Shown piece by piece: positions 1 to 64,000 of a stretch of 64,000 nucleotides of DNA. Numbering within the stretch: position 1 is the first letter of the stretch; the number at the start of each line of letters is the position of its first letter. The position numbers and the translations under genes are program-made. A model generated the notes under the pieces. That model worked only from the letters and a program-made list of their open reading frames with translations, ran no database searches and was not told where the DNA came from. Source of the stretch: Alistipes sp. CAG:514. GTDB taxonomy: Bacteria; Bacteroidota; Bacteroidia; Bacteroidales; UBA932. The stretch spans positions 25,356 to 89,355 of the forward strand of contig HF986083.1 in assembly GCA_000431015.1 (NCBI GenBank), read 5' to 3'.

Positions 1-1201
1 TGTTGGACGGGCTGGAAAAGTTCACCGAGGCGGAGAACGATGTCCCGGGATGTGCCTTGGAATCCTGCGAGTGAGACCATCTCACTCCGAAGTTCTTGCT
101 CTGGAAGAAGTCCGTGCTGCCTTTCTCGCCGGTCTGGTCGACCGAGTAGTTGATGGCCAGGTTGCCGTTGAACTTGTACTTGACCATGTACCTTGAGTTA
201 AGGTTGGCCGCCCAGGAACCCAATGTGTAGTAGTCGCCGGTAAGGGACATGTCGAAGTAGTCGCCGAGAACGAAGTACATTCCCGCATCCCGGAGATAGA
301 AACCACGGGCGTTCTCCTCTCCGAAGGACGGCATGAGAAGTCCCGTCGCCCTGTCAGGACGCTTCGGAATGAATCCGAACGGGATGCCGATCGGAAGGTC
401 AACATCCTCGACCACAAGATGCGCCGGGCCGAAGACCGTCTTCTGGGAAGGCTTTGTCACCACCTTGGCGGAGGACAGTTTAAGATAGTAGTGGGGATGC
501 TCAAGATCGCAGACAGTGTACTTTCCCTTGGTGATGTTGATGGATCTGTCCGGCATCATCTTGATGTTCTTTCCGTGAAGTATGCCGTCATCCTCCCTGG
601 TGATCATGTTGGTGATCCTGGCCTTTCTCGTGTTGAAATTGTAGCGGATCTCCTCCATGCTGAAAGTCTGCTTGCCCTGCGTCATCTCCGGCTGCCCCTT
701 CCACTCGCGGGAAAGGCTGTCGTAAGTACCTCTGGCATAGACCGTCCCCGTGGCCATGTCATATTCCATGTAGTCTGCCTTCAGCTTGATGTTCTCATAG
801 GAGACTTCAACCTCGCCCCAGTAGTACATCTTGCGCTGGCCGTTGGAGAAATCCTGCCGGATGGAATCCTTCGCTCCCGAGAAAGCCGGCCTGGTGAGCG
901 AACTCTTCTCCAGAAGTGACAGTGAGTCAGCCCTTGAGGTGGAGTCCGCCCTTCTAAGGGAATCACGTCTGGACGCCGTAGAATCGAGGCCGGCCCTCAA
1001 GGTGTCGATGCCCTCCGGCCTTTGCGGACTAATGGCGGTGTCGATGACCACAGCCTCCTCGGACTGCGACACGTCATGAGACACAGCAGCCTTGGCAAGG
1101 TTCCTGTTCCTCCTCACATCCTGGCCGAACATCGTCAGACCTGTCAGCGCCACAAGCGCCGAAACGAGAATAATATTATATGTATGCTTCTTGAATTGCA
1201 A
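1..1201 (-). CDS. lptD: LPS-assembly protein LptD (OstA family), N-terminal portion; the gene runs off the window start
   Basis: Minus-strand reading frame is open from ~1201 down to base 1, so it is absent from the ORF track. TTG start is followed by a signal peptide (KKHTYNIILVSALVALTG). Translated segments resemble LptD: GKYTVCDLEHPHYYL and FGPAHLVVEDVDLPIGIPFGFIPKRPDRATGLLMPSFG (compare E. coli LptD [27 protein letters not shown]). Confidence 0.6.
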   Translation of the reverse strand, partial: MQFKKHTYNIILVSALVALTGLTMFGQDVRRNRNLAKAAVSHDVSQSEEAVVIDTAISPQRPEGIDTLRAGLDSTASRRDSLRRADSTSRADSLSLLEKSSLTRPAFSGAKDSIRQDFSNGQRKMYYWGEVEVSYENIKLKADYMEYDMATGTVYARGTYDSLSREWKGQPEMTQGKQTFSMEEIRYNFNTRKARITNMITREDDGILHGKNIKMMPDRSINITKGKYTVCDLEHPHYYLKLSSAKVVTKPSQKTVFGPAHLVVEDVDLPIGIPFGFIPKRPDRATGLLMPSFGEENARGFYLRDAGMYFVLGDYFDMSLTGDYYTLGSWAANLNSRYMVKYKFNGNLAINYSVDQTGEKGSTDFFQSKNFGVRWSHSQDSKAHPGTSFSASVNFSSPSN

Positions 1202-1209
1202 TTATTTTC

Positions 1210-1217
1210 TAAATTTG
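1210..1217 (+). promoter_or_regulatory. -7 box TAAATTTG upstream of the amidase gene (the divergent lptD box TATATTTG is on the minus strand at 1225..1232)
   Basis: Exact TAnnTTTG match 25 nt upstream of the TTG start. Confidence 0.35.
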
Positions 1218-1242
1218 CAAAAGACAAATATACTACAATATT

Positions 1243-2424
1243 TTGGATTTATATCGCAATTTTCTTGCCGTACTGCTGACGGCGATCTCCATTTCCTCGA
1301 CCGGATTCACTGCTTCGGCACAGAAACCGGCCCCGACCATCAAGTTGTCAACCGTTGTCATCGACCCCGGACATGGCGGCAAGGACGCCGGATGTGTCAG
1401 CCGCAGTGGGAAAACGATGGAAAAGACGGTTGTCCTGGACATCGGCAAGAGGCTTGCGGCCAAGATAGCCGCCGGCTATCCGGACATGAAAGTCATCATG
1501 ACAAGGGATGACGACACTTTCGTCACTCTCCAGGGAAGGGCGGACATCGCCAACAGGAACAACGCCAATCTCTTCATCTCCATCCACGTGAACTCCGTGG
1601 ACGGCAAGAGGAACGGCCCTAACGGCTACTCGATCCACATTCTCGGCCAGTACACGAGCAAGAACAAGGATCTGTACGCCGGCAACATGGACGTGGTGAG
1701 GCGCGAGAACTCCGTGATCAAGCTGGAGGACGACTACACCACACGCTACGAAGGCTTCGACCCCAACGATCCCGAATCCTACATATTCATGAACCTGATG
1801 CAGAACGCCTACCTTGAGCAGAGTTTCCGCTTCGCGCAGGAGGTGGACAGGAAGATGAAAGGCGGCGCTATCCAGCACAGCCGGGGAATATCCCAGGATC
1901 CCTTCTACGTCCTGTGGAGGACCGCCATGCCTTCCGTACTTGTCGAGTGCGGTTTCATGTCCAATTCCTCCGACCGGGAAGCGCTGATCACGGAGAAGGG
2001 GAGGGAGCGCATCGCGTCCGACCTTTACGCCGCATTCAGGAAGTACAAGAAGGAATATGACGGCTCGGAGGCCGTGAGCGTTCCGGAGAAAGAGACCGCG
2101 AGTGCCGCGGACAAACCGGAAGCGAAGGACTCCGTCCAGGCTGAGACACCTGCCGTGGACAAGTCAAGCGGACCTGCAGGCGATGAGCATCCGGTGTTCT
2201 ACGGAACGCAGGTCCTTGTCTCGTCCAAGACAATGACCGGGAAGGATCCATTCTTTAAAGGGTATGACGTGAAAGTTGTGAAGGCCGGCCGGCTTTTCAA
2301 GTACATCATCGGCTGCTCCGCTGATCTTGACACGGCCAAGGAACTGAGCCGGAAGATAAGGCGCGATTTCAAGGATTCCTTCCTTGTGAAAGTAGAGAAC
2401 GAAACCACCGAGATTGTCAGATAA
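1243..2424 (+). CDS. N-acetylmuramoyl-L-alanine amidase (Amidase_3, AmiC-like) with C-terminal SPOR-like domain
   Basis: VVIDPGHGGKDAG amidase_3 motif and an N-terminal signal peptide. C-terminal VFYGTQVLVSS...YDVKVVKAGRLFKYIIG looks like a SPOR domain. There is no in-frame ATG; the start is TTG at 1243. Confidence 0.85.
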   Translation: MDLYRNFLAVLLTAISISSTGFTASAQKPAPTIKLSTVVIDPGHGGKDAGCVSRSGKTMEKTVVLDIGKRLAAKIAAGYPDMKVIMTRDDDTFVTLQGRADIANRNNANLFISIHVNSVDGKRNGPNGYSIHILGQYTSKNKDLYAGNMDVVRRENSVIKLEDDYTTRYEGFDPNDPESYIFMNLMQNAYLEQSFRFAQEVDRKMKGGAIQHSRGISQDPFYVLWRTAMPSVLVECGFMSNSSDREALITEKGRERIASDLYAAFRKYKKEYDGSEAVSVPEKETASAADKPEAKDSVQAETPAVDKSSGPAGDEHPVFYGTQVLVSSKTMTGKDPFFKGYDVKVVKAGRLFKYIIGCSADLDTAKELSRKIRRDFKDSFLVKVENETTEIVR

Positions 2425-2718
2425 ACGGTGGTTCGTGCTAATACTCATCGACTTAAAATTCACCTGTAACTATTGTTGAATAATTCTAAATTATAACTTG
2501 CCTTGATATGAGCGGATTAAGAAAGTTCGCAGTTGTAAAATATTGAGTATCTGTGTATTAAATTATTTAATTATTTTTTCGCTTTCGGTATATACGGAAA
2601 ATAAAAATCAAAAACAATACAAAAAAAGATTTTTTATTAAATATTTTTCCCCCACCTTTGCACAACGAAAAATGAGGGATCAATTACCAGTTTTCACGTA
2701 ATTTTTTCATTTGAAGCA

Positions 2719-4146
2719 ATGGTTGAATTGGATAGACATATTTCTGTCTGGAACGAGTGTCTGCGCATATTCGAACAGAACGTCGAGCCTAAGCAGTTCG
2801 AGGTCTGGTTCAAGACAATCGTCCCGGTTTCTCTGGAAGAGTCGACACTGACTGTTGAAGTGCCGACCGACTTCTTCAGAAGCTATCTTGAGGATGCCTT
2901 CCTTCCTATAATAAAGATGACGTTGAGAAGGGTGATCGGCCCCGAGGCTAGACTTCTCTACAAGATTCACCCGGTGCAGAAGGAGCGCGCGATGGTCTTC
3001 ACCGCCGCGCACGGCAACGTGCCGGAGAACAAGCCTGTCTCGATCAACACTTTCCAGCCGTCCGGCAATCCGAGCCCGTTTGTGTTTCCGGGCATCAAGA
3101 AGCTGAAGATCAATCCAAGGCTGAATCCTGTCTACTGTTTCGACAATCTCATCAAGGGTGAGTGCAACAAGATGGGCTACAACGCCGGGATCAGCATCTC
3201 GGACAAGCCAGGCAAGACCCCGTTCAATCCTTTGTTCATTTTCGGAGGCCCCGGCCTGGGGAAGACCCATCTGGCCCAGGCGATCGGCATTGCCATCCAC
3301 GAGGCCTACCCGGATCTTGTCGTCCTCTATGTGACCGGCAACGAATTCAGGACGCAGTACGTCAATGCCGTGAACGTCCAGAACAAGCTTACCGATTTCA
3401 TGGCTTTCTACATGAGGATCGACGTGCTTATCATGGATGACATCCAGGAACTCATCGGGCCGGCCTCCCAGAACGCGTTCTTCAACATATTCAATCACCT
3501 CCACCAGTCCGGCAAGCAGCTGGTCTTCACATCCGACAGGGCCCCGGTGGATCTGATGAACTTCGAGGAGAGGCTTTTGTCGCGGTTCAAGTGGGGGCTC
3601 TCCATCGAGCTCTCCAAGCCTGATCACGACACGAGGCTGGCCATGCTTAAGTCAAGGTGCATCCGGGAGGGCGTCACTGTAAGCGACGATGTCCTTGATC
3701 TGCTGGCCAACAAGGTCAGGTCCAATTTCCGCGAGCTTGAAGGAGCGCTTATCTCCCTGATAGCCAATGCGACGCTTTGCCACGAGGAAGTCACGAAGGA
3801 ACTTGCTGAGCAGGTAACCGGCAACATCGTGGGCGAAGACAAGAACGAACTCACCATCGACAAGGTGCAGGAGGTGGTCTGCGAGTATTTCAATATAACA
3901 CGGGAAACGCTGATTTCCAAATCCAGGAAGAGGCAGATCGTGCAGGCGAGGCAGATCGCCATGTTCATGAGCAGAAATCACATCGGAGGATGCTCTCTGT
4001 CCACGATTGGTATGGAACTTGGAGGCAAAGACCACGCCACTGTGCTTCATGCATGCGCCACGGTGTCCGACCTGATGTCCACGGACAAGACGTTCAGACA
4101 GTATGTGACTGACATCGAGAGGATGCTGGTGCCGGTGACGAGATAA
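2719..4146 (+). CDS. dnaA: Chromosomal replication initiator protein DnaA
   Basis: Walker A GGPGLGKTHLAQAIG, sensor LSRFKWGLSIELSKPD and C-terminal DNA-binding domain (QIAMFMSRNH...GGKDHATVLHA). Confidence 0.97.
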   Translation: MVELDRHISVWNECLRIFEQNVEPKQFEVWFKTIVPVSLEESTLTVEVPTDFFRSYLEDAFLPIIKMTLRRVIGPEARLLYKIHPVQKERAMVFTAAHGNVPENKPVSINTFQPSGNPSPFVFPGIKKLKINPRLNPVYCFDNLIKGECNKMGYNAGISISDKPGKTPFNPLFIFGGPGLGKTHLAQAIGIAIHEAYPDLVVLYVTGNEFRTQYVNAVNVQNKLTDFMAFYMRIDVLIMDDIQELIGPASQNAFFNIFNHLHQSGKQLVFTSDRAPVDLMNFEERLLSRFKWGLSIELSKPDHDTRLAMLKSRCIREGVTVSDDVLDLLANKVRSNFRELEGALISLIANATLCHEEVTKELAEQVTGNIVGEDKNELTIDKVQEVVCEYFNITRETLISKSRKRQIVQARQIAMFMSRNHIGGCSLSTIGMELGGKDHATVLHACATVSDLMSTDKTFRQYVTDIERMLVPVTR

Positions 4147-4159
4147 TAACAGCAACCAG

Positions 4160-5584
4160 ATGTATTCAGAAAAAGTTCTCTCCATTTTCAAGGAGATCAC
4201 CCGGATCCCGAGGGAATCCGGTCACGAAGAGCCTATGACAGCCTTTCTTCAGCGTTTTGCGGAGGAGAGGCATCTTGAGTGTAAAACCGACAAGACAAAC
4301 AATGTCTGCATTGTCAAGGAAGCGAGCAAAGGCAAGGAGAATGTGCCTACACTCGTTCTCCAGGGACATCAGGACATGGTCTGCGAGAAAAGAAGCGGCG
4401 TGAGGCACGACTTCCTCAAGGATCCTATCGAATATGTAATCGAGGACGGCTGGATGATAGCCAAGGACACGACACTCGGAGCGGACGACGGCATCGGCGT
4501 CGCCGCGATGCTCGCCCTTCTTGACTGCGACCTTCCTATGGGTAGGATCGAGTGTGTGTTCACGATCTCGGAGGAGACCGGCATGGACGGGGCCTTCGGG
4601 ATGGAGCCTGGATTCTTCACCGGCAGGACTCTCATCAACCTGGACTCCGAGGACGAGGGACAGATGTTCATCGGGTGCGCCGGCGGACTTGACACCACGG
4701 CGACATTCCACTACACCCAGGAGGACATAAAGGAAGGCTACAAGCCTGTAAGACTGGAGATCGGCGGTGCGATCGGCGGCCACAGCGGCGACGACATCAA
4801 CAAGGGCAGGGTCAACACCATTCAGCAGATGGCGCGATTCCTCTACTCCGAGTCAGAGTACGGTCTTCAGCTGATCCTGGTCAAGGGAGGCAACAAGCCG
4901 AACGCGATCGCCAGGGAGTGCGAGGCGATCATCGCCGTTCCGGATGTGGATGCCACCATCAAGAGACTCAACGGGTTCGGCAATGATCTCAGGAATGAAT
5001 ATCTCAAGACGGATCCTGATGTCACGGTCAGTGGCGAGCCTTATCGATGCACCGAGAAACCGGTTGAGGGCGATGTCGCCAGGAAGCTGATAATGGCTTT
5101 GTTCGCCTGTCCGCACGGCGTGGAGACGATGAGCCAGGACATCCCGGGCCTTGTCGAGACCTCGACCAATCTGGCTGCTGTCAGAATGCACAGGCAGGGC
5201 GTGATAGAGGTGATCACGAGCCAGCGCAGCTCGACATCGTCCGCCCGCAGGATGATGGCCGCCAAGGTGGAGGCCAGTTTCGCGCTGGCAGGGGCCGACG
5301 TTGTCCACAGCGGTGAATATCCCGGCTGGAAACCTAATCTTGACTCCCACATCCTGCGCGTGTGCGTGGATTCCTACAAGAAGCTTTTCGGCCACGAGCC
5401 GGAGGTCAAGGCGATCCACGCCGGACTTGAGTGCGGGCTGTTCGGCGAGAAGTTCGGAGACCTGGACATGATTTCCTTCGGCCCGACGCTCCGCTTTGTC
5501 CACGCCCCGGGCGAGAAACTGGACCTCGCCTCTCTCGAGAAGTTCACCGAGCACCTCATTGATGTGGTCACCACATTTGAATAG
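4160..5584 (+). CDS. pepD: Aminoacyl-histidine dipeptidase (Xaa-His dipeptidase, M20C family)
   Basis: Full-length similarity pattern of PepD: LVLQGHQDMVCEK, metal-binding acidic residues, ~474 aa. Confidence 0.9.
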   Translation: MYSEKVLSIFKEITRIPRESGHEEPMTAFLQRFAEERHLECKTDKTNNVCIVKEASKGKENVPTLVLQGHQDMVCEKRSGVRHDFLKDPIEYVIEDGWMIAKDTTLGADDGIGVAAMLALLDCDLPMGRIECVFTISEETGMDGAFGMEPGFFTGRTLINLDSEDEGQMFIGCAGGLDTTATFHYTQEDIKEGYKPVRLEIGGAIGGHSGDDINKGRVNTIQQMARFLYSESEYGLQLILVKGGNKPNAIARECEAIIAVPDVDATIKRLNGFGNDLRNEYLKTDPDVTVSGEPYRCTEKPVEGDVARKLIMALFACPHGVETMSQDIPGLVETSTNLAAVRMHRQGVIEVITSQRSSTSSARRMMAAKVEASFALAGADVVHSGEYPGWKPNLDSHILRVCVDSYKKLFGHEPEVKAIHAGLECGLFGEKFGDLDMISFGPTLRFVHAPGEKLDLASLEKFTEHLIDVVTTFE

Positions 5585-5586
5585 TC

Positions 5587-6237
5587 ATGGTAAGAATAGC
5601 ACCTTCAATACTTTCCGGCAATTTTCTGAACCTTGAGCCGGACATCAGAATGGTCAACAAGAACGCCGACCTGATCCACATAGACGTGATGGACGGCTCG
5701 TTTGTTCCGAACATCTCTTTCGGATTCCCGGTCGTGGAGGCGATCGCGAAGGCCGTGACCGTGCCGATGGATGTCCATCTGATGATCGTCAATCCCGACA
5801 AGTACGTGGAAAGGTTCGCGAAGACAGGCGCGGAGATGATCAGTTTCCATCTTGAGGCCGCCGACCAGGCGGGCAAGGATCCCAGGGACATCATCGCCCA
5901 AATCAAGTCATTCGGAGTCAAGGCCGGTCTTGTGATCAACCCGGACATTCCGGTGGAAAGACTTTTCCCTTACATCGACGATGTGGACTTTTTCCTGATA
6001 ATGTCAGTGTTCGCAGGCTTCGGCGGGCAAAAATTCATCCCGGAATCGATTGACAGGATCAAGACCCTGAAAGCGGAGATGGACAGAAGGGGAGTAGTGA
6101 AGGACATCGAGGTGGACGGAGGCGTGTCCGCCTCCAACGCCCACATCCTGGCCGAGGCCGGTGCCACGATACTCGTCGCCGGCAGTTCCGTATTCAAGGC
6201 GGAATCCCCTGCAAAAGCTATTAACGAGCTTCGTTAG
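5587..6237 (+). CDS. rpe: Ribulose-phosphate 3-epimerase
   Basis: IAPSILSGNFLNLEPDI...IHIDVMDGSFVPNISFG signature; 216 aa. Confidence 0.95.
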   Translation: MVRIAPSILSGNFLNLEPDIRMVNKNADLIHIDVMDGSFVPNISFGFPVVEAIAKAVTVPMDVHLMIVNPDKYVERFAKTGAEMISFHLEAADQAGKDPRDIIAQIKSFGVKAGLVINPDIPVERLFPYIDDVDFFLIMSVFAGFGGQKFIPESIDRIKTLKAEMDRRGVVKDIEVDGGVSASNAHILAEAGATILVAGSSVFKAESPAKAINELR

Positions 6238-6971
6238 ATAACATAACTTATTTCCTTGAAGGCGAACTCCATACGTTCGCCTTTTTCTGTTTCCGTACGT
6301 AGGAGTCCAGAGTCTGTCACACCGATGATTCTGGCCTTTATCGGCTGGCCGGTCGCGCAGATGACATATTCATTGAACACACCGAAGCGGAAAAGTCTGC
6401 TGACATATTCATCATAGTTGTCCGGCGCGGCCATTCTTTTCCTGACGCACTCGCACAGTTTCTCCAGTTCCCGCCGCAGAGCATATTCCTTTCCGGTCAG
6501 GATCGTCATCGAGACCGGGTTCACCAGTTGGGGAGGGAAGTCTTTCTGATTGACGTTCAGTCCTATTCCGATCACGCTCGTGCTGACAAAGTCTCCTTTC
6601 AGCGTGTTCTCGATGAGCATCCCGCAGATCTTCCGGTTTCTGACATAGATGTCGTTAGGCCATTTGACGCTGCTCTCGATCCCTTCAGAATCCAGGTAGT
6701 CCACAACGCCGAGAGTCGCCGCCTCCGTGATGCGGAACTGCCTGTTGGCCGGCAGATCGGGGAATCCGTCGCCCCCGAACCTGGCGACCATCGAGAATGT
6801 CAGGTTCTCTCCGGCATGGGTAAGCCACGAGTTCCCCCGCTGGCCGCGCCCGCTTGTCTGGTGCACGGCGGCCAAGACTGCCAGATTGTCAATGCTGTCG
6901 AGGCGTCTAATCGCCTCATTATTCGTGGAATCAACTTCTTCCATCCATTCTATGTCCACAACCTCTTTCAT
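6234..6971 (-). CDS. birA: Biotin--[acetyl-CoA-carboxylase] ligase BirA
   Basis: Motifs QTSGRGQRGNSW and KWPNDI. The ORF-track entry 6234..7364 is over-extended upstream. The conserved BirA N-terminus MKEVVDIEWMEEVDSTNN starts at the internal ATG at 6971, leaving a 66-bp divergent promoter region before rsfS. Confidence 0.85.
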   Translation of the reverse strand: MKEVVDIEWMEEVDSTNNEAIRRLDSIDNLAVLAAVHQTSGRGQRGNSWLTHAGENLTFSMVARFGGDGFPDLPANRQFRITEAATLGVVDYLDSEGIESSVKWPNDIYVRNRKICGMLIENTLKGDFVSTSVIGIGLNVNQKDFPPQLVNPVSMTILTGKEYALRRELEKLCECVRKRMAAPDNYDEYVSRLFRFGVFNEYVICATGQPIKARIIGVTDSGLLRTETEKGERMEFAFKEISYVI

Positions 6972-6988
6972 TGGTTCAGAATTTGTCG

Positions 6989-7004
6989 TATATTTGTATA
7001 TTTG
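6989..7004 (+). promoter_or_regulatory. Tandem Bacteroidetes -7 promoter boxes TATATTTG-TATATTTG upstream of rsfS-ftsH
   Basis: Two exact TAnnTTTG matches, 34 nt upstream of the rsfS ATG, in the birA/rsfS divergent region. A minus-strand box TATTTTTG lies at 7015..7022 for birA. Confidence 0.4.
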
Positions 7005-7037
7005 ATTGGTAATGCAAAAATATAAAACATTCTTGAT

Positions 7038-7424
7038 ATGATTACACACGATCTGCGGGTTATGGCAGACGCTATGCTCGACAAGAAAGCCCAAAACGTC
7101 ATTGACATAGACCTCAGGCCACTGGGAACGGCAATCACGGATCACTTCATGATCTGCAACGCTGATTCCACCACGAATGTCAACGCGATTGCAGACAACG
7201 TCATCAAAATGATGCGCGAGGAAGGCCGGAAGCCGATCCGTACCCAGGGTATGGAGAACAACTTCTGGATCATACTGGACTACGGTGACATTGTCGCACA
7301 CATATTTCTCACGGAGTACCGTGAATTCTACAGGCTCGAAGACCTTTGGGCCGACGCGCCTCATAAGGAATACAAGCCGAGGCGTGTTCCGAAAACAAAA
7401 AAGACTGTGACAGATGCCGAATAA
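7038..7424 (+). CDS. rsfS: Ribosomal silencing factor RsfS (Iojap family)
   Basis: 128 aa; NFWIILDYGDIVAHIFLTEYREFYRLEDLW is a typical RsfS C-terminus. Overlaps the ftsH start by 11 nt. Confidence 0.9.
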   Translation: MITHDLRVMADAMLDKKAQNVIDIDLRPLGTAITDHFMICNADSTTNVNAIADNVIKMMREEGRKPIRTQGMENNFWIILDYGDIVAHIFLTEYREFYRLEDLWADAPHKEYKPRRVPKTKKTVTDAE

Positions 7425-9393
7425 TCAAGACAACAACCCCAGGCGTAAAGTCATCCGCGTGAGGTTCAACTTCTCATGGCTTTACCTTATCCTGATTCTG
7501 GGAATCGGCTGGCTTCTGCTCAACAACAGCGGAGCCAATCCTCAAAAGATCGAATGGGCCGAGGTCCAGGAGATGTTCCGCAGCGGGGACATCAAGGAGA
7601 TCGATTTCATAAGGAATGACTTCAAGGGCAACATCACCGTCCGCCCTGACAGGCTGAACAAGTACGCCGACAAGTTCGGCGGAAAGGTTCCGCCAAGCTC
7701 GCCTCACTTCATATTCCTGGTGTCGGACAAGTTTGACGCCGAGAAGGAATTCGGAGAGTTGAACGCGGGCCTTCCGTCGGGAGAGAAGCAGGTCAAGATC
7801 GTCATGGAGAACGACAGCAGGATGTGGACCAGCATCCTTGAGTGGATCATATTCCCTGTCCTGTTGATCCTTATGTGGATCTGGATGTTCCGTGGCTTCA
7901 ACAAGAACATGGGCGGCGGAGGAGCAGGCGGCCCGGGCGGTGTGTTCAACGTGGGCAAGTCCACCGGCAAGCTTGCCGACAAGGAAAAGGTGAACGTCAC
8001 TTTCAAGGACGTGGCCGGCCTTTACGGCGCCAAGGAGGAGGTCATGGAGATCGTGGATTTCCTCAAGAACCCTCAGAAATACACCTCCCTCGGCGGCAAG
8101 ATTCCTAAAGGAGCCCTCCTCGTAGGGCCTCCTGGCACTGGTAAGACATTGCTGGCCAAGGCTGTGGCTGGAGAGGCCAATGTGCCGTTCTTCTCGATCT
8201 CCGGTTCGGATTTCGTCGAGATGTTCGTGGGTGTCGGAGCCTCCAGGGTGAGGGATCTGTTCCGCCAGGCAAAGGAAAAGGCTCCATGCATCGTGTTCAT
8301 CGACGAGATCGACGCGGTCGGCAGAGCCAGAGGCAAGAACGTCGGATTCTCATCCAATGACGAGCGCGAGAACACTCTGAACCAGCTGCTTACCGAGATG
8401 GACGGATTCGACACGAATTCCGGAGTGATAATCCTTGCGGCCACCAACAGGGCCGACATCCTTGACAAGGCGCTGCTTCGGGCCGGTCGTTTCGACCGTC
8501 AGATCCACGTTGACCTTCCTGAGCTTAAGGAAAGGGAAGAGATCTTCAAGGTGCACACACGCAATCTGAAGACGGCACAGGATTTCGATCTTGGATTCAT
8601 GGCGCAGCACACTCCGGGCTTCTCCGGAGCGGACATTGCAAATGTCTGCAACGAGGCCGCCCTGACCGCCGCCAGAAAGGACAAGAAGGAGATTGACAGA
8701 CAGGACTTCCTCGATGCGGTTGACAGGATCGTGGGTGGTCTTGAGCGCAAGGGCTCCATCATGACACCGGCTGAGAAGAAGACCACAGCCTATCATGAGG
8801 CCGGTCACGCCACTGTCGGATGGCTGCTGCCGTACTCTGATCCTGTGTTCAAGGTCAGCCTCATTCCGAGAGGAGACGCGCTCGGACTTACGTGGTACCT
8901 GCCGGACGAGAGGAAGATCCTCTCGAAGTCCTATCTCATGGACAAGATGTGCGCCCTGATCGGAGGCCGTGTTGCCGAGGAGATCATCAACGGCGAGCCG
9001 GCCACCGGCGCTCTCAATGATCTTGAGCGGCTGACCCGCATGGCCTACAACATGGTCCAGTACTATGGTATGAGCGAGAAAGTCGGCGAGATCTCATTCT
9101 ATGACTCCACAGGCTCAAGAGGTTATGACCTCAGCAAGCCATACAGCGAGAAGACCGCCGAGCTGATGGACCAGGAAGTCAAGGATCTTGTCAACGAGAT
9201 CCACGACAGGACATTGAGGATCCTGACGGAGCACAAGGAAGGCTTCGTTCAGATGGCGCGCCTGCTGCTGGAGAAGGAGGTGATCTTCGCCGAGGACATC
9301 GAAAGGATCCTGGGGCCGAAGGTGAAGCCTGATGAGGTCGCCGAGGAGAAGACGGATAATGAACCGGAAAAAACCGCCACTGAAGATGAATAA
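7414..9393 (+). CDS. ftsH: ATP-dependent zinc metalloprotease FtsH
   Basis: N-terminal TM segments, AAA Walker [20 protein letters not shown], zinc site HEAGHA. Confidence 0.97.
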
Positions 9394-10216
9394 TGTAATT
9401 GTCAGATCGATTTCAGGCGTGGTCTTCATCCTTGCGATGTTGGCCTGCCTGATGTTCAACAAGTTCCTCTTCGCCGGAATGATCATATTCGTGATGTCGG
9501 TGATGCTTCTGGAGTTCTATCACATCACGATGAACGGCAGCTACACATTCTCCAAGATCCTGGCGATCCTGGCAGCCATCTTCCTTTTCGGAATATTGTT
9601 CGCCGTCTCATCCTATCATATTCCCATCAGATTTGTCGCATTCGCGATGATCCCTGTCTTCATTGTGATGATCAACTCGCTGTACGTCAAGGAGAAAGAG
9701 GAATATGGCAAGTTCTCCAACATCTACACGGGGCTACTCTACATCGCCGTACCGATCGCCCTCTCGAACCTTATCGCATTCGATAAGGCAGGAAACTTCA
9801 GCGGCAATCTGCTGCTCTGTTTCTTCATTATTATCTGGTGCTCGGATGTCGGGGCGTTCACATTCGGAATCTCCCTGGGAAAGATATTTCCGAAGAAACT
9901 GCTGCCTTCGGTCTCTCCCAAGAAGACCTGGATCGGCTTCTTCGGAGGGTTGGTCAGTTCCATCCTCGCCGCCTACCTGCTTTTCCAGTTCGGACTCCTT
10001 CGTTTCCCATTGATGCATTGCCTGATTCTCTCCGTGATCATGTCGGTCACAGGAGTGTACGGGGATCTGTTTGAGTCTCAGTGGAAAAGAGTCTATGGAG
10101 TCAAGGACTCCGGCAAGATCATCCCTGGACACGGAGGCTTCCTGGACAGGTTTGACAGCACGCTTATGGCGATGCCTTCTGGAGCCATCTATCTTGCCAT
10201 CTTTGATCTGCTATAA
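9386..10216 (+). CDS. cdsA: Phosphatidate cytidylyltransferase (CDP-diglyceride synthetase)
   Basis: Polytopic membrane protein with C-terminal KDSGKIIPGHGGFLDRFDS signature. ATG at 9386 (MNNVIVRS...) overlaps the ftsH stop by 8 nt. The ORF-track start 9332 is an over-extension. Confidence 0.9.
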   Translation: MNNVIVRSISGVVFILAMLACLMFNKFLFAGMIIFVMSVMLLEFYHITMNGSYTFSKILAILAAIFLFGILFAVSSYHIPIRFVAFAMIPVFIVMINSLYVKEKEEYGKFSNIYTGLLYIAVPIALSNLIAFDKAGNFSGNLLLCFFIIIWCSDVGAFTFGISLGKIFPKKLLPSVSPKKTWIGFFGGLVSSILAAYLLFQFGLLRFPLMHCLILSVIMSVTGVYGDLFESQWKRVYGVKDSGKIIPGHGGFLDRFDSTLMAMPSGAIYLAIFDLL

Positions 10217-10251
10217 TCAATAACACCGGACAATCTATTAATTGAACCACC

Positions 10252-10917
10252 ATGAGAAAGATAATCGTTGACAAGGACTCACGAGTGACCATAGCCGCCA
10301 ACTGGGCGATTACCGCCATCCTGATCGGATGCGCGGCATATTTCATAAAGAACCTGTTCATACTTACACCGATCATCCTGTTTCTGCTCGCTTTCGCGTT
10401 CTTCGTATTCTGGTTCCACCGGGTACCTGACAGGGACACGCCGGCGGGCGACACAAGGTTGGTCACCTCTGTCGCCGACGGAAAGATTGTGATCGTGGAC
10501 AGGGTCTATGAGAAGGAGTATTTCAAGGATGACCGCATCCAGGTCTCGATCTACATGGATTTCTTCGATGTCCACACCAATTTCTGGCCGATGGACGGCG
10601 AGATCTCGTACTATAAGTACCATCCCGGGAAATACTGGCTCGCGTTCCTTCCGAAGGCTTCGGAGAAGAACGAGCACTCTTCAACAGTGATACGGAACGA
10701 CCACGGGGAAGTGCTCTTCAAGCAGATCGCGGGTACCTTCGCCCGAAGGATTGTCTGCTACTCGAAGGAAGGCATGGCTGTCGAGAGAGGCAAGCAATGC
10801 GGCATCATCAAGTTCGGTTCAAGAATTGACATGTATTTCCCGCTTGACACCGACATAAAGGTAAAGGAAGGCGACTTCACAAGAGCCTGTGAGACAGTGA
10901 TCGCTGAGCTTAAGTAG
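10252..10917 (+). CDS. psd: Phosphatidylserine decarboxylase proenzyme, archaeal-type (short form)
   Basis: 221 aa with putative self-cleavage site KFGSRIDMY (G-S pyruvoyl site). Sits in the ftsH-cdsA-psd phospholipid gene order. Confidence 0.8.
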   Translation: MRKIIVDKDSRVTIAANWAITAILIGCAAYFIKNLFILTPIILFLLAFAFFVFWFHRVPDRDTPAGDTRLVTSVADGKIVIVDRVYEKEYFKDDRIQVSIYMDFFDVHTNFWPMDGEISYYKYHPGKYWLAFLPKASEKNEHSSTVIRNDHGEVLFKQIAGTFARRIVCYSKEGMAVERGKQCGIIKFGSRIDMYFPLDTDIKVKEGDFTRACETVIAELK

Positions 10918-12253
10918 CTGACTGGTCCTTTTCTATCAGTTCCACAAGACGTTCGACGGCTTCCGTGTCCTGAATATGTCTCAGCACGGGAGTCTTTCCT
11001 TTATAGATGGTGACCTTGTGGTTGCCCTCGCCGACATAGCCCCAGTCCGCGTCGGCCATCTCACCAGGGCCGTTCACGATGCATCCCATCACGGCGATGA
11101 CGATGTTCTTCAGATGGGAAGTCCTGGCCTTGACTTCCTCGAAAGCCGCCTGCAGATCGTACATCGTGCGCCCGCATCCTGGACAGGCGACATATTCTGG
11201 CTTATAGAAACGTCTTCTGCACGCCTGCAGCATCTCGTCGGTCAGGTAGGATCCGAGTCCGGAATCCTTGACGGAGACTTGCCGGCCATCGTCACCGACA
11301 TAGGTACCGACAATTTCAAGATCATCCAACGTTCTGTCCATCAGCCTCTTTCCAAAATCACAGGCGACATCCATCAGCAGTGTCATCCGTGTGGGGGAGT
11401 CGTAGGTCGCCACGGCTTTCCTGCCGTCAAGAGCCACCGATGTCATCGACGATGTGATCCTGAGGTCATATCTCTCCGCAAGATAGGCGGCCACCGGAAT
11501 CTCGGCTTCAGGATCCTCGGTAAGCGAGACCCTGACGGTGTCGCCGATGCCTTCCGAAAGAAGGGTGGAGATCCCTACGCAGGACTTGATCCTGCCGCTG
11601 TCGCCATTGCCGGCCTCTGTCACCCCGACATGCAGAGGAAAGACCATCCCGTTGTCCTTCATCATTGACATCAGCTTGCGGTAGGCGTCCACCATAACGA
11701 TAGTGTTGCTGGATTTCAGAGACAGGACAACATTGAGAAAATCGGCGTCCATGCACATCCGAAGCCATTCCATCGCAGCCTTTGCCATCGCCTCGGAGGT
11801 GTTGCCGTAGAGGTTGGTGATGTACTCGCCCAAGGAGCCGTGATTGACACCTATCCTGATGGCCGTGCCATTCTCACGGCACACTTCGATCAGCCTGGCG
11901 AACTGCCTTCGCGCCTCCTGGTGATCCTTGTGGAAATTACCGGGATTGATCCTGACCTTCTCCACAAACGGGGCTACCATGATCGCCGTCCGCGATGAAA
12001 AATGGATGTCCGCCACTATGGGTGTCGTGACTCCAAGTTCTCCGAGCCTGGACTTGATGGACTTGACGCACTCTACGTCCGCCGGGCCAGGAACCGTTAT
12101 GCGGATTATCTCCGCTCCCGCATTCCTCAGCCTCACACATTGAGCCACAGTGGCCTCCACATCCGAGGTGTGGGTGTTGCACATTGTCTGGACAACGATC
12201 GGATTGTCTCCTCCGATCAGCACGTCGCCCACCTTTGCCGTTATCGTTCTCAT
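10910..12253 (-). CDS. ispG: 4-hydroxy-3-methylbut-2-en-1-yl diphosphate synthase (flavodoxin)
   Basis: GcpE/IspG TIM-barrel N-terminal domain and C-terminal Fe-S cysteine motif ACPGCGRT...VMGCIVNGPGE. ATGA overlap with the upstream OMP gene. Confidence 0.93.
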   Translation of the reverse strand: MRTITAKVGDVLIGGDNPIVVQTMCNTHTSDVEATVAQCVRLRNAGAEIIRITVPGPADVECVKSIKSRLGELGVTTPIVADIHFSSRTAIMVAPFVEKVRINPGNFHKDHQEARRQFARLIEVCRENGTAIRIGVNHGSLGEYITNLYGNTSEAMAKAAMEWLRMCMDADFLNVVLSLKSSNTIVMVDAYRKLMSMMKDNGMVFPLHVGVTEAGNGDSGRIKSCVGISTLLSEGIGDTVRVSLTEDPEAEIPVAAYLAERYDLRITSSMTSVALDGRKAVATYDSPTRMTLLMDVACDFGKRLMDRTLDDLEIVGTYVGDDGRQVSVKDSGLGSYLTDEMLQACRRRFYKPEYVACPGCGRTMYDLQAAFEEVKARTSHLKNIVIAVMGCIVNGPGEMADADWGYVGEGNHKVTIYKGKTPVLRHIQDTEAVERLVELIEKDQSAT

Positions 12254-13116
12254 TTTACAGTAGGATTGTTGACCTGTTGGTAGGCCTCGCGTCTAAGCTG
12301 GGCCTTGTTGCGGCCTGTTCTTCTTGTCAGTTGGAAATAGACTCCGGCGGTCACGACCACGTCAAACGGGTAGGCGAACCTGTAATAGTCCTTGCTCACG
12401 TAGTCCGGATCGTAGATCGTACCCCAGGAATATCTCAGATTGGCGTTGATGTGGAATTCGACGGGATCGAACACAAGTCCGAAACCAAGCCCGCCACAGA
12501 TGCCGTAGTCAAGGCGCCTGTCCGTCTCCAGAAATGAGTTCAGGATGGCCTCGTCCACGTTATCGCCTGTCCTTCTGATGCCAAGCCTGTAGCCTGCATA
12601 GATTCCCAGGTCGGCCATGACCTTGTAGTGGAGTCCGTCGATGTGCATGTGGGCCATGAAAGGAAGCTCAGCCACATCGATTATGGCCTGGGTCGCGCCC
12701 TCGATGTCAGGAGTGGTCTGCGTGTCCTTGTTCTCCTTGAACTTGTAGCCCTCGTGACTGTAGCGCAGACCCACCTTGAAACCGAAGTAGGGGAGGTAGC
12801 CGAACATCTTTCCGTACCTTGTGTAGAAGACTCCGAAGGTGTTCGGCACGAACAATGTGGTCTGCGTGTAGGGCGGATTGAATGTCATCCTGTTGAACGA
12901 CACGCCGTACTCGACGCCGATCATGGAATAGTCGTTGATCTCGAAGACCCTGTCTACCTTGACCGTGTCCAGATAGATGTCCGAATACTCCTGCGGAACC
13001 GTCAGACTGTCAGCGGTAGCCACGGGGACAACCAAGGAATCGACCGGATTCTGTGCCTGGCAGACAAAGCCGACGAGGACGGCGATGGATGTAAGAATAT
13101 GTTTGATTGACTTCAT
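12250..13116 (-). CDS. Outer membrane beta-barrel protein (porin/OmpA-like beta-barrel family)
   Basis: Signal peptide (MKSIKHILTSIAVLVGFVCQAQ), alternating amphipathic beta-strands rich in Y/G, C-terminal aromatic-rich strand. Confidence 0.6.
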   Translation of the reverse strand: MKSIKHILTSIAVLVGFVCQAQNPVDSLVVPVATADSLTVPQEYSDIYLDTVKVDRVFEINDYSMIGVEYGVSFNRMTFNPPYTQTTLFVPNTFGVFYTRYGKMFGYLPYFGFKVGLRYSHEGYKFKENKDTQTTPDIEGATQAIIDVAELPFMAHMHIDGLHYKVMADLGIYAGYRLGIRRTGDNVDEAILNSFLETDRRLDYGICGGLGFGLVFDPVEFHINANLRYSWGTIYDPDYVSKDYYRFAYPFDVVVTAGVYFQLTRRTGRNKAQLRREAYQQVNNPTVK

Positions 13117-13130
13117 GCGCCTACATTTGA

Positions 13131-14924
13131 TTATTTGAAGAACTCCGACAAGTCCAGATCCTGGCTTATCTCACTGCGCTCCGGAATCTCAAACAGATCG
13201 CTGTCCATTGTCATCAGGAATCTGACCTTCTCCGGCTGCCTGTGAGCCAGCAGGTTACCGGTGTCCACGATGCCGTTGCGGTTCAAGTCCTCGGTGATCC
13301 TCAGGGAATACTTGTTTTTCTTCAGATAAGGGAAGAGCAGCGACGTGTCAGACTCCACGATATAGCTTCTGAGAATCTTGGCTTTCCTCTCGTCCAGCAA
13401 GTCGATGATGTACTTGTTGCCGTTCACGCCGGTAAGATTAAGGGTGAACGAACTCAGGTCGTCACCATTAGGGAGGGACACCTTAACTTCCGTACTGTCA
13501 TTCCAATAGCCGTTGATGTCCATGAATGATCTTTGAGGAACCTTGAAGAAATATTCATAGCCCGTCTGGATCCTGACCTGAGGGGTTATGTCGTATTTTC
13601 TGAGGTTCAGTGAGTCCCGGCGGATGGTGAATTTCTCGATCTGTTCCTTTTGCTTCGGGTTGATCGACTTGAAGATCAACGAGTCGAAGTTGCCCAGAAT
13701 CGGAGGATTGTCAAACACCAGGGAGAAGCCATGCTGCTCGAAGGTCTCCGGCTCGGCCTTGAGGGACAACCCGCAGATCGTGTCCTTATGCTCGATTTTC
13801 TTCCGGGCGCTCCTGGACTTCGGCTTGTTTTCCTCCACCAGACTCACTTTCTCCGTCACCGGTTGAAGCACGCCAAGAGTGTCTGTCTTCCAGTACTTTA
13901 CAAAAAGGTGCAGAGAATCCGGCATACTCCTCTGGCTGTTCAGCCAAAGAAGAAGGCTGTCCTTCTCGATGTTGAATTCGGTGATCACATCACGCGCCGG
14001 AAATCCATGGAACCAAAGAGAGTCTATCCTTGTGTCAGGAGCCATGAACGTGACGTAGGCAGATCGCGCGCCGGTTCTGACCTTGTTCATCAGCAGCTGC
14101 TTGGACGGTTTTTCCCTGAAGACATTGAGCCTCAGCTCGGCCTTCCTCGACTGGCACGCGAGGGTGTCCTTCATGTCGTATTTCCTGAGTTCGGCCACAG
14201 TGTCATTCACGACATTGACGGGTCTGAACAATGTGTCCAGAAAAGCGATGCGATCCTCGTCCGGATCATAGATGTTGTTGCCGTTGCCGTCCACGATGGC
14301 GTAGACACGGAAGACGGTGTCCTGGATGTTCCTCAGCGAGAAGTACCCCCAGTCATCGGTCTTGACCGCGGCGACAGGCCTCCGCAGGAACACCGCCGAG
14401 TCGCTCTGATCCTTGTAGAGCATGACCGTTGCTCCTTTTATCGGCTTCAAAGTGCTGCAGTCCTGGACGATACCTGTGACGAACATGGAATCCACGGTCT
14501 CTCCCGTGGTGAAAGCCGTCGTGAAGCCAGGGAACATGTTCCCTTCGTTGTTGTCGGCGATGGCGCCTGTGAGATCAAGGGTGTAGGTCGTGTTCGGGAG
14601 AAGGTCTTCCTCGAAATAGACCACCAGGCTTTTCCCTTTTATCTTGTACTTTGGACTCTTCTTCTGGGGAGGGGAGAGGAATATGCCTTTGGGATCCTTG
14701 ACCGTGACATACTCGTCAAAAGTGAAGACGACCTTGGTGCCATGCACAGGTACTGAGGCGGTTCCGGGAGCCGGGACGACTCTTCTGATCACCGGAGGCA
14801 AGGTGTCCTTCGCTCCTCCTGTCGGAGCCTGCGTGGTGTTGGCGCACGATGGCTGGAAGACGGACAGCGCCAGAAGCGCCGCCGCCGGAATTATGGGAAA
14901 GAATCTTGAAAGTATATTTTTCAT
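13131..14924 (-). CDS. Lipoprotein with Ig-like and carboxypeptidase-regulatory-like (CarbopepD_reg) domains
   Basis: Signal peptide ending in a lipobox-like SVFQPSC. Segment FVTGIVQDCSTLKPIKGATVMLYKD...DDWGYFSLRNI is typical of the CarboxypepD_reg fold. Confidence 0.5.
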   Translation of the reverse strand: MKNILSRFFPIIPAAALLALSVFQPSCANTTQAPTGGAKDTLPPVIRRVVPAPGTASVPVHGTKVVFTFDEYVTVKDPKGIFLSPPQKKSPKYKIKGKSLVVYFEEDLLPNTTYTLDLTGAIADNNEGNMFPGFTTAFTTGETVDSMFVTGIVQDCSTLKPIKGATVMLYKDQSDSAVFLRRPVAAVKTDDWGYFSLRNIQDTVFRVYAIVDGNGNNIYDPDEDRIAFLDTLFRPVNVVNDTVAELRKYDMKDTLACQSRKAELRLNVFREKPSKQLLMNKVRTGARSAYVTFMAPDTRIDSLWFHGFPARDVITEFNIEKDSLLLWLNSQRSMPDSLHLFVKYWKTDTLGVLQPVTEKVSLVEENKPKSRSARKKIEHKDTICGLSLKAEPETFEQHGFSLVFDNPPILGNFDSLIFKSINPKQKEQIEKFTIRRDSLNLRKYDITPQVRIQTGYEYFFKVPQRSFMDINGYWNDSTEVKVSLPNGDDLSSFTLNLTGVNGNKYIIDLLDERKAKILRSYIVESDTSLLFPYLKKNKYSLRITEDLNRNGIVDTGNLLAHRQPEKVRFLMTMDSDLFEIPERSEISQDLDLSEFFK

Positions 14925-14953
14925 TGCGGATCGTGAATATTCAAAAATCGGAC

Positions 14954-17176
14954 TTAGATCTCTGTTCGGACGACTCTTTTTATGCCATCGATGGAACTCA
15001 GCTTACGGATCATCCGCTCCAGAACCGCCTTGTCATGGACATAGAGGTCGATGTAGCCGGAGAATATTCCCTCCTCCGAACTCAGGCAGATCTTGCGGAT
15101 GTTCACGCCCATGACCAGCGTGATGTAGCGTGAGATCTCGTTAAGGAGACCGACCCTGTCAAGACCGTTGATGGACAGGCGCGCGAGGAATGACTTCTTC
15201 TCGTCATCCTCCCACTGCGGGACAACCACCCAGTCTCCGTGCTTGGAGGCGATGCTGTCGGCCACCGGGCAGGACTTCTTGTGCACGGTGACGGTTCCGT
15301 CAGGAGACTTGATGCCTATCACCGGATCCCCGGGTATCGGACGGCAGCATGTGGCGATGGTGTAGCCGTCATTCTCCTTCTTCACGCTCATCCTCTTCTT
15401 GCCGAACCAAGGGAACGACCACGAATGGCTCCTGTCCGCCTTTCCGGAGGCAAGTACTTCCGGCAGGTCAGCGCCCAGCTTCACCGTCCCGATGCCGATG
15501 CGGAAGAACATCTCCTCCACATTGCCTCCCGGGATAGAGAAATGATTGATTAATATGCCGATGGTGTCATTGTTCATCCTATAGCCCAGTGACTCCAAAT
15601 GGTCGGCGAGCATTTTCTTTCCCAACTCGGCGATCTCTTTCTTCTGACCTTTAAAATAGTCAATCACCATGTTGCGGGCATGCCTTGTCTGAAGGAACTG
15701 AAGCCACTCCTTCTTCGGATGCTCAAGCTCGGCTGTGATGATCTCGACCTGGTCACCGCTCTTAAGGACGTGCGACAGAGGCACAAGCTTCATGTTGACC
15801 TTGGCCGCTATGGCCTTGTTGCCGATCTCCGTGTGGATGTTGTAGGCGAAATCCAAGGCGGTGGAGCCCTTGACGATGGATTTTTGCTCTCCTTTAGGAG
15901 TGAAGACGGTTATCTCGCTGCTGGTCAAGTCATTGTGGATGATGTCCAGCAATTCAAGGGCGTTCACGTCCGGATTGACCAGTATCTCCTTGATCTTTGC
16001 CAGCCACTTGTCCATCTCGCTGTCATTCTCGCTGATGTAGCCTTCCTGCTTGTAGGTCCAGTGGGCGGCGATTCCTTTCTCCGCTATGTCATCCATCCGC
16101 TTTGTCCTGATCTGGACCTCGATCCAGATTCCTGTCTCGCTCATCAATGTGCAGTGCAGCGCCTCGTAGCCGTTGCTCTTGGGATGCTTCACCCAGTCTC
16201 TCACACGATCCGGCTTGTAACGGTAGATGCCGGTTATGATCGAGAACACGTGGTAGCATTGGTCACGCTCGCTTTCCTTGCTGTCAGCGTCGGGAGTGAA
16301 GACTATCCTCAAGGCGTAGAGGTCGTAGACCTGGTCGAAGGTGATGTTCTTCGTCTGCATCTTGTGCCACACCGAGTATGGTGTCTTGACCCTTTTGCGG
16401 ATCTCGAAATTGAATCCCGCCTTCCGTAGAGCCGAGTCGATAGGTTTGATGAAGTCGTCGATCTGCTTCCCAAACCCGTTCAGGTTACTGTTGATCAGGC
16501 CGCTGATCTCCTTGTAGGCATCAGGCTCCTTGTACTTCAGCCAGATGTTCTCCATCTCCGACTTGATCTCGTAAAGACCGAGACGATGAGCCAGAGGAAT
16601 GAATATGAACATGGTCTCGCTGAGGATCTTGTCGCGCTTGTACTCCGGCATGAACTCGATGGTCCGGCAGTTGTGAAGACGGTCCGCCAGCTTTATCAGC
16701 ACAACCCTCACATCGTCATTGAGGGTGAGGAGGATCCGCTTGAAGTTCTCCGCCTGGATGCTCTTGGCGTCGACTTCGTTGAGTTTCTTGCTGCGGTCCT
16801 CGTTGTCCAGCACGTTCTTGATTTTGGTCAGACCGTCCACAAGACTGGCTATCTTGTCGCCGAACTGGCTCCGGATGTCGTCCACGGTGTAGTCCGTGTC
16901 CTCCACAACGTCGTGGAGAAGGGCGGCGGCTATTGACTTGTAGCCAAGACCGATGTCGCTGACGACGATCTTGGCCACTTCGATAGGGTGGATGATGTAC
17001 GGGCCGCCGGAGCGCCTGCGGACATTCTTATGGGCTTCGTTGGCGAAATCGAAAGCCTTCTGCACCACATCCAGCTCCTGCTGGTTGGCGCAGCGCTTTT
17101 CCGCCGCGGCTTTAAGCTGGGCATAACTCTGCCGGATCAGCTCGTAGTCTTGTTCTGTGAATTGTGAGAAACTCAT
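14954..17176 (-). CDS. relA: Bifunctional (p)ppGpp synthetase/hydrolase, RelA/SpoT family
   Basis: HD domain (RRSGGPYIIHPIEVAKIV), RelA_SpoT synthetase domain, TGS and C-terminal ACT domains; 740 aa. Confidence 0.95.
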   Translation of the reverse strand: MSFSQFTEQDYELIRQSYAQLKAAAEKRCANQQELDVVQKAFDFANEAHKNVRRRSGGPYIIHPIEVAKIVVSDIGLGYKSIAAALLHDVVEDTDYTVDDIRSQFGDKIASLVDGLTKIKNVLDNEDRSKKLNEVDAKSIQAENFKRILLTLNDDVRVVLIKLADRLHNCRTIEFMPEYKRDKILSETMFIFIPLAHRLGLYEIKSEMENIWLKYKEPDAYKEISGLINSNLNGFGKQIDDFIKPIDSALRKAGFNFEIRKRVKTPYSVWHKMQTKNITFDQVYDLYALRIVFTPDADSKESERDQCYHVFSIITGIYRYKPDRVRDWVKHPKSNGYEALHCTLMSETGIWIEVQIRTKRMDDIAEKGIAAHWTYKQEGYISENDSEMDKWLAKIKEILVNPDVNALELLDIIHNDLTSSEITVFTPKGEQKSIVKGSTALDFAYNIHTEIGNKAIAAKVNMKLVPLSHVLKSGDQVEIITAELEHPKKEWLQFLQTRHARNMVIDYFKGQKKEIAELGKKMLADHLESLGYRMNNDTIGILINHFSIPGGNVEEMFFRIGIGTVKLGADLPEVLASGKADRSHSWSFPWFGKKRMSVKKENDGYTIATCCRPIPGDPVIGIKSPDGTVTVHKKSCPVADSIASKHGDWVVVPQWEDDEKKSFLARLSINGLDRVGLLNEISRYITLVMGVNIRKICLSSEEGIFSGYIDLYVHDKAVLERMIRKLSSIDGIKRVVRTEI

Positions 17177-18153
17177 ACTTCTACCAAATCATTATCACCA
17201 GTCTTGTTGATCTCCGAAAGGCCGCGGCTTTCCTCGTCCAATGTCTGGAAAGAACAGGAGAACTGCGCCCCATACATAATTATAAGCCATCCGAACCTCA
17301 TCCAGATCATGAAGAGGGGGATGGCCGCGATAGTTCCGTACACAGCGTTGAGTCTCATCACAAACACCTGTGTCTCAAGGTAAAGGTACTGGAGCAAAGT
17401 GAAAGCGACACCCGCTATGATGGCCGCCTTGAACGCGTTGCCGTACCTGACCTCGGTCGCCGGGATGTACTTGTACATCGCCGAGAAGATCAAGGTCGCC
17501 ACGGCTCCCGTGGTGACCCAGCCCAGGAAGGATTTTATCGATGCGGTGACACCGATCCAGTTAGGAACGAGATCAAGCACGTGTGAGTAGACGATGGTTC
17601 CGGAATATAGGATAAGCACGACAAACGGGGTCAGGAACAGCAGCACGAGATCCAGTCCAAAACTCTTGAAGAAAGATCTTTTCCGGACATGCCAGACATT
17701 GTTGAACACTGTCTCCACACGCATCATCATCCAGATCACAAGCCAGACGAACGCCAGCGCGCTCACAAGGCCGAACAGGCCGTTGGTGGCCGAAGACAGT
17801 ATCTTGTCAGCCGAATTAAGGATCATGTCGATGATCTCCTGATTGACATTCGATAAGTACAGCAGATCCTTAAGCTTGTCGGCAAGTCCGAATCCATTGG
17901 TGACCGCGAAGGCCACGGCGATGAACGGGACAAAAGCCATCGTGCAGAAGTAGCTGAGCGCCACGGTCTGAAAACCGATGGCGTGGTCAGCGAAGTCCTT
18001 GAATGTCTTGGTGACGGCCCTGCTCATCCGGACAAAGCGAGCCTTGGCCTTTGGCAGCTCGGTCACTTCGATCGACCAGATGCCGTTCCGGAAGAAATCC
18101 ACCATCCTCCGGAAAAACCTTACGCAATTATCCACAAGACACTTAAGCATCAT
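17173..18153 (-). CDS. yihY: YihY/BrkB family inner-membrane protein
   Basis: Polytopic membrane protein with YihY/virulence factor BrkB family pattern; 4-nt overlap with relA. Confidence 0.8.
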   Translation of the reverse strand: MMLKCLVDNCVRFFRRMVDFFRNGIWSIEVTELPKAKARFVRMSRAVTKTFKDFADHAIGFQTVALSYFCTMAFVPFIAVAFAVTNGFGLADKLKDLLYLSNVNQEIIDMILNSADKILSSATNGLFGLVSALAFVWLVIWMMMRVETVFNNVWHVRKRSFFKSFGLDLVLLFLTPFVVLILYSGTIVYSHVLDLVPNWIGVTASIKSFLGWVTTGAVATLIFSAMYKYIPATEVRYGNAFKAAIIAGVAFTLLQYLYLETQVFVMRLNAVYGTIAAIPLFMIWMRFGWLIIMYGAQFSCSFQTLDEESRGLSEINKTGDNDLVEV

Positions 18154-18159
18154 CTTCCC

Positions 18160-20265
<2,106 letters not shown>

Positions 20266-20279
20266 CTATGTAAAGATTA

Positions 20280-20287
20280 CAAATTTA
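20280..20287 (-). promoter_or_regulatory. -7 box TAAATTTG for the ligA-yihY-relA-...-ispG gene string
   Basis: Exact TAnnTTTG match 27 nt upstream of the ligA ATG (20253). Confidence 0.4.
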
Positions 20288-20398
20288 ACGAAAAATGTCG
20301 GCATTTTACTAAAATCACCCCGGAAGATTATTGAAGATTTCTGACATGGCCAAGGCTGGTCTCATTTGATTAGTTTTTGAAAAATTAAAAGTGTTTCT

Positions 20399-20406
20399 TA
20401 AATTTG
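20399..20406 (+). promoter_or_regulatory. -7 box TAAATTTG upstream of pfk
   Basis: Exact TAnnTTTG match 44 nt upstream of the ATG. Confidence 0.35.
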
Positions 20407-20449
20407 TGGCCGGATTTAACGAACATACAAATTTCTAAATCATTCGTAT

Positions 20450-21679
20450 ATGAAAGATTCTATCATCATTCTGTGCGGCGGCGGCCCGGCACCGGGAATG
20501 AACACCGTCGTGTTCTCAGTCGCCAAGACTTTCCTTTCCAACGGCTACAGGGTCATCGGACTTCACGAAGGCTACACCGGACTCTTCCGTAAGGACGCCC
20601 GCACCGAAGACATCGATTTCCTCAAGGCTGACGCCTACTTCAACAGGGGAGGATCCTACCTCCAGATGAGCCGCTTCAAGCCGACAGACAAGGATTTCGA
20701 GGAGAATTTCAACCTGGCCCTTTTCCAGGACAACAATGTTAAACTTCTCGTCACCGTGGGTGGAGACGACACCGCCTCCACAGCCAACAGGATCGCCAAG
20801 TTCCTTGAGGCCAAGAACTATCCTATCAGCAACATCCACGTCCCTAAGACGATTGATGACGACCTTCCGTTGCCTCACAACGCCCCTACCTTCGGATTCA
20901 ACTCCGCAAAGAACGAGGGTGCGCACATCGCCCGCACCGTCTATGAGGATGCCCGCACATCAGGCAACTGGCTCCTTATCTCGGCCATGGGCCGCAGCGC
21001 GGGTCATCTCGCCCTCGGAATCGGCGAGGCCACGCACTGCCCGATGACCATCATCCCGGAGATGTTCAACAAGACCACGATCACTGTTGACAAGATCATC
21101 AAGCTCACAGTCTCGACCATCATCAAGAGAATGATCCTCGGCATCCACTACGGTACGGTCGTTGTCGCCGAAGGCGTGTTCCATGACCTTGATGCTGAGG
21201 ACATCAAGGCCACCGGCGTGCACATGACCTACGACGAGCACGGCCATCCGGAGCTCGGCAAGATCTCCAAGGCCGTCCTCTTCAACGACATCCTTGAGAA
21301 GGAGTTCAAGAAGATCGGCATCAAGGTGAAGACCCGTCCTGTGGAGATCGGCTACGATGTCCGCTGCCAGGATCCTGTGGCCTACGACCTGTCCTACTGC
21401 ACGGAGCTTGCGCTCGGAGTCTATGAGCTCTTCTCAAAGGGCGAGACCGGATGCATGGTCTACGTGGACGAGAACGGCAACGCCAACCCTCTCTACCTGA
21501 AGGATCTCCAGAACGAGGAAGGCAAGATTCCTCCTCGCCGTGTGGACATCGAAGGCGGAATAGCCCGCAACTACTACGGACACATCTGCCACTACATCAC
21601 TCCTGCCGACTATGAGGCCGCCAAGGCTTTCATCGCCAATCCTGAGGAGTATGACTTCAAGAAGATCCTTAACTGGTAA
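20450..21679 (+). CDS. pfkA: 6-phosphofructokinase, probably pyrophosphate-dependent (PPi-PFK)
   Basis: PFK fold. GGDD (VTVGGDDTASTA) instead of GGDG, and PKTIDDD with Lys instead of Gly. Both substitutions are diagnostic of PPi-dependent enzymes. Confidence 0.85.
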   Translation: MKDSIIILCGGGPAPGMNTVVFSVAKTFLSNGYRVIGLHEGYTGLFRKDARTEDIDFLKADAYFNRGGSYLQMSRFKPTDKDFEENFNLALFQDNNVKLLVTVGGDDTASTANRIAKFLEAKNYPISNIHVPKTIDDDLPLPHNAPTFGFNSAKNEGAHIARTVYEDARTSGNWLLISAMGRSAGHLALGIGEATHCPMTIIPEMFNKTTITVDKIIKLTVSTIIKRMILGIHYGTVVVAEGVFHDLDAEDIKATGVHMTYDEHGHPELGKISKAVLFNDILEKEFKKIGIKVKTRPVEIGYDVRCQDPVAYDLSYCTELALGVYELFSKGETGCMVYVDENGNANPLYLKDLQNEEGKIPPRRVDIEGGIARNYYGHICHYITPADYEAAKAFIANPEEYDFKKILNW

Positions 21680-21701
21680 GACTTGAACACCTAAGGCTCA
21701 G

Positions 21702-23282
21702 TTAGTTGAGCTTTACGATAGCACAGTCATCACATGACACTTCAACCTCGATCCGTTTTTCCGGGTCGAGGTTTTTTATGCAAAGATATCCGACCGCCTC
21801 ACGCGGGATGAGGATGGACACCCGTTCCCGTTGCCGGCATTGCGGCAAGTCCAGTGGCCGGGAGGCTTCCTGCCGAAGCGCCGCGTCACGGGAAAAGTCA
21901 CAGACGAAAAGCCATACCTCACCGCCGCCGGAGCGCAGGAAGGCGAAATGCCTGTCAGGGTCGAATCCCGGCGAATCCTGGTTGCAGTAGCAAAGATCGA
22001 ATGTCCTGCCGGAAGCTACCGCCGGAACCGACGAAGCCATATTCAAAAAGCCTCGCCACTTTTCCAGAAGCGCCGTCTCAGGTGGCGTAAGTCCCTCTTT
22101 TTTATGAATATACCTGATCAACCTGCCGATTGAAGGTATCGTCCACCAGTCGAATATGCTCGTCCTTCCGTCCCTTCCGCTGAAGCCTTCGGCATCCATT
22201 CCACGCTCGCCGATCTCCTCGCCGAAGTAGACCATGAACGGAGCAGTGTTGAGGAATAGGCCGGCTCCGAGCGCCGCGAAAGTCCTTCCCGCTTCCCGCC
22301 CGAAGAAATCGGACGCGAAACGCTGCTCGTCATGATTCTCCAGAAAGTTCAGCATCCGAGGCTGCAAATCACCGAGGAACTGCCAGTTATAGGTCAGGCT
22401 TCTTGCCGTGCCGTGACCTTCCACAACCGACCTTACCGCATCATAGTACCCGGACTTGTCGTAGAGGAAGTCAAAGCCCACCTCGTGGATGTACTTGGCG
22501 TACAAGTCCTTATTATAAACCTCGGCGATGAACATTACGTTGCCGTACTCGGCCTTGATCAGGCCGATCAGCCATTTGAAGAACTGCCATGGAACCATCT
22601 CGACCATGTCGCAGCGGAACCCGTCCACACCTTTGCCGCACCAGTAGCGCACGATCTCGTACATCCTGTCCCACGTCCGTGTGTGGAAATCACAATAGTT
22701 CAGCCTGATGGTCTCGTACCAGTCATTCACGGAAGGGGAGGGCGAGAAGCAGTTGCCCGATGCCTTCGCCGGATTCTCATAGTAGGTCTGTCCCGCGAAA
22801 GGAAGAGCGAGAGGCTGACCGGGATAGTAGTAGAAATCATTCTCCGGCCTCCAGTGGACTGTCGGATCATCGTCCGCCCCGAGAGGAGCCACGTCCGGAC
22901 GGACCAGGCCGACCTTGCCATAGTCACGGGAGACGTGATTCGGCACGAAGTCGATGACGGCCTTGAGTCCGGCAGCGTGCGTGCGCTTCAATAAAGCCTC
23001 GAACTCATCCATCCTCTCATTCGGAGTGTCAGCAAGATACGGATTCACGTCATAGTAGTCCGTGATGGCGTAGGGAGAGCCGGCGGCACCTTTCACGATC
23101 TGACTGTCGGAGGCCGGACAACCCTCCGCGGAGACTGTCGTGGCGTGCCTGATGACACCTGTGTACCAGACGTGACTCACGCCAAGGGACTTGTAGTAAT
23201 CCAGCGTCATCGGATCGAACTCCGAGAACTTGCCTTTTCCCCACAACCTGGGAAGGACCTGATAAACAATCATCTTGCCCAT
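21702..23282 (-). CDS. Alpha-amylase family glycoside hydrolase (GH13), cytoplasmic
   Basis: GH13 region I DFVPNHVS and region II GFRCDMVEMV; no signal peptide. Lies 2 nt downstream of the PEP/pyruvate-binding gene. Confidence 0.85.
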   Translation of the reverse strand: MGKMIVYQVLPRLWGKGKFSEFDPMTLDYYKSLGVSHVWYTGVIRHATTVSAEGCPASDSQIVKGAAGSPYAITDYYDVNPYLADTPNERMDEFEALLKRTHAAGLKAVIDFVPNHVSRDYGKVGLVRPDVAPLGADDDPTVHWRPENDFYYYPGQPLALPFAGQTYYENPAKASGNCFSPSPSVNDWYETIRLNYCDFHTRTWDRMYEIVRYWCGKGVDGFRCDMVEMVPWQFFKWLIGLIKAEYGNVMFIAEVYNKDLYAKYIHEVGFDFLYDKSGYYDAVRSVVEGHGTARSLTYNWQFLGDLQPRMLNFLENHDEQRFASDFFGREAGRTFAALGAGLFLNTAPFMVYFGEEIGERGMDAEGFSGRDGRTSIFDWWTIPSIGRLIRYIHKKEGLTPPETALLEKWRGFLNMASSVPAVASGRTFDLCYCNQDSPGFDPDRHFAFLRSGGGEVWLFVCDFSRDAALRQEASRPLDLPQCRQRERVSILIPREAVGYLCIKNLDPEKRIEVEVSCDDCAIVKLN

Positions 23283-23284
23283 TG

Positions 23285-26212
23285 TCAGAAACCGATCAAA
23301 GCCTTGCCTTTGTTACGGTCGATGAAACCGGTCAGCCCATCGACTTTGAACACCTTGACGAATTGTCCGTCATGCACGCATTCCAAGCGCCCAAGCGCCT
23401 CGAAATCAATCATTCCCGAGCCGGCGTACTGATCCACGGAAAGGTAGCCCACGCCCAGCGAGGTTATGTTCTGGAAGAAATGCGTTCCCTGGCTCGGATC
23501 TATCCTGAACCCGTCGATTCCATATTCCACAACCATCCTCGCCGCCGAGATGTCTGTCCATGCGACAGGCACGCCAAGGGTCGGGATCGAGGATCCCCAG
23601 CGGCCCGGGCCGACAAGGAAGTACGTCTGGCCGTCGGCAATCATCCCGGAGTTGATCGCGGAGACCTCCTCCGCCATCAGCGCGGTCTTCATCTTGTCAA
23701 AGGATTCCGGCATGATGACCACTATCCTGGACGATTCCGTGAAGTAGCCGTTACCCAGGGCGCTGTCGCTGCGTATCAGCTTGTTGGCGATGGAGGATTC
23801 CGCATCCTCGATCGAGGATGTCTGCGAGCCGGTACCGCTTGACACCGGACGCACCTGAAGCAGTTTGAGATCAGCCTCCCGTCCGGCGGAGGAAGGATCC
23901 GGGTCAAGTGCGAACTCTATCTCGACCTCGCTCATCAGCTCGTTCCTGCAGATCGACATGACCTCCGACAGCGCTTTCGCAAGCGGCAGCCTGTCATACT
24001 GGAATATTCCGTCAAAGGAGATCACCCGCGCCCCCCGGATCCCGATTCCCGGCACCATCCTGTCATCCAGAGCGTCATAGGTGGAGGCCACCAGCTCAGG
24101 ATGGTCGTAGGAGTCCAAGGCCTCCGCGACAGGAATCCGCCTCAGGTTCACGCCGTCATTCCTGGAGATCTTGAACGCTGCCGGACTCATATCCAGCACG
24201 AACATCTCGTTCTGGGTGTCACGCTGTGAAAGCCGCGGATTGGACAGCTGGAGTATCTTCTTGGGATGCAAAGGATCCACCCTCAGGGATCTGCCGCCGT
24301 CAACCACTGTCCTGCCAAGGCCGAAAGCCACGTTCAGAACCCCGTCGGAAGCCTTTTCCGCCCCGATAGGGTAGGAGTTGAGGGATCTTCCAACACCGGA
24401 CATCATCGGATAGAAATCATTCCCGTGCGCCGTGCCGCAGATAGTCTGGACGATCACGGCCATCTTCTCCTCGCCGAGCAGGTTGCCGCTGGCCTGGATG
24501 TAATTCCTGCTTCCCCTGAAATAAGTGGACGCATAGACGCTTTTTACAGCCTTTCCCAACTCGCGGAGCATCCTGTCCTTGTTCTCGACAGGTGGACACA
24601 TGTAGGTCGTGTAGACACCGGCGAAAGGCTGATAGTTGCTGTCCTCCAGCTTGGAGCTTGAACGCACCGCCAGCGGCCCGTCCACCGTCGCCAGAAAGGC
24701 CTTGAGGTTCTGCGCCAGCTCCTCCGGAAGCGTCGATGCCACGAACTCGGAAAGGATCTCGTCGTCAGACAGCTCCGAGTCGATCACATACTGTAGTCCG
24801 TTGCCGAGGATGAACTTGTCGAACCAGTCCGTGGTAAGCACAATCGTGCGCGGGATGGAGATCCTCAGTCCTTCGTATTTGTCTGTCAGTGAATATTTCT
24901 GGATCAGGTGGTTAAGAAACGCCAGACCTCTGGCCTTGCCGCCCAGCGAGCCGTCACCGACACGTGAGAACCAGAAATAGTCCTCGTAGGAGTCCTTGTG
25001 GAACTCGGTGATGATGCCCTGGCCGATGCTCCTGTGATAGCGGCGGATATTGTCCAGCAAGAAACTCCTGAACTCGGATGCGTCGGTGTGATGCTCGGCC
25101 CGGAAAGTCTCCGCAAGATTGAACAAACCTCTGGCGTAGAGCCATTTGGAGAACATGTTCCTGGATGTGTTGCTGACCAGCACCTTATCCGGAATGTCAT
25201 TGATGATCCTCTCCAGCTGCGAAAGGCTCGCGGCCCTGCCGCACTCCACACCGCCTGCGTCCCTGAACACAAAGTCACCGAAACCGAACTCTTCCCTCAT
25301 GTAGTCGCCGAGCTGAAGGAAGAGCGTGCTTGAATATTTCTTAAGAAATCCCACGCCAAGTTCCTCCGCCACCTTGGCAAGGCCGCCTTGCGAGGATTGG
25401 AGAAGGACTGGCATCAGGGGATCATATTCACGGATGACCTTGACAAGGTCAATGCCGGCGTCAAGTTTCTCGGTCTTTGGATCATCGCCCTTATGGACGA
25501 CCATCCCGACATCGGAGATGACACCCAGCAGGTTGCGCCCGTATTTCTTGAAGTAGGCGAGTGCCTCCTCAAGGCAGGTGGCAAGGAATATCTTCGGTCT
25601 CGACCTCTTGCGGTACTTCTTCTGGTCCTCATTGAGGGATTCCTTGAGGAACTCGCGGCTCTGGGTGAGCACAATCTTGTAGAGTTCGGGAAGATAGTTC
25701 GAGTAGTAGCGGATCGAGTCCTCCACCAGAAGAATGCCCTTGACGCCTACCTCGAACACGTCGTTGTCAGCGTTCGCCGCATCCTCAAGCAATTTGACGA
25801 TCGCAAGGATAAGATCGGCGTTGCCGTGCCAGCTGAACACGAAGTCCACGCCCGGACGAGGCGACTCCAACACCCTCTGCCTCACCGCCTTGGAGTAATG
25901 GATCAGGAGAACGAACGGGATGCCCCTACCTTCTTCCTTAAGCTCGGACGCAAACGGGAATATTCCTTTGTCCTGCTCGTTGAACATGCAGATGATCATG
26001 TCCACCTCCGTCTCGGAGCTTACGATCTCCCTTGCCTGTTGTGATGAGTTCGCCCAGATGAATTTAGGCGGATTGCTCAGATTCAGCTCGCGGTACTCGC
26101 TTCTGACCTGATTCTCAATTCGTCCGTCCTCTTCCAAGGCAAAAGCGTCGTAGTTGCTGCAGATCATCAGGATCTTCCTGATCCTGGAGCGCATCAAGGA
26201 TTCTTCGTTCAT
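23285..26212 (-). CDS. PEP/pyruvate-binding (PPDK_N, dikinase-like) protein with two N-terminal response-regulator receiver-like domains
   Basis: 975 aa. N-terminal ILMICSN... pseudo-receiver. Second receiver-like domain GILLVEDS...LGVISD...PVLLQSSQ. Central PPDK_N nucleotide-binding domain (FSRVGDGSLGGKARGLAFL). The C-terminal region aligns to the PEP-utilising mobile domain, but GGRTSHAA is replaced by GPGRWGSS. Confidence 0.7.
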   Translation of the reverse strand: MNEESLMRSRIRKILMICSNYDAFALEEDGRIENQVRSEYRELNLSNPPKFIWANSSQQAREIVSSETEVDMIICMFNEQDKGIFPFASELKEEGRGIPFVLLIHYSKAVRQRVLESPRPGVDFVFSWHGNADLILAIVKLLEDAANADNDVFEVGVKGILLVEDSIRYYSNYLPELYKIVLTQSREFLKESLNEDQKKYRKRSRPKIFLATCLEEALAYFKKYGRNLLGVISDVGMVVHKGDDPKTEKLDAGIDLVKVIREYDPLMPVLLQSSQGGLAKVAEELGVGFLKKYSSTLFLQLGDYMREEFGFGDFVFRDAGGVECGRAASLSQLERIINDIPDKVLVSNTSRNMFSKWLYARGLFNLAETFRAEHHTDASEFRSFLLDNIRRYHRSIGQGIITEFHKDSYEDYFWFSRVGDGSLGGKARGLAFLNHLIQKYSLTDKYEGLRISIPRTIVLTTDWFDKFILGNGLQYVIDSELSDDEILSEFVASTLPEELAQNLKAFLATVDGPLAVRSSSKLEDSNYQPFAGVYTTYMCPPVENKDRMLRELGKAVKSVYASTYFRGSRNYIQASGNLLGEEKMAVIVQTICGTAHGNDFYPMMSGVGRSLNSYPIGAEKASDGVLNVAFGLGRTVVDGGRSLRVDPLHPKKILQLSNPRLSQRDTQNEMFVLDMSPAAFKISRNDGVNLRRIPVAEALDSYDHPELVASTYDALDDRMVPGIGIRGARVISFDGIFQYDRLPLAKALSEVMSICRNELMSEVEIEFALDPDPSSAGREADLKLLQVRPVSSGTGSQTSSIEDAESSIANKLIRSDSALGNGYFTESSRIVVIMPESFDKMKTALMAEEVSAINSGMIADGQTYFLVGPGRWGSSIPTLGVPVAWTDISAARMVVEYGIDGFRIDPSQGTHFFQNITSLGVGYLSVDQYAGSGMIDFEALGRLECVHDGQFVKVFKVDGLTGFIDRNKGKALIGF

Positions 26213-26312
26213 TCGCTTCGTTGTTTTAAGGAACGCAAATTACGAAAAATCTCCGGAATATTCTTGTGTCTGCCTTAAGATTCCGCTCCCGAAAAGGCCT
26301 GAAAGGCGGGAA

Positions 26313-27062
26313 TCATCCCCTGCGGCGGAATTCTGCGACGGTCACCGCTGTCGCGACAGCGGCGTTCAAGGACTCTGAGCCCCTCTCGTCACGCGGCCAC
26401 GGAGGAATGAACAGCCGGTCGGTCACCAGTCCGCCCACCTCGTCGGAGATACCGTTCGACTCGTTGCCTATCACGATGACGGACGCTGATGCAGCTCCCG
26501 TTGCCAACTCCTTGACGTACAGATCCTCGCCATTGAGAAATGTGCCATAGACATGCCCTCCGGCGGACGCGGCGGCCCTGCACAGATCCGGAATGTCGCA
26601 ATAATGGAACCGGACTCTGAATATGGCGCCCATCGTGGACTGCACAACCTTGGGATTGAATATGTCAACGGTGTCGGGGGAGGCGTAGACCGCATCGATT
26701 CCGAACCAGTCGGCGATGCGGATGATCGTCCCGAGATTGCCCGGATCCCTGATGCCGTCAAGGGCAAGGAATAGCCCCTTGGAAGGAAGCGAATCCTCCG
26801 CGAACTTATTAATTGTCATGTCATCCGGCTTCTTGACCAAGGCCAGGGCCGGGGAAGGGGATGAGAGCAGGCTCATCCTCTCCATCGCAGTGTCACCTAT
26901 CTCCTCAGAGCGGTAGATTCTCCTGACCTCAAAAGATGAGCGGACAGCCTCCTCGACCATCTTCTCGCCCTCCACCACAAAAAGATCATTCTCGTCCCGG
27001 AACTTTTTATGGCTAAGGGACTTGACAAACTTTATCTCATTATTTGAGACAGGTGACCGCAT
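26313..27062 (-). CDS. TrmH/SpoU family RNA 2'-O-methyltransferase
   Basis: SpoU methylase motifs LFLALDGIRDPGNLGTIIRIADWFGIDAVY and IGNESNGIS; 249 aa. Confidence 0.85.
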   Translation of the reverse strand: MRSPVSNNEIKFVKSLSHKKFRDENDLFVVEGEKMVEEAVRSSFEVRRIYRSEEIGDTAMERMSLLSSPSPALALVKKPDDMTINKFAEDSLPSKGLFLALDGIRDPGNLGTIIRIADWFGIDAVYASPDTVDIFNPKVVQSTMGAIFRVRFHYCDIPDLCRAAASAGGHVYGTFLNGEDLYVKELATGAASASVIVIGNESNGISDEVGGLVTDRLFIPPWPRDERGSESLNAAVATAVTVAEFRRRG

Positions 27063-27065
27063 GGC

Positions 27066-28460
27066 CTAGAATCCGAGAATCTTAAGCATCGAGTCAGAGC
27101 TCTGCTCAGGAGCGAAGACCCTTGTCGCGATCTTGCCGTCCTTGTCCTTGTCGATCAGGATGTGCTTAGGTGAAGGCTGAAGGCAGTGCTTCACTCCGCC
27201 GTAGCCGGATATGGCCTCCTGATAGGCTCCCGTGTGGAAGAAGCCGATGTAAAGCGGATCCCTTCTGTTCTTCATCACAGGGAGGAAAATCGCGTTGGAG
27301 TGCGCCTCGGAGTTGTAGAAGTCCTTGCTGTCACAGGTAAGCCCGCCGATGAACACCCTATGATATTCCTCATTCCATTTGTTGATAGGGAAGAGGATGA
27401 ACCTCTGATGAAGTCCCCAGGTGTCCGGAAGGCTCGTCATGAAGGAATTGTCGATCATGTACCAGCACTCGCGGTCATTCTGCTGCTTGACATCCAGGAC
27501 TTTGAATATGGTCGCGCCGCTCTCGCCGACGGTGAAGTTGCCGAACTCCGTGTAGATGTCCGGAACCTGCACGCCGTGAGCGTCGCACACGGACTTGATC
27601 TGGTACACGATCTCCTCGATCATATATTTGTAGTCATAATCGACTGCCAATGAAGTCTTTATAGGAAGGCCTCCTCCGATATTCAAAGAATCAAGGTCCG
27701 GACATATCTGCTTGAGGTCGCAGTAGAGGTTCAGGCAGCGCGCCAGTTCGTTCCAGTAGTAGGAGGTGTCCCTGATGCCGGTGTTGATGAAGAAGTGGAG
27801 CATCTTCAGCTTGAACTTAGGATTCTTGCTGATGCCGTTGCGGTAGAACGGAATGATGTCCGAGTACCTTATTCCCAGACGGGAAGTGTAGAAGTCGAAT
27901 GAAGGCTCCTCCTCCGAGGCGATGCGTATGCCAAGCTGCGTCGGCACGTCGATCAGGTCGTCAAGATCCTCCAGCTCGTTCTTGTTGTCCAGCACAGGGA
28001 TGATGTTGTGCCAGCCCTCGTTGAGCATGTTAGCGATGTTCTGGACGTACTGCGGCCTCTTGAAACCGTTGCATATGATGATCAAGTTCTTGTCCACCAA
28101 CTTGTCCGACTCCAGTTTGCGGATCAGGTCAAGATCGTAGGCGGACGATGTCTCAAGATGCACGTCGCTCTTGAGAGCCTGCTCGATGACAAACTTGAAC
28201 TGGGAACTCTTGGTGCAGTAGCAGTAGTGATGGTCACCTTCGTAGCTGACCTTCGACATGGCGTTGCGGAACATTCTCTTGGCCCTCTGGATCTGTGAGG
28301 TGATCTTCGGAAGATAGGTGAGTTTCAACGGTGTACCATGCTCCTTGATGATTTCCATCATGTCAATGTCATTGACGAAAAGGTTGCCGTCATCAACCCT
28401 GAACTCGTCCTGAGGAAAATCAAAAGTCTGATCGACAAGATCAATGTACTTGTTCTTCAT
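27066..28460 (-). CDS. Arginine decarboxylase-like PLP enzyme (SpeA family, short divergent form)
   Basis: SpeA-like N-terminal region (PLKLTYLPKITSQIQRAKRMFRNAM...YCYCTKSSQ with candidate PLP lysine). Also LNIGGGLPI, LTCDSKD and C-terminal GAYQEAISG. Only 464 aa, and HFHLGSQ is replaced by HFFINTG. Confidence 0.6.
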   Translation of the reverse strand: MKNKYIDLVDQTFDFPQDEFRVDDGNLFVNDIDMMEIIKEHGTPLKLTYLPKITSQIQRAKRMFRNAMSKVSYEGDHHYCYCTKSSQFKFVIEQALKSDVHLETSSAYDLDLIRKLESDKLVDKNLIIICNGFKRPQYVQNIANMLNEGWHNIIPVLDNKNELEDLDDLIDVPTQLGIRIASEEEPSFDFYTSRLGIRYSDIIPFYRNGISKNPKFKLKMLHFFINTGIRDTSYYWNELARCLNLYCDLKQICPDLDSLNIGGGLPIKTSLAVDYDYKYMIEEIVYQIKSVCDAHGVQVPDIYTEFGNFTVGESGATIFKVLDVKQQNDRECWYMIDNSFMTSLPDTWGLHQRFILFPINKWNEEYHRVFIGGLTCDSKDFYNSEAHSNAIFLPVMKNRRDPLYIGFFHTGAYQEAISGYGGVKHCLQPSPKHILIDKDKDGKIATRVFAPEQSSDSMLKILGF

Positions 28461-28531
28461 TCTAAAAACAACTGTAACCTAAATGTTCGACATAAATAAT
28501 GTATCCGTCGGCAAAAACAGATACGGGGGTG

Positions 28532-28539
28532 CAAATATA
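28532..28539 (-). promoter_or_regulatory. -7 box TATATTTG upstream of the speA-like/trmH genes
   Basis: Exact TAnnTTTG match 72 nt upstream of the start. Confidence 0.35.
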
Positions 28540-28609
28540 GGTACGAAAAATCATTTTTTTACCTCATATATGAAGAAAAAGTCAGAAAGGCTTGCTATTT
28601 TTGTAGAAT

Positions 28610-30823
28610 ATGAGGAAAAAACCTTCGTTTTGTCTCTTCGCGGCCACGGTTATGGCCACCACCGTCCTCAGTTTCTCGTGCAGCACCACACGGGTTCTCG
28701 GGGACGGGCAGTTCCGTCTTGCCGACAACAAGGTCGTTGTGGACAATGACAGGAAATTCAACACGAAAGAGATCGAATCCTACATCAAGCAAAAGCCCAA
28801 TTCCTACATAATCTTCGGCTGGAACCCTTTCCTGAACATCTACAACTGGTCCGGAAAGAACGCCGACAAGGGGATCAACAAGTTCCTGAGGAAGATAGGC
28901 ACCGCCCCGGTGGTCTACCAGCCATCGCAGGTGGAAGCGTCCGTGGAGAACATCAACAGGCATCTTGAGTACCTCGGCTACTATGGCTCGGATGTACGGA
29001 GCGAGGTGAGAGTCAATGGTAAAAGAGTGACGGTAACCTATTCAGTGACACTTGGCAGACGCTACAGGATAGGCAACGTCTCCTTCGCCGTCCCCGATGG
29101 CGAGTTCAAGGAGGACTTCTATGCCGACACCGCCGCGGTCTCCATCAGACCAGGAGACTTTCTTTCGGAGGACGCGCTTGAGAAAGAAACCGAGCGCGCC
29201 GCGTCCATGTTCCGCCGCAAGGGCTACTTCGGCTTCACGAAGAACTACTTCTCATTCGAGGCGGACACCCTCGCGCGCAGGGACACCGCCGACCTGCTCA
29301 TGACCGTCAAGGAATATACCAGGAACCAGACCGCCGAATATGCCCGCCCACACAGGAAGTACTTCTTCGGCGACGTCTCCATCTCCTACGACAACGATCT
29401 GAAATTCAATGACCGGGTTCTGAAAAACATCTGCACCATCCGTCCGGGCGCCATGTACGACGAGAGGGAAGTGAACACGACATATTCAAGGCTCTCCGCC
29501 CTCAGGCTTTTCAGCGGAGTGAACGTGGCGCTAAATCCCCGCGACTCCGGAATAGTGGACTGCGACATCAGCCTGACGAAATCAAGGATGCAGGGCTTCA
29601 AGGTCAACCTTGAGGGTTCCACCAATTCCACAGGCTTGATCGGCATCTCCCCTCAGGTCTCCTACTACCACAAGAACATATTCCACGGAGGCCAATGGCT
29701 GAATCTTGGATTCCTCGGCAATTTCCAGTTCAAGTACGACGACAGGAGTGTGAAATCCAACGAGTTCGGAGTCTCCGCCGGACTCAGTTTCCCGGAGTTC
29801 CTGGGGCTGCCTAACTCCATTTTCCACGGCCCGTCCGTGCCACGCACCGAAATCAACGCTTCATATAACTACCAGAACCGTCCTGAATATACGAGGAATA
29901 TGATCTCGACATCTTACGGTTATTCTGGATCTCTGCGTAACGGAAAGTTCTTCTATCAGTTCTACCCGATACAGGCCAAGATCGTCAGGCTGACGAATCT
30001 CGACCCGAACTTCTACACGACTCTTTCCGGCAACCCGTTTATGAGGGACGCCTACCAGAACCACTTCGATGTCGGCTCCGGTCTCGTGGCCTACTACACG
30101 ACCAGCACAGCCTTGGTTCCGAAGGAGACCTATGAATATGCCCGTCTGCAACTCGATGCATCCGGCAATGTCCTGAGCCTGTTCAACAAAGCAATGAAAA
30201 GTGATGAATATGGCTCCAGGCTTATCTGGAACACTCCATATTCCCAGTACATCCGCACGGAACTGACGTTGGGCAAGACGTTTGTGTTCGGCAAGAATGG
30301 AGGGCAAGCCTTGGCGATACGCCTTCTCGGAGGTGTCGGCTACGCCTACGGCAACTCATCCACAATTCCGTTCGAGAAACAGTTCTACAGCGGCGGCGCG
30401 AACAGTATGCGTGGCTGGCAGGCCCGTTCCCTTGGCCCGGGCAACTCAAAGGCTGACACGACGTTCGTGATCCCAAGCCAGACCGGTGACGTGAAGTTGG
30501 AAGCCAATCTGGAGTACCGTTTCCCGATGTTCTGGAAGTTGTGCGGTGCCGTCTTCACGGATGTCGGCAACATCTGGACCCTGAAAGAGACCGACGGAGA
30601 CGATGGCTCCCACACCCATTTCGACCTCAAGAACCTCGCCGCCAGCCTTGCCGCCGACTGGGGAATAGGCCTCCGTGTGGACCTTAACTTCCTGATTCTC
30701 CGTCTCGATATGGGTATGAAAGTCTATGACCCGTCCCTCGACACCGCCCGCTGGCGCTCCCCGTCCCAATGGCTAAAGAAAGACGGCTACACCCTCCACT
30801 TCGGTGTCGGGTATCCGTTCTAG
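28610..30823 (+). CDS. Omp85-superfamily outer membrane protein (BamA/TamA-like, surface antigen D15 domain)
   Basis: Signal peptide, POTRA-like repeats, C-terminal beta-barrel ending with an aromatic residue (...LHFGVGYPF); 737 aa. Confidence 0.75.
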   Translation: MRKKPSFCLFAATVMATTVLSFSCSTTRVLGDGQFRLADNKVVVDNDRKFNTKEIESYIKQKPNSYIIFGWNPFLNIYNWSGKNADKGINKFLRKIGTAPVVYQPSQVEASVENINRHLEYLGYYGSDVRSEVRVNGKRVTVTYSVTLGRRYRIGNVSFAVPDGEFKEDFYADTAAVSIRPGDFLSEDALEKETERAASMFRRKGYFGFTKNYFSFEADTLARRDTADLLMTVKEYTRNQTAEYARPHRKYFFGDVSISYDNDLKFNDRVLKNICTIRPGAMYDEREVNTTYSRLSALRLFSGVNVALNPRDSGIVDCDISLTKSRMQGFKVNLEGSTNSTGLIGISPQVSYYHKNIFHGGQWLNLGFLGNFQFKYDDRSVKSNEFGVSAGLSFPEFLGLPNSIFHGPSVPRTEINASYNYQNRPEYTRNMISTSYGYSGSLRNGKFFYQFYPIQAKIVRLTNLDPNFYTTLSGNPFMRDAYQNHFDVGSGLVAYYTTSTALVPKETYEYARLQLDASGNVLSLFNKAMKSDEYGSRLIWNTPYSQYIRTELTLGKTFVFGKNGGQALAIRLLGGVGYAYGNSSTIPFEKQFYSGGANSMRGWQARSLGPGNSKADTTFVIPSQTGDVKLEANLEYRFPMFWKLCGAVFTDVGNIWTLKETDGDDGSHTHFDLKNLAASLAADWGIGLRVDLNFLILRLDMGMKVYDPSLDTARWRSPSQWLKKDGYTLHFGVGYPF

Positions 30824-30860
30824 AACATAAACATCTCTGTTTTGATGAGCAAGACACTCG

Positions 30861-30900
30861 CAATTCCCGAATTTTGCACGTTACCAAAATTCGGGAATTG
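30861..30900. repeat. REP-like palindromic element, copy 1: 15-bp stem, 10-nt loop GCACGTTACC
   Basis: cAATTCCCGAATTTT-GCACGTTACC-AAAATTCGGGAATTg; perfect inverted repeat between convergent genes (Omp85-like and rlmD). Confidence 0.7.
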
Positions 30901-30956
30901 GAGGTCTCCGCTCATTATGAAGGATCTATGTGTTTATAGTCTTCAAATGACAACAC

Positions 30957-32363
30957 CTATCGTAACCTCAGTGCGCAGACGTTCTCGACATGCTGAGTGT
31001 GAGGGAACATGTCAACCGGCTGGACGGCGGTGATTTCGTACTTGTCGGCGAAAAGGGCCAGGTCACGGGCCTGGGAGGCCGGGTTGCAGCTTACATAGAC
31101 CATGCGGGCAGGGGAGGCCTCAAGGATGACCTTGGCGACATCCGGGTGGATGCCGGCGCGAGGAGGATCCAGAATGATTACATCCGGCTGACCGTGCTCA
31201 TCGATGAAGTCACGGCTCAGGACATCCTTCATGTCACCGGCGAAGAACTCGCAATTCGTGATCCCGTTGCCGGCAGCGTTCACCTCGGCATCCTCAATCG
31301 CCTCGGGAACATATTCAATGCCAATCACTTTGGCGGCCTTGCCCGAGACGAACTGCGCGATCGTACCGGTCCCGGTGTAAAGGTCGTAGACAATCTCGCC
31401 GCCGGTCAGCTCCGCGAAATCCCTGGCAACGGAATACAACTTGTACGCCTGCCCGGAATTGGTCTGGTAGAACGACTTTGGCCCGATGCGGAACGTCAGC
31501 TTCTCCATTGTCTCACGGATTGTCGGCTCACCCTTGTACAAAATGCACTCCTGATCACCGATCGAATCATTCAACTTATTGTTGATGATGTAGTAGAGAG
31601 AGGTTATCTGAGGGAACGCATTAGCGATCGCATCCAGCATTTTCTCCCTGTCCTCACGATTCTCGTAGAAGAAGCACATGATGACCATCAGATCGCCTGT
31701 GTCCGTGGTCCGGACAAACATATTCCTGACATAGCCGACATTCTGACGTATGTCAAAGAAATCCAGACCGTTATCGACAGCATATTTCTTGACAAAGAGC
31801 CTGATGTCGTTGGACGGATCCTTCTGGAGGTAGCAATGCCTGATGTCCAGCACCTTGTCGAAAAACTTGCCCACGTGGAAGCCAAGCCCCATACGGTCAT
31901 TCTCCGGCACGCTGTCAAGATCCTCGCCCTTAAGCAGCCAACGCTTCGACGAGAACGTGAACTCCAGCTTGTTACGATAGTACTGGGTCTTGTCCGAAGG
32001 AATGGTCGGGCGGATTTCCGGCACATCCAGATGACCAATACGAACCAATTGATCATAAACCTGCTGCCGCTTGGCCTCAAGCTGCATAGGATAGGGGAGA
32101 GGCTGCCATTTACAGCCGCCGCACACCCCGAAATGCCGGCAGAAAGGCTCCAGACGATCCTTGGACGGAGTCACGATCCTTTCCACGAACCCCTCGTAAT
32201 AATTCTTGCTCTTTTTGGTCACACGGATGTCAACCACATCGCCGGGAACGGCGAAAGGGACAAAGACAACGACTCCGTTCCAATGGGTGAGCGCCTTGCC
32301 CTCGGCGGCGCAAGCCTCGATAGTTATGTTCTCTAAAAGCAGATCTACTCTTTTACGGGACAT
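30957..32363 (-). CDS. rlmD: 23S rRNA (uracil-C5)-methyltransferase RlmD/RumA
   Basis: TRAM domain, Fe-S cysteines CRHFGVCGGCKWQ, SAM motif DLYTGTGTIA, PPRAGIHPDV. Confidence 0.9.
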   Translation of the reverse strand: MSRKRVDLLLENITIEACAAEGKALTHWNGVVVFVPFAVPGDVVDIRVTKKSKNYYEGFVERIVTPSKDRLEPFCRHFGVCGGCKWQPLPYPMQLEAKRQQVYDQLVRIGHLDVPEIRPTIPSDKTQYYRNKLEFTFSSKRWLLKGEDLDSVPENDRMGLGFHVGKFFDKVLDIRHCYLQKDPSNDIRLFVKKYAVDNGLDFFDIRQNVGYVRNMFVRTTDTGDLMVIMCFFYENREDREKMLDAIANAFPQITSLYYIINNKLNDSIGDQECILYKGEPTIRETMEKLTFRIGPKSFYQTNSGQAYKLYSVARDFAELTGGEIVYDLYTGTGTIAQFVSGKAAKVIGIEYVPEAIEDAEVNAAGNGITNCEFFAGDMKDVLSRDFIDEHGQPDVIILDPPRAGIHPDVAKVILEASPARMVYVSCNPASQARDLALFADKYEITAVQPVDMFPHTQHVENVCALRLR

Positions 32364-32374
32364 ATATTCATTAC

Positions 32375-34060
32375 TTAATTGTCAAATTCATGGAAAAGCG
32401 ACTGGGAGATGTTGATCATGAAGTCTCCCATGGCCTCAAGCTCCGCCAACATGTCAAGGTAGTAGTTGATTGCCAGGAACTTGTCCGCACCTTTCTCGAT
32501 CTGGAGGATGCCTTCATCCCGAAGGGCGTCACGGGTCACATTGATGATGTCCTCGGCGTTGTAGGCATTGCTGATGTCCTTGAGTTCTCCCTCCACGGCC
32601 AATTTCATGTTGGAGACCATCACAGCGAAGGCATGGTTGACCTTGCCGAGCAGAAGGTTCAGCTTGCTGATCGTTTCCTCGTCAAACTCCAGTTTATGGA
32701 CCCGCAGACGGGTAAGCAGGCGGCTGATGTTCTCACAACTGTCGCCAAGGCTCTCCAGCTCGCTGATCACCCTGTAGATGACCTTGACTTCACGGGCCTC
32801 CTGGTCGTTCATTGACTCAGTTGGGATCCCATTGAGGAACGCAGCTATCTCATATTCAAACCGGTCGGTCACCTCCTCGCACTTGACAAGGCGCTGGCGG
32901 TACTCCTCAAACCTGTCAGGATCCGCCTCATTCAGAGCCAGTTTGACGTATTGAAAACCCTCCTGTGCGTTCACGGCGAAATTGACAGTCTCCTTGAACG
33001 CCTGCTCGATCGAGATGGACGGCGTGCCGATGATCCTTCCGCTGCCGATGAACCTCAGACGGAAATCGCCTTTCTTCGGAGCCGGCTCCTTGATGCATCT
33101 GGCAAGAAAACCAGCGAAAGGCTTTCTGAACCAAACAAGAACAACGGTGGCCGTCACGTTGAAGAGGGTGTGGACGCAAGCGACACCGAACACTGAAGTC
33201 ATCTGAGCGTCCAGACCGAAAAGCGACACAAGCCAAAGATTGATCTTAATGAACATGTTGAAGAAAATCAACACGAAAGCGGCTCCAAGCACATTGAATA
33301 TGAAGTGGGCGAGCGCGGCCCTGCTGGCCTGGACACCTGCCCTGCTGGCGACCAGATTGGCGCCGATCGTGGTTCCGATGTTCTCGCCAAGCACCATCGC
33401 CGCGGCCATAGGGAAGGAGATCCAGCCGAAATAGACGAGTACCATAGTGAGCACGACGGTGACGCTTGAGGACTGGAGGACGAAGGTTATCACAACACCT
33501 ATCAGCATGAAAATCAGCGCGGAAGCGATTCCGTGAGAAGAAATTCCCGCAATGGAGGCGGCCATCTGCGGAACAGTGTCAATCTCTGGTACTGAGGACT
33601 TTATGTAGATCAGTCCGACAAAAACAAGCGCAAGTCCTAGGATGGCCTGGCCGATGTTCTTGACAATCGGCCTCTTTGTCAACGACATGACAAAACCGGC
33701 TCCCAGAAGCACGAAAGCAAGGACAACGGTGTTGATCCAGAAGCCCGTAGCCGCTATGATCCAAGCGATTACGGTCGTACCGATGTTCGCTCCCATAATC
33801 ACGCTGATACCTTGCTGCAGCGATAGGGTAGCGACACCCACGAGGCTGGCCACCATGATAGTCGTAGCGCTGGAAGACTGGACGACAGCGGTGATGCCGA
33901 CACCGGATAAAATCTGTTTCAGAGGCGACCTGGAGGTCATCCATTTCTCAAATCTCCTCAGCCGGTCGCCGCAGGATTTCTGAATACCGGAGCTAAGCAT
34001 CTCAAGTCCAAAGACAAAGAGCGCCAGAGCACCAAATAAAGTCAGCAGTTGAAGAATCAT
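32375..34060 (-). CDS. Na/Pi-cotransporter family protein with C-terminal PhoU-like domains
   Basis: N-terminal duplicated Na_Pi_cotrans membrane domains followed by a soluble PhoU-like helical region; 561 aa. Confidence 0.8.
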   Translation of the reverse strand: MILQLLTLFGALALFVFGLEMLSSGIQKSCGDRLRRFEKWMTSRSPLKQILSGVGITAVVQSSSATTIMVASLVGVATLSLQQGISVIMGANIGTTVIAWIIAATGFWINTVVLAFVLLGAGFVMSLTKRPIVKNIGQAILGLALVFVGLIYIKSSVPEIDTVPQMAASIAGISSHGIASALIFMLIGVVITFVLQSSSVTVVLTMVLVYFGWISFPMAAAMVLGENIGTTIGANLVASRAGVQASRAALAHFIFNVLGAAFVLIFFNMFIKINLWLVSLFGLDAQMTSVFGVACVHTLFNVTATVVLVWFRKPFAGFLARCIKEPAPKKGDFRLRFIGSGRIIGTPSISIEQAFKETVNFAVNAQEGFQYVKLALNEADPDRFEEYRQRLVKCEEVTDRFEYEIAAFLNGIPTESMNDQEAREVKVIYRVISELESLGDSCENISRLLTRLRVHKLEFDEETISKLNLLLGKVNHAFAVMVSNMKLAVEGELKDISNAYNAEDIINVTRDALRDEGILQIEKGADKFLAINYYLDMLAELEAMGDFMINISQSLFHEFDN

Positions 34061-34131
34061 ATCACAGGGAAGTGTTTAGCACACATGTAAGTTAACATAA
34101 TCCAAATTGTATAACAAATAGGCGAGTGCCG

Positions 34132-35292
34132 CTACACAAGGGAAACTATTGATTCAGAATCGAATTTGGCTGGTGAGAATCCTTGTTTGAATGTAATTCC
34201 ATCACCGAGAATCTTAATTCCGGCCGCGGTCGCCATCTCGTTCAGCAATCGAACACTGGCGGCTGCCCAAGTGAACGATCCGAAGGCAAAGAAACGTCTG
34301 TTCTTGACCAATCTGTCACAGATTGCCTCCATCAACTGACGGACAGGCGGCAATATTCCATTATTATATGTCGGCGAGCCGAGAATTACCGTGTCGTACC
34401 TGAACACGTCGCGCAAAGCGAACGAATAACTCTCCTCATTCAGATTATGGAGCGAGAATGGAATGTTATGTTCTTTCAAGGACTCAGCCAACGCCAAAGC
34501 GGCCTTTTCCGTGTTGCCGTACATCGACCCGTAAGCCAGACAGACACCGTGCTCAAGCGGCTCATAACGACTGAACTTGTCATACAATGAGACAACCTCA
34601 GGAATATGATTCTCCCATACAGGGCCGTGGGTGCTGCAAATCCGGCATATTTCCAAACCGGAAAGCTTCTTCAGCGCAGCCTGAACCGGAGCGGCATATT
34701 TCCCGACAATGTTCGAGTAATACCTCGTCATCTCGTCTTTATATTCATTGAATATGTCTGATTGCGAGTCTACTACGCTTTCCGGGAAGGTTCTGAAGGA
34801 GCCGAAGGCGTCACCGGAGAACAAAGTGCGCTCCTGCGGACACCATGTGACCATAGTCTCCGGCCAATGTACCATTGGAACCATAAAGAATTGAAGATCA
34901 ACGCTTCCCAAGGAGAGACACTCGCCTTCCCTGATAACCTTGATGTTGTCCGTTATGCCTTGGTAGCCCTCGATCATCGGTACAGCCTTGGCGTTGGTGA
35001 CAATCACGCATTCGGGATATTCCTGTCTGACAACCGCCTGAAGCGCACTATGATCTGGCTCCATGTGGTTGACAATCAGGTAGTCAACCTTCCTGTCCCC
35101 TATCTCGCTCTTGATGTTGGCCAGTAATTCGTCCTTGAACGCCACCGCTGCCGTGTCAATCAGCGCGACCTTTTCGTCCACAACAAGATAGGAATTGTAG
35201 CTGACTCCATAAGGAAGCGGCCACTGCCGCTCGAAGAGTTTTGTCTGCAGGTCATTGACTCCCACAAAACGGATTCTTTCAGATAGTCTCAT
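34132..35292 (-). CDS. FprA-family flavodiiron protein (metallo-beta-lactamase fold plus flavodoxin domain)
   Basis: Di-iron site YLIVNHMEPDHS in the beta-lactamase-like domain and a C-terminal flavodoxin-like domain (ILGSPTYNNGILP). Confidence 0.85.
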   Translation of the reverse strand: MRLSERIRFVGVNDLQTKLFERQWPLPYGVSYNSYLVVDEKVALIDTAAVAFKDELLANIKSEIGDRKVDYLIVNHMEPDHSALQAVVRQEYPECVIVTNAKAVPMIEGYQGITDNIKVIREGECLSLGSVDLQFFMVPMVHWPETMVTWCPQERTLFSGDAFGSFRTFPESVVDSQSDIFNEYKDEMTRYYSNIVGKYAAPVQAALKKLSGLEICRICSTHGPVWENHIPEVVSLYDKFSRYEPLEHGVCLAYGSMYGNTEKAALALAESLKEHNIPFSLHNLNEESYSFALRDVFRYDTVILGSPTYNNGILPPVRQLMEAICDRLVKNRRFFAFGSFTWAAASVRLLNEMATAAGIKILGDGITFKQGFSPAKFDSESIVSLV

Positions 35293-35389
35293 CGTTTATA
35301 AAACCTTCTGTCCGAATGCGGCCCGGTTCTTCGCTGGCCGCACCTCGACAAGTAATAGACAAATTTACGAAACTTATTCCGCTTTTTCT

Positions 35390-35397
35390 TAAATTTG
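35390..35397 (+). promoter_or_regulatory. -7 box TAAATTTG upstream of rarA (the divergent box for the flavodiiron gene is on the minus strand at 35360..35367)
   Basis: Exact TAnnTTTG matches on both strands of the divergent region. Confidence 0.35.
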
Positions 35398-35500
35398 CGT
35401 TATGATAAGCCAAAAATAAACGCCAAAGTACTACTAACAAAAATGTTCCGATAGTAAACATTTTTGTTTTACATATTATTAGACAATATATTTATAGAAT

Positions 35501-36823
35501 ATGCTAGACATGCACCAAGATTCGGGCAAAAGCATGATGCTCCCCCCTCTTCCTGAAAGGATGAGGCCTAAAAGCCTGTCGGAATATGTCGGGCAGAGGC
35601 ACCTTGTAGGGGAAGGATGCATCCTGAGGAAGATGATCGAGAACGGGAATCTCTCGTCGTTCATCCTTTGGGGGCCGCCGGGAGTCGGCAAGACTACTCT
35701 TGCCGGAATCATCGCCCAGACTTTGTCCAGGGACTTCTACACCCTGTCGGCGGTCAGCGCCGGCGTGAAGGACGTGCGGGATGTCATCGACAAGGCCAGA
35801 AGCGCTTCCGTGTTCTCCAACGGGGCGGCTCCGATTCTGTTCATAGATGAGATCCACCGGTTCAACAAGGCCCAGCAGGACGCTCTGCTCGGCGCTGTGG
35901 AGAACGGTACCATCATACTCATAGGTGCGACGACCGAGAACCCGTCGTTCGAGGTGATAACACCGCTACTCTCCCGCTGCCAGGTCTTCGTGCTGAAACC
36001 ATTGGAAATCAAAGATCTGCAAACTCTGCTGGATCATGCACTGAAAAACGATGTGCTTCTGAGGGACAAGGACATAGAGATAAGGGAGACCGAGGCAATG
36101 TTCCGCTACAGCGGAGGCGACGGAAGGAAACTGCTCAACGTCCTTGAGATTGTGGTCGATTCATCCGCCGGCGACGGGTCGCGCATCGTCATTGACAATG
36201 AGACGGTTACAAACTGCCTTCAAGAGAACATGGCGATCTACGACAAGGACGGCGAGATGCACTACGACATCATCTCGGCATTCATCAAGTCAATCCGTGG
36301 CTCCGATCCGAACGCCGCGGTCTACTATCTCGCCAGGATGCTGGACGGCGGCGAGGATCCCCTTTTCATAGCGAGAAGGCTCTGCATATCGGCATCCGAG
36401 GATGTCGGCCTTGCCAACCCGAACGCGTTGCTGCTTGCGAACTCCTGCTACCAGATCGTCCATCAGATCGGCATGCCGGAAGCCCGCATCCCTCTCTCGG
36501 AAACCACAATTTACCTTGCAAGCTCTCCTAAAAGTAATGCCACTTATCTTGCTATCAATAAAGCCATTGAATTTTCCTCCCAGAACAAGCAGGCGGCAGT
36601 GCCTCTTTATTTGAGGAACGCCCCCACGAAGCTGATGGAGGAACTTGGCTACGCCGACGGCTACAAGTACGCCCACGACTTCCCGGGACATTTCGCTGAT
36701 CTGGAGTTCATGCCGGAGGGACTTGAGGGAACCGTGTTCTACGAACCTGCATCTAACCCTCAGGAAGACAGGCTGAAAGCCTATCTGCAAGCATGCTGGC
36801 CAAAGTACTACTCCAAAAAGTAA
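35501..36823 (+). CDS. rarA: Replication-associated recombination protein A (AAA ATPase RarA/MgsA)
   Basis: Walker A GPPGVGKTTLAGIIA, Walker B LFIDEIHRFNK, MgsA C-terminal domains. Confidence 0.93.
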   Translation: MLDMHQDSGKSMMLPPLPERMRPKSLSEYVGQRHLVGEGCILRKMIENGNLSSFILWGPPGVGKTTLAGIIAQTLSRDFYTLSAVSAGVKDVRDVIDKARSASVFSNGAAPILFIDEIHRFNKAQQDALLGAVENGTIILIGATTENPSFEVITPLLSRCQVFVLKPLEIKDLQTLLDHALKNDVLLRDKDIEIRETEAMFRYSGGDGRKLLNVLEIVVDSSAGDGSRIVIDNETVTNCLQENMAIYDKDGEMHYDIISAFIKSIRGSDPNAAVYYLARMLDGGEDPLFIARRLCISASEDVGLANPNALLLANSCYQIVHQIGMPEARIPLSETTIYLASSPKSNATYLAINKAIEFSSQNKQAAVPLYLRNAPTKLMEELGYADGYKYAHDFPGHFADLEFMPEGLEGTVFYEPASNPQEDRLKAYLQACWPKYYSKK

Positions 36824-36846
36824 CACATTTTACTATTTTTTTTTTG

Positions 36847-36854
36847 TAAGTTTG
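36847..36854 (+). promoter_or_regulatory. -7 box TAAGTTTG preceded by an 11-T run, upstream of the Ca/Na antiporter gene
   Basis: Exact TAnnTTTG match 23 nt upstream of the ATG. Confidence 0.35.
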
Positions 36855-36876
36855 TAGCTTAATATATCCAAAGAAG

Positions 36877-37857
36877 ATGATTACTCAGATTCTCATCCTG
36901 CTCGCCGGCCTTGCGCTGGTTGTTCTCGGAGCCGACTGGCTTGTCGAGGGTTCCTCCACAATAGCCAGAAAAGCCGGCCTGAGCGAGTTCGTTATCGGCC
37001 TCACGATCGTCGGCATCGGAACATCCTTGCCGGAATTCGTGGTGAGTATGACCGGCGCACTTAAAGGAAGCGCGGACATCGCCATAGGCAATGTTGTAGG
37101 CTCAAACATATTCAACGTTCTTCTAATACTTGGTATAACCGCGCTGCTCAGGCCTATAGAGATGACGAAGGACAATGTCCGCGTCGACATACCGCTGAAC
37201 ATCGGTGTCACCGCGCTGCTGATAGTGTTCGGAATGCATCTTACATTGTTCGGCATCGGACGCGAGGACACCCTTACCAGAATGGACGGCATTATATTCC
37301 TTATACTTTTCGCCGCTTACATGTACTGGTCCTTCAAGTCAGGCAAGTCCGACGAGGAAGTGCCGGAAGAGTCAAACAGGAAAACCGGAGTGGCCGCATT
37401 GATGATTGTCGGCGGCCTTGCGGCATTGATCTTCGGCGGCGACAAATTCGTGGACAGCGCGACCAGCATAGCCCGTATGCTGAACATCAGCGACAAATTC
37501 ATAGCCGTGACGATCCTCGCGGGAGGAACCTCCATGCCGGAGCTTGTAACCTGCGTGGTCGCCGCCGCCAAGAAGAAAGGCCAGCTGGCACTCGGCAACA
37601 TCATAGGATCCAACATCTGCAACATCCTTCTGATACTCGGCGCCTCGTCCGTAGCGTTCAGACCTCATGCCGGCTCTCCTTCCGGCCTGTCCTTCGGCGG
37701 TATGACATTCGCAGATCTCGGCATCCTGCTGCTGAGCGCCATCCTCCTCTCTGTCATCGCCTTCACGGGAAAGGGACGGAAACTGGACAGAGCGGAAGGC
37801 CTGGTCTTCCTCGCATGCTACGCCGCCTACATGGCCTGGCTGATCATCAATCTGTAA
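36877..37857 (+). CDS. Ca2+/Na+ antiporter (CaCA family, YrbG-like)
   Basis: Two alpha-repeat regions (GTSLPEF / GTSMPEL) typical of sodium:calcium exchangers; 10 TM. Confidence 0.85.
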   Translation: MITQILILLAGLALVVLGADWLVEGSSTIARKAGLSEFVIGLTIVGIGTSLPEFVVSMTGALKGSADIAIGNVVGSNIFNVLLILGITALLRPIEMTKDNVRVDIPLNIGVTALLIVFGMHLTLFGIGREDTLTRMDGIIFLILFAAYMYWSFKSGKSDEEVPEESNRKTGVAALMIVGGLAALIFGGDKFVDSATSIARMLNISDKFIAVTILAGGTSMPELVTCVVAAAKKKGQLALGNIIGSNICNILLILGASSVAFRPHAGSPSGLSFGGMTFADLGILLLSAILLSVIAFTGKGRKLDRAEGLVFLACYAAYMAWLIINL

Positions 37858-37882
37858 ATGAATATATTAACTTACATAAATA

Positions 37883-39166
37883 ATGAAATTCAAACCCACT
37901 GATTACCGGCTTGTGAATGTCGGCACCGGAAAAGAGTTCGAGGATGCCGGTTGGTCGCTTGCAGACCCGCAGGCTCCCTCACCTTCCTTGGTCAGAGCTG
38001 TCTACGAAAACGAGAAATTCACGCCCAGAGACGACCTGAAGGGGCTTTACAGGTACGCCGAATGGCTTCCGGTCAGACGTACACTCAGAAACTCCCACGC
38101 CCCTGTGACCTACAAGAGCAAGGGGCTGGCGGATCTGCTCGGCATGGAGAACCTCTACATCACCTTGTCCGGCTATGTTCCCAAGCGCGGGGCAAGGATG
38201 GAAACCTGCTCGTTCAAGGAAACAGAGGCTTTCTCCGTCTGCGCGAGGCTCCCGAAGAACGACAAGCGTGTACTTGTCGTCCAGTCAGCCGGCAACACGG
38301 CAAGGGCATTCGCCCGCGTATGCTCGGACAATGACATTCCTGTCGTCATCTGCATCCCGAACGACAACATCAGCGACCTTTGGTTCCTTAAGAAGCTGAA
38401 GTCCTGCGTAAAGGTCATCGCGACACCGAACGGCACGGACTACTACGACGCTATCGCTCTCGGGGAGAAGCTTTGCAAGGACCCTCGCTATCTTGCGGAA
38501 GGAGGTGCGAAGAACGTCGCCCGCAGAGACGGCATGGGAACCACCATACTCAGCGCTGTCGAGGTGATCGGACGTATTCCTGACGCCTATTTCCAGGCGG
38601 TCGGCAGCGGAACAGGAGCCATCGCGGCCTGGGAGAACGCATGCAGACTGGCAAAGGACGGTAGGTTCGGCGAGAACAGGATGAGGGTCTACTGCGCGCA
38701 GAACTCTCCTTTCACCCTGATGTACGATTCATGGAAAGCCGGGTCAAGAGAGCTTGTACCAATCACTCCCGAGGAGTCAAGAGGAAAGGCCGAGGTGATT
38801 CTCGCCAAGGTTCTGTCCAACAGAAAACCGCCTTACAGCCTTGCCGGCGGCCTGTTCGATGTCCTCAAGGAGACGAACGGAGATTTCTACAAGGTGTCCA
38901 ACGACCAGATCGTCTACTGGATGCTCCAGTTCTTCAACAAGGAGGGATACGACATCTTGCCGGCGGCGGCCTGCGCTGTCGCGGCGTTGAAGAATGCACT
39001 GGAGGACGGTGTGGTGAAGAGAGACGAGACCGTGATGCTGAACATCACAGGCGCGGGTATGCTGAACGCCACCAGCAAAGGCTTCGAGATGAAGAAGCCA
39101 GATCTGATTCTCAGCACGGATCTTTCCGCCGAAGAGGTGATCGCCAGTGTCGACCGACTGTTTTAA
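37883..39166 (+). CDS. Threonine-synthase-family PLP-dependent enzyme (atypical; candidate cysteate synthase)
   Basis: ThrC-like N-terminus (LYRYAEWLPV), PLP lysine in SFKETEAF (canonical SFKDRG), QSAGNTARAFA, fold-type II C-terminal half. Confidence 0.55.
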   Translation: MKFKPTDYRLVNVGTGKEFEDAGWSLADPQAPSPSLVRAVYENEKFTPRDDLKGLYRYAEWLPVRRTLRNSHAPVTYKSKGLADLLGMENLYITLSGYVPKRGARMETCSFKETEAFSVCARLPKNDKRVLVVQSAGNTARAFARVCSDNDIPVVICIPNDNISDLWFLKKLKSCVKVIATPNGTDYYDAIALGEKLCKDPRYLAEGGAKNVARRDGMGTTILSAVEVIGRIPDAYFQAVGSGTGAIAAWENACRLAKDGRFGENRMRVYCAQNSPFTLMYDSWKAGSRELVPITPEESRGKAEVILAKVLSNRKPPYSLAGGLFDVLKETNGDFYKVSNDQIVYWMLQFFNKEGYDILPAAACAVAALKNALEDGVVKRDETVMLNITGAGMLNATSKGFEMKKPDLILSTDLSAEEVIASVDRLF

Positions 39167-39201
39167 ATCGTGATATATCGCCAGGTTCGGGCAGCAAAAA
39201 G

Positions 39202-39243
39202 CTGAATTCCAAATTTTGCACGTTACCAAAATTTGAAATTCAG
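39202..39243. repeat. REP-like palindromic element, copy 2 (same loop GCACGTTACC; stem with one mismatch, extendable to ~39197..39248)
   Basis: cTGAATTCCAAATTTT-GCACGTTACC-AAAATTTGAAATTCAg; followed by a T-run. Confidence 0.7.
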
Positions 39244-39369
39244 TTTTTCTGCTGCTTGAAAGTGTTATAGAAAAAAAATATTTATATAGATAACTAATCT
39301 GTTTCAATACTTATAAGACAGCAAAATATACTCCATACCAAATTATTGGGCAGAATATACACAGCGTTC

Positions 39370-39411
39370 AGAAAATAAAAATTCCAAAATTTTGATAACG
39401 TGCAAAATTTT
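39370..39411. repeat. REP-like palindromic element, copy 3, inverted orientation (loop GATAACGTGC = reverse complement of GCACGTTATC)
   Basis: AAAATTCCAAAATTTT-GATAACGTGC-AAAATTTTGGAATTTT; perfect 16-bp stem; 126 bp from copy 2. Confidence 0.7.
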
Positions 39412-39459
39412 GGAATTTTCTATTTTTGAACGCCCTTATCGTTTCGGAAAAAGCGTTAA

Positions 39460-40632
39460 TTATTCCTGACGAAGCGGCTCGCCGGAGACGAGACGCTCCT
39501 TGGACTCCACAGGGTTGGCGTAGATTCTTAGGAATATGTCGCGGAGGTCGGCGCGGTTCAGGCGGCGCTCCACCTTGTCAAGCTTATGCTCGGTGTAGTC
39601 GGTGAATTTCTCCACATCCTCCGGTGTGTATAGCTCGGCGTACTTGTAGCAACGGTTGACAAGGTCGTAGGCGATGTAGTTGGTCTTCCAAAGCTGGTAG
39701 CCGGCGATGATCCGCTTGTCCACGGCATGCCTGATGGCCTGATAGCGGTCGTTCTTGTCGCAATGCGAGGCAAGCTCGATCTCGTCCGGAGTGATGGGAA
39801 GGCCGAAGTTCAGATGAACGTCACCCTTCTGCTGCCTGATGCCCATAACAATGCTGTGCAGATCCTCCGTCTTGGTCTTCACATACTTCTGGGTTCTGGA
39901 GATCAGTATCTCACGAGCCTTGCGGATGTCGCACGGCTCATATTCATAGGAGATGCTCAGAGGGATGATGTTCAGCTCGGCGAAGTTCTCCGCGAAGGAT
40001 TTGGTACCGCTCATGTCCAGCATCTTGAGGAGTCCCTGCTCCGTCGTGTCGATGCCGTCCTTCGTGCGTCCTTGTCTCTGTGCCAACCAGATAGAAGATT
40101 TTCCTGAAGTGATTGTCTGACGGATGTACTTGGACAGCACCTGGGATGAAAGATAGAGTTCCCTTGCCGAGATGCCTCTGATCACGCGGATCATCCTATT
40201 GGAACGAAGGAGGTACTCTACAGTCTTGCTCTGCTTGATCAGGTTGTCGCCCACGCAGATCTCGGTCATCGGAATGTGGTTCCTGAACAAAACGACCTGG
40301 GTGATGGCGGGATCCAGGATGATGTCCCTGTGATTGGACATCGCCAGGAACTTACCCTTCATTTCCTTGATGTAGCTGATGCCGTCATAGGAGAAGTTGT
40401 GGATGGTGTGATCCATGCACCATGACACAGCCCTGTTCATCACAATCTCCTGAAACTCATCAATATTATGAACACTCTTCAAGGCATTCCGAAGGAATGT
40501 CATCGGCTCGTCAGGGAAAAGATATTCAGAAATAGCAAGTACCGCGGGATGATTCGCGACCTTGTTCAAGGCCTCGACCGCTTCGGCGTCATTATAAGGA
40601 CAGATGCTGTCAAATTCAGATGTATCAGCCAT
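39460..40632 (-). CDS. Glycerol-3-phosphate/lysophospholipid acyltransferase family protein
   Basis: Acyltransferase block-1-like MSNHRDIILDPA and downstream arginine-rich blocks; 390 aa; cytoplasmic. Confidence 0.55.
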   Translation of the reverse strand: MADTSEFDSICPYNDAEAVEALNKVANHPAVLAISEYLFPDEPMTFLRNALKSVHNIDEFQEIVMNRAVSWCMDHTIHNFSYDGISYIKEMKGKFLAMSNHRDIILDPAITQVVLFRNHIPMTEICVGDNLIKQSKTVEYLLRSNRMIRVIRGISARELYLSSQVLSKYIRQTITSGKSSIWLAQRQGRTKDGIDTTEQGLLKMLDMSGTKSFAENFAELNIIPLSISYEYEPCDIRKAREILISRTQKYVKTKTEDLHSIVMGIRQQKGDVHLNFGLPITPDEIELASHCDKNDRYQAIRHAVDKRIIAGYQLWKTNYIAYDLVNRCYKYAELYTPEDVEKFTDYTEHKLDKVERRLNRADLRDIFLRIYANPVESKERLVSGEPLRQE

Positions 40633-40655
40633 AATAAATCATCGTTTGTAAGGTG

Positions 40656-40663
40656 CAAATGTA
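40656..40663 (-). promoter_or_regulatory. -7 box TACATTTG upstream of the acyltransferase gene
   Basis: Exact TAnnTTTG match 24 nt upstream of the start. Confidence 0.35.
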
Positions 40664-40702
40664 ATCAAATTACTTAATATTACAAAGGCTGGACCGCGTC
40701 CA

Positions 40703-41923
40703 TCAGGAACCGCGGCGGAAAAGGAGCGAGCTGTCACCGTAGCTGAGGAAGCGGAAACCATTGGAAAGCGCATAGTCGTAGATGGTCTTCCAGTCTCCGC
40801 CCACAAATGCCGAAATCAACAGAATCAGTGTGCTTTCCGGCTGGTGGAAGTTCGTGACCAGAATGTCCACAAGCCTGAAGCGGAAGCCCGGCACGATGAT
40901 GATCCTGGTGCCGACCTTCAGTTCGTCAAGATCATTCTTCTCCAGATAGGAGATGATGGCTCCGAGCGATTCCCTCACTGAATATTCATAGTCCCGTTCG
41001 TACGGAACCCATTGCCCGACATCCTCGGGTTTTCCTTTCTCGATGCAGCTGACACCGACATAATACAATGACTCAAGCGTTCTTACGGAGGTGGTGCCGA
41101 CCGCTATCAGCTTTGACTTGTTGTCTCTGATACGCTTTAGAAGGTCTAATGAGACCACGAAAGGCTCGCGGTGCATCGGGTGGTCGGCGACATCGGAACT
41201 CTTTACGGGAAGGAATGTGCCGGCTCCGACGTGCAGGCAGACATTCTCACGGTCGATTCCCTTGGCGGAAATGCCGTCAAGCACCCGCTGGGTGAAATGG
41301 AGACCGGCGGTAGGCGCCGCGACAGAGCCCCTGATCCTGGCGTAAAGAGTCTGATAGCGCTCGGTGTCGATGGATTCCGTAGCCCTGTTCAGATAAGGAG
41401 GAATAGGAACGGTTCCGCAAAGCTCCAGAACGCGCGAGAAGGGGTTGCCGTCCCGCCAGGAAAACTCCACTATGCCGGTCTCGCCGTTTCTCTCGACAAG
41501 ATCAGCCTTCAGCCCCATAGCGGCGACAATCTCGTCTGAATCGGGATTGTAAAGAGTCAGGGAATCGTTTTTCCAACGCTTGGCGTTGCCGATCACACAT
41601 TTCCATCTGCAACGCTCCGTCGAGGCGAAAGCGGTGTTGTACTCCGGAGGATCAATCGGCTCAAGGCAGAAGATCTCGATGTGCGCTCCTGTCTCACGCT
41701 GAAAATGAAGCCTGGCCGGCACGACCTTGGTGTCATTGAAGACCATCAAGGCTCCTTCCGGAAGCAATTCCGGAATATTCCTGAAGACATATTCATCGAC
41801 CTTGCCGTCCTCATAGCGGAGCAGTTTGGATGCGTCGCGCTCGGCGAGGGGATATTTCGCGATGCGCTCGTCGGGAAGATTGTAATTATAGTCCTCAATA
41901 TGTATTGAAGGTATCATCGTCAT
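40703..41923 (-). CDS. queA: S-adenosylmethionine:tRNA ribosyltransferase-isomerase QueA
   Basis: N-terminus IEDYNYNLPDERIAKYPLAERDASKLL and full-length QueA pattern; 406 aa. Confidence 0.93.
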   Translation of the reverse strand: MTMIPSIHIEDYNYNLPDERIAKYPLAERDASKLLRYEDGKVDEYVFRNIPELLPEGALMVFNDTKVVPARLHFQRETGAHIEIFCLEPIDPPEYNTAFASTERCRWKCVIGNAKRWKNDSLTLYNPDSDEIVAAMGLKADLVERNGETGIVEFSWRDGNPFSRVLELCGTVPIPPYLNRATESIDTERYQTLYARIRGSVAAPTAGLHFTQRVLDGISAKGIDRENVCLHVGAGTFLPVKSSDVADHPMHREPFVVSLDLLKRIRDNKSKLIAVGTTSVRTLESLYYVGVSCIEKGKPEDVGQWVPYERDYEYSVRESLGAIISYLEKNDLDELKVGTRIIIVPGFRFRLVDILVTNFHQPESTLILLISAFVGGDWKTIYDYALSNGFRFLSYGDSSLLFRRGS

Positions 41924-41941
41924 GAGAGTTTAAAATCCGCA

Positions 41942-41949
41942 CAAAGTTA
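41942..41949 (-). promoter_or_regulatory. -7 box TAACTTTG upstream of queA
   Basis: Exact TAnnTTTG match 19 nt upstream of the ATG. Confidence 0.3.
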
Positions 41950-42370
41950 ACTTAAGTAATAGAAATATCAAATTCTCATCATTGCCACCGACAGCGGGAC
42001 TTTTCTATAATTGTGTAAATATTATTAAAATGTTTAGTTGGAAATTTGGGTTTACAATCGTAAATATTATAATAACATTTGATTACAAAACTTAAATACG
42101 AACAAAGTTAAGAATCGTATAATAATTAATTCTGATTAAAAGGAACTTATATATCTAAACTATTGATTATCAGAGAATATTATCTATTTACCTACATAAG
42201 TGGATAACTTCTTTCGTGTTAATTAGCCGGATAGCACGGGAATGAGGGTAAAATTAAGCTGTTATCTATAATGAATATCATTAATAATAAGAATCTTATA
42301 CAAATCTATCTAAATTCTATTCTAAACAAGTTAGCCTTATTCTTTTTATTTTGTTTACTTTTGTAACTTT

Positions 42371-42385
42371 ACAAATGTTATTTGT
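42371..42385. promoter_or_regulatory. Palindromic candidate operator ACAAAT-gtt-ATTTGT (site 1) upstream of the HTH regulator gene
   Basis: Perfect 6-bp half-sites. Adjacent overlapping palindrome TTGTAA-ct-TTACAA at 42361..42374. Confidence 0.45.
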
Positions 42386-42414
42386 ATTTACACTATTTAA
42401 TGTTAACTTTGTAA

Positions 42415-42429
42415 ACAAATCACATTTGT
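42415..42429. promoter_or_regulatory. Palindromic candidate operator ACAAAT-cac-ATTTGT (site 2), ending 2 nt before the HTH gene ATG
   Basis: Same half-sites as site 1, 44 bp downstream. Overlaps the TTTGTAAACAAA palindrome and the -7 box TAACTTTG (42404..42411). Confidence 0.45.
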
Positions 42430-42430
42430 A

Positions 42431-42880
42431 ATGAACAAGAGATTGCAGCAGTTCCTTTCGGCGGAGAACATCACACAGTCGCAGTTCGCGGACAGGATCG
42501 GTGTGACCAAGGCGAGTGTCTCACACATCCTTTCCGGTAGAAACAAACCGGGGTTCGATTTTATAGAGAATATGGCAGCCTGCTATCCGAATCTGAACCT
42601 TGACTGGCTGATCGGAGGCAAGGGCCGAATGTACAAGGGGACAGAGCCGGCGGTGGCGGCTCCGCAAGTCCCTGAGAATCGCCAATCCCCTGCCTATGAC
42701 CAGGACAGCGGTCTTTTATTCGATTCCCACGAGCCTGATTTGTTCCCAAAAGAGACGGAAGTCTCTGAGAATAAGGGGGTGACGACTCCAGTCTCCCCTG
42801 CCGAACCTAAAGACAATCCGCCAAGGATCACCAAAATTCTGGTGTTTTACGACAACGGGACGTTCAAGGAGATTGAATAG
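42431..42880 (+). CDS. XRE-family helix-turn-helix transcriptional regulator
   Basis: N-terminal Cro/C1-type HTH (LSAENITQSQFADRIGVTKASVSHILSGRNKP), Pro/Glu-rich linker, short C-terminal beta-rich tail. Confidence 0.8.
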   Translation: MNKRLQQFLSAENITQSQFADRIGVTKASVSHILSGRNKPGFDFIENMAACYPNLNLDWLIGGKGRMYKGTEPAVAAPQVPENRQSPAYDQDSGLLFDSHEPDLFPKETEVSENKGVTTPVSPAEPKDNPPRITKILVFYDNGTFKEIE

Positions 42881-42936
42881 TTCGTCGGCGGGAAAATGTT
42901 TGGAGAAAAAGTCTTCGGCGTTCTGTTGAAATTGTC

Positions 42937-42944
42937 TAAATTTG
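42937..42944 (+). promoter_or_regulatory. -7 box TAAATTTG upstream of pyrD
   Basis: Exact TAnnTTTG match 25 nt upstream of ATG 42969, which supports that start. Confidence 0.4.
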
Positions 42945-42968
42945 TGTTCGATTAATCAAAAGCGCAAA

Positions 42969-44015
42969 ATGTACAGACAACTCATCAGACCGATTTTGTT
43001 CAAGTTCCCGCCGGAGACCGCACACAACCTGACATTCAAAGGACTGGATCTCCTTCGCCGGATTCCGTTCGCCGGAAAGCTGATGAAACTTATCTACAGG
43101 CATAAGACACCTTCCCTGTCAAGAAACCTCTTCGGGATAGACTTCCCTTCTCCTGTAGGCCTTGCCGCCGGTCTGGACAAGAACGGTGAGCATTACAATG
43201 AGCTGTCGTGGTTCGGATTCTCGTTCATCGAGATCGGCTCCCTCACTCCGGAAGCCCAGCCAGGCAATCCCAAGCCGAGACTGTTCAGGCTCCCGCAGGA
43301 CAACGCCATCATCAACAGGATGGGTATCAACAACAAAGGAGTCCACAACGCGATCGAGCATATTCAAAAAGACCCTCCCAAGACCATCATCGCCGCCAGC
43401 ATAGCGAAGAACAGCGTGAGCGCCTCCGACGAGGATATCATCGCGGACTACAAGAAAGCCTTCTCCTACATGTATGACTTCGTGGACTTGTTCACAATCA
43501 ATGTCTCCTGTCCTAATGTGCAGGGGCTGCAGAACCTTCAGGATGTTTCCTATCTATCTGATATTCTCGACCCTTTGCTTGATTTGAGAGTCTGCTACGA
43601 CGAGTACAGGCCGATTCTGGTCAAGGTCTCCCCCGACATACCGTTCGAGGAACTGGACGAGATTCTCAAGTACTGCCTCCAGTCAGGTATCGACGGCATT
43701 GTGGCCGGTAACACGACCAGATCACGGGAAGGACTTAGGACAAGCAAGGAAAAAGTGGACAAGATCGGCAACGGAGGGCTTTCCGGAGCGCCTTTGTTCA
43801 AGAAAAGCCTCGCCACGGTCAAGCATATTCATGAATTCACATCCGGCAGGCTTCCGATCGTCGGCGTGGGCGGCATAATGACCCCCGGGCAGGCGAAGGA
43901 GATGCTCGACGCGGGAGCGAGCCTGATAGAGATCTACACGGGATTCATCTACGAGGGGCCGTCAATTGTAAAGAAAATCAACAAGTACCTGGAAGCCACA
44001 AGTTTGGCTAAGTAA
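42969..44015 (+). CDS. pyrD: Dihydroorotate dehydrogenase (quinone), class 2
   Basis: MYRQLIRPILFKFPPETAHNLTF N-terminus, FMN-binding TIM barrel. The ORF-track start 42942 is a TTG extension; the ATG is at 42969. Confidence 0.9.
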   Translation: MYRQLIRPILFKFPPETAHNLTFKGLDLLRRIPFAGKLMKLIYRHKTPSLSRNLFGIDFPSPVGLAAGLDKNGEHYNELSWFGFSFIEIGSLTPEAQPGNPKPRLFRLPQDNAIINRMGINNKGVHNAIEHIQKDPPKTIIAASIAKNSVSASDEDIIADYKKAFSYMYDFVDLFTINVSCPNVQGLQNLQDVSYLSDILDPLLDLRVCYDEYRPILVKVSPDIPFEELDEILKYCLQSGIDGIVAGNTTRSREGLRTSKEKVDKIGNGGLSGAPLFKKSLATVKHIHEFTSGRLPIVGVGGIMTPGQAKEMLDAGASLIEIYTGFIYEGPSIVKKINKYLEATSLAK

Positions 44016-44027
44016 TTCTGAATCATC

Positions 44028-45299
44028 ATGACACAAGCGTCAATCTGCACTATCGGCGACGAGATTCTGATCGGCCAGATAGTTGACACCAATTCATCGC
44101 ACATCTCCTCCGCCCTTGAGGACATAGGAGTCAAGGTCACACGGATGCTCTCGATCGGAGACGCCCGCGACGAGATCGTTAACAACCTGACAAACGAACT
44201 GAGCGCCAATCAGATAGTCATCACTACCGGAGGCCTCGGACCGACCAAGGATGACATCACGAAGGCAGCCCTCGCCGAGATCTCCGGGAGCAAGGGCTAC
44301 GTGGTGAACGAGGCTCAGCTCAAGATCGTCCACGAGATCCTTCACGCGCGGGGACTCGATGTACTGGACATCAACAAGGCCCAGGCCCTTGTTCCCGACA
44401 CTTGCGAAGTAATTGTCAATCACCTCGGTACAGCACCCATCATGGTGTTCCGCTTCCCTGCCTCGCGCTTCGGCCACGCAGCCACCCTCTATGCGCTCCC
44501 CGGAGTCCCGTTCGAGGCTGTAGGCGCGATTCCGGACATCATCAAAGACATAAGGACGCACGAAAGCCTCTCCGACATATTCCATAAATGCGTGATGGTC
44601 TTCGGCTTGGCCGAATCCGCCCTGTCGAAGGTAATAGAGTCATGGGAGGACAGTCTGCCGGAGGACATGCATCTTGCGTACCTTCCGAACCCGCTGACCG
44701 GCGTCCGCCTGAGGCTCTCCATCTACGGTGGCCGCAAGGAGGATGAGGAAAAGCGCATAGACGCGGAATTCGCACGGCTGAGACCGCTTCTTGGAGAGAA
44801 GATATATTCATACAAGGACGACACGCTGGAAAGCGCCATAGGGGCGATTTTCCGAGGCTCCGGGAAGACACTCAGCGCGGCTGAATCCTGCACGGGCGGC
44901 AAGATCTCCTCGCTGATCACCTCTGTGCCAGGCTCATCAGAGTACTACCTCGGCTCAGTGACATCATACGCCATCCCGGTCAAGGAGAAAGTGCTCGGGG
45001 TACCAGGATCCACGATCAATGAACACGGTGTCGTCAGTTCCGAAGTCGCGGCAGCGATGGCCGAAAGGGTCAGGAAACTGACCGGAAGCGACTACGCCGT
45101 CTCCACCACCGGACTTGCCGGGCCGGGCGGCGACAAGAGCAACCCTGTCGGCACAGTCTGGATCGGAGTCGCCGGACCTAACGGGACCAGGACGGTGAAA
45201 AAGGTCTACAAGAATGACCGAAATAGGAACATCGAGAGATTTGCGGCAGCCGCACTCGATGAATTACGGCTCTTAGTTCTCGAAGACCTATCTAAATAA
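44028..45299 (+). CDS. cinA: CinA family protein (MoCF-binding domain plus NMN deamidase PncC-like domain)
   Basis: N-terminus ICTIGDEILIGQIVDTNS and C-terminal CinA domain; 423 aa. Confidence 0.9.
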   Translation: MTQASICTIGDEILIGQIVDTNSSHISSALEDIGVKVTRMLSIGDARDEIVNNLTNELSANQIVITTGGLGPTKDDITKAALAEISGSKGYVVNEAQLKIVHEILHARGLDVLDINKAQALVPDTCEVIVNHLGTAPIMVFRFPASRFGHAATLYALPGVPFEAVGAIPDIIKDIRTHESLSDIFHKCVMVFGLAESALSKVIESWEDSLPEDMHLAYLPNPLTGVRLRLSIYGGRKEDEEKRIDAEFARLRPLLGEKIYSYKDDTLESAIGAIFRGSGKTLSAAESCTGGKISSLITSVPGSSEYYLGSVTSYAIPVKEKVLGVPGSTINEHGVVSSEVAAAMAERVRKLTGSDYAVSTTGLAGPGGDKSNPVGTVWIGVAGPNGTRTVKKVYKNDRNRNIERFAAAALDELRLLVLEDLSK

Positions 45300-45302
45300 C
45301 AA

Positions 45303-45357
45303 TCAACACTTGTAACAAAATAGTTTGGCACATAAACATTTTTGTTACAAGTGTTGA
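45303..45357. terminator. Perfect 18-bp stem / 19-nt loop hairpin between convergent cinA and dipeptidase genes (candidate bidirectional terminator)
   Basis: TCAACACTTGTAACAAAA-[tagtttggcacataaacat]-TTTTGTTACAAGTGTTGA; centred in the 74-bp convergent intergenic gap. Confidence 0.55.
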
Positions 45358-45373
45358 CTGTAGTCAATAAAAC

Positions 45374-46456
45374 CTATCTTAAGGACTTGGAAATCACCTC
45401 ATTGAAGACCCGGAGGAAATTCCCGCCCGCGATTTTCCCTATCTGATCATCGGTGTAGCCTCTTCTCGCCATTTCATCGAAGATCACCCGTATCTTAGAC
45501 ACGTCCTCAAGGCCCTGGGGAGTCACTTCTATGCCATCGAAATCAGATCCGAGGCCGACATGGTCGATGCCGGCGACCTTCACCGCATGGTCGATGTGAT
45601 CGACGACATCCCTGTATGAAGGCCGCGGCAAAGCAGCCAGCTCATCCTGAACGGCGTTCCAGGCCGCAGCTTTCTCCGGATTAAGCGGGTCGCTTATCCA
45701 GTCCTGCTCGGTCCAGCTTTTGGACTCAAGGCCGGAATCAGCCAGGATCTTCGCGAAAGAATCCGACAGAAAGAGGGGATAGAAATTGATCTGTATCACT
45801 CCGCCGTTGTCCGCCAACGACTTAAGCATCTCGTCCGAGAGATTGCGGCGATGATGCGCCAAGGCTCTGCAACAGGAATGCGTGGAGACAATCGGTGATT
45901 TTGAGCATCGCAGCACATCGTAGAATGTCTCGTCGGAGGCATGGGCGATGTCTATGATCATTCCGAGGCGGTTCATCTCGGCGACCACCTCCCTCCCGAA
46001 CGGACTGAGACCGTGCCAGCGTGTGCCTTGCGCTGCCGAGTCAGCAATCTCATTGTCGGCATTGTGCGTGAGCGTCAAATACCTTACTCCCAGACGATGG
46101 AACACCCTAAGAAGCGGGAGCGACCTCTGGATGGGCGCACCGTTCTCCATGCCTATGAATATGGAGATCAAGCCTTTGTCCTTGTTCTCAAGCGCCTCTT
46201 CCGGACTCGTGGCGATCGCCGCAAGATCAGGGTTCGCTCCTACTTGATCATAGATGGCGCCGATCATCTCCAGCGCATGTCTTGTGGAGGCATCCGGAGC
46301 CAGATCAGGAGAGGTGTACAAGGCGAAAAAGGAGGCATCGACCCCGCCGGCCTTAAGCTTCGGCAGATCGACATGCCCCCTGCTGTTGTTCTTTCCGATG
46401 TCACGCCCGCGCATCATCATCGTGGGCGTGTCGCAATGAGAGTCAAGGACGAACAT
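45374..46456 (-). CDS. Membrane dipeptidase (peptidase family M19)
   Basis: M19 renal-dipeptidase-like pattern including the DSHCD start, DxAHxS and HxxH metal ligands. Confidence 0.85.
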   Translation of the reverse strand: MFVLDSHCDTPTMMMRGRDIGKNNSRGHVDLPKLKAGGVDASFFALYTSPDLAPDASTRHALEMIGAIYDQVGANPDLAAIATSPEEALENKDKGLISIFIGMENGAPIQRSLPLLRVFHRLGVRYLTLTHNADNEIADSAAQGTRWHGLSPFGREVVAEMNRLGMIIDIAHASDETFYDVLRCSKSPIVSTHSCCRALAHHRRNLSDEMLKSLADNGGVIQINFYPLFLSDSFAKILADSGLESKSWTEQDWISDPLNPEKAAAWNAVQDELAALPRPSYRDVVDHIDHAVKVAGIDHVGLGSDFDGIEVTPQGLEDVSKIRVIFDEMARRGYTDDQIGKIAGGNFLRVFNEVISKSLR

Positions 46457-47364
46457 TATATTCGTGTCACTGAAGCGTTCTGGATCTTCACGATCTTGAT
46501 CTTAGGATCTCCTGAGTAGCAGACACTCGCGCCTTTGCCGAGATCCAATGAGAGATTCATGCCTGGAGTGACGGTAAGCTCGGCCCCATCCAATGAGACA
46601 GCCACATCGTCAACAGACACGGAGACTGCGTCAATCTTTGAGGAGCCGCCCTTACCAGTGACATTCAATGTGTTGGCCTTGCCGGAAAGGGATAGTTTGG
46701 CGCTGCCGGCCGTACTGACGGAGGCGGTCTCCGCCTGACCGTTGATGGCAAGCTCGGCGGAACCCGAATTGTTGACCTCAAGTGTCTTGGCGGAATATTC
46801 CAGAACAACGCTCGCGTTTCCTTCTGCATTGACAGTGACTTTGTCCTCCGCCTTGACATTGACGGACGACAGTTTCGCCTTCTTGCTGACAGTAATCACG
46901 GCGGATTCAGCGACATGGATGTTAAGATTCGAGACGCTCGATGTGCCGGAAAGCTCCAGCGTGAACTTCGGAGCATTGATGTCCTTATCGCAGGAGAACG
47001 TGCAGTTATCGCTCAACGTAACAGCCTTAAGTGACGGGACATAAACCGTAGCTTCAAGTACCGGATCATCACTGTTCTTTCCCTTGAACGACTTTTTCAC
47101 CTCCTTCGGAATTGATTTGTCATCAACACCGATGTAAAGTGTGCCAGCCTTGACGTAGCATTGAACATAACTCTCAAAGGCATCGTTGACCTTGAATTTG
47201 GCGCTGTAGCCATCACTCTCGACAAATGACACCTTAAATCCGTCCGACACCGAGATGGCGTCGAATTCTGAATATTCATGCTCTATTGTTCTGGTCTGCG
47301 CCATTGAAAGCATCGACATTGAAGCGACGGCAAAGGTAGCCGCAAGCAAAGACTTGATGTTCAT
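46456..47364 (-). CDS. DUF2807/GIN-domain protein (putative adhesin head domain), secreted
   Basis: Signal peptide; repetitive beta-solenoid-like segments (SGSAKLS, NVTGKGGSSKID, SVSVDDVAVSL). Confidence 0.55.
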   Translation of the reverse strand: MNIKSLLAATFAVASMSMLSMAQTRTIEHEYSEFDAISVSDGFKVSFVESDGYSAKFKVNDAFESYVQCYVKAGTLYIGVDDKSIPKEVKKSFKGKNSDDPVLEATVYVPSLKAVTLSDNCTFSCDKDINAPKFTLELSGTSSVSNLNIHVAESAVITVSKKAKLSSVNVKAEDKVTVNAEGNASVVLEYSAKTLEVNNSGSAELAINGQAETASVSTAGSAKLSLSGKANTLNVTGKGGSSKIDAVSVSVDDVAVSLDGAELTVTPGMNLSLDLGKGASVCYSGDPKIKIVKIQNASVTRI

Positions 47365-47383
47365 AACACTAACTATTTAAAGA

Positions 47384-49351
47384 TTATTCTTCCAATTTTT
47401 CGATCAAGGACTCCCATTCGGCAGTCTTGTGGTCGAGTTCGCGCTTGTCCTCAAGGTAGGTTCTCGTAAGTTCCATGATGTCGTCATCAGGCCCGGGGTT
47501 GGAGAGGATCTTCTCGATGTCCTTCATCCTGGCTTCCACCTTGCCTATCTCCGTTTCCAGAAACTCAACCCTGTGGCGGATCCTCCGGATTTCCTTGGAA
47601 TCATTGCGCCGTTGCTCGAATTCCTTCTGCGCCTGCTCCTTCTGGACTGCCGCCTCCCCTTTTGAGCGATCATCGGCAGATCCGCCCTTGACGCAAGAAT
47701 CCTTAGACGGCGCAAAACGCCTCTCAAGCTCCTGAAGGTTCTCTATCTTCCTCTCTTCCAGGAACTCATGGACACTCCCAAGATGCTCCTTCACGCGTCC
47801 GTCGCGGAACTCGTACATCTTGTCAACCAATCCCTCAAGGAAGTCACGGTCATGGGAGACAACAATAAGAGTGCCATCATAGGACTTCAGGGCTTGTTTG
47901 AGAATATCCTTGGACTTTATGTCCATGTGGTTGGTCGGCTCGTCAAGCGCCAGCACATTGTACGGCTGGAGCATGAACTTCGCCATGCCAAGACGCGCGC
48001 GCTCGCCTCCGGAAAGCACGCTGACCTTCTTGTCGATGTCCTCACCCCGGAAAAGGAACTGGGCAAGGATGTCACGGAGCTTGTTCCGTACATCCCCTAC
48101 AGCGATGTTGTCGAGGGTCTCCCAGACCGTCAGATTGCGGTCAAGGATGTCCTCCTGATTCTGGGCGTAATAGCCTATGGAGACATTGTGGCCAATCCTG
48201 GCCTCGCCGCTGATCGGCTGCAACTGTCCCATTATCACCCGCATGAGTGTTGTCTTACCCTCGCCGTTCCGGCCTATCAGCGCAACCTTCTCTCCCCTTC
48301 TGACCTCAATCCCGGCTTTTCTGAAAACCACCTTTCCAGGATAGCCCACAGTAAGATCCTTTCCTTGGAAAACAATGTCGCCCGAACGAGGGGCGGGCGG
48401 GAACTTGACAGTCAGCGTCACGTTGTCGGTCTCGTCAATCTCCACTCTCTCAAGCTTTTCCAACTGCTTGATCCTGGACTGGACCTGATTCGACTTCGTC
48501 GGTTTGTAGCGGAAGCGGTTGATGAAATCCTCCGTCTTCTCAATCATCTTCTGCTGATTCTCGTAGGCGGCGGTCTGCTGGGCAAGTCTTTCCTGACGCA
48601 ATTCCAGGTACTTGGTATAAGGAACCTTATAGTCATGAATATGCCCGAGCATGATCTCCACCGTGCGGTTGGTCACGGTGTCGAGAAACCTTCTGTCATG
48701 GGAAACCAGAAGAAGGGAACCCCGGTGACTTTTCAGATAGTCTTCAAGCCACTCGATAGATTCAATGTCAAGATGGTTGGTCGGCTCGTCAAGAAGCAGG
48801 ACATCAGGCTCCGACAACAGAATCTTGGCCAGTTCGATGCGCATGTTCCATCCCTGGCTGAACGTCTCGGTCTTCCTGCCGAAATCCTCGTCCTTGAAGC
48901 CGAGACCGAGCAGCGTCTTATGGGCCAGAACCTCGGGAGGCTCTGACTGGCTTATGGCCATCGCATCCGTCAAGTCATTGAGGCGATTGATGAGCGAAAG
49001 ATATTCATCCGACTCATAGTCAGTCCTTTGCGCAAGCTGCAAATTGATGTTGTCAAACTCGGACTGCATCTGGGAGATCTGGTCAAAGGCCGTCAGTGTC
49101 TCTTCAAGCACCGTCCTACCCTTGTGATGCTCCATGATCTGGGGAAGATAGCCGATGCGAAGATCGTTCGGCTTGTCTATGCTTCCGGAAGTCGGGGACT
49201 GAAGCCCGCAGATGAGCTTCATTATGGTTGACTTGCCGGAACCGTTTTTGCCGACAAGACCTATCTTGTCCTTCTCACTGATGTGAAAGTCAATGCTGTC
49301 GAGCAACGTGTAGCCTCCGTAGGCCACTGTCAATCCGTTTATGGAGATCAT
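47384..49351 (-). CDS. ABC-F family ATPase (two ABC cassettes, C-terminal coiled coil)
   Basis: Two Walker A motifs (GKNGSGKST, GRNGEGKTT), two LSGG signatures, no TM domain; 655 aa. Confidence 0.9.
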   Translation of the reverse strand: MISINGLTVAYGGYTLLDSIDFHISEKDKIGLVGKNGSGKSTIMKLICGLQSPTSGSIDKPNDLRIGYLPQIMEHHKGRTVLEETLTAFDQISQMQSEFDNINLQLAQRTDYESDEYLSLINRLNDLTDAMAISQSEPPEVLAHKTLLGLGFKDEDFGRKTETFSQGWNMRIELAKILLSEPDVLLLDEPTNHLDIESIEWLEDYLKSHRGSLLLVSHDRRFLDTVTNRTVEIMLGHIHDYKVPYTKYLELRQERLAQQTAAYENQQKMIEKTEDFINRFRYKPTKSNQVQSRIKQLEKLERVEIDETDNVTLTVKFPPAPRSGDIVFQGKDLTVGYPGKVVFRKAGIEVRRGEKVALIGRNGEGKTTLMRVIMGQLQPISGEARIGHNVSIGYYAQNQEDILDRNLTVWETLDNIAVGDVRNKLRDILAQFLFRGEDIDKKVSVLSGGERARLGMAKFMLQPYNVLALDEPTNHMDIKSKDILKQALKSYDGTLIVVSHDRDFLEGLVDKMYEFRDGRVKEHLGSVHEFLEERKIENLQELERRFAPSKDSCVKGGSADDRSKGEAAVQKEQAQKEFEQRRNDSKEIRRIRHRVEFLETEIGKVEARMKDIEKILSNPGPDDDIMELTRTYLEDKRELDHKTAEWESLIEKLEE

Positions 49352-50142
49352 TCCTTCCCCTCCTCTATAATCTCGTTTTCGTTTCCCTCCCGATCAGACG
49401 CCGGCTTGCAGCACCACACGCAGACCTCGTACAGAAGTACGAGAGGAGCCGCGGCGATCAACATCGAAAGCGGGTCGGCAGGAGTGATTATGGCGGCTAT
49501 GCACAGAATCACCACCAGCGCATGACGGCGGTACTTCACCAAGGTGTCCCGTGTGACAATTCCCAGCTTGGACAGGATCACGACGACGATAGGAAACTCG
49601 AAAACTATTCCGAAAGCCAGGACTGTCGATGTGAACATCGAGATGTAGGAATTCAGCGAGATCGTGTTCACCACCTCCGGGCTGATCTTGTAGCCCATGA
49701 AGAAATTCAGCGAGATCGGCACGATCAGGTAGTAACCGATCACAAGCCCAAGGTAGAAGAGGAAGGAAGCCGCCAGAAACGAGCCTCTTATGGTCTTCTT
49801 CTCATTCTTGTACAAGGCCGGGGCTATGAATTTCCAGATCTCGAAGCACACATAGGGAAAAGACAGGATAAAACCCAGTTCGAAAGCCACCTTGAGGTGG
49901 ACGAAGAACTGGGCGGAAATGTCCAGATTGACAAGCGACATCTGCATGTCGCCCATCCGCAACCATCTGTAGATGAAGAAGTCGCTGTGCGTCGGCGCCA
50001 GGATGATGCCGTCAAAGACCAAGGACTTGAAGCAGAACACCACGACACTGACAAGCGTAACAACCAGCACCGAACGGAACAACGTTCCCCTCAGTACTTC
50101 CAGATGGTCCCAGAAGGACATCTCAGCGTCTCCTGCCGCCAT
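49348..50142 (-). CDS. tatC: Twin-arginine translocase subunit TatC
   Basis: SFWDHLEVLR N-terminus and 6 TM segments; ATGA overlap with the ABC-F gene. Confidence 0.92.
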   Translation of the reverse strand: MAAGDAEMSFWDHLEVLRGTLFRSVLVVTLVSVVVFCFKSLVFDGIILAPTHSDFFIYRWLRMGDMQMSLVNLDISAQFFVHLKVAFELGFILSFPYVCFEIWKFIAPALYKNEKKTIRGSFLAASFLFYLGLVIGYYLIVPISLNFFMGYKISPEVVNTISLNSYISMFTSTVLAFGIVFEFPIVVVILSKLGIVTRDTLVKYRRHALVVILCIAAIITPADPLSMLIAAAPLVLLYEVCVWCCKPASDREGNENEIIEEGKE

Positions 50143-50381
50143 TATTTCTTGTCGATCTTCTCGATCTTGTCCGGAGTCTTCGCCGTGGAGTTGAGATCCT
50201 TGTCGATGTCAGAGATCTGGCTCTCAACCTCATTCATACCATCCTTGAAGCTCTTCACACCTTTTCCAAGGCCTTTCATGAGCTCAGGAATCTTCTTGCC
50301 TCCGAAAAGAAGAACAATCACAAGGGCAATGATCACAATCTGCCAAGGGCCTACAACGCCCAGAGGAACAATAAAAAACAT
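50142..50381 (-). CDS. tatA: Twin-arginine translocase subunit TatA/E
   Basis: TM helix followed by the amphipathic helix [24 protein letters not shown]. The ORF-track start (50390) is TTG; the ATG three codons downstream is preferred. The start is uncertain by 9 nt. Confidence 0.85.
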
Positions 50382-50468
50382 ATTCTTCAAAAATTAAGGA
50401 ATCAGCTTTGTCTGTCCGAGGATTATTTCACCTCAAGGAACAATTCAAAGATTAAAAGTTTATCCAAA

Positions 50469-50882
50469 TCATCTGTCATTGATGTGGGCCTCGATGGCTT
50501 TGACCAACTTGTCCGGGCAGCGCACAGGGCGTCCGGTAGCCTTGTTGAGAAAGCCCAGGGTGACCTTACCCTCCACGCAGAGCGCGCCGTCCTGATTGTA
50601 GACCGCCTGCCTTACATGGAGCTTGGCCATCGGAACCTCATCTATCATGGCGACAGCGCGTACCACATCACCCATCTTGGCCGGAAGCCTGTAACGACAT
50701 TCTACCGTGACGATCGGTATGGTCACGCCATCCTCCTCACATTTCTCTATAGGGTACCCGCAATCGATCATCAGGGTGTTCCTGGCGCACTCGAAATAAC
50801 GGATGTAGTTCGAGTGGTGGACAATGCCCATCTGGTCGGTTTCATAGTACCTGACAGGGAAAGAAGTCTCGGAATATACCAT
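50469..50882 (-). CDS. Acyl-CoA thioesterase (hotdog fold, YbgC/4HBT family)
   Basis: FPVRYYETDQMGIVHHSNYIRYFE signature; 137 aa. Confidence 0.85.
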   Translation of the reverse strand: MVYSETSFPVRYYETDQMGIVHHSNYIRYFECARNTLMIDCGYPIEKCEEDGVTIPIVTVECRYRLPAKMGDVVRAVAMIDEVPMAKLHVRQAVYNQDGALCVEGKVTLGFLNKATGRPVRCPDKLVKAIEAHINDR

Positions 50883-50918
50883 AACAAAAATGTTAATACC
50901 TAAAACAACTTTGTTTCA

Positions 50919-53582
50919 CTACTTGCTTTTCAATGTAGCCAAAGCCTTTTCGTAGCTTTCAATCTTAGAAAGGCTATCGGCCTCCTTCTTGCGTTCGAGA
51001 GCGATGACTTTCTCAGGCGCATGGGCAACGAAGCTCTCGTTGTCGAGTTTTTTCCTCACGGAAGCGAGGAATCCGCGCTGGTGCTCAAGCTCCGCCTCGA
51101 TCTTCCTGACCTCTTCCTCCACATCCACAAGACCGGCCAGTGGAACGAACAGCTCAACCGTACGGACAAGCATCGAAACTCCGGCGGACTCGCCGAAATC
51201 AGCGACCTTCTCGACCGAAGAGACGTTGGCGAGCTTGGTGACGAGCGGGAGCATATTCATAGGGAAGTCACCTTTCACCTTCAAGGAAAGGCTTTCCCTC
51301 GGAGAGATGCTCTTCTGCTGGCGGATGCCACGGATACCGTTGACGGACTCCTGGGCGATGCCGAACTCCTCGATGACCTTGCGATCGACCTCCCCGGCAC
51401 GAGGAGTCGGCTGGTACATGATGGTCTCCCCTTCCTTACGCTCCGCCATCGACTGCCAGAGTTCCTCCGTGATGAACGGCATCACCGGATGAATCATCTT
51501 CAGAAGCTTCTCAAAGAATATGATCGTGGCGTCGTAAGTCTCCTTGTCGATGCCTTCGCCGAAAGCCGGCTTGACAGCCTCAAGATACCAGGCGCAGTAG
51601 TCATCCCAGAAAAGCTTGTAGATGCTCATCAGCGCGTCGGAGATCCTGAACTTCGAATAATGATCCTCGACTGCCTCGACAGTCTGATTAAGTTTACTGT
51701 CAAACCACTTGACCGCCAACTTATTGACATCACTCTGCTGAAGCGACGCATCAATAGTCCATCCTTGCACGAGGCGGAAAGAGTTCCAGATCTTGTTGCA
51801 GAAATTCCTGCCCTGCTCCACCTGAGACTCGTCGTAGAATATGTCGTTGCCGGCAGAGGAGCAAAGGAGCATTCCTATCCTCACGGCATCGGCGCCGTAC
51901 TTGGCGATAAGGTCAAGCGGATCCGGGGAGTTGCCGAGAGTCTTGGACATCTTCCTGCCCAGTTTGTCACGCACGATTCCGGTGAAATAGACGTTCCCGA
52001 AAGGAATGTCGTTCATGAACTCCTCTCCGGCCATGATCATCCTCGCCACCCAGAAGAAGATGATGTCGGGACCCGTAACCAAGTCATTTGTAGGATAATA
52101 GTAAGCAAGATCCTTGTTTGGCTTGTGGTCAGGATGCCCAGGCTTCTCAGGGTCGAAGACAGAGATCGGCCACAGCCAGCTTGAGAACCACGTGTCAAGC
52201 ACATCGTCATCCTGCCTTAAGTCAGCCGCGGTAAGCGACGGATCGATCTTCCGCGCGGCGGCCAGGGCCTTTTCCGGAGTTTCCTCCACAACGATCCGTC
52301 CGTCAGGAAGATAGTAGGCCGGGATACGCTGTCCCCACCAGAGCTGGCGGGAAATGCACCAGTCGTGGGCGTTCTCCATCCAGTGGCGATAAGTGTTGCG
52401 GTACTTGTCGGGGATGAGCTTGATCCTGCCAGACTCCACGCTTTCAAGAGCCTTGGCGGCGAGATCCTCCATCCTTAGGAACCACTGGGCCGACAACTTC
52501 GGCTCGATCACGGCGTTCGTCCTTTCAGAATAACCCACAGGCGAGGTATATTCCTCTATCCTCTCAAGATTGCCGGACTCCTCCAGCATCTTGACAATCT
52601 TCTTTCTGGCCTCGAAACGATCCTCACCAACCAGGATCTGAGCCTTCTCGTTCAACCTGCCGTGATCATCGATGATGTCCAGGACAGGAAGGTTGTGACG
52701 CAGTCCGATCTCGTAGTCGTGGGCGTCGTGCGCCGGAGTGACCTTAAGGCAGCCTGTTCCGAAATCCATCTCGACATAGCTGTCCTCCACAACAGGGATC
52801 TCCCTGTTGATCAATGGGATCAGAACCTTCTTCCCTTTCAGCCAATGATGTCTCTCGTCCGCGGGATTCACGCAGATGGCGGCGTCGGCCATAATGGTCT
52901 CCGGACGTGTGGTGGCGATCACGAGATACTTGTCGGTCGGATTGCCGTTGCCGTCGGAGATGTAGTACCTGAGGTGATAGAAATGGCTCTTCGTGTCCTT
53001 GTGCACGACCTCGTCGTCACTGATAGCGGTCAGAGCCACAGGATCCCAGTTCACCATCCTCACTCCTCTATAGATCATACCTTTCTTATAGAAATAGCAG
53101 AAAGTGGCGATCACAGCGTCCGACAAGGCCGGCTCCATCGTGAAGCGCGTGCGATCCCAGTCACAGGAAGCCCCCAGCTTGCGGAGTTGCCGGAGGATGA
53201 TGCCGCCGTGTTCCTCTTTCCACTCCCAGGCATATTTCATGAACTCGTCGCGGGTCAGATCCTCCTTCGATATTCCCATACCCTTGAGCTTGGCCACAAC
53301 CTTGCTTTCGGTGGCGATGGAGGCGTGGTCGGTTCCGGGCACCCAGCAGGCGTTCTTCCCGTCCATCCTCGCCTTACGGATCAGCACATCATTCAGCGTG
53401 TTGTTCAGCACGTGGCCCATGTGAAGGATTCCCGTCACGTTAGGTGGCGGAATCACTATAGTGTACGGTTCTTTCTCGTTCGGTTCCGAGTGGAAGCACT
53501 TATGCTCGGTCCACCAGACATACCATTTGTCTTCTACTTCCGCCGGATTGTACTTCGCGGAAAGATCTTTTTTCTCGCTCAT
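50919..53582 (-). CDS. valS: Valine--tRNA ligase
   Basis: HIGH motif (PPPNVTGILHMGHVL), KMSKS motif (KMSKTLGN), C-terminal coiled coil. Confidence 0.97.
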   Translation of the reverse strand: MSEKKDLSAKYNPAEVEDKWYVWWTEHKCFHSEPNEKEPYTIVIPPPNVTGILHMGHVLNNTLNDVLIRKARMDGKNACWVPGTDHASIATESKVVAKLKGMGISKEDLTRDEFMKYAWEWKEEHGGIILRQLRKLGASCDWDRTRFTMEPALSDAVIATFCYFYKKGMIYRGVRMVNWDPVALTAISDDEVVHKDTKSHFYHLRYYISDGNGNPTDKYLVIATTRPETIMADAAICVNPADERHHWLKGKKVLIPLINREIPVVEDSYVEMDFGTGCLKVTPAHDAHDYEIGLRHNLPVLDIIDDHGRLNEKAQILVGEDRFEARKKIVKMLEESGNLERIEEYTSPVGYSERTNAVIEPKLSAQWFLRMEDLAAKALESVESGRIKLIPDKYRNTYRHWMENAHDWCISRQLWWGQRIPAYYLPDGRIVVEETPEKALAAARKIDPSLTAADLRQDDDVLDTWFSSWLWPISVFDPEKPGHPDHKPNKDLAYYYPTNDLVTGPDIIFFWVARMIMAGEEFMNDIPFGNVYFTGIVRDKLGRKMSKTLGNSPDPLDLIAKYGADAVRIGMLLCSSAGNDIFYDESQVEQGRNFCNKIWNSFRLVQGWTIDASLQQSDVNKLAVKWFDSKLNQTVEAVEDHYSKFRISDALMSIYKLFWDDYCAWYLEAVKPAFGEGIDKETYDATIIFFEKLLKMIHPVMPFITEELWQSMAERKEGETIMYQPTPRAGEVDRKVIEEFGIAQESVNGIRGIRQQKSISPRESLSLKVKGDFPMNMLPLVTKLANVSSVEKVADFGESAGVSMLVRTVELFVPLAGLVDVEEEVRKIEAELEHQRGFLASVRKKLDNESFVAHAPEKVIALERKKEADSLSKIESYEKALATLKSK

Positions 53583-53608
53583 ATTTTGCTAACAATATAC
53601 AAAGTTTA

Positions 53609-53616
53609 CAAATATA
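53609..53616 (-). promoter_or_regulatory. -7 box within TGTGCTATATTTGTA upstream of valS
   Basis: Exact TAnnTTTG match 27 nt upstream of the ATG. A 15-nt string identical to the CNNM promoter. The plus-strand box TAAATTTG lies at 53630..53637. Confidence 0.45.
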
Positions 53617-53658
53617 GCACATTTTTCACTAAATTTGCCTTAAAAACACACAGATACT

Positions 53659-53988
53659 ATGGAAGGGAAACAAGAAATCAAATTGGAGATCAGACCGGAA
53701 ATCGCAAGAGGCACATACTCAAACCTTGCGATCATCTCTCACTCGCACAGCGAATTCGTCATCGACTTCGCCACCATCCTGCCGGGTATGGACAAACCGG
53801 ACATCAGCAACCGCATCCTGATGACACCGGAGCATGCCAAGCGTCTGTTGAACGCCCTGATGGACAATGTCACGAAATACGAATCGCAATTCGGTCTCAT
53901 CAAGCTCGGAGGCGGACAGCCGCAGGGCGACGGGACATTCAACCTCGGTGACCTGCCTAACTTCGGCCCTAACGGAGCTAAATCATAA
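53659..53988 (+). CDS. Small conserved hypothetical protein (DUF3467-like)
   Basis: 109 aa. Coding-like composition and a -7 box 22 nt upstream. The function call is a recollection of a small Bacteroidetes family and is not certain. Confidence 0.45.
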   Translation: MEGKQEIKLEIRPEIARGTYSNLAIISHSHSEFVIDFATILPGMDKPDISNRILMTPEHAKRLLNALMDNVTKYESQFGLIKLGGGQPQGDGTFNLGDLPNFGPNGAKS

Positions 53989-53994
53989 CTTAAG

Positions 53995-54519
53995 ATGAAC
54001 GACTTCAAGAACATCAAAGCGTTTACGTTCGACATAGACGGCGTGATGACGGACGGTGGCATACTCGCCGATCTTGAGGGGCAGCTTTACAGGACTTTCG
54101 ACGCCAAGGACGGGTTCGCCGTCAGGATGGCCAGTCTGAACGGCTTCCCTGTCGGCGTGATCACCGGAGGGCGCTCACAAAGCATCAGAGCGCGGTTCAG
54201 TACGAACGGCATCAATCCCGAGGACATCTACCTCGGCTCACGGAACAAAATCGAGGACTTTGAGGATTTCTGCAAGAGGCATAACCTAAAGCCCGAAGAA
54301 GTAATGTATTTCGGTGACGACATCCCGGACATCGAAGTCATCAGGGCAGCCGGAATCGGTGTCTGTCCGAGCGATGCCGTCGATGAAGTCAAGGAAGCCG
54401 CCGACATCGTCTCGGAACGCCCGGGCGGAAAAGGCTGCGTGCGCGAGTACATGGAGAAAACCATGAAGGCGCAGGGACGCTGGGTCTTCGACGCGCTCGC
54501 CTACAAGAAAAAATTCTAA
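53995..54519 (+). CDS. kdsC: 3-deoxy-D-manno-octulosonate 8-phosphate phosphatase KdsC (HAD-IIIA)
   Basis: FDIDGVMTDG motif I, GDDIPD motif; 174 aa. Confidence 0.85.
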   Translation: MNDFKNIKAFTFDIDGVMTDGGILADLEGQLYRTFDAKDGFAVRMASLNGFPVGVITGGRSQSIRARFSTNGINPEDIYLGSRNKIEDFEDFCKRHNLKPEEVMYFGDDIPDIEVIRAAGIGVCPSDAVDEVKEAADIVSERPGGKGCVREYMEKTMKAQGRWVFDALAYKKKF

Positions 54520-54532
54520 AAGCTCCCTGAAT

Positions 54533-55114
54533 ATGGACACACACGGAAAGAAGATCATCCTGGCCTCCAACTCCCCTCGAAGACGCGAGCTGCTCGCCGG
54601 CCTTGGCATAGAATTCACCGTCGATGCGGACACTTCGTTTGTCGAGGAATATTCTCCTGACACTCCGCACGTTAAGATCCCCGAGCTGATGTCGGAGGGC
54701 AAGTCCCTGGGGTTCCACCGCAAGCTGGAGAGCGACGAGGTTCTCATCACGTCCGACACGATGGTACTGTGCGGAAGCGAGATTCTTGGCAAGCCCCAAG
54801 ACAGGGCGGACGCGGTAAGAATGCTCAGACTGCTTTCCGGCCGTGAGCATCAGGTGATCTCTGCCGTGACAATCCGCGACAGAAGCTGGAAAAAGACTTT
54901 CTCCGTCAGCACGGATGTCTATTTCAAAGACTTGTCCGACAGTGAGATAGACTACTACATCGACAACTATAAACCATTCGACAAGGCCGGTGCCTACGGC
55001 ATACAGGAATGGATCGGCTACATCGGCATCACTCGTCTGGACGGATCATTCTACAATGTCATGGGCTTTCCTACCCAAAGATTCTATGATGAACTTCAGG
55101 ATTTTCTCTTATAA
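54533..55114 (+). CDS. maf: Maf-like nucleoside triphosphate pyrophosphatase
   Basis: KIILASNSPRRRELL N-terminus and Maf fold pattern; 193 aa. Confidence 0.9.
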   Translation: MDTHGKKIILASNSPRRRELLAGLGIEFTVDADTSFVEEYSPDTPHVKIPELMSEGKSLGFHRKLESDEVLITSDTMVLCGSEILGKPQDRADAVRMLRLLSGREHQVISAVTIRDRSWKKTFSVSTDVYFKDLSDSEIDYYIDNYKPFDKAGAYGIQEWIGYIGITRLDGSFYNVMGFPTQRFYDELQDFLL

Positions 55115-56039
55115 GACATCTCATGAGCCGACAAGGCGTAAGCTTTCCGTGCTCTTCTCGCTGACGATCCTCTGGCTTGCCGTGCTTACAGGCTGCAACC
55201 AGGACGTTTTCGTCAGGCACATTGACCCGTCACAACGCGACTTCACTATCAAGGAAGACGGTGACTCATTGCTCATCCGCTTCAAGTCAAGTGATTGGAG
55301 AGTCACGGCTGTCGAAAGAAAGGGCCAGAGATATTACCACGGCATCCAAGCCTCCACATCAGACGGCAAGATGACTCTCGGCGACTTCACAATCCATCTC
55401 AGAAAAAACGGCGTGAAAGAGTTGGCGGTGACCTTCGATCCTAACTTCTCCGATGCTGAGAACGAAGTCAAGATATTCATTGCCAACAACTACGAAGAGG
55501 ATTCCGTACTTGTCCGGCAGCCGGCCTCGTCCGGTTACGACTTGGAGGATCTGGTTTGGAGCGAGGAGGTCGTCCGCCTGAATTCATGGAATGAGATCGA
55601 GGAGGCATGGGGGCTGTGCTTCAAGAATCAGACTCCTGACACGCTGTGGATTGAGAAGAAGGTTTTTGAAGGGGCGAAAAGGATTATAACCTTTACGGGA
55701 GACTCCGGCTTCGGTCTGTATGGCGGCAACCTTGACATCCCTGTGCCGGACGGAGTGCTGACTAAAGACAACACTCTGAAATTCAGCGGAGAAAGGGCAG
55801 ACTACCGCCTTTCAGACACTGAATATGCCTATAAAAATGACAAGATCGCAAGGATGTTCTTTCCTCCTGACAGCTCCTACACCAAGTGCTACCGGATCCT
55901 CTGGAGCATTGACGCCTATCGGGTCGGCTACACGCTCAGGATAAGGAACAGATCGACCGGCAATGTCCTTAGCATAGAAGGGACGATGACGAGCAAATCC
56001 CCAAATGGCAAGTCATTCCTTATCAACGAGAAAAAATGA
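55086..56039 (+). CDS. Hypothetical lipoprotein
   Basis: Start MMNFRIFSYK... with lipoprotein signal LAVLTGCNQ. The ORF-track start 54990 would overlap maf by 125 nt and is rejected. 29-nt overlap with the maf end; ATGA overlap with the next gene. Confidence 0.5.
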   Translation: MMNFRIFSYKTSHEPTRRKLSVLFSLTILWLAVLTGCNQDVFVRHIDPSQRDFTIKEDGDSLLIRFKSSDWRVTAVERKGQRYYHGIQASTSDGKMTLGDFTIHLRKNGVKELAVTFDPNFSDAENEVKIFIANNYEEDSVLVRQPASSGYDLEDLVWSEEVVRLNSWNEIEEAWGLCFKNQTPDTLWIEKKVFEGAKRIITFTGDSGFGLYGGNLDIPVPDGVLTKDNTLKFSGERADYRLSDTEYAYKNDKIARMFFPPDSSYTKCYRILWSIDAYRVGYTLRIRNRSTGNVLSIEGTMTSKSPNGKSFLINEKK

Positions 56040-57271
56040 ACTTAAGAATATTCATAAAACCACTCCTGGCGCTTCTTCCCGTCCTCATCGGCGGGATTGA
56101 CGCCTCCGCGCGGCAGGCCGATTCGACAAAGTACACGCACCGTGTCGGAGTGAATGTCCGTCCGTCGCACATCATGCCGACGCACAGGTTCTTCAGGGGT
56201 GAGAACGAACTGGGGAAACGGCTCTCCGCAAGCGGATCCGCCCACCTTCAGTATTCCTTCTCATTTCCGCAAAGCAGCCGTTTCGGAAAAACATATCCGA
56301 CTGCCTATCAAGGAATAGGACTGGCTTGGAACACCTTCTTCGACCAAAAGGAAATAGGCTCACCAGCCGCCGTCTACGTTTTTCAAGGAGCAAGGCTGGC
56401 AAGCATCGCGCCCAGATTGTCACTGAACTACGAATGGAATTTCGGCGTGTCCTTCGGATGGCACCCCTACGATCCGAACGGCGAGATTCTCGGCTACGAG
56501 AACAGCATGAACCTCGTTGTCGGATCAAGGGTCAACGCCTACATCAATTTCGGCTTGCTGCTTTCGTGGCAACCTTTTGACAACTGGACACTTTCCGCCG
56601 GAGCCGACCTGACCCATTTCTCCAACGGCAACACAAGCTATCCGAACGCCGGGGTGAACACCATAGGAGGCAGAGTCGGCGTGACACGGAGTTTCGGTCC
56701 TTCGGGACACCTATTGACATCCAAGGCAAAGCGGTCTTCGGATTGTTCCTTTACTGATGGCACGAGACCTGCCTCCAGGATGACCTACGACATCCTTCTG
56801 TACGGAGCCGGCAGGACCAAGGGGCTGATCTGGCACGACTCCCCTTACATCGCGGAAGGCAGTTTCGGAATATTAGGACTGAATGTCAGCCCGTTATACC
56901 GTGTGAACAAATTCTTCAGAGCCGGCGCGTCACTTGATGTCCAGTACGACGAGAGCGCCAATGTCATCGACCATGTCGCCGGGACCGATGAGGATGGAAA
57001 CATCCGTTTCTACCGCCCGCCACTGAACGAACAGCTAGGCATAGGTGTTTCGTTGAGAGCCGAGTTCGTCATGCCGGTCTTCTCGGTCAACATCGGCTTT
57101 GGCCGCAACGTGATCTATAAAGGAGACGAGCTGAAGGGGTTCTATCAGACTCTTGCCCTGAAAACCGACATCCACAAAGGGCTGTACCTTCACATTGGTT
57201 ACAAACTCCACGACTTCCACGACCCGAACAATCTGATGCTGGGTCTTGGCTGGCGCTTCGGCAACCGTTAA
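56036..57271 (+). CDS. Outer-membrane acyloxyacyl hydrolase, PagL-like lipid A deacylase family
   Basis: Signal peptide and beta-barrel periodicity. HFSNG motif (catalytic His/Ser of PagL-like enzymes). C-terminal aromatic strand. Confidence 0.55.
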   Translation: MNLRIFIKPLLALLPVLIGGIDASARQADSTKYTHRVGVNVRPSHIMPTHRFFRGENELGKRLSASGSAHLQYSFSFPQSSRFGKTYPTAYQGIGLAWNTFFDQKEIGSPAAVYVFQGARLASIAPRLSLNYEWNFGVSFGWHPYDPNGEILGYENSMNLVVGSRVNAYINFGLLLSWQPFDNWTLSAGADLTHFSNGNTSYPNAGVNTIGGRVGVTRSFGPSGHLLTSKAKRSSDCSFTDGTRPASRMTYDILLYGAGRTKGLIWHDSPYIAEGSFGILGLNVSPLYRVNKFFRAGASLDVQYDESANVIDHVAGTDEDGNIRFYRPPLNEQLGIGVSLRAEFVMPVFSVNIGFGRNVIYKGDELKGFYQTLALKTDIHKGLYLHIGYKLHDFHDPNNLMLGLGWRFGNR

Positions 57272-57322
57272 GTAATCCTTTTATTTTTTAACGCTTACTA
57301 AGCAGCCAGTTCAGGGAAAATA

Positions 57323-58405
57323 TTACTTGACAGATTCCTGATTGCCACCGTCTTCCTTTGGAAGCACAATGGGGCGGAAGCGTTTCTGACGGCGTTCCCA
57401 ACGCTCGCGTGCAAACTGCTGCATGTCGATCGCCTGGTCGTTCTCGTCGATGATCTCCAGGCCGAGGATCGTCTCGATGATGTCCTCCATGGTGATGATG
57501 CCCTGGAAGCAGCCATATTCATCAATGATGAGGGCGATCTGCTCGTGCTTCTTGAGCAGTTCCTCCCAGATGTAGCCGCAGGAGTCCTCCTCCTTGAAGA
57601 AGGAGATCGGGCGTTTCAGCTCCACCAGCCTCTTGTCGAACTCATCGTCCGCCAGTCCCTCAAGGGCATCGCTCAGAAGGATGTAGCCGGTGATGTATTC
57701 AGGCGAATCGGCGTAGACAGGGATCCTGGAGAAATGCAGGTAAGTCTCGTTCTTGTAGAAGTTCTTCAGCGTCATGTTCTCCTGGGCGGTCATCGCCACG
57801 ATCCTCGGAGTCATCACGTCGCACGCCTGCACGTTGTCCAGCTTCATTATGTTCTGGATAACCTTGTTCTCGTCGGAGTCGATCACGCCTTCCTCCAATC
57901 CGATGTTAGCCATTGCGGTCACCTCTTCCCTGCTGACGGTCGCCTCGTCATCATCCTTGCTCAACAAGTTGGTGATCAACTGCACCATGATCACAAGAGG
58001 CCACATCAGCACAGTCAGGAAAGAGATCACCGAGGTCACGAAGCCCATCAGATTCTTCCAGTAAGTAGTTCCGATGGTCTTAGGCACGATCTCCGAGAAG
58101 ACCAGCACAAGCAATGTGGTCAAAGCAGAGATGATACCGAACCAAGTACTACCGAACAGTATTGTGGCCTGACGGCCCACTGCCGCCGCACCCAAGGTGT
58201 TGGCGATCGTGTTCAACGACAGGATCGCCGCCAGAGGCCTGTCCGGATCGGATTTGTACTTGAGGAACTTCTCCGCCGGCTTGTACCCCTGCTCCTTCTT
58301 CATCGTGATGAAAGAGATCGGCGTCGACATCAACACCGATTCCAGTAGCGAGCAGAGGAACGACACACCCAGCGTCGCCAGCATGTAAACTATAAGCAGA
58401 GCCAT
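57323..58405 (-). CDS. HlyC/CorC (CNNM) family transporter: DUF21 membrane domain plus CBS pair
   Basis: Four TM N-terminal domain followed by tandem CBS domains and a CorC_HlyC-like C-terminus; 360 aa. Confidence 0.85.
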   Translation of the reverse strand: MALLIVYMLATLGVSFLCSLLESVLMSTPISFITMKKEQGYKPAEKFLKYKSDPDRPLAAILSLNTIANTLGAAAVGRQATILFGSTWFGIISALTTLLVLVFSEIVPKTIGTTYWKNLMGFVTSVISFLTVLMWPLVIMVQLITNLLSKDDDEATVSREEVTAMANIGLEEGVIDSDENKVIQNIMKLDNVQACDVMTPRIVAMTAQENMTLKNFYKNETYLHFSRIPVYADSPEYITGYILLSDALEGLADDEFDKRLVELKRPISFFKEEDSCGYIWEELLKKHEQIALIIDEYGCFQGIITMEDIIETILGLEIIDENDQAIDMQQFARERWERRQKRFRPIVLPKEDGGNQESVK

Positions 58406-58426
58406 AGGATTTCTTAATATCTCCTA

Positions 58427-58434
58427 CAAATATA
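58427..58434 (-). promoter_or_regulatory. -7 box within TGTGCTATATTTGTA upstream of the CNNM/HlyC transporter gene
   Basis: Exact TAnnTTTG match 22 nt upstream of the ATG; extended identity with the valS promoter. Confidence 0.45.
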
Positions 58435-58540
58435 GCACAAATTTCATCTTTCCGCCTAAAATACTATCGCCTGACTCACAAATATCCCGGAGATCGAACC
58501 TTCTTCGCCTAACTCACAACCTTACTCCGTAAGATCGGAT

Positions 58541-59833
58541 CTACTTTATACGGAGGAAGGAGTAGCCGAAGCGTTCGCAGGCGGCGCGCTCAAGGGATTC
58601 GCGGTCGTCCGGGTGGGCGATGGAGATCAGGGCACGGGCGCGCTCGGCGAGATTCTTGTTGCGGAGATAGACACAACCATATTCAGTCACAACGTATTGC
58701 GTCTGGAATCTGGTGGTGACCACGCCGGCTCCCGGAGCCAGGTTGGCGACAATCTTGCCGCGGCCTTTCCCGGTGCGGGAAGGGAGGGCTATGAATGTCT
58801 TGCCTCCTTCGGACAGGGCGGCTCCGTACATGAAGTCGTGCTGTCCCCCGACGCTGGAGAAGATCTTCTCGCCTATGCTGTCGGCGCAGATCTGACCGGT
58901 AAGGTCAACCTCGATAGCCGAGTTGATGGCCATGGCGTTAGGGTTCTGACGGATCCGTTGCGGGTCATTAGTCCAGCTGACATCGTAGAAGACGGCATCC
59001 TTGTTATGGTCCAGGTACTCATACATGTGGCGGGAGCCGAGAGCCAGACAGGCCACGCTGCGCCCCGGCTCGATCTTCTTCAAGGAGTTGTCGATAACGC
59101 CCGACTGCATAAGGCGGAACACGCCGTCCGTCATCGCCTCGGTGTGGAGACCGAGGTGCTTGTGATCCTTCAGGCCGTTCAGAGTCGCGTTCGGGATGCC
59201 GCCCACACCGATCTGGAGGGTGGCGCCGTCAGGAATCTCGGCGGCGATGTAGGAGCCGATCGCCGACTCGATCTCCGTCGGCGGGCCGAACTGCATGTCC
59301 ACCGGCGGATCGTCACACTCAACAGCGGCGGTGATCTGCGACTCATGGATCATGGCGGTGCCGTAGAGGTACGGAATGCTCTTGTTGACCTGTGCGATCA
59401 CAATCTTGGCGGACTCCACGGCAGGTTGCGCCAGATCCGCGGAAATGTTGTAGCTGCAATAGCCGTTCTCGTCAGGAAGCGAGCAGTTGATGCACGCCAC
59501 ATCGACAGGAATCTCATGACGGCGGATGAGCGACGGGAGTTCGCCCAGAAAACCCGGAATAAGGCTTCCGTAGCCCTGTGCGACATATTCCCGCTGATCC
59601 GCGCAGAGGAAAAGGCTGTTCACGAAGAATGATTCCTTGTACTCCGGCCTGCAGAAAGGAGCGGGACCCTTGGTGATGTTGAATCCGGAGACGATGTTGA
59701 CTCCGCGAAGCTCATCCGCGCGGCGGGCAAGAGCCTCCTGGATGATCACAGGAACAGCGGTGCTGCCCTGAAAGAAGACCCAGTCACCTGACTTTACGAG
59801 TTTTACGGCCTCGTCAGCGCTAACGTATTTCAT
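58541..59833 (-). CDS. Acetyl-CoA hydrolase/transferase family protein (4-hydroxybutyrate/succinyl-CoA:acetate CoA-transferase-like)
   Basis: Family pattern throughout (GxGG, catalytic Glu region). The ATG giving MKYVSADEAVKLVKSGDWVFF is preferred over the 21-codon upstream extension (ORF-track start 59896), which lies inside a hairpin loop. Confidence 0.8.
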   Translation of the reverse strand: MKYVSADEAVKLVKSGDWVFFQGSTAVPVIIQEALARRADELRGVNIVSGFNITKGPAPFCRPEYKESFFVNSLFLCADQREYVAQGYGSLIPGFLGELPSLIRRHEIPVDVACINCSLPDENGYCSYNISADLAQPAVESAKIVIAQVNKSIPYLYGTAMIHESQITAAVECDDPPVDMQFGPPTEIESAIGSYIAAEIPDGATLQIGVGGIPNATLNGLKDHKHLGLHTEAMTDGVFRLMQSGVIDNSLKKIEPGRSVACLALGSRHMYEYLDHNKDAVFYDVSWTNDPQRIRQNPNAMAINSAIEVDLTGQICADSIGEKIFSSVGGQHDFMYGAALSEGGKTFIALPSRTGKGRGKIVANLAPGAGVVTTRFQTQYVVTEYGCVYLRNKNLAERARALISIAHPDDRESLERAACERFGYSFLRIK

Positions 59834-59871
59834 AAAATAATGTTCAATAAATAACTCAACTTTCGCAAGTA

Positions 59872-59921
59872 GGCAATCACCTGCTGTCAAATACATTATC
59901 TCACGTTCGGAGGTGATTGCC
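59872..59921. other. 11-bp inverted repeat (GGCAATCACCT ... AGGTGATTGCC) with a 28-nt loop in the 5' region of the CoA-transferase gene
   Basis: Perfect complementarity; the loop contains the rejected upstream ATG at 59896. Confidence 0.4.
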
Positions 59922-59955
59922 CACCCACATCATTTAACGTTACCCCCTCCCTAAA

Positions 59956-60028
59956 TCCCTCCCCTCGGGGGAGGGACTTGCTTTCACTGCAAGCAGTGAA
60001 GAAGAGTGGTGTTTCGCAAATGCGAAAC
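59956..60028. terminator. Three consecutive short GC-rich hairpins downstream of the aminotransferase stop (candidate terminator/attenuator cluster)
   Basis: TCCCTCCCC-tcg-GGGGAGGGA (59956..59976); TTCACTG-caag-CAGTGAA (59983..60000); GTTTCGC-aaat-GCGAAAC (60011..60028). Confidence 0.4.
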
Positions 60029-60040
60029 TTGAGTAAATAA

Positions 60041-61357
60041 TTAATTACCAAGTTCTTGAAGCTTTACAAACGCTCCAAGCCTCTCATCCATGCCGCGGAA
60101 ATCCTTCTCGGAGTTCAGGAGCGACACGCAGACTCTGATCCCCTCACGGGAACTTCTTGTCGAAACCATGGTGATCGCGCAGACTCCGCAGCGGAGCAGA
60201 TTCAGAAGCAGCTGGCTGCCTGTCATTTCCTTGTAGCCGATCGTGAAGAAGAAGCCGTCGCTCACATCCTCGTCCAGATCCTTTTCATACACAAGGTGGA
60301 AGCCATGACGAAGGAATATCTCCTTGGCCCTTGTAGCCCTGCGGCCATATTCACGCATCTCGCCCACGAAGTCATATTCCCCGTCCGCCGCCGCTCCGAG
60401 CATTTTAGCGAAGGCGTACTGAGCGGAATGTGAGCAACTTGACGAGTTGACATAGATGTATGTCAGAGAGAAGTTGTCGCCAAAGCGGCCTATGCCGTAA
60501 CGCTCGCGAAGGGCGGGATACTCACGATTGAAGAGTTTGTCGGAGATCGCCACCATCGCGATCCTCTCCCCGGCGTAACTGAATATCTTGGATGCGGAGA
60601 TCATCAGCACGCAGTTGTCGGTGTAGCGCGCCACCGTCGGCTGGAACGGAGGCTGGAACGGCACCGAGCGATCCTTCCGGAAATCCATGCAGAGATAGGC
60701 CATGTCCTCAAGGGCGATCACATCATACTTGGTGCAAAGTTCTCCGAGATCCTTGAGTTCCTCCTCCGTCAGGCAGCACCAGGACGGATTGTTAGGATTT
60801 GAATATACTATCGCGGCCACTCGTCTGTCCCCGAACACCTCTTCAAGTTTCTCCCTGAACGCCTTGCCTCTGAAATCATAGAGATCGAACATCCTTGACT
60901 TCACGCCAAGCACCTTGGCCTGGCCATAATGCGACGGGAATCCAGGATTCAGATAGACGACCGTGTCTTTCTCCGGATTTGCCTGGACACTTTCAAGAAG
61001 GAGGTTGTAGCATCCTTGCATGGAGCCTACCGTCGGCACGATCCCTTCCGGGGAAATGTCAACACCGACAAAGGCCTTGATGAAACGGGAGCCGTTTTCC
61101 TTCATCTCCTTGATTCCGCAGGCCGGAGGATAGACAGAGGCCACGCCGTCCTCCAAGGCGCGCATCTGCGCCTCCACGCCGATTCCGCAGGCCTTCAGGC
61201 CAGGGATACCGAACTCCAGATGGACGAACTTTTCGCCGGAGATCCTTTCCAGCTCATGGGACACATTGACGCACTGACGGATTGTCGCGTGACCTATGTC
61301 AGCGATGTCAAGACTCCGGAGAACCTCATCTACAACTTGTCTGGAAACCGGTTTCAT
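60041..61357 (-). CDS. PLP-dependent aminotransferase, class I/II
   Basis: PLP-lysine context ISASKIFSYAGERIA and fold-type I pattern; ATGA overlap with iorB. Confidence 0.75.
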   Translation of the reverse strand: MKPVSRQVVDEVLRSLDIADIGHATIRQCVNVSHELERISGEKFVHLEFGIPGLKACGIGVEAQMRALEDGVASVYPPACGIKEMKENGSRFIKAFVGVDISPEGIVPTVGSMQGCYNLLLESVQANPEKDTVVYLNPGFPSHYGQAKVLGVKSRMFDLYDFRGKAFREKLEEVFGDRRVAAIVYSNPNNPSWCCLTEEELKDLGELCTKYDVIALEDMAYLCMDFRKDRSVPFQPPFQPTVARYTDNCVLMISASKIFSYAGERIAMVAISDKLFNREYPALRERYGIGRFGDNFSLTYIYVNSSSCSHSAQYAFAKMLGAAADGEYDFVGEMREYGRRATRAKEIFLRHGFHLVYEKDLDEDVSDGFFFTIGYKEMTGSQLLLNLLRCGVCAITMVSTRSSREGIRVCVSLLNSEKDFRGMDERLGAFVKLQELGN

Positions 61358-61944
61358 CTCGAGAAGTTCTTGGAGGCCTCAAGGCCGGCATTGAAGGCAG
61401 CGATGTTCATTTCCACCACCGCGTCGCCCTTGCGGGAGAACACGCTGGCGATACCCTCGCGGAGCTTCTCCGGCTCAAGTATCTCCATGACGGCAGCCGA
61501 CGCTCCAAGAAGAGCCATGTTCGAGCTGCGAGGCGATCCCGCCTCCTTGGCTATGGCGTCGCAGTCCAGGGTGATGACGTTGCCGACTTTCCGAAGCTCA
61601 GCGGTGATTTCCTCGACAGGAGGATAGTTCGGAATGTTCACAAACGGTGTGGAGTTGGTCACTATCCAGCCGCCCTTGGAAAGCCACGGCAGGTAGCGGA
61701 GCGCCTCCATCGGCTCCAGGGAGAGGATCAGATCGCACTCCCCTTCCGGAATCAAGTCGCTCCAGATCGTGTCGGTGCTGATGCGCAGATTACTCTGCAC
61801 ATCCCCGCCTCTCTGGCTCATGCCATGCACCTCAGCCTGTTTCAAGTGAAGGTTCTGGTCGAGCGCCGCCCAACCAATCACTGTAGCGATGGAGAGGATC
61901 CCCTGTCCTCCAACGCCTGAAAGTATGATGTCTTTTTTTGCCAT
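61354..61944 (-). CDS. iorB: Indolepyruvate:ferredoxin oxidoreductase subunit beta
   Basis: LSGVGGQGILSIATVIG N-terminus of the 2-oxoacid:ferredoxin oxidoreductase gamma-like family; 196 aa; follows iorA. Confidence 0.85.
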   Translation of the reverse strand: MAKKDIILSGVGGQGILSIATVIGWAALDQNLHLKQAEVHGMSQRGGDVQSNLRISTDTIWSDLIPEGECDLILSLEPMEALRYLPWLSKGGWIVTNSTPFVNIPNYPPVEEITAELRKVGNVITLDCDAIAKEAGSPRSSNMALLGASAAVMEILEPEKLREGIASVFSRKGDAVVEMNIAAFNAGLEASKNFSR

Positions 61945-61962
61945 AACAGTTACTCCTTAAAT

Positions 61963-63585
61963 CTATTTGCGTGCCGCGGCGGCGTGGCGCTTGGCGGTCT
62001 GTATGCACTCGCGGCGGCAGATGATGACCGAAACGCCGCTGTAATTGATCTCCTCGTCGATGACCTTCTCCATGTCCGGATAGTTTTTCGGGAGAGGAAC
62101 AATGGTTCTTATGTGCGCAGGATCGACTCCAAGCCCCTTGCAGATCTCCTCAAGGCGGCCTGTGCCGGCGGAATCCTGCCCTCCGGTCATGCCGGTAGTA
62201 AGGTTGTCGGAAATGCAGATCGTGACGCTCGCCCCAGCATTGACACAATCCAGAAGACCGGTCATACCGCTGTGGGTGAAGGTCGAGTCACCGATTACGG
62301 CGACAGCCGGCCACACGCCTGAGTTGGCGGCCCCGAGCGCCATCGTGACGGAAGCACCCATCTCCACACAGGTCTGGAAGGAGTTGAACGGCGGCATGTA
62401 GCCAAGCGTGTAGCAGCCTATGTCGCTGAACACACGGGCCGAAGGGGCATATTCCTTAAGTACCACATTAAGTGCGGTGTAGAAGTCGCGGTGACCGCAG
62501 CCCTGGCAGAGTGCCGGAGGGCGTGGAACGGTGACCTCTGATTTTGAATATGTCTCCGCAGGCGCAAGCCCGAGAGCCTTGCGTACGCTGTCCGGATTCA
62601 GTTCGCCCGTCCTCGGAAGAGTGCCGTCCAGACGGCCTTTGATGATCCTGGCTCCCTTGGCCTCCGGATCGTAGAGGATGCCGCGGAGACGCTCCTCGAT
62701 CAGCGGCTGGCCTTCCTCCATGACCAGAATGTTGCCGCATGACTCCGCCATCTTCCTGGCGAGAGCCTTAGGGAACGGATAGCGCGTGACCTTGAGGACC
62801 GGATAAGGACATCCGTCCGGATAATTCTCCATCAGATAGTTATAGGCGATGCCGCAGGCAATGACACCCATGCTGTGGTCGGTCCCGTCAACATAGCTGT
62901 TGTCACTTGAGGCAACCGAGTCCTTCTCAAAGCCGATCAGTTCACCGGCCAGTCCGAGAATGCGCTTCCTGGCGTTGACCGGAAGCGTCACCCAATTCTT
63001 CTCGTGAGCCTCGTCAGGGAAGTGAAGCTCGTTCTCCCGGCGGATCTCCCCTGCCTCCACGACAGCCCTGGAGTGCGCCATGCGGGTGGTAAGCCGCATC
63101 AGTACAGGAATATGATTGGCCTCGGAATAGTCAAACGCCTCACGCACCATGTCATAGGCTTCCTGCTGGTTGGACGGCTCAAAGCACGGCATCATTGCAA
63201 AGTCAGCGTAGAATCTGGAATCCTGCTCGTTCTGCGAGGAATGCTGCGACGGATCATCGCAAGCCACGACCACAAGACCTCCGTTCGCTCCGGTCACCGC
63301 GGAATTGACAAAGGCATCGGCGCACACGTTCATCCCGACATGCTTCATGCACACGAGCGCGCGCTTACCTGAATATGAAACGCCAAGCGCCGACTCCATC
63401 GCGGTCTTTTCATTGGAAGACCAGTCGCAATGGATTCCGCGCTCTTTGGTAAGAGGGTGAGCCTGGATGTATTCCGTGATCTCAGTCGAAGGCGTGCCGG
63501 GATAGGCATACACGCCGGAAAGCCCTGCATGCAACGCTCCAAGAGCCAAAGCCTCGTCACCCAAAAGAAGTTTCTTTTCCGACAT
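61963..63585 (-). CDS. iorA: Indolepyruvate:ferredoxin oxidoreductase subunit alpha (TPP-binding, 4Fe-4S)
   Basis: TPP-binding motifs (GDSTFTHSG) and cysteine cluster CQGCGHRD; 540 aa. Confidence 0.85.
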   Translation of the reverse strand: MSEKKLLLGDEALALGALHAGLSGVYAYPGTPSTEITEYIQAHPLTKERGIHCDWSSNEKTAMESALGVSYSGKRALVCMKHVGMNVCADAFVNSAVTGANGGLVVVACDDPSQHSSQNEQDSRFYADFAMMPCFEPSNQQEAYDMVREAFDYSEANHIPVLMRLTTRMAHSRAVVEAGEIRRENELHFPDEAHEKNWVTLPVNARKRILGLAGELIGFEKDSVASSDNSYVDGTDHSMGVIACGIAYNYLMENYPDGCPYPVLKVTRYPFPKALARKMAESCGNILVMEEGQPLIEERLRGILYDPEAKGARIIKGRLDGTLPRTGELNPDSVRKALGLAPAETYSKSEVTVPRPPALCQGCGHRDFYTALNVVLKEYAPSARVFSDIGCYTLGYMPPFNSFQTCVEMGASVTMALGAANSGVWPAVAVIGDSTFTHSGMTGLLDCVNAGASVTICISDNLTTGMTGGQDSAGTGRLEEICKGLGVDPAHIRTIVPLPKNYPDMEKVIDEEINYSGVSVIICRRECIQTAKRHAAAARK

Positions 63586-63810
63586 AACTTATAGCAGTTT
63601 TATAGTTTTTGTGTTATTACGGCTACAAGTTACGAAAATTCTTAAATATTCAAAAATTTCTTTCAGATTTTAACGCATCCCGACCACTTATCCGCAAATC
63701 CTTAAATCCGCCACCCACGCATGGAAGGTGTGCCGGCAACGGACATGGCAAGACAAGCGATTTAGCGTGTCAAACTGGATGAGGTTGAGCATTCAAGCCG
63801 GAAGGATGGC

Positions 63811-64000
63811 GGGGTGGTACTCATTTTCTGCCGGAGAATACTCTTTGAGGGAGTTCCATCGCTATGATTATGCCCAGGACTATCGCGATGGCGGCCTTGA
63901 CGGCGGTGAAGCCGGCTGAGGCGGAGAGGAAGAACTGGCTGGAGACAAGGTAGTAGGTGAACCAGAATATTCCGGCACCGGGGACGAGCGGGAATATTCC
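63811..64000 (-). CDS. Hypothetical integral membrane protein, C-terminal fragment (gene continues beyond window end)
   Basis: Minus-strand frame open to the window edge, ending ...GIIIAMELPQRVFSGRK with a stop near 63811. Hydrophobic helices; no family assigned. Confidence 0.35.

Follow-up and report, generated by a model that had tools for sequence, protein, structure and literature searches.

We found a family of long hairpins in uncultured Bacteroidales in which the tip is nearly invariant and the stem below it varies freely. Three copies lie in the 64,000-nt stretch of DNA analysed here (the window) and more than 100 in related genomes, which bears out an earlier, preliminary description of these elements as a multi-copy family. 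Dispersed terminator-like palindromes are an already known kind of element; a fixed tip in two 'alleles', combined with free stems and frequent flips and swaps of the loop, has to our knowledge not been described. As to their role, we regard it as an even call that the hairpins are lineage-specific dispersed terminators or 3′-end hairpins, whose tip would be a recognition module for a putative trans factor and whose arms would be kept symmetric by DNA-level conversion. The family itself, its structure and covariation, its placement, the bias in loop orientation and its evolution are observed; we infer both termination or 3′-end protection and the tip-binding factor. The terminator role is predicted because of the anatomy and position of the elements. 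The factor is proposed because genomes at least 20% apart retain an asymmetric 8-nt loop and a specific 7-bp stem top without change, because only two loop types occur and because the loop is biased towards the sense of the upstream gene.

Three hairpins in the window

Inverted repeats were found at all three places where elements had initially been reported. The hairpins and the genes that flank them are:

28610..30823, + strand: Omp85/POTRA gene; stop 37 nt before the element 1 core, loop of element 1 in this gene's sense
30843..30917, + strand: element 1, full imperfect hairpin of about 75 nt, 31 pairs; covariance-model score 63.4 bits, E 5.6e-13
30861-30900: element 1 core, perfect 16 bp; arms 30861-30876/30885-30900, 100% complementary
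30872..30889, + strand: element 1 tip, TTTTG-CACGTTAC-CAAAA, a 5-bp A/T-rich stem top with an 8-nt loop
30957..32363, - strand: rlmD-like 23S rRNA methyltransferase gene, convergent with the Omp85 gene; stop 56 nt from the element 1 core
37883..39166, + strand: PLP-dependent (PALP) enzyme gene, upstream of element 2, loop in its sense
39190..39256, + strand: element 2, full hairpin with imperfect outer pairing, span about 83 nt; 71.5 bits
39197-39248: element 2 core with two mismatches; arms 39197-39218/39227-39248, 22 nt, 91% complementary
39214..39231, + strand: element 2 tip, TTTTG-CACGTTAC-CAAAA
39361..39436, - strand: element 3, full hairpin of about 76 nt; 74.2 bits
39364-39433, - strand: element 3 core; arms 39364-39394/39403-39433, 31 nt, 87% complementary
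39390..39407, - strand: element 3 tip, TTTTG-CACGTTAT-CAAAA
39460..40632, - strand: gene for 390 aa without Pfam match, upstream of element 3, loop in its sense

Each element follows a stop codon inside a convergent spacer, so that the reported position between convergent gene ends held for three of three window copies, and in all three the orientation of CACGTTAY is the sense of the nearest upstream gene. Eight nucleotides separate the arms in every case and the common tip is TTTTG-CACGTTAY-CAAAA. The loop is therefore 8 nt long, CACGTTAY, rather than the 10 nt first described: the adjoining G and C form a closing pair, which is replaced by a compensatory T-A pair in three related copies. An element size of about 40 nt had also been given; including the imperfect outer pairing, the elements measure about 75, 83 and 76 nt. 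The claim that the loop is conserved and the stems vary was right for the fixed loop and for the lower stem, which covaries, but the A/T stem top RAATTTTG...CAAAATTY is conserved as well.

The U-tract of element 2 (TTTTT, 39244-39248) pairs with an AAAAA tract in the 5′ arm, and the 3′ arm of element 3 is U-rich (UUUUUAUUUUC, in - sense). Element 1 has no U-tract 3′ of its stem. Among the matches listed, element 3 is the only hairpin with the T variant of the loop. The window contains the 22-mer AATTTTGCACGTTAYCAAAATT three times and no more (twice on the + strand, once on the - strand) versus none in 100 shuffles, and with over 100 hairpin copies elsewhere a chance match was rejected. A covariance model of 108 family members had exactly these three strong matches in the window (E<=6e-13).

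A separate 63-nt A/T-rich hairpin with 28-nt arms and the loop GGCACAT was noticed at 45299-45361, where it occupies the 74-nt spacer of two convergent genes (44028-45299, + strand; 45374-46456, - strand). Its match to the family model was weak and generic (E about 0.002), and it could be either a long terminator of unrelated origin or a relative that has decayed.

Family anatomy, pairing and position

The family was collected by scanning one genome per species with the 18-mer pattern TTTTGCACGTTAYCAAAA, which returned at least 115 stretches (L001-L115). Long hairpins accounted for about 106 copies among the matches listed, from about 25 uncultured Bacteroidales genome bins that include Alistipes sp. 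CAG:435, UMGS648, UBA755, UBA6397, UBA6366, UBA6428, UBA1628, UBA1077 and Hadza gut MAGs. Several 'cleanbin' MAGs with non-Bacteroidales labels carried the family too, and we took these labels as mis-binning. About 20 further listed matches, in unrelated taxa and mostly with the T variant, were isolated and had no palindromic flanks; they were taken as chance. The best-sampled genomes hold at least 7-11 copies each, the window three in 64 kb, and near-identical paralogues inside one genome were few. All genomes compared are MAGs, their genes rest on simple ORF calls, and the copies are related, so the counts given here are non-independent. The window organism is a human-gut bacterium, since identical RlmD was found on at least 22 metagenome contigs. 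Viral contigs contributed a single distinct family locus, the same element in L116, L118, L119 and L120 (IMG/VR), and its sequence is exactly that of a chromosomal element from a Hadza gut MAG (L032:2870-2951). These viral-labelled copies are probably a prophage edge or host DNA within viral bins, and a phage origin of the family was rejected on this exact match of the lone viral-contig locus to a host element.

Elements have a median length of 73 nt and 30 pairs; the mean MFE was -43 kcal/mol (108-nt segments with the tip at the centre). In hairpins with a CACGTTAC loop, the stem top was TTTTG|CAAAA in 103 cases and the compensatory TTTTT|AAAAA in 3, with no other form. The two pairs below it, at positions outside the search pattern, were A-T in 83-86% of copies. 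Departures from the 18-mer, by one or two bases, were seen in five of about 110 hairpin copies. Below the tip follows a variable segment of 4-7 bp, usually the place of the G-C pairs; further out, in 60-80% of copies, A predominates at positions 14-19 of the 5′ arm, counted from the tip, and T at positions 13-17 of the 3′ arm. Most copies thus consist of an A-tract, a G+C-containing stem base, an A/U-rich stem top, the loop and a U-tract, and a stable stem-loop followed by a U-rich tract is present in most of them, elements 2 and 3 included and element 1 excepted. Judged by sequence, this core anatomy is that of a textbook bidirectional intrinsic terminator, apart from the fixed tip and from pairing that often extends past the A/U tracts into a G+C-rich 'clamp' of 4-8 pairs. 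Complementarity is down to the background level at more than about 30 nt from the tip, which excluded a long inverted duplication of the entire spacer as the origin of the elements.

In the family genomes, CACGTTAY outside hairpins occurs at about chance level, and the motif there is a hairpin tip only. A DNA uptake sequence (DUS/USS) was rejected on this ground. A trans RNA with complementary sequence was rejected as well, the complementary 8-10-mer showing no excess outside hairpins.

A second tip type, TTTTG-CACGGTGGAC-CAAAA, has a 10-nt loop on the same stem architecture and stem top. It was found in 57 human-gut metagenome stretches (L130-L186) with about nine stem types, sharing contigs with type A, and in the genome-scan stretches at L031:5502, L067:601, L055:6570 and L084:2690. 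Conventional terminators with unrelated loops are present alongside the family in the same genomes.

The relatives also contain a smaller repeat family, the hairpin GGTCRC-TGAGCYTGTCGAA-GYGACC, whose 13-nt loop is conserved and which has an R/Y pair that covaries; in this orientation G.U is commoner than A.C. About 120 copies were counted in about 750 kb (L001-L115; for example L050:2090-2125 and L051:7478-7510), none of them in the window. Most share a 3′ untranslated region with a big hairpin, which follows 55-130 nt downstream; some form tandem arrays (L064:2150-2340).

Covariation was assessed on 108 distinct copies aligned over a 29-pair helix. Paired cells amounted to 81.9%, versus 61.1% after shuffling and at most 62% with slid partners. 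Changes on both sides were present in 25 of 29 pairs, with 714 compensatory cells, in agreement with the co-varying stems of the preliminary description. G.U pairs were rare: G.U and A.C cells numbered 40 and 51 in one count and 15 and 48 in another over the inner 11 bp, counts that are confounded by related copies. Since G.U was no commoner than A.C, both DNA strands keep complementarity about equally. This fits use in two directions, or a palindrome maintained in the DNA through template switching from arm to arm, but not selection on a single RNA; strand-specific RNA selection was accordingly rejected, with the same reservation about related copies. A ligand of the loop had been deduced from the covariation. 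The invariant tip stands, and a ligand would be its most attractive explanation; the missing G.U excess, together with loop flips at orthologous sites, makes the covariation itself unclean evidence for an RNA ligand.

By simple ORF calls, 55 copies were convergent, 30 tandem and 2 (apparently) divergent, and a gene 3′ end lay upstream of 85 of the 87 classified copies, all copies being outside credible genes. The association with gene ends is thus general, but the arrangement between convergent genes, true of the window, does not extend to all copies. The elements lie about 35-70 nt past stop codons, at a median stop-to-tip distance of 69 nt, and their neighbours are ordinary, mutually unrelated genes (rpoC, metK, rluD, rlmD, an aminopeptidase, a TonB-dependent receptor). 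No recurrent transposase-like gene adjoined 110 copies, where the only recurring families were orthologous housekeeping genes; no RAYT-like gene was present among 10 window genes or beside the 110 copies (about 0.8 Mb from about 25 genomes examined), and no integrase or recombinase was seen adjoining the elements.

Of 101 copies, 70 presented the loop CACGUUAC in sense and 31 in antisense relative to the nearest upstream gene (p=1e-4). Counted per orthologous site, 34 were sense and 13 antisense (p=0.003), and 11 of 53 orthologous sites had mixed orientation. Orientation is therefore not strictly required, given these mixed sites and about 30% antisense copies. Convergent pairs of elements were mostly arranged +,-, each loop in the sense of its own gene, which points to the direction of transcription, not of replication, as the reference.

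Evolution and competing readings

Many orthologous element sites are shared by genomes whose flanks are 77-92% identical. The tip is unchanged at these sites, and the stems diverge with both arms changing together. Elements are kept at orthologous sites across genomes of about 80% identity, and the synteny around them is conserved. In a group of six genomes the inner stem and a 3-nt internal loop were kept, and the outer stem was different, though perfectly paired, in nearly every genome. Loop flips within unchanged flanks were observed in L112 versus window element 2, in L020 versus L061, in L092 versus L045 and within the L005 group. Loops are swapped, too: at three or more orthologous sites, one stem bears loop A or loop B (CACGGTGGAC) depending on the genome. 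A fusion was found at L169:6690-6770, where comparison with L162:1050-1330 and L161:300-780 shows the left arm of one element joined to the outer arm of the element convergent with it. We attribute this chimera to a deletion of the whole spacer between the CAAAATT direct repeats of both tips; slippage on this 7-nt repeat is enough, and site-specific recombination was rejected as its cause. Rapid phase variation of the loop found no support, the orientation of element 1 being constant in L127-L129 (identical RlmD protein) and in the 95% relative L121.

Elements are also gained. In the window and in its 95% relative, element 1 lies in a spacer of 134 nt between rlmD and omp85. In relatives with 84-89% identical RlmD the two stops overlap in TCTAGA, or a third gene lies between them with spacers of 4-8 nt; in L122:3905-3935 and L125:3902-3932 the convergent stops overlap in this palindrome, and spacer and terminator are absent. 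On this sequence comparison element 1 is a gain. Its 38-nt core recurs without a difference at unrelated loci of other genomes (L036, L098). L050 has an extra element that is absent from L033, L061 and L020. Neither a target-site duplication nor a clean insertion boundary was seen at these two gains, and 100-180 nt of unrelated flank came along. Paralogues in the same genome that share asymmetric bulges and short flanks were noted for L043/L071, L019/L047 and L089/L107.

In the terminator reading with a tip factor, RNA polymerase would transcribe the A-tract, a stem with few G-C pairs at its base and an A/U-rich top, the 8-nt loop and a U-rich 3′ arm; the hairpin would fold, and the 3′ end would be released or protected. 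Because the A-tract mirrors the U-tract, one element could serve the convergent gene on the other strand too. The tip RAAUUUUG-CACGUUAC-CAAAAUUY (18-22 nt) would be the docking module for a sequence-specific trans factor, protein or RNA, and the loop would be presented preferentially in the sense of the upstream gene. The arms would stay complementary chiefly through events in the DNA, template switching or conversion inside the palindrome, and the same events would give rise to loop flips and swaps. Several observations do not sit easily with this picture. Bidirectional terminators had already been suggested in the preliminary description, and position at gene 3′ ends and anatomy agree with them; element 1, with no U-tract, does not. 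The G+C 'clamps' past the tracts would be missing from the terminated RNA, the stems bear no RNA-specific signature in which G.U is favoured over A.C, about 30% of loops are antisense with 11 of 53 sites mixed, and close relatives with overlapping convergent stops manage with no hairpin at the site of element 1.

Part of this evidence would suit selfish non-autonomous palindromes, REP/REPIN- or MITE-like, whose folded single-stranded tip a DNA enzyme, for example an HUH/Y1 transposase, would read so as to copy the element to gene ends; terminator-like anatomy and convergent position would then be by-products of tolerated insertion sites. The gain of element 1 in a 134-nt spacer where relatives have overlapping stops, the extra element of L050 missing from L033, L061 and L020, the identical 38-nt core at the unrelated L036 and L098 loci, the paralogues with common bulges and short flanks (L043/L071, L019/L047, L089/L107) and the equal complementarity of both strands are all compatible with such mobility. 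We nevertheless hold it to be unlikely. A transposase would naturally bind the arms, yet the stems are unconserved; the gains show no target-site duplication or clean boundary and bring 100-180 nt of unrelated flank; no transposase-like gene recurs beside 110 copies; near-identical copies in one genome are too few for a recent burst; most copies are old and kept at orthologous sites; and the orientation bias tracks transcription. A MITE in particular was rejected on its variable outer arms, on the missing duplications at the two gains and on palindromy that ends about 30 nt from the tip.

The exchange of loops A and B on the same stem at three or more orthologous sites, the loop flips and the fusion of neighbouring elements by deletion between CAAAATT repeats may, alternatively, reflect concerted evolution: ordinary, independent terminators whose tips became alike through ectopic template switching or gene conversion seeded by the A/T stem top, the loop being read by nothing. 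This would leave unexplained why the same 8-nt loop and 7-bp stem top occur in about 25 genomes with flanks at least 20% divergent and why two loop types only persist, and the conventional terminators with unrelated loops that coexist with the family remain unconverted, so we consider it improbable. Still less probable, in our judgement, is a site that acts in DNA, either a cruciform or hairpin tip for a DNA-binding protein (a topology or gyrase site, as proposed for BIMEs) or a lox/dif-like core for a tyrosine recombinase. Recombinase core sites do resemble inverted repeats that flank an 8-bp asymmetric spacer, and that arrangement is seen in the sequence; enrichment between convergent genes, equally complementary strands and perfect palindromes that reach past the A and U tracts would suit such a site too. 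Yet tens to hundreds of active recombination sites in two orientations would scramble the chromosome, and synteny is conserved; slippage on a 7-nt repeat accounts for the sole rearrangement seen; a double-stranded DNA site has no need of a gene-direction bias or of paired sites in opposite orientation; and no integrase or recombinase was seen adjoining the elements. The terminator, selfish-repeat, concerted-evolution and DNA-site readings are not mutually exclusive.

Within the terminator reading, the tip may be the docking site of a dedicated, lineage-restricted hairpin-loop protein, a bacterial counterpart of SLBP or a sequence-specific termination or 3′-end-protection factor, although we regard this more specific proposal as doubtful. 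If it were true, the 3′ ends of about a hundred unrelated mRNAs would be marked with two specificities, loop A CACGUUAC and loop B CACGGUGGAC, and loop flips and swaps would bring single genes under the system or release them from it. Within the tip lies UUGCAC, which we take to be similar to the loop motif that RRM domains of the U1A type recognise. Small RRM proteins are encoded in Bacteroidota, which are not known to have Hfq, ProQ or CsrA. The definition and protection of mRNA 3′ ends are poorly understood in Bacteroidota, and the conserved tip could offer a handle on a new hairpin-binding factor, of RNA or of DNA. The element could also mark the ends of transcription units in an abundant uncultured human-gut lineage, and it illustrates how palindromes evolve, with arms that stay symmetric and loops that flip, swap and fuse. 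Should the tip be functionless, the element would be a minor curiosity.

Known systems and further motifs

The window gave no match in Rfam 15 at gathering thresholds, and permissive scans yielded sub-threshold hits only, nearly all to miRNA-precursor models; a known RNA family was rejected on the lack of any above-threshold hit in either search. Literature searches (loop sequence; Bacteroides terminators, Bacteroidetes REPs, conserved-loop terminators, RbpB motifs) returned no description of the element. The sequence was absent from the supplements of the human-microbiome structured-RNA catalogue, and the RbpB paper reported no such tip motif. The preliminary description knew of no account of the element in Bacteroidales, and nothing in Rfam or the searched literature contradicted it.

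Like bidirectional intrinsic (Rho-independent) terminators, the elements have an A-tract, a hairpin and a U-tract, lie tens of nucleotides past stops and are often common to two convergent genes. They differ in their unusually long stems (about 30 bp) with an A/U-rich top and in pairing that often goes past the tracts. They also form a family of more than 100 copies with a near-invariant tip of 18-22 nt, whereas terminator loops are normally unconserved.

The resemblance to the REP, BIME and REPIN-RAYT systems of Enterobacteria and Pseudomonas, proposed at the outset, is one of habit: these too are extragenic, palindromic and multi-copy, lie at gene 3′ ends or between convergent genes, are proposed terminators or mRNA stabilisers, and are gained and lost between relatives. 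The family is a high-copy extragenic repeat in the same sense. According to PMC3733652, a REP carries a GTAG or CGTC tetranucleotide tag at one end. REPs combine a conserved stem and this tag with a free loop in 20-40 nt, whereas the family has a free stem and a fixed tip in about 73 nt. Only 2-4 of 110 copies have GTAG, CGTC or their complements close to the hairpin feet. With stems unconserved between copies, the tag absent, a size of about 73 nt and neither a RAYT nor a recurrent transposase-like gene beside 110 copies, the designation as classical REPs was given up.

Repeated terminator-like hairpins are also represented by the TRIT motif of Mycobacterium tuberculosis and the Correia elements of Neisseria. 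These, too, are repeated hairpins that lie between convergent genes and affect the 3′ ends of transcripts, and they differ in being known by a conserved stem or terminal-repeat sequence, the family conserving the tip only. Integron attC sites are likewise hairpins at gene 3′ ends that keep their structure and vary in sequence, and they are read as folded strands by a protein. Their base carries conserved boxes, they contain extrahelical bases and their tip varies, in contrast to the variable base and fixed tip seen here, and an attC identity was rejected: no consensus emerges in the outer alignment columns, housekeeping genes adjoin the copies and no integrase context was seen.

A functional analogy, and no more, can be drawn to the stem-loop at the 3′ end of histone mRNAs and its reader SLBP, where a conserved 3′-end hairpin on many unrelated mRNAs has a dedicated protein reader. 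That system is eukaryotic and has a short 6-bp stem, and no bacterial counterpart of it is known. Non-coding hairpin-loop inversions in plastids and flip/flop terminal hairpins resemble the loop flips, with a loop that inverts between long inverted arms in fixed flanks. This comparison covers the origin of the flips only and not the conservation of the loop.

Other short motifs were noticed in the window. The 12-mer AACATTTTTGTT has four exact copies (0.23 expected), at 35436-35447, 35457-35468, 45335-45346 and 50883-50894, two of which make up a small inverted repeat within a divergent promoter region; it also occurs in the element 2-3 spacer of L003 and L112. A hairpin with the 12-nt loop CTTATTCCGCTT lies at about 35360-35396, in the divergent spacer between a flavodoxin/ODP gene (34132-35292, - strand) and an mgsA-like gene (35501-36823, + strand), and is kept in the window, in L003 (about 3609-3645) and in L112 (about 3936-3972); it could be an operator or a leader element. 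The motif GATAACTAATYTGTTT, at 39289-39304 in the spacer between elements 2 and 3, is kept in the window, L003 and L112 despite strong divergence of the remaining spacer, and could mark a promoter, or a small transcript flanked by the two terminator-like hairpins.

Follow-up and report, generated by a model that had tools for sequence, protein, structure and literature searches.

A bidirectional intrinsic terminator between convergent genes consists of an A-tract, a hairpin and a U-tract. In the DUS terminators of Neisseria and the USS terminators of the Pasteurellaceae, the stem is formed by an inverted pair of a motif that is also frequent inside genes. The histone mRNA 3' stem-loop of eukaryotes has a stem of only 6 bp and is known to be bound by the protein SLBP. 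The REP and BIME elements of enterobacteria resemble the hairpins described here in being short multi-copy extragenic palindromes that occur at gene 3' ends and between convergent genes, often paired in one gap, and partial termination and mRNA stabilisation have been reported as roles of REPs in the 3' UTRs of E. coli (bioRxiv 10.64898/2026.03.23.713779).

The window, by which we mean the whole 64-kb stretch of DNA analysed, contains two convergent genes, one for cysteate synthase and one for a 390-residue protein (Table 1), whose stop codons at 39166 (+) and 39460 (-) are separated by a gap of 293 nt. A preliminary description, made from the sequence of the window, gave this length correctly and placed two related palindromes in the gap, where they are indeed found; the upstream gene, which it called thrC-like, is a cysteate synthase by its TIGR03844 score above the cut-off. 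The palindromes are each ~70 nt long and share the tip AATTTTG-CACGTTAY-CAAAATT, with their 8-nt loops oppositely oriented. They form hairpins much longer than first noted, with a stem of ~30 bp, and their separation, put at 126 bp, is ~126-129 nt when measured between the narrower arms and ~107 nt when the whole stems are counted. The peptide string FCTLPKF, which had been taken as confirming the repeat, is indeed shared and is simply the core TTT TGC ACG TTA CCA AAA TTY read in frame. The elements had further been called REP-like and opposite in orientation: they do belong to a dispersed extragenic family and their loops are opposed, but what the copies have in common is the tip alone, their stems being unlike.

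Table 1. Coordinates of the genes, hairpins and related repeats (positions in the window unless a locus is named).
Feature	Position	Strand	Remarks
Cysteate synthase gene	37883..39166	+	TIGR03844, 430.6 bits against a cut-off of 324.9, E 4.8e-129; homologues named cysteate synthase; copy 2 at its 3' end
390-aa protein gene	39460..40632	-	Weak PlsB-like acyltransferase match, no Pfam hit on record; copy 3 at its 3' end
Hairpin copy 1	30844..30917	+	Convergent TamL/RlmD gap; core 30870-30891; identical 18-mer TTTTGCACGTTACCAAAA at 30872-30889
Hairpin copy 2	39186..39260	+	Core 39212-39233, loop 39219-39226; starts 20 nt past the cysteate synthase stop
Hairpin copy 3	39362..39435	-	Core 39388-39409; starts ~25 nt past the stop of the 390-aa protein gene
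Spacer between copies 2 and 3	about 39261..39361	.	AT-rich, unique; 66% identity overall
Fourth hairpin	45293..45367	.	Convergent gap 45299/45374; 18-bp stem, degenerate tip AGTTTGGCACATAAACAT; R1 25.8 bits, E 3e-4; z -7.8
GC-rich REP-like repeat	L089 6091-6113, 6148-6186; L086 5574-5596; L113 4183-4212		Also in L037, L092, L094, L101

Copies 1-3 each comprise a stem of ~30 bp and an 8-nt loop, with folding energies of -32 to -43 kcal/mol (z scores of -6.8 to -9.3) whose stability was equalled by none of 200 shuffles. Their common 18-mer (TTTTGCACGTTACCAAAA) had no match in 100 shuffled sequences, which together with the z scores excludes a chance origin of the shared hairpins. Copy 2 carries the loop CACGTTAC (GCACGTTACC including the closing pair) in the sense of the cysteate synthase gene and is laid out as GGCAGC-AAAAA-GCTGAATTCCA-AATTTTG-CACGTTAC-CAAAATT-TGAAATTCAG-TTTTT-CTGCTGC, i.e. 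GC clamp, A5 run, stem, tip, mirrored stem, T5 run and clamp; it folds at -37.9 kcal/mol (z = -7.1), scores 68.1 bits (E = 6.5e-16) with the covariance model R1 and is kept in five species. The loop of copy 3 reads ATAACGTG on the + strand and CACGTTAT on the - strand, the latter in the sense of the 390-aa protein gene, and its layout on the - strand is GCGTTC-AAAAA-TAGAAAATTCCA-AAATTTTG-CACGTTAT-CAAAATTT-TGGAATTTTTA-TTTT-CTGAACGC, with both the A-run and the T-run present. It has z scores of -7.5 to -8.7 and an R1 score of 67.0 bits (E = 1.3e-15), and is 95% identical among four species. Copies 2 and 3 are 79% complementary across 39 nt, and both are flagged by a terminator scan. Copy 1 has the same tip on different stems and lacks A/T runs; it folds at -41.7 kcal/mol (z = -9.3), scores 61.2 bits with R1 and is present in four related loci (L125, L127, L129 and L138) and absent from a fifth, L128.

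A scan of the window for hairpins with a stem of at least 14 bp and a loop of 3-12 nt returned only copies 1-3 in the 64 kb, all of which a ready-made inverted-repeat finder run on the whole window had missed; the covariance model added the fourth hairpin, probably a decayed member of the family. All four lie in convergent gaps. The window has ~10 convergent junctions and only three of them bear such a hairpin, which counts against reading the hairpins as 3'-end terminators. Exact matches to GCACGTTAYC in the window are confined to copies 1-3, with none inside genes, and matches with one mismatch number nine against a chance expectation of 4.5. Classic terminator-like sites showed no enrichment in the window.

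The hairpins are dispersed through a single group of organisms. A scan of species-representative genomes with the 22-mer AATTTTGCACGTTAYCAAAATT yielded at least 114 blocks, at least 113 of them from 23 gut Bacteroidales assemblies (Alistipes sp. CAG:435, UMGS648 and several UBA and Hadza MAGs); a match in Nostoc (L013) has no flanking complementarity and was discarded as a chance match. At least 120 exact-tip copies are present in 23 'Candidatus Cryptobacteroides'-like Bacteroidales assemblies, and homologues of the window proteins carry the name 'Candidatus Cryptobacteroides'. The family is restricted to this one genus-level clade of Bacteroidales, and ~75 more distant loci (0.95 Mb) are without any member.

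Among the 120 instances listed, the 22-nt tip is invariant and the ~25-bp stems are wholly unlike between copies, always pairing. Pairing and covariation were evaluated in an ungapped alignment of 73 de-replicated copies, in which 79.9% of the cells are paired (59.5% in shuffles), double-sided changes number 578 (against 244 +/- 13) and the covariation score is 0.518, compared with at most 0.247 for slid controls. Positions in the core carry 2 bits of information, those immediately flanking it 0.2-0.9 bits. A model search supplied 14 extra copies that had not been chosen by the exact tip pattern. In these the tip stem itself covaries (GATTTTG..CAAAATC, GTTTTTG..CAAAAAC and TTTTT-CACGTTAC-AAAAA, the last with the closing G-C pair replaced by T-A) and the loop CACGTTAC is retained in seven, the variants being CACGTTGC, CACGTGAC and a 10-nt class, CACGGTGGAC. 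Since the tip stem covaries while the loop is kept, the greatest constraint falls on the loop as displayed on a helix. Paralogues within a genome share just 16-27 nt on each side of the core and never anything past the hairpin, so that the unit of descent is the single hairpin; subfamilies with a common inner-stem sequence occur inside one genome.

No Rfam entry matched the window or five related loci at the gathering score, the only matches being generic microRNA hairpins below threshold, and we found no description in the literature searched of the loop motif or of such repeats in Bacteroidales or Cryptobacteroides. Judged by their sequences, the hairpins form a family of extragenic palindromic or terminator repeats that has not been described before, is specific to its lineage and shows an inverted pattern of conservation. 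In REPs the stem is conserved and the loop varies, whereas in this family conservation falls on the loop and tip and each copy has a stem of its own; BIMEs contain recurrent linker motifs, whereas the pair in the window encloses a unique spacer. The family hairpins, with their ~30-bp stems, are also about twice the length of a REP, and no association with a RAYT is known. They resemble the DUS and USS terminators in placing a short conserved motif inside many otherwise different terminator hairpins, but their motif is a single-copy asymmetric loop that is found nowhere in the window outside hairpins. The histone stem-loop and SLBP offer a conceptual analogue only, with no homology implied, in that a shared sequence-specific tip on unrelated mRNA 3' ends suggests one trans-acting reader.

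Copies 2 and 3 differ in orientation solely by their 8-nt loop. With gene calls filtered and copies de-replicated, 44 clusters have the CACGTTAC loop in the same sense as the gene with the nearest 3' end and 18 have it in the opposite sense (44 of 62 decided clusters, ~70%; p = 0.0013); a cruder first test, on co-directional gaps, gave 19 versus 18 and hence no bias. Ten clusters hold both orientations, and in at least three independent cases orthologues have the loop inverted with stems and flanks unchanged (L078 versus the window and L003; L066 versus L047, L032 and L065; L097 versus L007 and L002). Loop flips in perfect palindromes could in principle arise as assembly errors where k-mers are shorter than arm plus loop, but the significant sense bias argues that most of the orientations are real. 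Of nine doublets in the family, eight are situated in convergent gaps; they are almost always arranged (+,-) and have unrelated stems and unrelated spacers of 10-130 nt. The pair in the window thus conforms to the standard pattern, in which each of two convergent genes has one hairpin whose loop lies in that gene's sense.

Mismatches were also examined as a guide to the transcribed strand. A count with RNAfold gave equal numbers of G.U pairs on the two strands (174 versus 188), and once the copies had been aligned to the direction of transcription the asymmetry between G.U and A.C was not significantly biased. Where the loop reads CACGTTAC, inner-stem mismatches are C.A in 28 cases and G.U in three (alignment columns 20-24 and 51-55); read from the complement, the C.A mismatches would be G.U wobbles. 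This excess is probably inherited within two or three subfamilies, and the asymmetry was therefore set aside as a guide to the transcribed strand.

The position of the hairpins is tied to gene 3' ends. Among the gaps in the fetched blocks, 58% of the convergent ones hold a hairpin, compared with 9% of the co-directional and 3% of the divergent ones; the preference for convergent over divergent gaps is put at 13-fold. The base of the hairpin lies ~20-50 nt past the stop codon, and in co-directional gaps the next gene starts at a median of ~270 nt beyond the hairpin. In a profile by position, the A-run falls at -17..-12 and is mirrored by the T-run at +32..+36, with a G/C-rich clamp beyond. The 5' arm contains at least four consecutive A in 50 of the 73 copies and at least four T in one; the 3' arm contains at least four T in 49 and at least four A in two. 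Both runs are present in 45 of 73 copies and the reverse polarity is seen in one or two, with about one third of copies having no A/T runs. The distance from tip to T-run has a median of 10 bp. As the reverse complement keeps this polarity, both strands read A-run, a 17-18-bp hairpin and U-run, which by its sequence is the layout of a bidirectional intrinsic terminator.

As in bidirectional terminators, each strand of the hairpins has its A-run in the 5' arm and its T-run in the 3' arm, with a stem of ~10 bp plus the tip between them, and the location is 20-50 nt past the stops in convergent gaps. Unlike such terminators, they possess a common 22-nt tip, a clamp outside the T-run, an AT-rich inner stem and a common descent with subfamilies. 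The stem between tip and T-run is ~46% GC and the pair adjoining the run is G/C in ~80% of copies, while the T-run is itself paired and followed by the GC clamp. When family hairpins were compared with a strict classic-terminator pattern for mutual exclusion, the pattern matched almost none of the convergent gaps. The clamps (-25..-20 and +37..+44 relative to the core) are 5-9 bp, GC-rich and copy-specific, with complementary arms that are unrelated between copies; the 3' half of a clamp would be missing from terminated RNA. The clamps may have arisen when hairpins inserted into short GC palindromes, or when template switching extended the palindrome outwards.

Both hairpins of the pair are found at the same positions in eight species-level loci (L003, L078, L086 and L089, where genes have ~80% DNA identity, and L125, L127, L129 and L138), and both are identical in same-species contigs from three human-gut samples (L115-L117), with no polymorphism seen within the species. 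Among four species the hairpins are 93-95% identical, compared with 45-69% for adjacent intergenic DNA and ~80% for the genes. The alignments indicate strong selection on the hairpins, which are more conserved than the neighbouring genes. Individual members have nevertheless come and gone over longer times. In L128, whose RlmD is 94% identical, copies 1 and 3 are missing and a hairpin with unlike stems occupies the place of copy 2 (3080-3150). At the cysteate synthase junction of more distant relatives (79-84% protein identity), L121 has a 9-nt gap and L118 is rearranged with no gap, while L120 (AAAAAGTACGGAAGCC..GGGCTTCCGTACTTTTTG) and L123 (AAAAAATGCTGGCC..GGTCAGCATTTTTTG) have a classic bidirectional terminator without the conserved tip. 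These classic terminators would be functional equivalents of the family hairpins and are counted as support for a terminator role. Two further observations concern L128: its hairpin at the place of copy 2 has a decayed tip (AATTATTG-CGCGTTTAC-AAAAATT), as if the constraint on the tip had been lost in that lineage, and its RlmD and TamL genes overlap convergently (11390-11440), leaving no gap and no hairpin. Lineages resembling L126 and L128 seem to be without canonical copies.

We propose, with a probability of roughly 60%, that copies 2 and 3 are independent members of a family of long palindromic 3'-end hairpins specific to this lineage, each convergent gene being followed by one of them. 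Given its anatomy and position, each hairpin would most likely end and/or protect the transcript of the gene just upstream and keep transcription of the opposing gene from running through. A putative lineage-specific factor would probably recognise, at the RNA level, the conserved loop, which is usually CACGUUAC when taken in the sense of the closest gene; the family would probably have spread as whole hairpins were duplicated and their stems then diverged through compensatory changes. Several features count against this proposal. It is unusual for an intrinsic terminator to have its T-run buried in a longer stem, where it pairs with the A-run and a GC clamp follows, and both the copies lacking A/T runs, copy 1 included, and the modest GC content of the stem beside the T-run fit termination poorly. 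The limited sense bias, the inverted loops between orthologues and the mixed clusters are likewise counted against the proposal, and the excess of C.A over G.U does not favour the CACGTTAC strand as the structured RNA, although subfamily descent may account for it. The family is a clean natural case of selected hairpins constrained at the tip and not in the stem, and its members are candidates for use as strong bidirectional terminators in the engineering of Bacteroidales.

Termination does not depend on which loop a hairpin carries, so that the conserved tip is not explained by termination alone, and its conservation suggests a trans-acting reader. A bolder version of the proposal, which we offer tentatively as a possibility, is that the hairpins form a hitherto undescribed 3'-end class conserved at the tip and free in the stem, in which a lineage-specific factor reads the CACGUUAC loop on a long helix and either governs the termination and decay of ~100 unrelated transcripts or propagates the elements. 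Candidates for such a factor would be an RNA-binding protein, a nuclease or a hairpin-specific recombinase; in the propagation variant, it might seed or invade terminator hairpins, with the palindrome growing outwards. Such a tip-read class would invert the architecture of REPs and provide a bacterial counterpart to a common mark on mRNA 3' ends, and reading of the tip by a factor would imply a new post-transcriptional or termination regulon in an abundant uncultured genus of the gut and rumen.

An unlikely alternative to selected 3'-end hairpins is that the copies are selfish, REP/REPIN-like non-autonomous elements whose tip is read by a hairpin-recognising enzyme, such as a transposase of the RAYT/Y1 type, and whose position at gene 3' ends reflects tolerated insertion. 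A dispersed, multi-copy family limited to one clade, with no member in ~0.95 Mb of DNA from more distant relatives, would be expected of such elements, as would subfamilies sharing an inner stem within one genome, the loss or gain of copies 1 and 3 between close relatives (L128) and the missing gap in more distant ones; the sharp drop in conservation at the core edge also resembles an element boundary. However, in REPs that RAYTs mobilise it is the stem that is conserved, together with a 5' GTAG, the reverse of the pattern seen here, and no transposase was seen beside the hairpins inspected. The strict polarity of A-run and T-run is unnecessary for mobility, and orthologous copies that surpass coding DNA in conservation, with no polymorphism within the species, point to constraint at the level of the host.

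Still less probable is a role at the DNA level, independent of transcription, in which a DNA-binding protein acting in chromosome organisation, recombination or replication would bind the hairpins as cruciform- or hairpin-forming sites or as operator-like sites of the form 7-N8-7 (AATTTTG-N8-CAAAATT). In the tip, two perfect 7-bp inverted arms enclose an asymmetric spacer of 8 bp, much as in the binding site of a dimeric protein or a recombinase core; a GC clamp outside the T-run would stabilise a cruciform yet falls outside a terminated RNA; and the equal G.U counts on the two strands and the tolerance of loop inversion are in keeping with this reading. Against it, the tip stem covaries (G..C to T..A and AA..TT to GT..AC) with the loop kept, which indicates a folded single strand and not the reading of duplex arms, and the sense bias of the loop together with the preference for convergent over divergent gaps ties the hairpins to transcription.

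The BIME-like composite of the preliminary description, or its alternative of a MITE with the hairpins as terminal inverted repeats, is hardly credible: the mutual complementarity of two copies within one intergenic gap and the recurrence of doublets in the family speak for a composite, but the spacer matches orthologous sites only (in the window and 2.9 Mb of related DNA), no direct repeat that could be a target-site duplication flanks the 250-bp unit 39186-39435, other doublets have neither stems nor spacers in common, orientation resides in a loop that inverts between orthologues, and the supposed terminal repeats are full self-folding hairpins that are also found singly, and the interior is single-copy. 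The presence or absence of a 210-bp unit, which that description had proposed to score in relatives, is not what varies. L128 retains a hairpin at the place of copy 2 and a block of the spacer without copy 3, so the parts are independent, and the indels in the spacers of relatives derive from a separate GC-rich REP-like repeat; between the window and L128, as filled and empty site, the flanks are not alignable. The unique spacer, the lack of a target-site duplication and the orthologous hairpin positions together leave the composite unsupported. The same sequence in orthologues with a unique spacer, named at the outset as favouring a local terminator pair, is essentially what is found, with turnover of hairpins in the long term. 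A BIME-like pair can thus be just two convergent genes with their own 3' hairpins.

One block of the spacer, at ~39270-39306 (alignment columns ~269-310; ATAACAAAAATGTTTACATAAATAACTAAT.TGTTTT in relatives), is kept at all orthologous loci, including L128 (3040-3000). Searches of this block for an ORF, a match to Rfam or a clear promoter motif of the Bacteroidota were negative; it could be a small RNA or a promoter. The spacer as a whole has no credible small ORF, and a scan of the 293-nt gap returned no sigma-70 promoter, the sigma-70 model not being appropriate for Bacteroidota. The GC-rich REP-like repeat of the relatives (GTCGCTTCGACAAGCTCAGCGAC, with variants such as GGTCACTGAGCTTGTCGAAGTGAC) is a second repeat that often stands beside the long hairpins; GTCGCTTCGACAAGCTCAGCGAC has no match in the window at up to three mismatches.

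The 22-mer is a sharp lineage marker and revealed Bacteroidales contigs in bins labelled as archaeal or Firmicutes. Family-bearing contigs occur in a Methanomethylophilaceae bin (L002, L067, L095 and L108), a Bulleidia bin (L015, L057, L083 and L111), an Eggerthellaceae bin (L041, L050 and L093) and an Anaerotignum bin (L069, L098, L100, L106 and L112), and L106 aligns at 84% to window positions 57348-58406. These MAG bins with archaeal, Firmicutes and Actinobacteria labels are probably contaminated or mislabelled. At L098 6419-6550 a tandem array of period 54 contains three copies of left arm plus core followed by one right arm, the product either of replication slippage at a palindrome or of an assembly artefact. 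Four motif-bearing IMG/VR contigs from the viral collection (L205-L208) represent one locus, matching the chromosomal block L023 at 90-99% identity; being a prophage or a misclassified host fragment at that locus, they were not accepted as evidence for carriage of the family by phages.

The partner of cysteate synthase, a protein of 387-391 residues with no Pfam hit and the weak PlsB-like acyltransferase match, may be part of sulfonolipid synthesis. Cysteate synthase stays linked to it, to an Na/Ca exchanger and to QueA across rearrangements (window 37883-40632 and L115-L124).

Follow-up and report, generated by a model that had tools for sequence, protein, structure and literature searches.

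The question raised by this locus is whether four neighboring genes of an uncultured human-gut Bacteroidales bacterium, iorA, iorB, an aminotransferase gene (AT) and a CoA-transferase gene (CoAT), form one cassette that converts aromatic amino acids to aryl-acetates. Such a cassette had been proposed from the sequence alone, with the CoA-transferase standing in for the usual ADP-forming ligase.

Four genes and their products

ORF calling in the window (the whole analyzed stretch of 64,000 nucleotides) found all four ORFs on the minus strand within 58541-63585, exactly where they had been claimed, and Pfam and NCBIfam upheld their four identities. The intergenic region 5' of iorA (63586..63821, minus strand, about 236 bp) is presumed to be the operon promoter region; according to the gene calls, it is preceded by a ThrE-family gene.

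The first gene, iorA (63585..61963, minus strand; ORF, Pfam and NCBIfam), encodes a fused TPP-binding subunit of 540 aa with the Pfam domains POR_N and TPP_enzyme_C. The TPP-binding motif was present (GDS at 432, followed by SDN), and CQGC at 360-363 and further cysteines at 391 and 406 are candidate [4Fe-4S] ligands. Against TIGR03336 (IOR_alpha), IorA scored 488.7 bits and matched model positions 2-541 of 595; it fell below the cut-off of 650.9 because the C-terminal Fe-S domain is absent, whereas archaeal IorA carries a C-terminal 2x[4Fe-4S] domain. The identity of IorA among related loci was 67-92%. After a spacing of 18 bp follows iorB (61944..61354, minus strand; 196 aa; ORF, Pfam and NCBIfam), whose product, Pfam POR, is homologous to the OFOR gamma subunit and passed the NCBIfam equivalog NF005324 with 303.9 bits (cut-off 222). 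IorAB has the two-subunit architecture of an indolepyruvate:ferredoxin oxidoreductase (IOR), with fused alpha plus beta. A PDB search returned no IOR structure. The substrates of IORs are phenyl-, hydroxyphenyl- and indolepyruvate, and the characterized enzymes prefer aryl-pyruvates (PMC13285125).

The stop codon of iorB and the start codon of AT (61357..60041, minus strand; 438 aa) share the motif ATGA, so that the coupling of these genes noted earlier is directly visible; a 4-bp overlap was also found in most of the 40 related loci, out of 68, in which the two genes overlap. The AT product matched Aminotran_1_2 (PF00155, E = 4.5e-21), and its best PDB match was 3G0T (E = 1.6e-128), with the next structure at 1e-14. 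The PLP-site motifs SASK at 254-257 (Lys257), NPNNP at 187 and DMAY at 218 were present, and the PLP-site residues were invariant across a 14-sequence alignment. Judged by its sequence, AT is a class I (fold type I) PLP aminotransferase of the 3G0T subfamily. It reached none of the NCBIfam equivalogs (best 72 bits versus cut-offs of at least 350), and no characterized member of the 3G0T subfamily was found, 3G0T itself being labelled 'putative aminotransferase' in PDB.

Read from its ATG at 59832, CoAT (59832..58541, minus strand) encodes a protein of 430 aa. The longest ORF spans 59896..58541, but a start at 59896 was rejected, since that ATG falls within an inserted element. The ATG at 59832 (MKYVSADEAV...) matches the start in every orthologue and is almost certainly the true one. 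The product consists of AcetylCoA_hydro (PF02550) and AcetylCoA_hyd_C (PF13336) domains (Pfam). Its best solved structures were 3EH7, 9VAG, 2OAS and 3GK7 (E = 1e-105 to 1e-101; 40-45% identity), and the motifs HTE at 230-232, QIGVG at 207 and GGQHDF at 329 were intact. The HTE, with the catalytic Glu (E238 of 3GK7), aligned with the HSE/HTE of 3GK7 and 3EH7. A catalytic Glu, a flexible QxGhG loop and GGQxDF are features of the family (PMC11659651). The earlier assignment to the family-I CoA-transferases was confirmed and could be narrowed to the Cat1/4HB-CoAT subgroup.

A conserved operon and its proposed route

The conservation of the gene set was analyzed in 80 species-representative Bacteroidales genomes, with one locus taken from each, and gaps were counted over 68 loci for iorB-AT and 72 for AT-CoAT. 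The loci came overwhelmingly from rumen and gut MAGs. All four genes stood in a row as iorA-iorB-AT-CoAT in 62 of the 80 species-level loci, and CoAT came directly after AT in 70 of 76 once loci truncated at a contig end had been left out. This arrangement is far beyond chance. The median gap was 4 bp between iorA and iorB, -4 bp between iorB and AT, and 5 bp between AT and CoAT; the last gap was 40 bp or less in 67 of 72 loci, and AT and CoAT overlapped in 28 of 72. Because their junction is short or overlapping in relatives, CoAT is a member of the operon. The divergence of the four proteins was tightly correlated (Spearman rho 0.90-0.92), and no other conserved gene was found in the flanks of the 80 loci. 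With 62 loci intact and so short an AT-CoAT gap, the claim that the four genes act as one functional unit was borne out. The sequence-only reading had also named two observations that would speak against its cassette: kinship of CoAT with 4-hydroxybutyrate CoA-transferases was found, at the level of the family, for its closest solved relatives, whereas independent transcription is at odds with the short or overlapping gap in relatives.

We consider it fairly probable (about 0.6) that this operon of gut and rumen Bacteroidales encodes three fully reversible steps that link hydrophobic amino acids, most likely aromatic ones, with the corresponding aryl-acetates; we infer the substrates, CoA acceptor and direction. 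The 3G0T-type AT would convert Phe, Tyr or Trp to the aryl-pyruvate, a substrate range suggested by its context of IOR and PaaK-like neighbors, and IorAB would convert the aryl-pyruvate to arylacetyl-CoA by oxidative decarboxylation with reduction of ferredoxin or flavodoxin. The Cat1/4HB-type CoAT would then move CoA onto an abundant carboxylate, most plausibly acetate, freeing phenylacetate, 4-hydroxyphenylacetate or indoleacetate. The thioester energy would be kept as acetyl-CoA, and ATP could be gained via Pta/Ack. CoAT would fill the role of the ADP-forming acyl-CoA synthetase (ACS), as comparison with orthologous ATs in other Bacteroidota and with archaea suggests.

AT orthologues elsewhere in Bacteroidota, about 55-62% identical, gave independent support to this replacement. 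The orthologue directly followed a 685-aa ACS in a P. gingivalis-like contig, P. pogonae and Balneicella, and the ACS directly preceded it in locus L212. Three Bacteroidota loci had the order ACS-(231 aa)-AT-Fer4-VorB-type OFOR, and one had ACS-ACT-PaaK-like ligase-AT-OFOR, in which the ligase (433 aa) carried AMP-binding and AMP-binding_C_2 domains. The orthologues often adjoin a 2-oxoacid:ferredoxin oxidoreductase (OFOR). These neighbors, namely the ADP-forming synthetase, the OFOR and in one case the PaaK-like ligase, support the view that CoAT replaces a ligase. The cassettes resemble the window operon in that an orthologous AT is central to a module of AT, OFOR and acyl-CoA-converting enzyme; however, a four-subunit VorB-type OFOR takes the place of IorAB in them, and an ADP-forming synthetase that of the CoA-transferase.

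In the peptide fermentation of Pyrococcus and Thermococcus, an aromatic aminotransferase and IOR are followed by an ADP-forming acyl-CoA synthetase (ACS II). The course from amino acid through 2-oxoacid and acyl-CoA to the acid with energy conservation, and the IOR family, are common to both systems, but the archaeal route ends in the synthetase and the window operon in a CoA-transferase, with its IOR genes tightly joined to the aminotransferase. The oxidative branch for aromatic compounds in Firmicutes consists of HpdDEFG (HPP:ferredoxin oxidoreductase), HpdJ (phosphate acyltransferase) and HpdK (acyl kinase), and C. difficile has an IOR and an arylacetate kinase (PMC13285125). As proposed for the window operon, an OFOR makes arylacetyl-CoA there, dedicated neighboring enzymes cash the thioester for ATP, and the steps are reversible. 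In Firmicutes, however, the thioester goes to phosphate, whereas the window CoAT is proposed to pass it to another carboxylate, and ATP would be gained indirectly, from acetyl-CoA by Pta/Ack encoded elsewhere. The energy of arylacetyl-CoA is harvested either by Pta/Ack-like enzymes or by an ADP-forming ligase (PMC13285125).

Bacteroides has iorAB with an AMP-forming arylacetate-CoA ligase and an ACT protein, and its IOR has a part in the conversion of Phe to phenylacetate (PMC13285125). B. fragilis, a producer of phenylacetate, has IorAB (BF638R_1606-1605) and two KGORs as its only such oxidoreductases apart from PFOR (PMC11304471). By description rather than by orthology, this arrangement is like the window operon in linking a two-subunit Bacteroidales IOR with an enzyme that acts, in either direction, between aryl-acetate and arylacetyl-CoA; it differs in that the window iorAB is joined to AT and CoAT, and the Bacteroides iorAB to the AMP-forming ligase. 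A motif search recognized no AMP-forming ligase adjoining the operon in the 80 loci; the sole motif matches, confined to four related loci, were 547-aa proteins lying 1-2 kb downstream.

All three steps, catalyzed by AT, IOR and CoA-transferase, are reversible, and the same chemistry could run anabolically as aromatic amino-acid salvage. CoAT would then activate aryl-acetates from acetyl- or succinyl-CoA, IorAB would carry out reductive carboxylation, and AT would yield Phe, Tyr or Trp. The rumen and gut origin of the loci fits this direction, aryl-acetates being abundant in rumen and colon, and so does the PaaK-like activating ligase in one AT-OFOR cluster. Bacteroides IORs with an AMP-forming arylacetate-CoA ligase have been argued to be biosynthetic, as in methanogens (PMC13285125), and indoleacetate was measurable in 0 of 66 Bacteroidota isolates (PMC13290082). 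However, the proven anabolic set-ups are served by AMP-forming ligases, and the most frequent partner of the orthologous AT is an ADP-forming synthetase, an enzyme that fermenters run towards acid and ATP. By mass action, a CoA-transferase facing 50-100 mM acetate would poorly activate sub-millimolar aryl-acetates, an objection that is softened if succinyl-CoA is the CoA donor. We regard the anabolic direction as possible but rather unlikely.

A mobile element between AT and CoAT

In the window, CoAT is separated from AT by 207-208 bp, versus about 20 bp in sister species. The 'structured spacer' of the sequence-only reading (60040..59833) is real and strongly structured (predicted folding energy -85 kcal/mol, z = -6.7). 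Rather than a regulatory spacer native to the operon, however, it is the result of a mobile-element insertion. The proposed cassette was upheld in part: the single unit, the CoA-transferase family and the ligase replacement were supported, the aromatic specificity and the direction are putative, and the spacer had been misread. The inserted MITE (59854..60034, minus strand, 181 bp) is bounded by 14-nt TIRs, ACTCAAGTTTCGCA and TGCGAAAGTTGAGT, has three hairpins and a G-run motif in its interior, and is flanked on both sides by TTATTTA, the target duplication. It was found at no fewer than 27 other, distinct insertion sites with site-specific duplications of 6-8 bp. The family comprised length variants of 181, 250-252, 388 and 437 bp, with an interior module of about 70 bp that can expand, and the core module was found in more than 120 metagenome stretches. 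The sister species L015 and L023 had the empty site. No Rfam family matched the sequence at threshold. The element is a MITE, as it is short, non-coding and multi-copy, with TIRs, a TSD and an empty site, and in the window species it has landed in the 20-bp AT-CoAT junction.

REP/BIME elements of enterobacteria, Correia elements of Neisseria and MITEs are intergenic palindromic or miniature mobile elements within operons. The window element is like them in being short, non-coding, structured and multi-copy, with TIRs and a TSD, between probably co-transcribed genes, but it is a distinct sequence family with an expandable module of about 70 bp.

The insertion could have made CoAT its own transcription unit in the window species, with the MITE ending or processing the iorAB-AT transcript and supplying a promoter, so that the cassette would be functionally split. 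The widened gap and the very stable RNA structure of the spacer are consistent with such a split, as is a sigma-70-like -35/-10 pair with a TG extension within the MITE, 63 bp 5' of the CoAT start. The promoter signal was weak, however (7 found versus 3.0 +/- 1.8 expected), and the scan used the E. coli consensus, which is unsuited to Bacteroidota. On its sense strand, the spacer showed no terminator-like hairpin with a U-tract in a sequence scan; for this reason the MITE probably spares co-transcription of AT and CoAT. All six contigs retrieved from the same species encode an identical CoAT protein, which is therefore still under selection. A split of the unit is unlikely, and it would bear on regulation alone, not on function. 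With co-transcription across the MITE probably retained, the element may still affect the relative expression of the operon genes and could decouple the expression of CoAT from that of the other three genes in the window species.

Possible substrates of the CoA-transferase

CoAT is here proposed to be a putative arylacetyl-CoA:carboxylate CoA-transferase. The substrates of its nearest characterized relatives are C4 acids, namely 4-hydroxybutyrate and butyrate; the literature searched yielded no member of the Cat1/4HB subgroup that acts on aryl acids. It shares the fold family, the catalytic Glu, QxGhG and GGQxDF with AbfT of C. aminobutyricum (3GK7/3QDQ) and with 3EH7 and 3D3U of P. gingivalis, which we take to be butyryl-CoA:acetate CoA-transferases. 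Whereas AbfT belongs to a pathway from succinate or 4-aminobutyrate to butyrate, the context of CoAT is amino-acid oxidation. An identity as an AbfT-type 4-hydroxybutyrate CoA-transferase proper was rejected, given 40-45% identity and iorAB and AT as neighbors.

CoAT could nevertheless be an ordinary butyryl-, 4-hydroxybutyryl- or branched-chain acyl-CoA:acetate transferase in a cassette that oxidizes mainly Leu, Ile, Val and Met to branched- or short-chain fatty acids or, in the extreme form, it could serve a separate butyrate pathway. Besides the nearest solved structures, the best NCBIfam match, the butyryl-CoA:acetate equivalog TIGR03948, points this way, but CoAT missed it widely (314.2 bits, cut-off 674.8), as it did the second such equivalog, NF053666 (93.4 bits, cut-off 740). 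Because AT orthologues pair with VorB-type OFORs, the range of AT may include, or even favor, branched-chain substrates. B. fragilis, whose only such oxidoreductases apart from PFOR are IorAB and KGORs, forms isovalerate without a VOR (PMC11304471), a hint of a broad IOR, and ptb-buk adjoin the operon in 7-8 loci. However, no 4-hydroxybutyrate or butyrate pathway gene (sought were, for example, 4-hydroxybutyryl-CoA dehydratase, 4-hydroxybutyrate dehydrogenase and succinate-semialdehyde reductase) was recognized in those flanks of the window and of the 80 related loci that were examined, and no flanking gene was conserved there. The preference of characterized IORs for aryl-pyruvates, the PaaK-like ligase in one AT cluster and the AT/CoAT start/stop overlap, which speaks against an unrelated role, make a short-chain function quite improbable. 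CoAT was the best conserved of the four proteins, with 71-96% identity within the operon-linked clade versus 40-45% to the solved 4-hydroxybutyrate CoA-transferases.

Genes of the operon and their conservation

The four genes proposed by the sequence-only reading were found as consecutive open reading frames on the minus strand at 58541-63585, and their labels as iorA, iorB, aminotransferase and CoA-transferase were borne out by Pfam and NCBIfam. The iorA gene (63585..61963) encodes 540 aa with POR_N and TPP_enzyme_C domains (Pfam). The iorB gene (61944..61354) encodes 196 aa and passed the NCBIfam equivalog NF005324 with 303.9 bits against a cut-off of 222. The class I PLP aminotransferase (AT; 61357..60041) has 438 aa and an Aminotran_1_2 domain (Pfam), and the family-I CoA-transferase (CoAT; open reading frame 59896..58541) contains two acetyl-CoA hydrolase/transferase domains. 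The coupling of iorB to the AT gene was confirmed in the window sequence, where the stop of the first overlaps the start of the second as ATGA. The match of IorA to IOR_alpha scored 488.7 bits, under the cut-off of 650.9, and the alignment ended at model position 541 of 595, so that the C-terminal ferredoxin-like domain is absent; no CxxCxxCxxxC ferredoxin-type motif was found in the 540-aa protein (61963-63585). Because IorA lacks the built-in two-cluster domain of the archaeal protein, electrons must pass straight to an external carrier. The exact AT protein was present on many human-gut metagenome contigs, and its relatives were labelled Rikenellaceae, Bacteroidales or "Alistipes sp. CAG:435".

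The conservation of the operon was analyzed by scanning an AT alignment against one genome per GTDB species, which gave 516 relatives; the best 80 loci were retained and their gene order was read by tblastn with the four window proteins. All four genes were adjacent on one strand at 62 of the 80 loci, including one (L070) ordered AT-CoAT-iorA-iorB. The contig ended after iorAB-AT, before any CoAT, at four loci, AT-CoAT occurred without iorAB at eight, and AT stood alone at six. When the four contig-cut loci were left out, CoAT directly followed AT at 70 of 76 informative loci. The median gap was 4 bp at the iorA-iorB junction, -4 bp at the iorB-AT junction (overlap in 40/68) and 5 bp at the AT-CoAT junction (40 bp or less in 67/72, overlap in 28/72). 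Across related loci the four proteins diverged in step (rho 0.90-0.92), and CoAT was the most conserved of them (71-96% identity, with 59-87% for AT). This pattern of gaps, overlaps and co-divergence is characteristic of an operon with translational coupling. No further conserved flanking gene was found around the operon in the best 80 of the 516 loci.

Some of the 80 loci carried other genes of possible metabolic relevance. Phosphate butyryltransferase and butyrate kinase genes (ptb-buk) lay convergent and just downstream of CoAT in 7-8 loci (L058, 4904-6952; L062, 10704-12711; and 5-6 similar loci), which were the more distant ones, several labelled Prevotellaceae or Muribaculaceae. This pair might provide alternative or additional cashing of the acyl-CoA, or might be adjacent by coincidence. 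In one rumen MAG the gene immediately following CoAT, on the opposite strand, encodes a distant paralogue (23% identity) resembling IorB or OFOR gamma (OFOR, 2-oxoacid:ferredoxin oxidoreductase; L080, 4314-4829). A motif search of the 80 loci for ligases of the phenylacetate-CoA ligase (PaaK) type matched a single type of protein, AMP-binding and 547 aa long, which lay 1-2 kb downstream in four related loci and was judged unrelated.

A mobile element in the AT-CoAT junction

The gap between AT and CoAT was 207 bp in the window, 276 bp in the conspecific locus L004, and about 20 bp in the sister species. The structure that had been noticed in this spacer was supported by a very stable fold (-85 kcal/mol, z = -6.7), and the spacer itself proved to contain an inserted mobile element of 181 bp (59854..60034). 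Its terminal inverted repeats are 14 nt long (ACTCAAGTTTCGCA at 60034-60021, complement at 59854-59867), TTATTTA flanks it on either side, and the empty site in L015 and L023 has a single TATTTA. The central module matched at least 120 metagenome stretches, most of which, among those listed, contained the whole 181-bp element with differing flanks; at least 27 distinct insertion sites were seen, each marked by a site-specific duplication of 6-8 bp. The terminal repeats, site-specific duplications, many sites and empty site thus identify the element as a miniature inverted-repeat element (MITE), which belongs to a multi-copy, previously unannotated family of gut Bacteroidales. An internal module of about 70 bp has been gained in tandem in the longer variants of 250-252, 388 and 437 bp, and a form of the 250-bp type occupies the same site in L004, so the MITE is length-polymorphic within the window species. 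No second copy was found within the 64-kb window, and the repeat nature of the element was revealed by the metagenome scan only.

The insertion also affected the call of the CoAT gene. That a CoA-transferase follows the spacer was upheld, with its start moved from 59896 to the ATG at 59832 (MKYVSADEAV), the start used in all orthologues. The ATG at 59896 was dropped, as that extension runs into the MITE: the longest open reading frame (451 aa) takes 21 codons from the element (59833-59896). Gene callers gave discordant CoAT lengths of 449 or 430 aa on conspecific contigs for the same reason.

The possibility that the spacer is a riboswitch or another known RNA was rejected, since the Rfam matches of this region were all chance ones below threshold (RAGATH-16, Plasmid_RNAIII and TCV_Pr). 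A sigma-70 promoter/terminator scan, which was judged uninformative for Bacteroidota promoters and was used solely as a sense-strand terminator check, found no hairpin-plus-U-tract terminator on the sense strand of the spacer. A by-eye search for the Bacteroidota -7 motif TAnnTTTG upstream of iorA and inside the MITE gave no clean match. Transcription read-through across the MITE is plausible, and the element illustrates the remodelling of operon junctions by mobile elements in these genomes.

The central module, AGT-CCCTCCCC-NNN-GGGGAGGG-ATTTAGGGAGGGGG-TAACGT, was also found outside the 181-bp MITE (L089, L091, L093, L098, L117, L123, L141 and others), mostly on contigs apparently of rumen type and within other GC-rich palindromic arrays. 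There it often adjoined sequences resembling tRNA 3' ends (…GGGACTCGAACCC). Its G-run (GGGAGGGATTTAGGGAGGGGG) is patterned like a G-quadruplex motif in competition with the hairpin. Three intergenic palindromes of the window (30861-30900, 39197-39248 and 39364-39433) share the core …AATTCC(N)AAATTTTG / CAAAATTT(N)GGAATT… and possibly represent a further family of small repeats or terminators.

Families of CoAT and AT, and AT contexts in other Bacteroidota

The best solved relatives of CoAT were 3EH7, 9VAG, 2OAS, 3GK7 and 3D3U (E = 1e-105 to 1e-91), all deposited as 4-hydroxybutyrate CoA-transferases, to which its identity was only 40-45%. CoAT keeps the catalytic Glu (HTE 230-232), the QxGhG loop (QIGVG at 207) and GGQHDF at 329, corresponding to the catalytic Glu, QxGhG loop and GGQxDF described for the family I/Cat1 group (PMC11659651). 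It fell under both butyryl-CoA:acetate transferase equivalog cut-offs (314 against 674.8 bits and 93 against 740). CoAT is a genuine member of CoA-transferase family I, of uncharacterised specificity. The closest structure to AT was PDB 3G0T, a "putative aminotransferase" (E = 1.6e-128; next structure 1e-14), and the PLP-binding residues of AT are intact. No characterised member of the 3G0T subfamily and no relevant paper on 3G0T were found in the literature search, and the PDB contained no IOR structure.

The 3G0T sequence was then used as query, and genomic context was taken for nine matches, a small sample. AT lay directly after a 681-685-aa ADP-forming acyl-CoA synthetase (ACS) with CoA_binding, Succ_CoA_lig and ATP-grasp_5 domains in a P. 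gingivalis-like contig, P. pogonae and Balneicella halophila. Five further Bacteroidota loci had ACS upstream, followed by AT-Fer4-alpha-beta-gamma of a four-subunit OFOR. Between ACS and AT, L211, L213 and L214 encode a 231-aa protein with no Pfam or NCBIfam match, and L212 none; the fifth locus has a 141-aa ACT protein and a 433-aa protein with AMP-binding and AMP-binding_C_2 domains, a pair typical of PaaK. The OFOR alpha subunit of L211, the one locus with DNA, scored 563 bits with the VorB subfamily model, above its cut-off of 399. Only the Ignavibacterium copy, among the nine contexts, lacked ACS/OFOR neighbours. The nine contexts thus indicate that AT is a recurrent core of cassettes made of AT, an OFOR and an acyl-CoA-converting enzyme. 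They lend direct comparative support to the proposal that a CoA-transferase stands in for the ADP-forming ligase, and in the clade of the window CoAT occupies the place of the synthetase. The PaaK-like neighbour and IOR point to aromatic substrates. The clusters of ACS, AT, Fer4 and VorB-type OFOR appear to be a distinct operon for amino-acid oxidation, as yet uncharacterised. The ACS-linked clusters came from L207, L208, L210-L214 and a JGI 3300075153 contig, and a beta-eliminating lyase of the tryptophanase/tyrosine phenol-lyase family was encoded near the AT cluster in two loci.

Proposed route, direction and significance

Judged from sequence and context, the best-supported model is a three-step route. 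AT would convert an amino acid and 2-oxoglutarate to the aryl-pyruvate and Glu, IorAB would convert aryl-pyruvate and CoA to arylacetyl-CoA, CO2 and reduced ferredoxin, and CoAT would convert arylacetyl-CoA and acetate to aryl-acetate and acetyl-CoA. ATP would then come from Pta/Ack, presumably encoded elsewhere in the genome. Acetate as the CoA acceptor is a guess by analogy with the known partners of the family. We give a probability of roughly 45% to the reading that the operon-linked CoAT clade is a dedicated arylacetyl-CoA:acetate (or :succinate) CoA-transferase that finishes aromatic amino-acid fermentation.

Each of the three steps is reversible, and a serious rival, which we judge unlikely, is that the operon runs as reductive carboxylation and salvages aryl-acetates. 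The salvage direction would gain most if succinyl-CoA were the CoA donor, and the operon would then mark aryl-acetate scavenging for amino-acid synthesis in rumen and gut. An AMP-forming arylacetate-CoA ligase adjoins the Bacteroides IOR and suggests a biosynthetic role there, and Bacteroides IOR also takes part in the conversion of Phe to phenylacetate (PMC13285125). We favour the catabolic direction because high gut acetate pulls the CoA-transferase towards aryl-acetate release, and because the positional equivalent of CoAT is an ADP-forming synthetase.

The substrates of IOR are phenyl-, hydroxyphenyl- and indolepyruvate, and in Firmicutes arylacetyl-CoA is cashed via a phosphate acyltransferase and kinase or via ADP-forming ligases (PMC13285125). 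B. fragilis excretes phenylacetate and isovalerate and has, besides PFOR, only two KGORs and IorAB (PMC11304471), so a wider hydrophobic substrate range is possible. Indoleacetate was made by 0/66 Bacteroidota isolates (PMC13290082).

By context comparison, the window operon follows the same logic as the archaeal AT-IOR-ACS II route, the clostridial OFOR-Pta-Ack-like trios and the Bacteroides iorAB-ligase pair. It differs from all three in having a Cat1/4HB-type CoA-transferase as the last enzyme and an aminotransferase gene fused into the operon. The operon is a solid conserved metabolic unit rather than a novel type of system, and the specificity of one of its enzymes is unassigned. No description of a CoA-transferase linked to IOR or to phenylacetyl-CoA was found in the literature searched, and one review simply assumed that phenylacetyl-CoA is hydrolysed by a thioesterase (PMC10809373).

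The release of the free acid from arylacetyl-CoA is poorly assigned in Bacteroidota, and the conserved, tightly coupled iorAB-AT-CoAT operon is a concrete candidate for it, easily cloned and present in a widespread uncultured lineage. If the fermentative reading is correct, CoAT would add a third, so far undescribed finish to those provided by ADP-forming synthetases and by Pta/Ack-like pairs, and it would supply the terminal enzyme still missing for release of phenylacetate, 4-hydroxyphenylacetate and indoleacetate by uncultured Bacteroidales that are abundant in gut and rumen. Phenylacetate gives rise to phenylacetylglutamine, which has been linked to cardiovascular disease; indoleacetate also acts on the host, as does 4-hydroxyphenylacetate, from which p-cresol is formed. 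Three or four genes of the operon can serve as a marker by which aryl-acetate turnover is predicted from metagenomes. A 137-aa hotdog-fold thioesterase of the 4HBT family is encoded next to valS at 50469-50882, about 7.7 kb from the cassette; hotdog-fold thioesterases include the phenylacetyl-CoA thioesterase PaaI.
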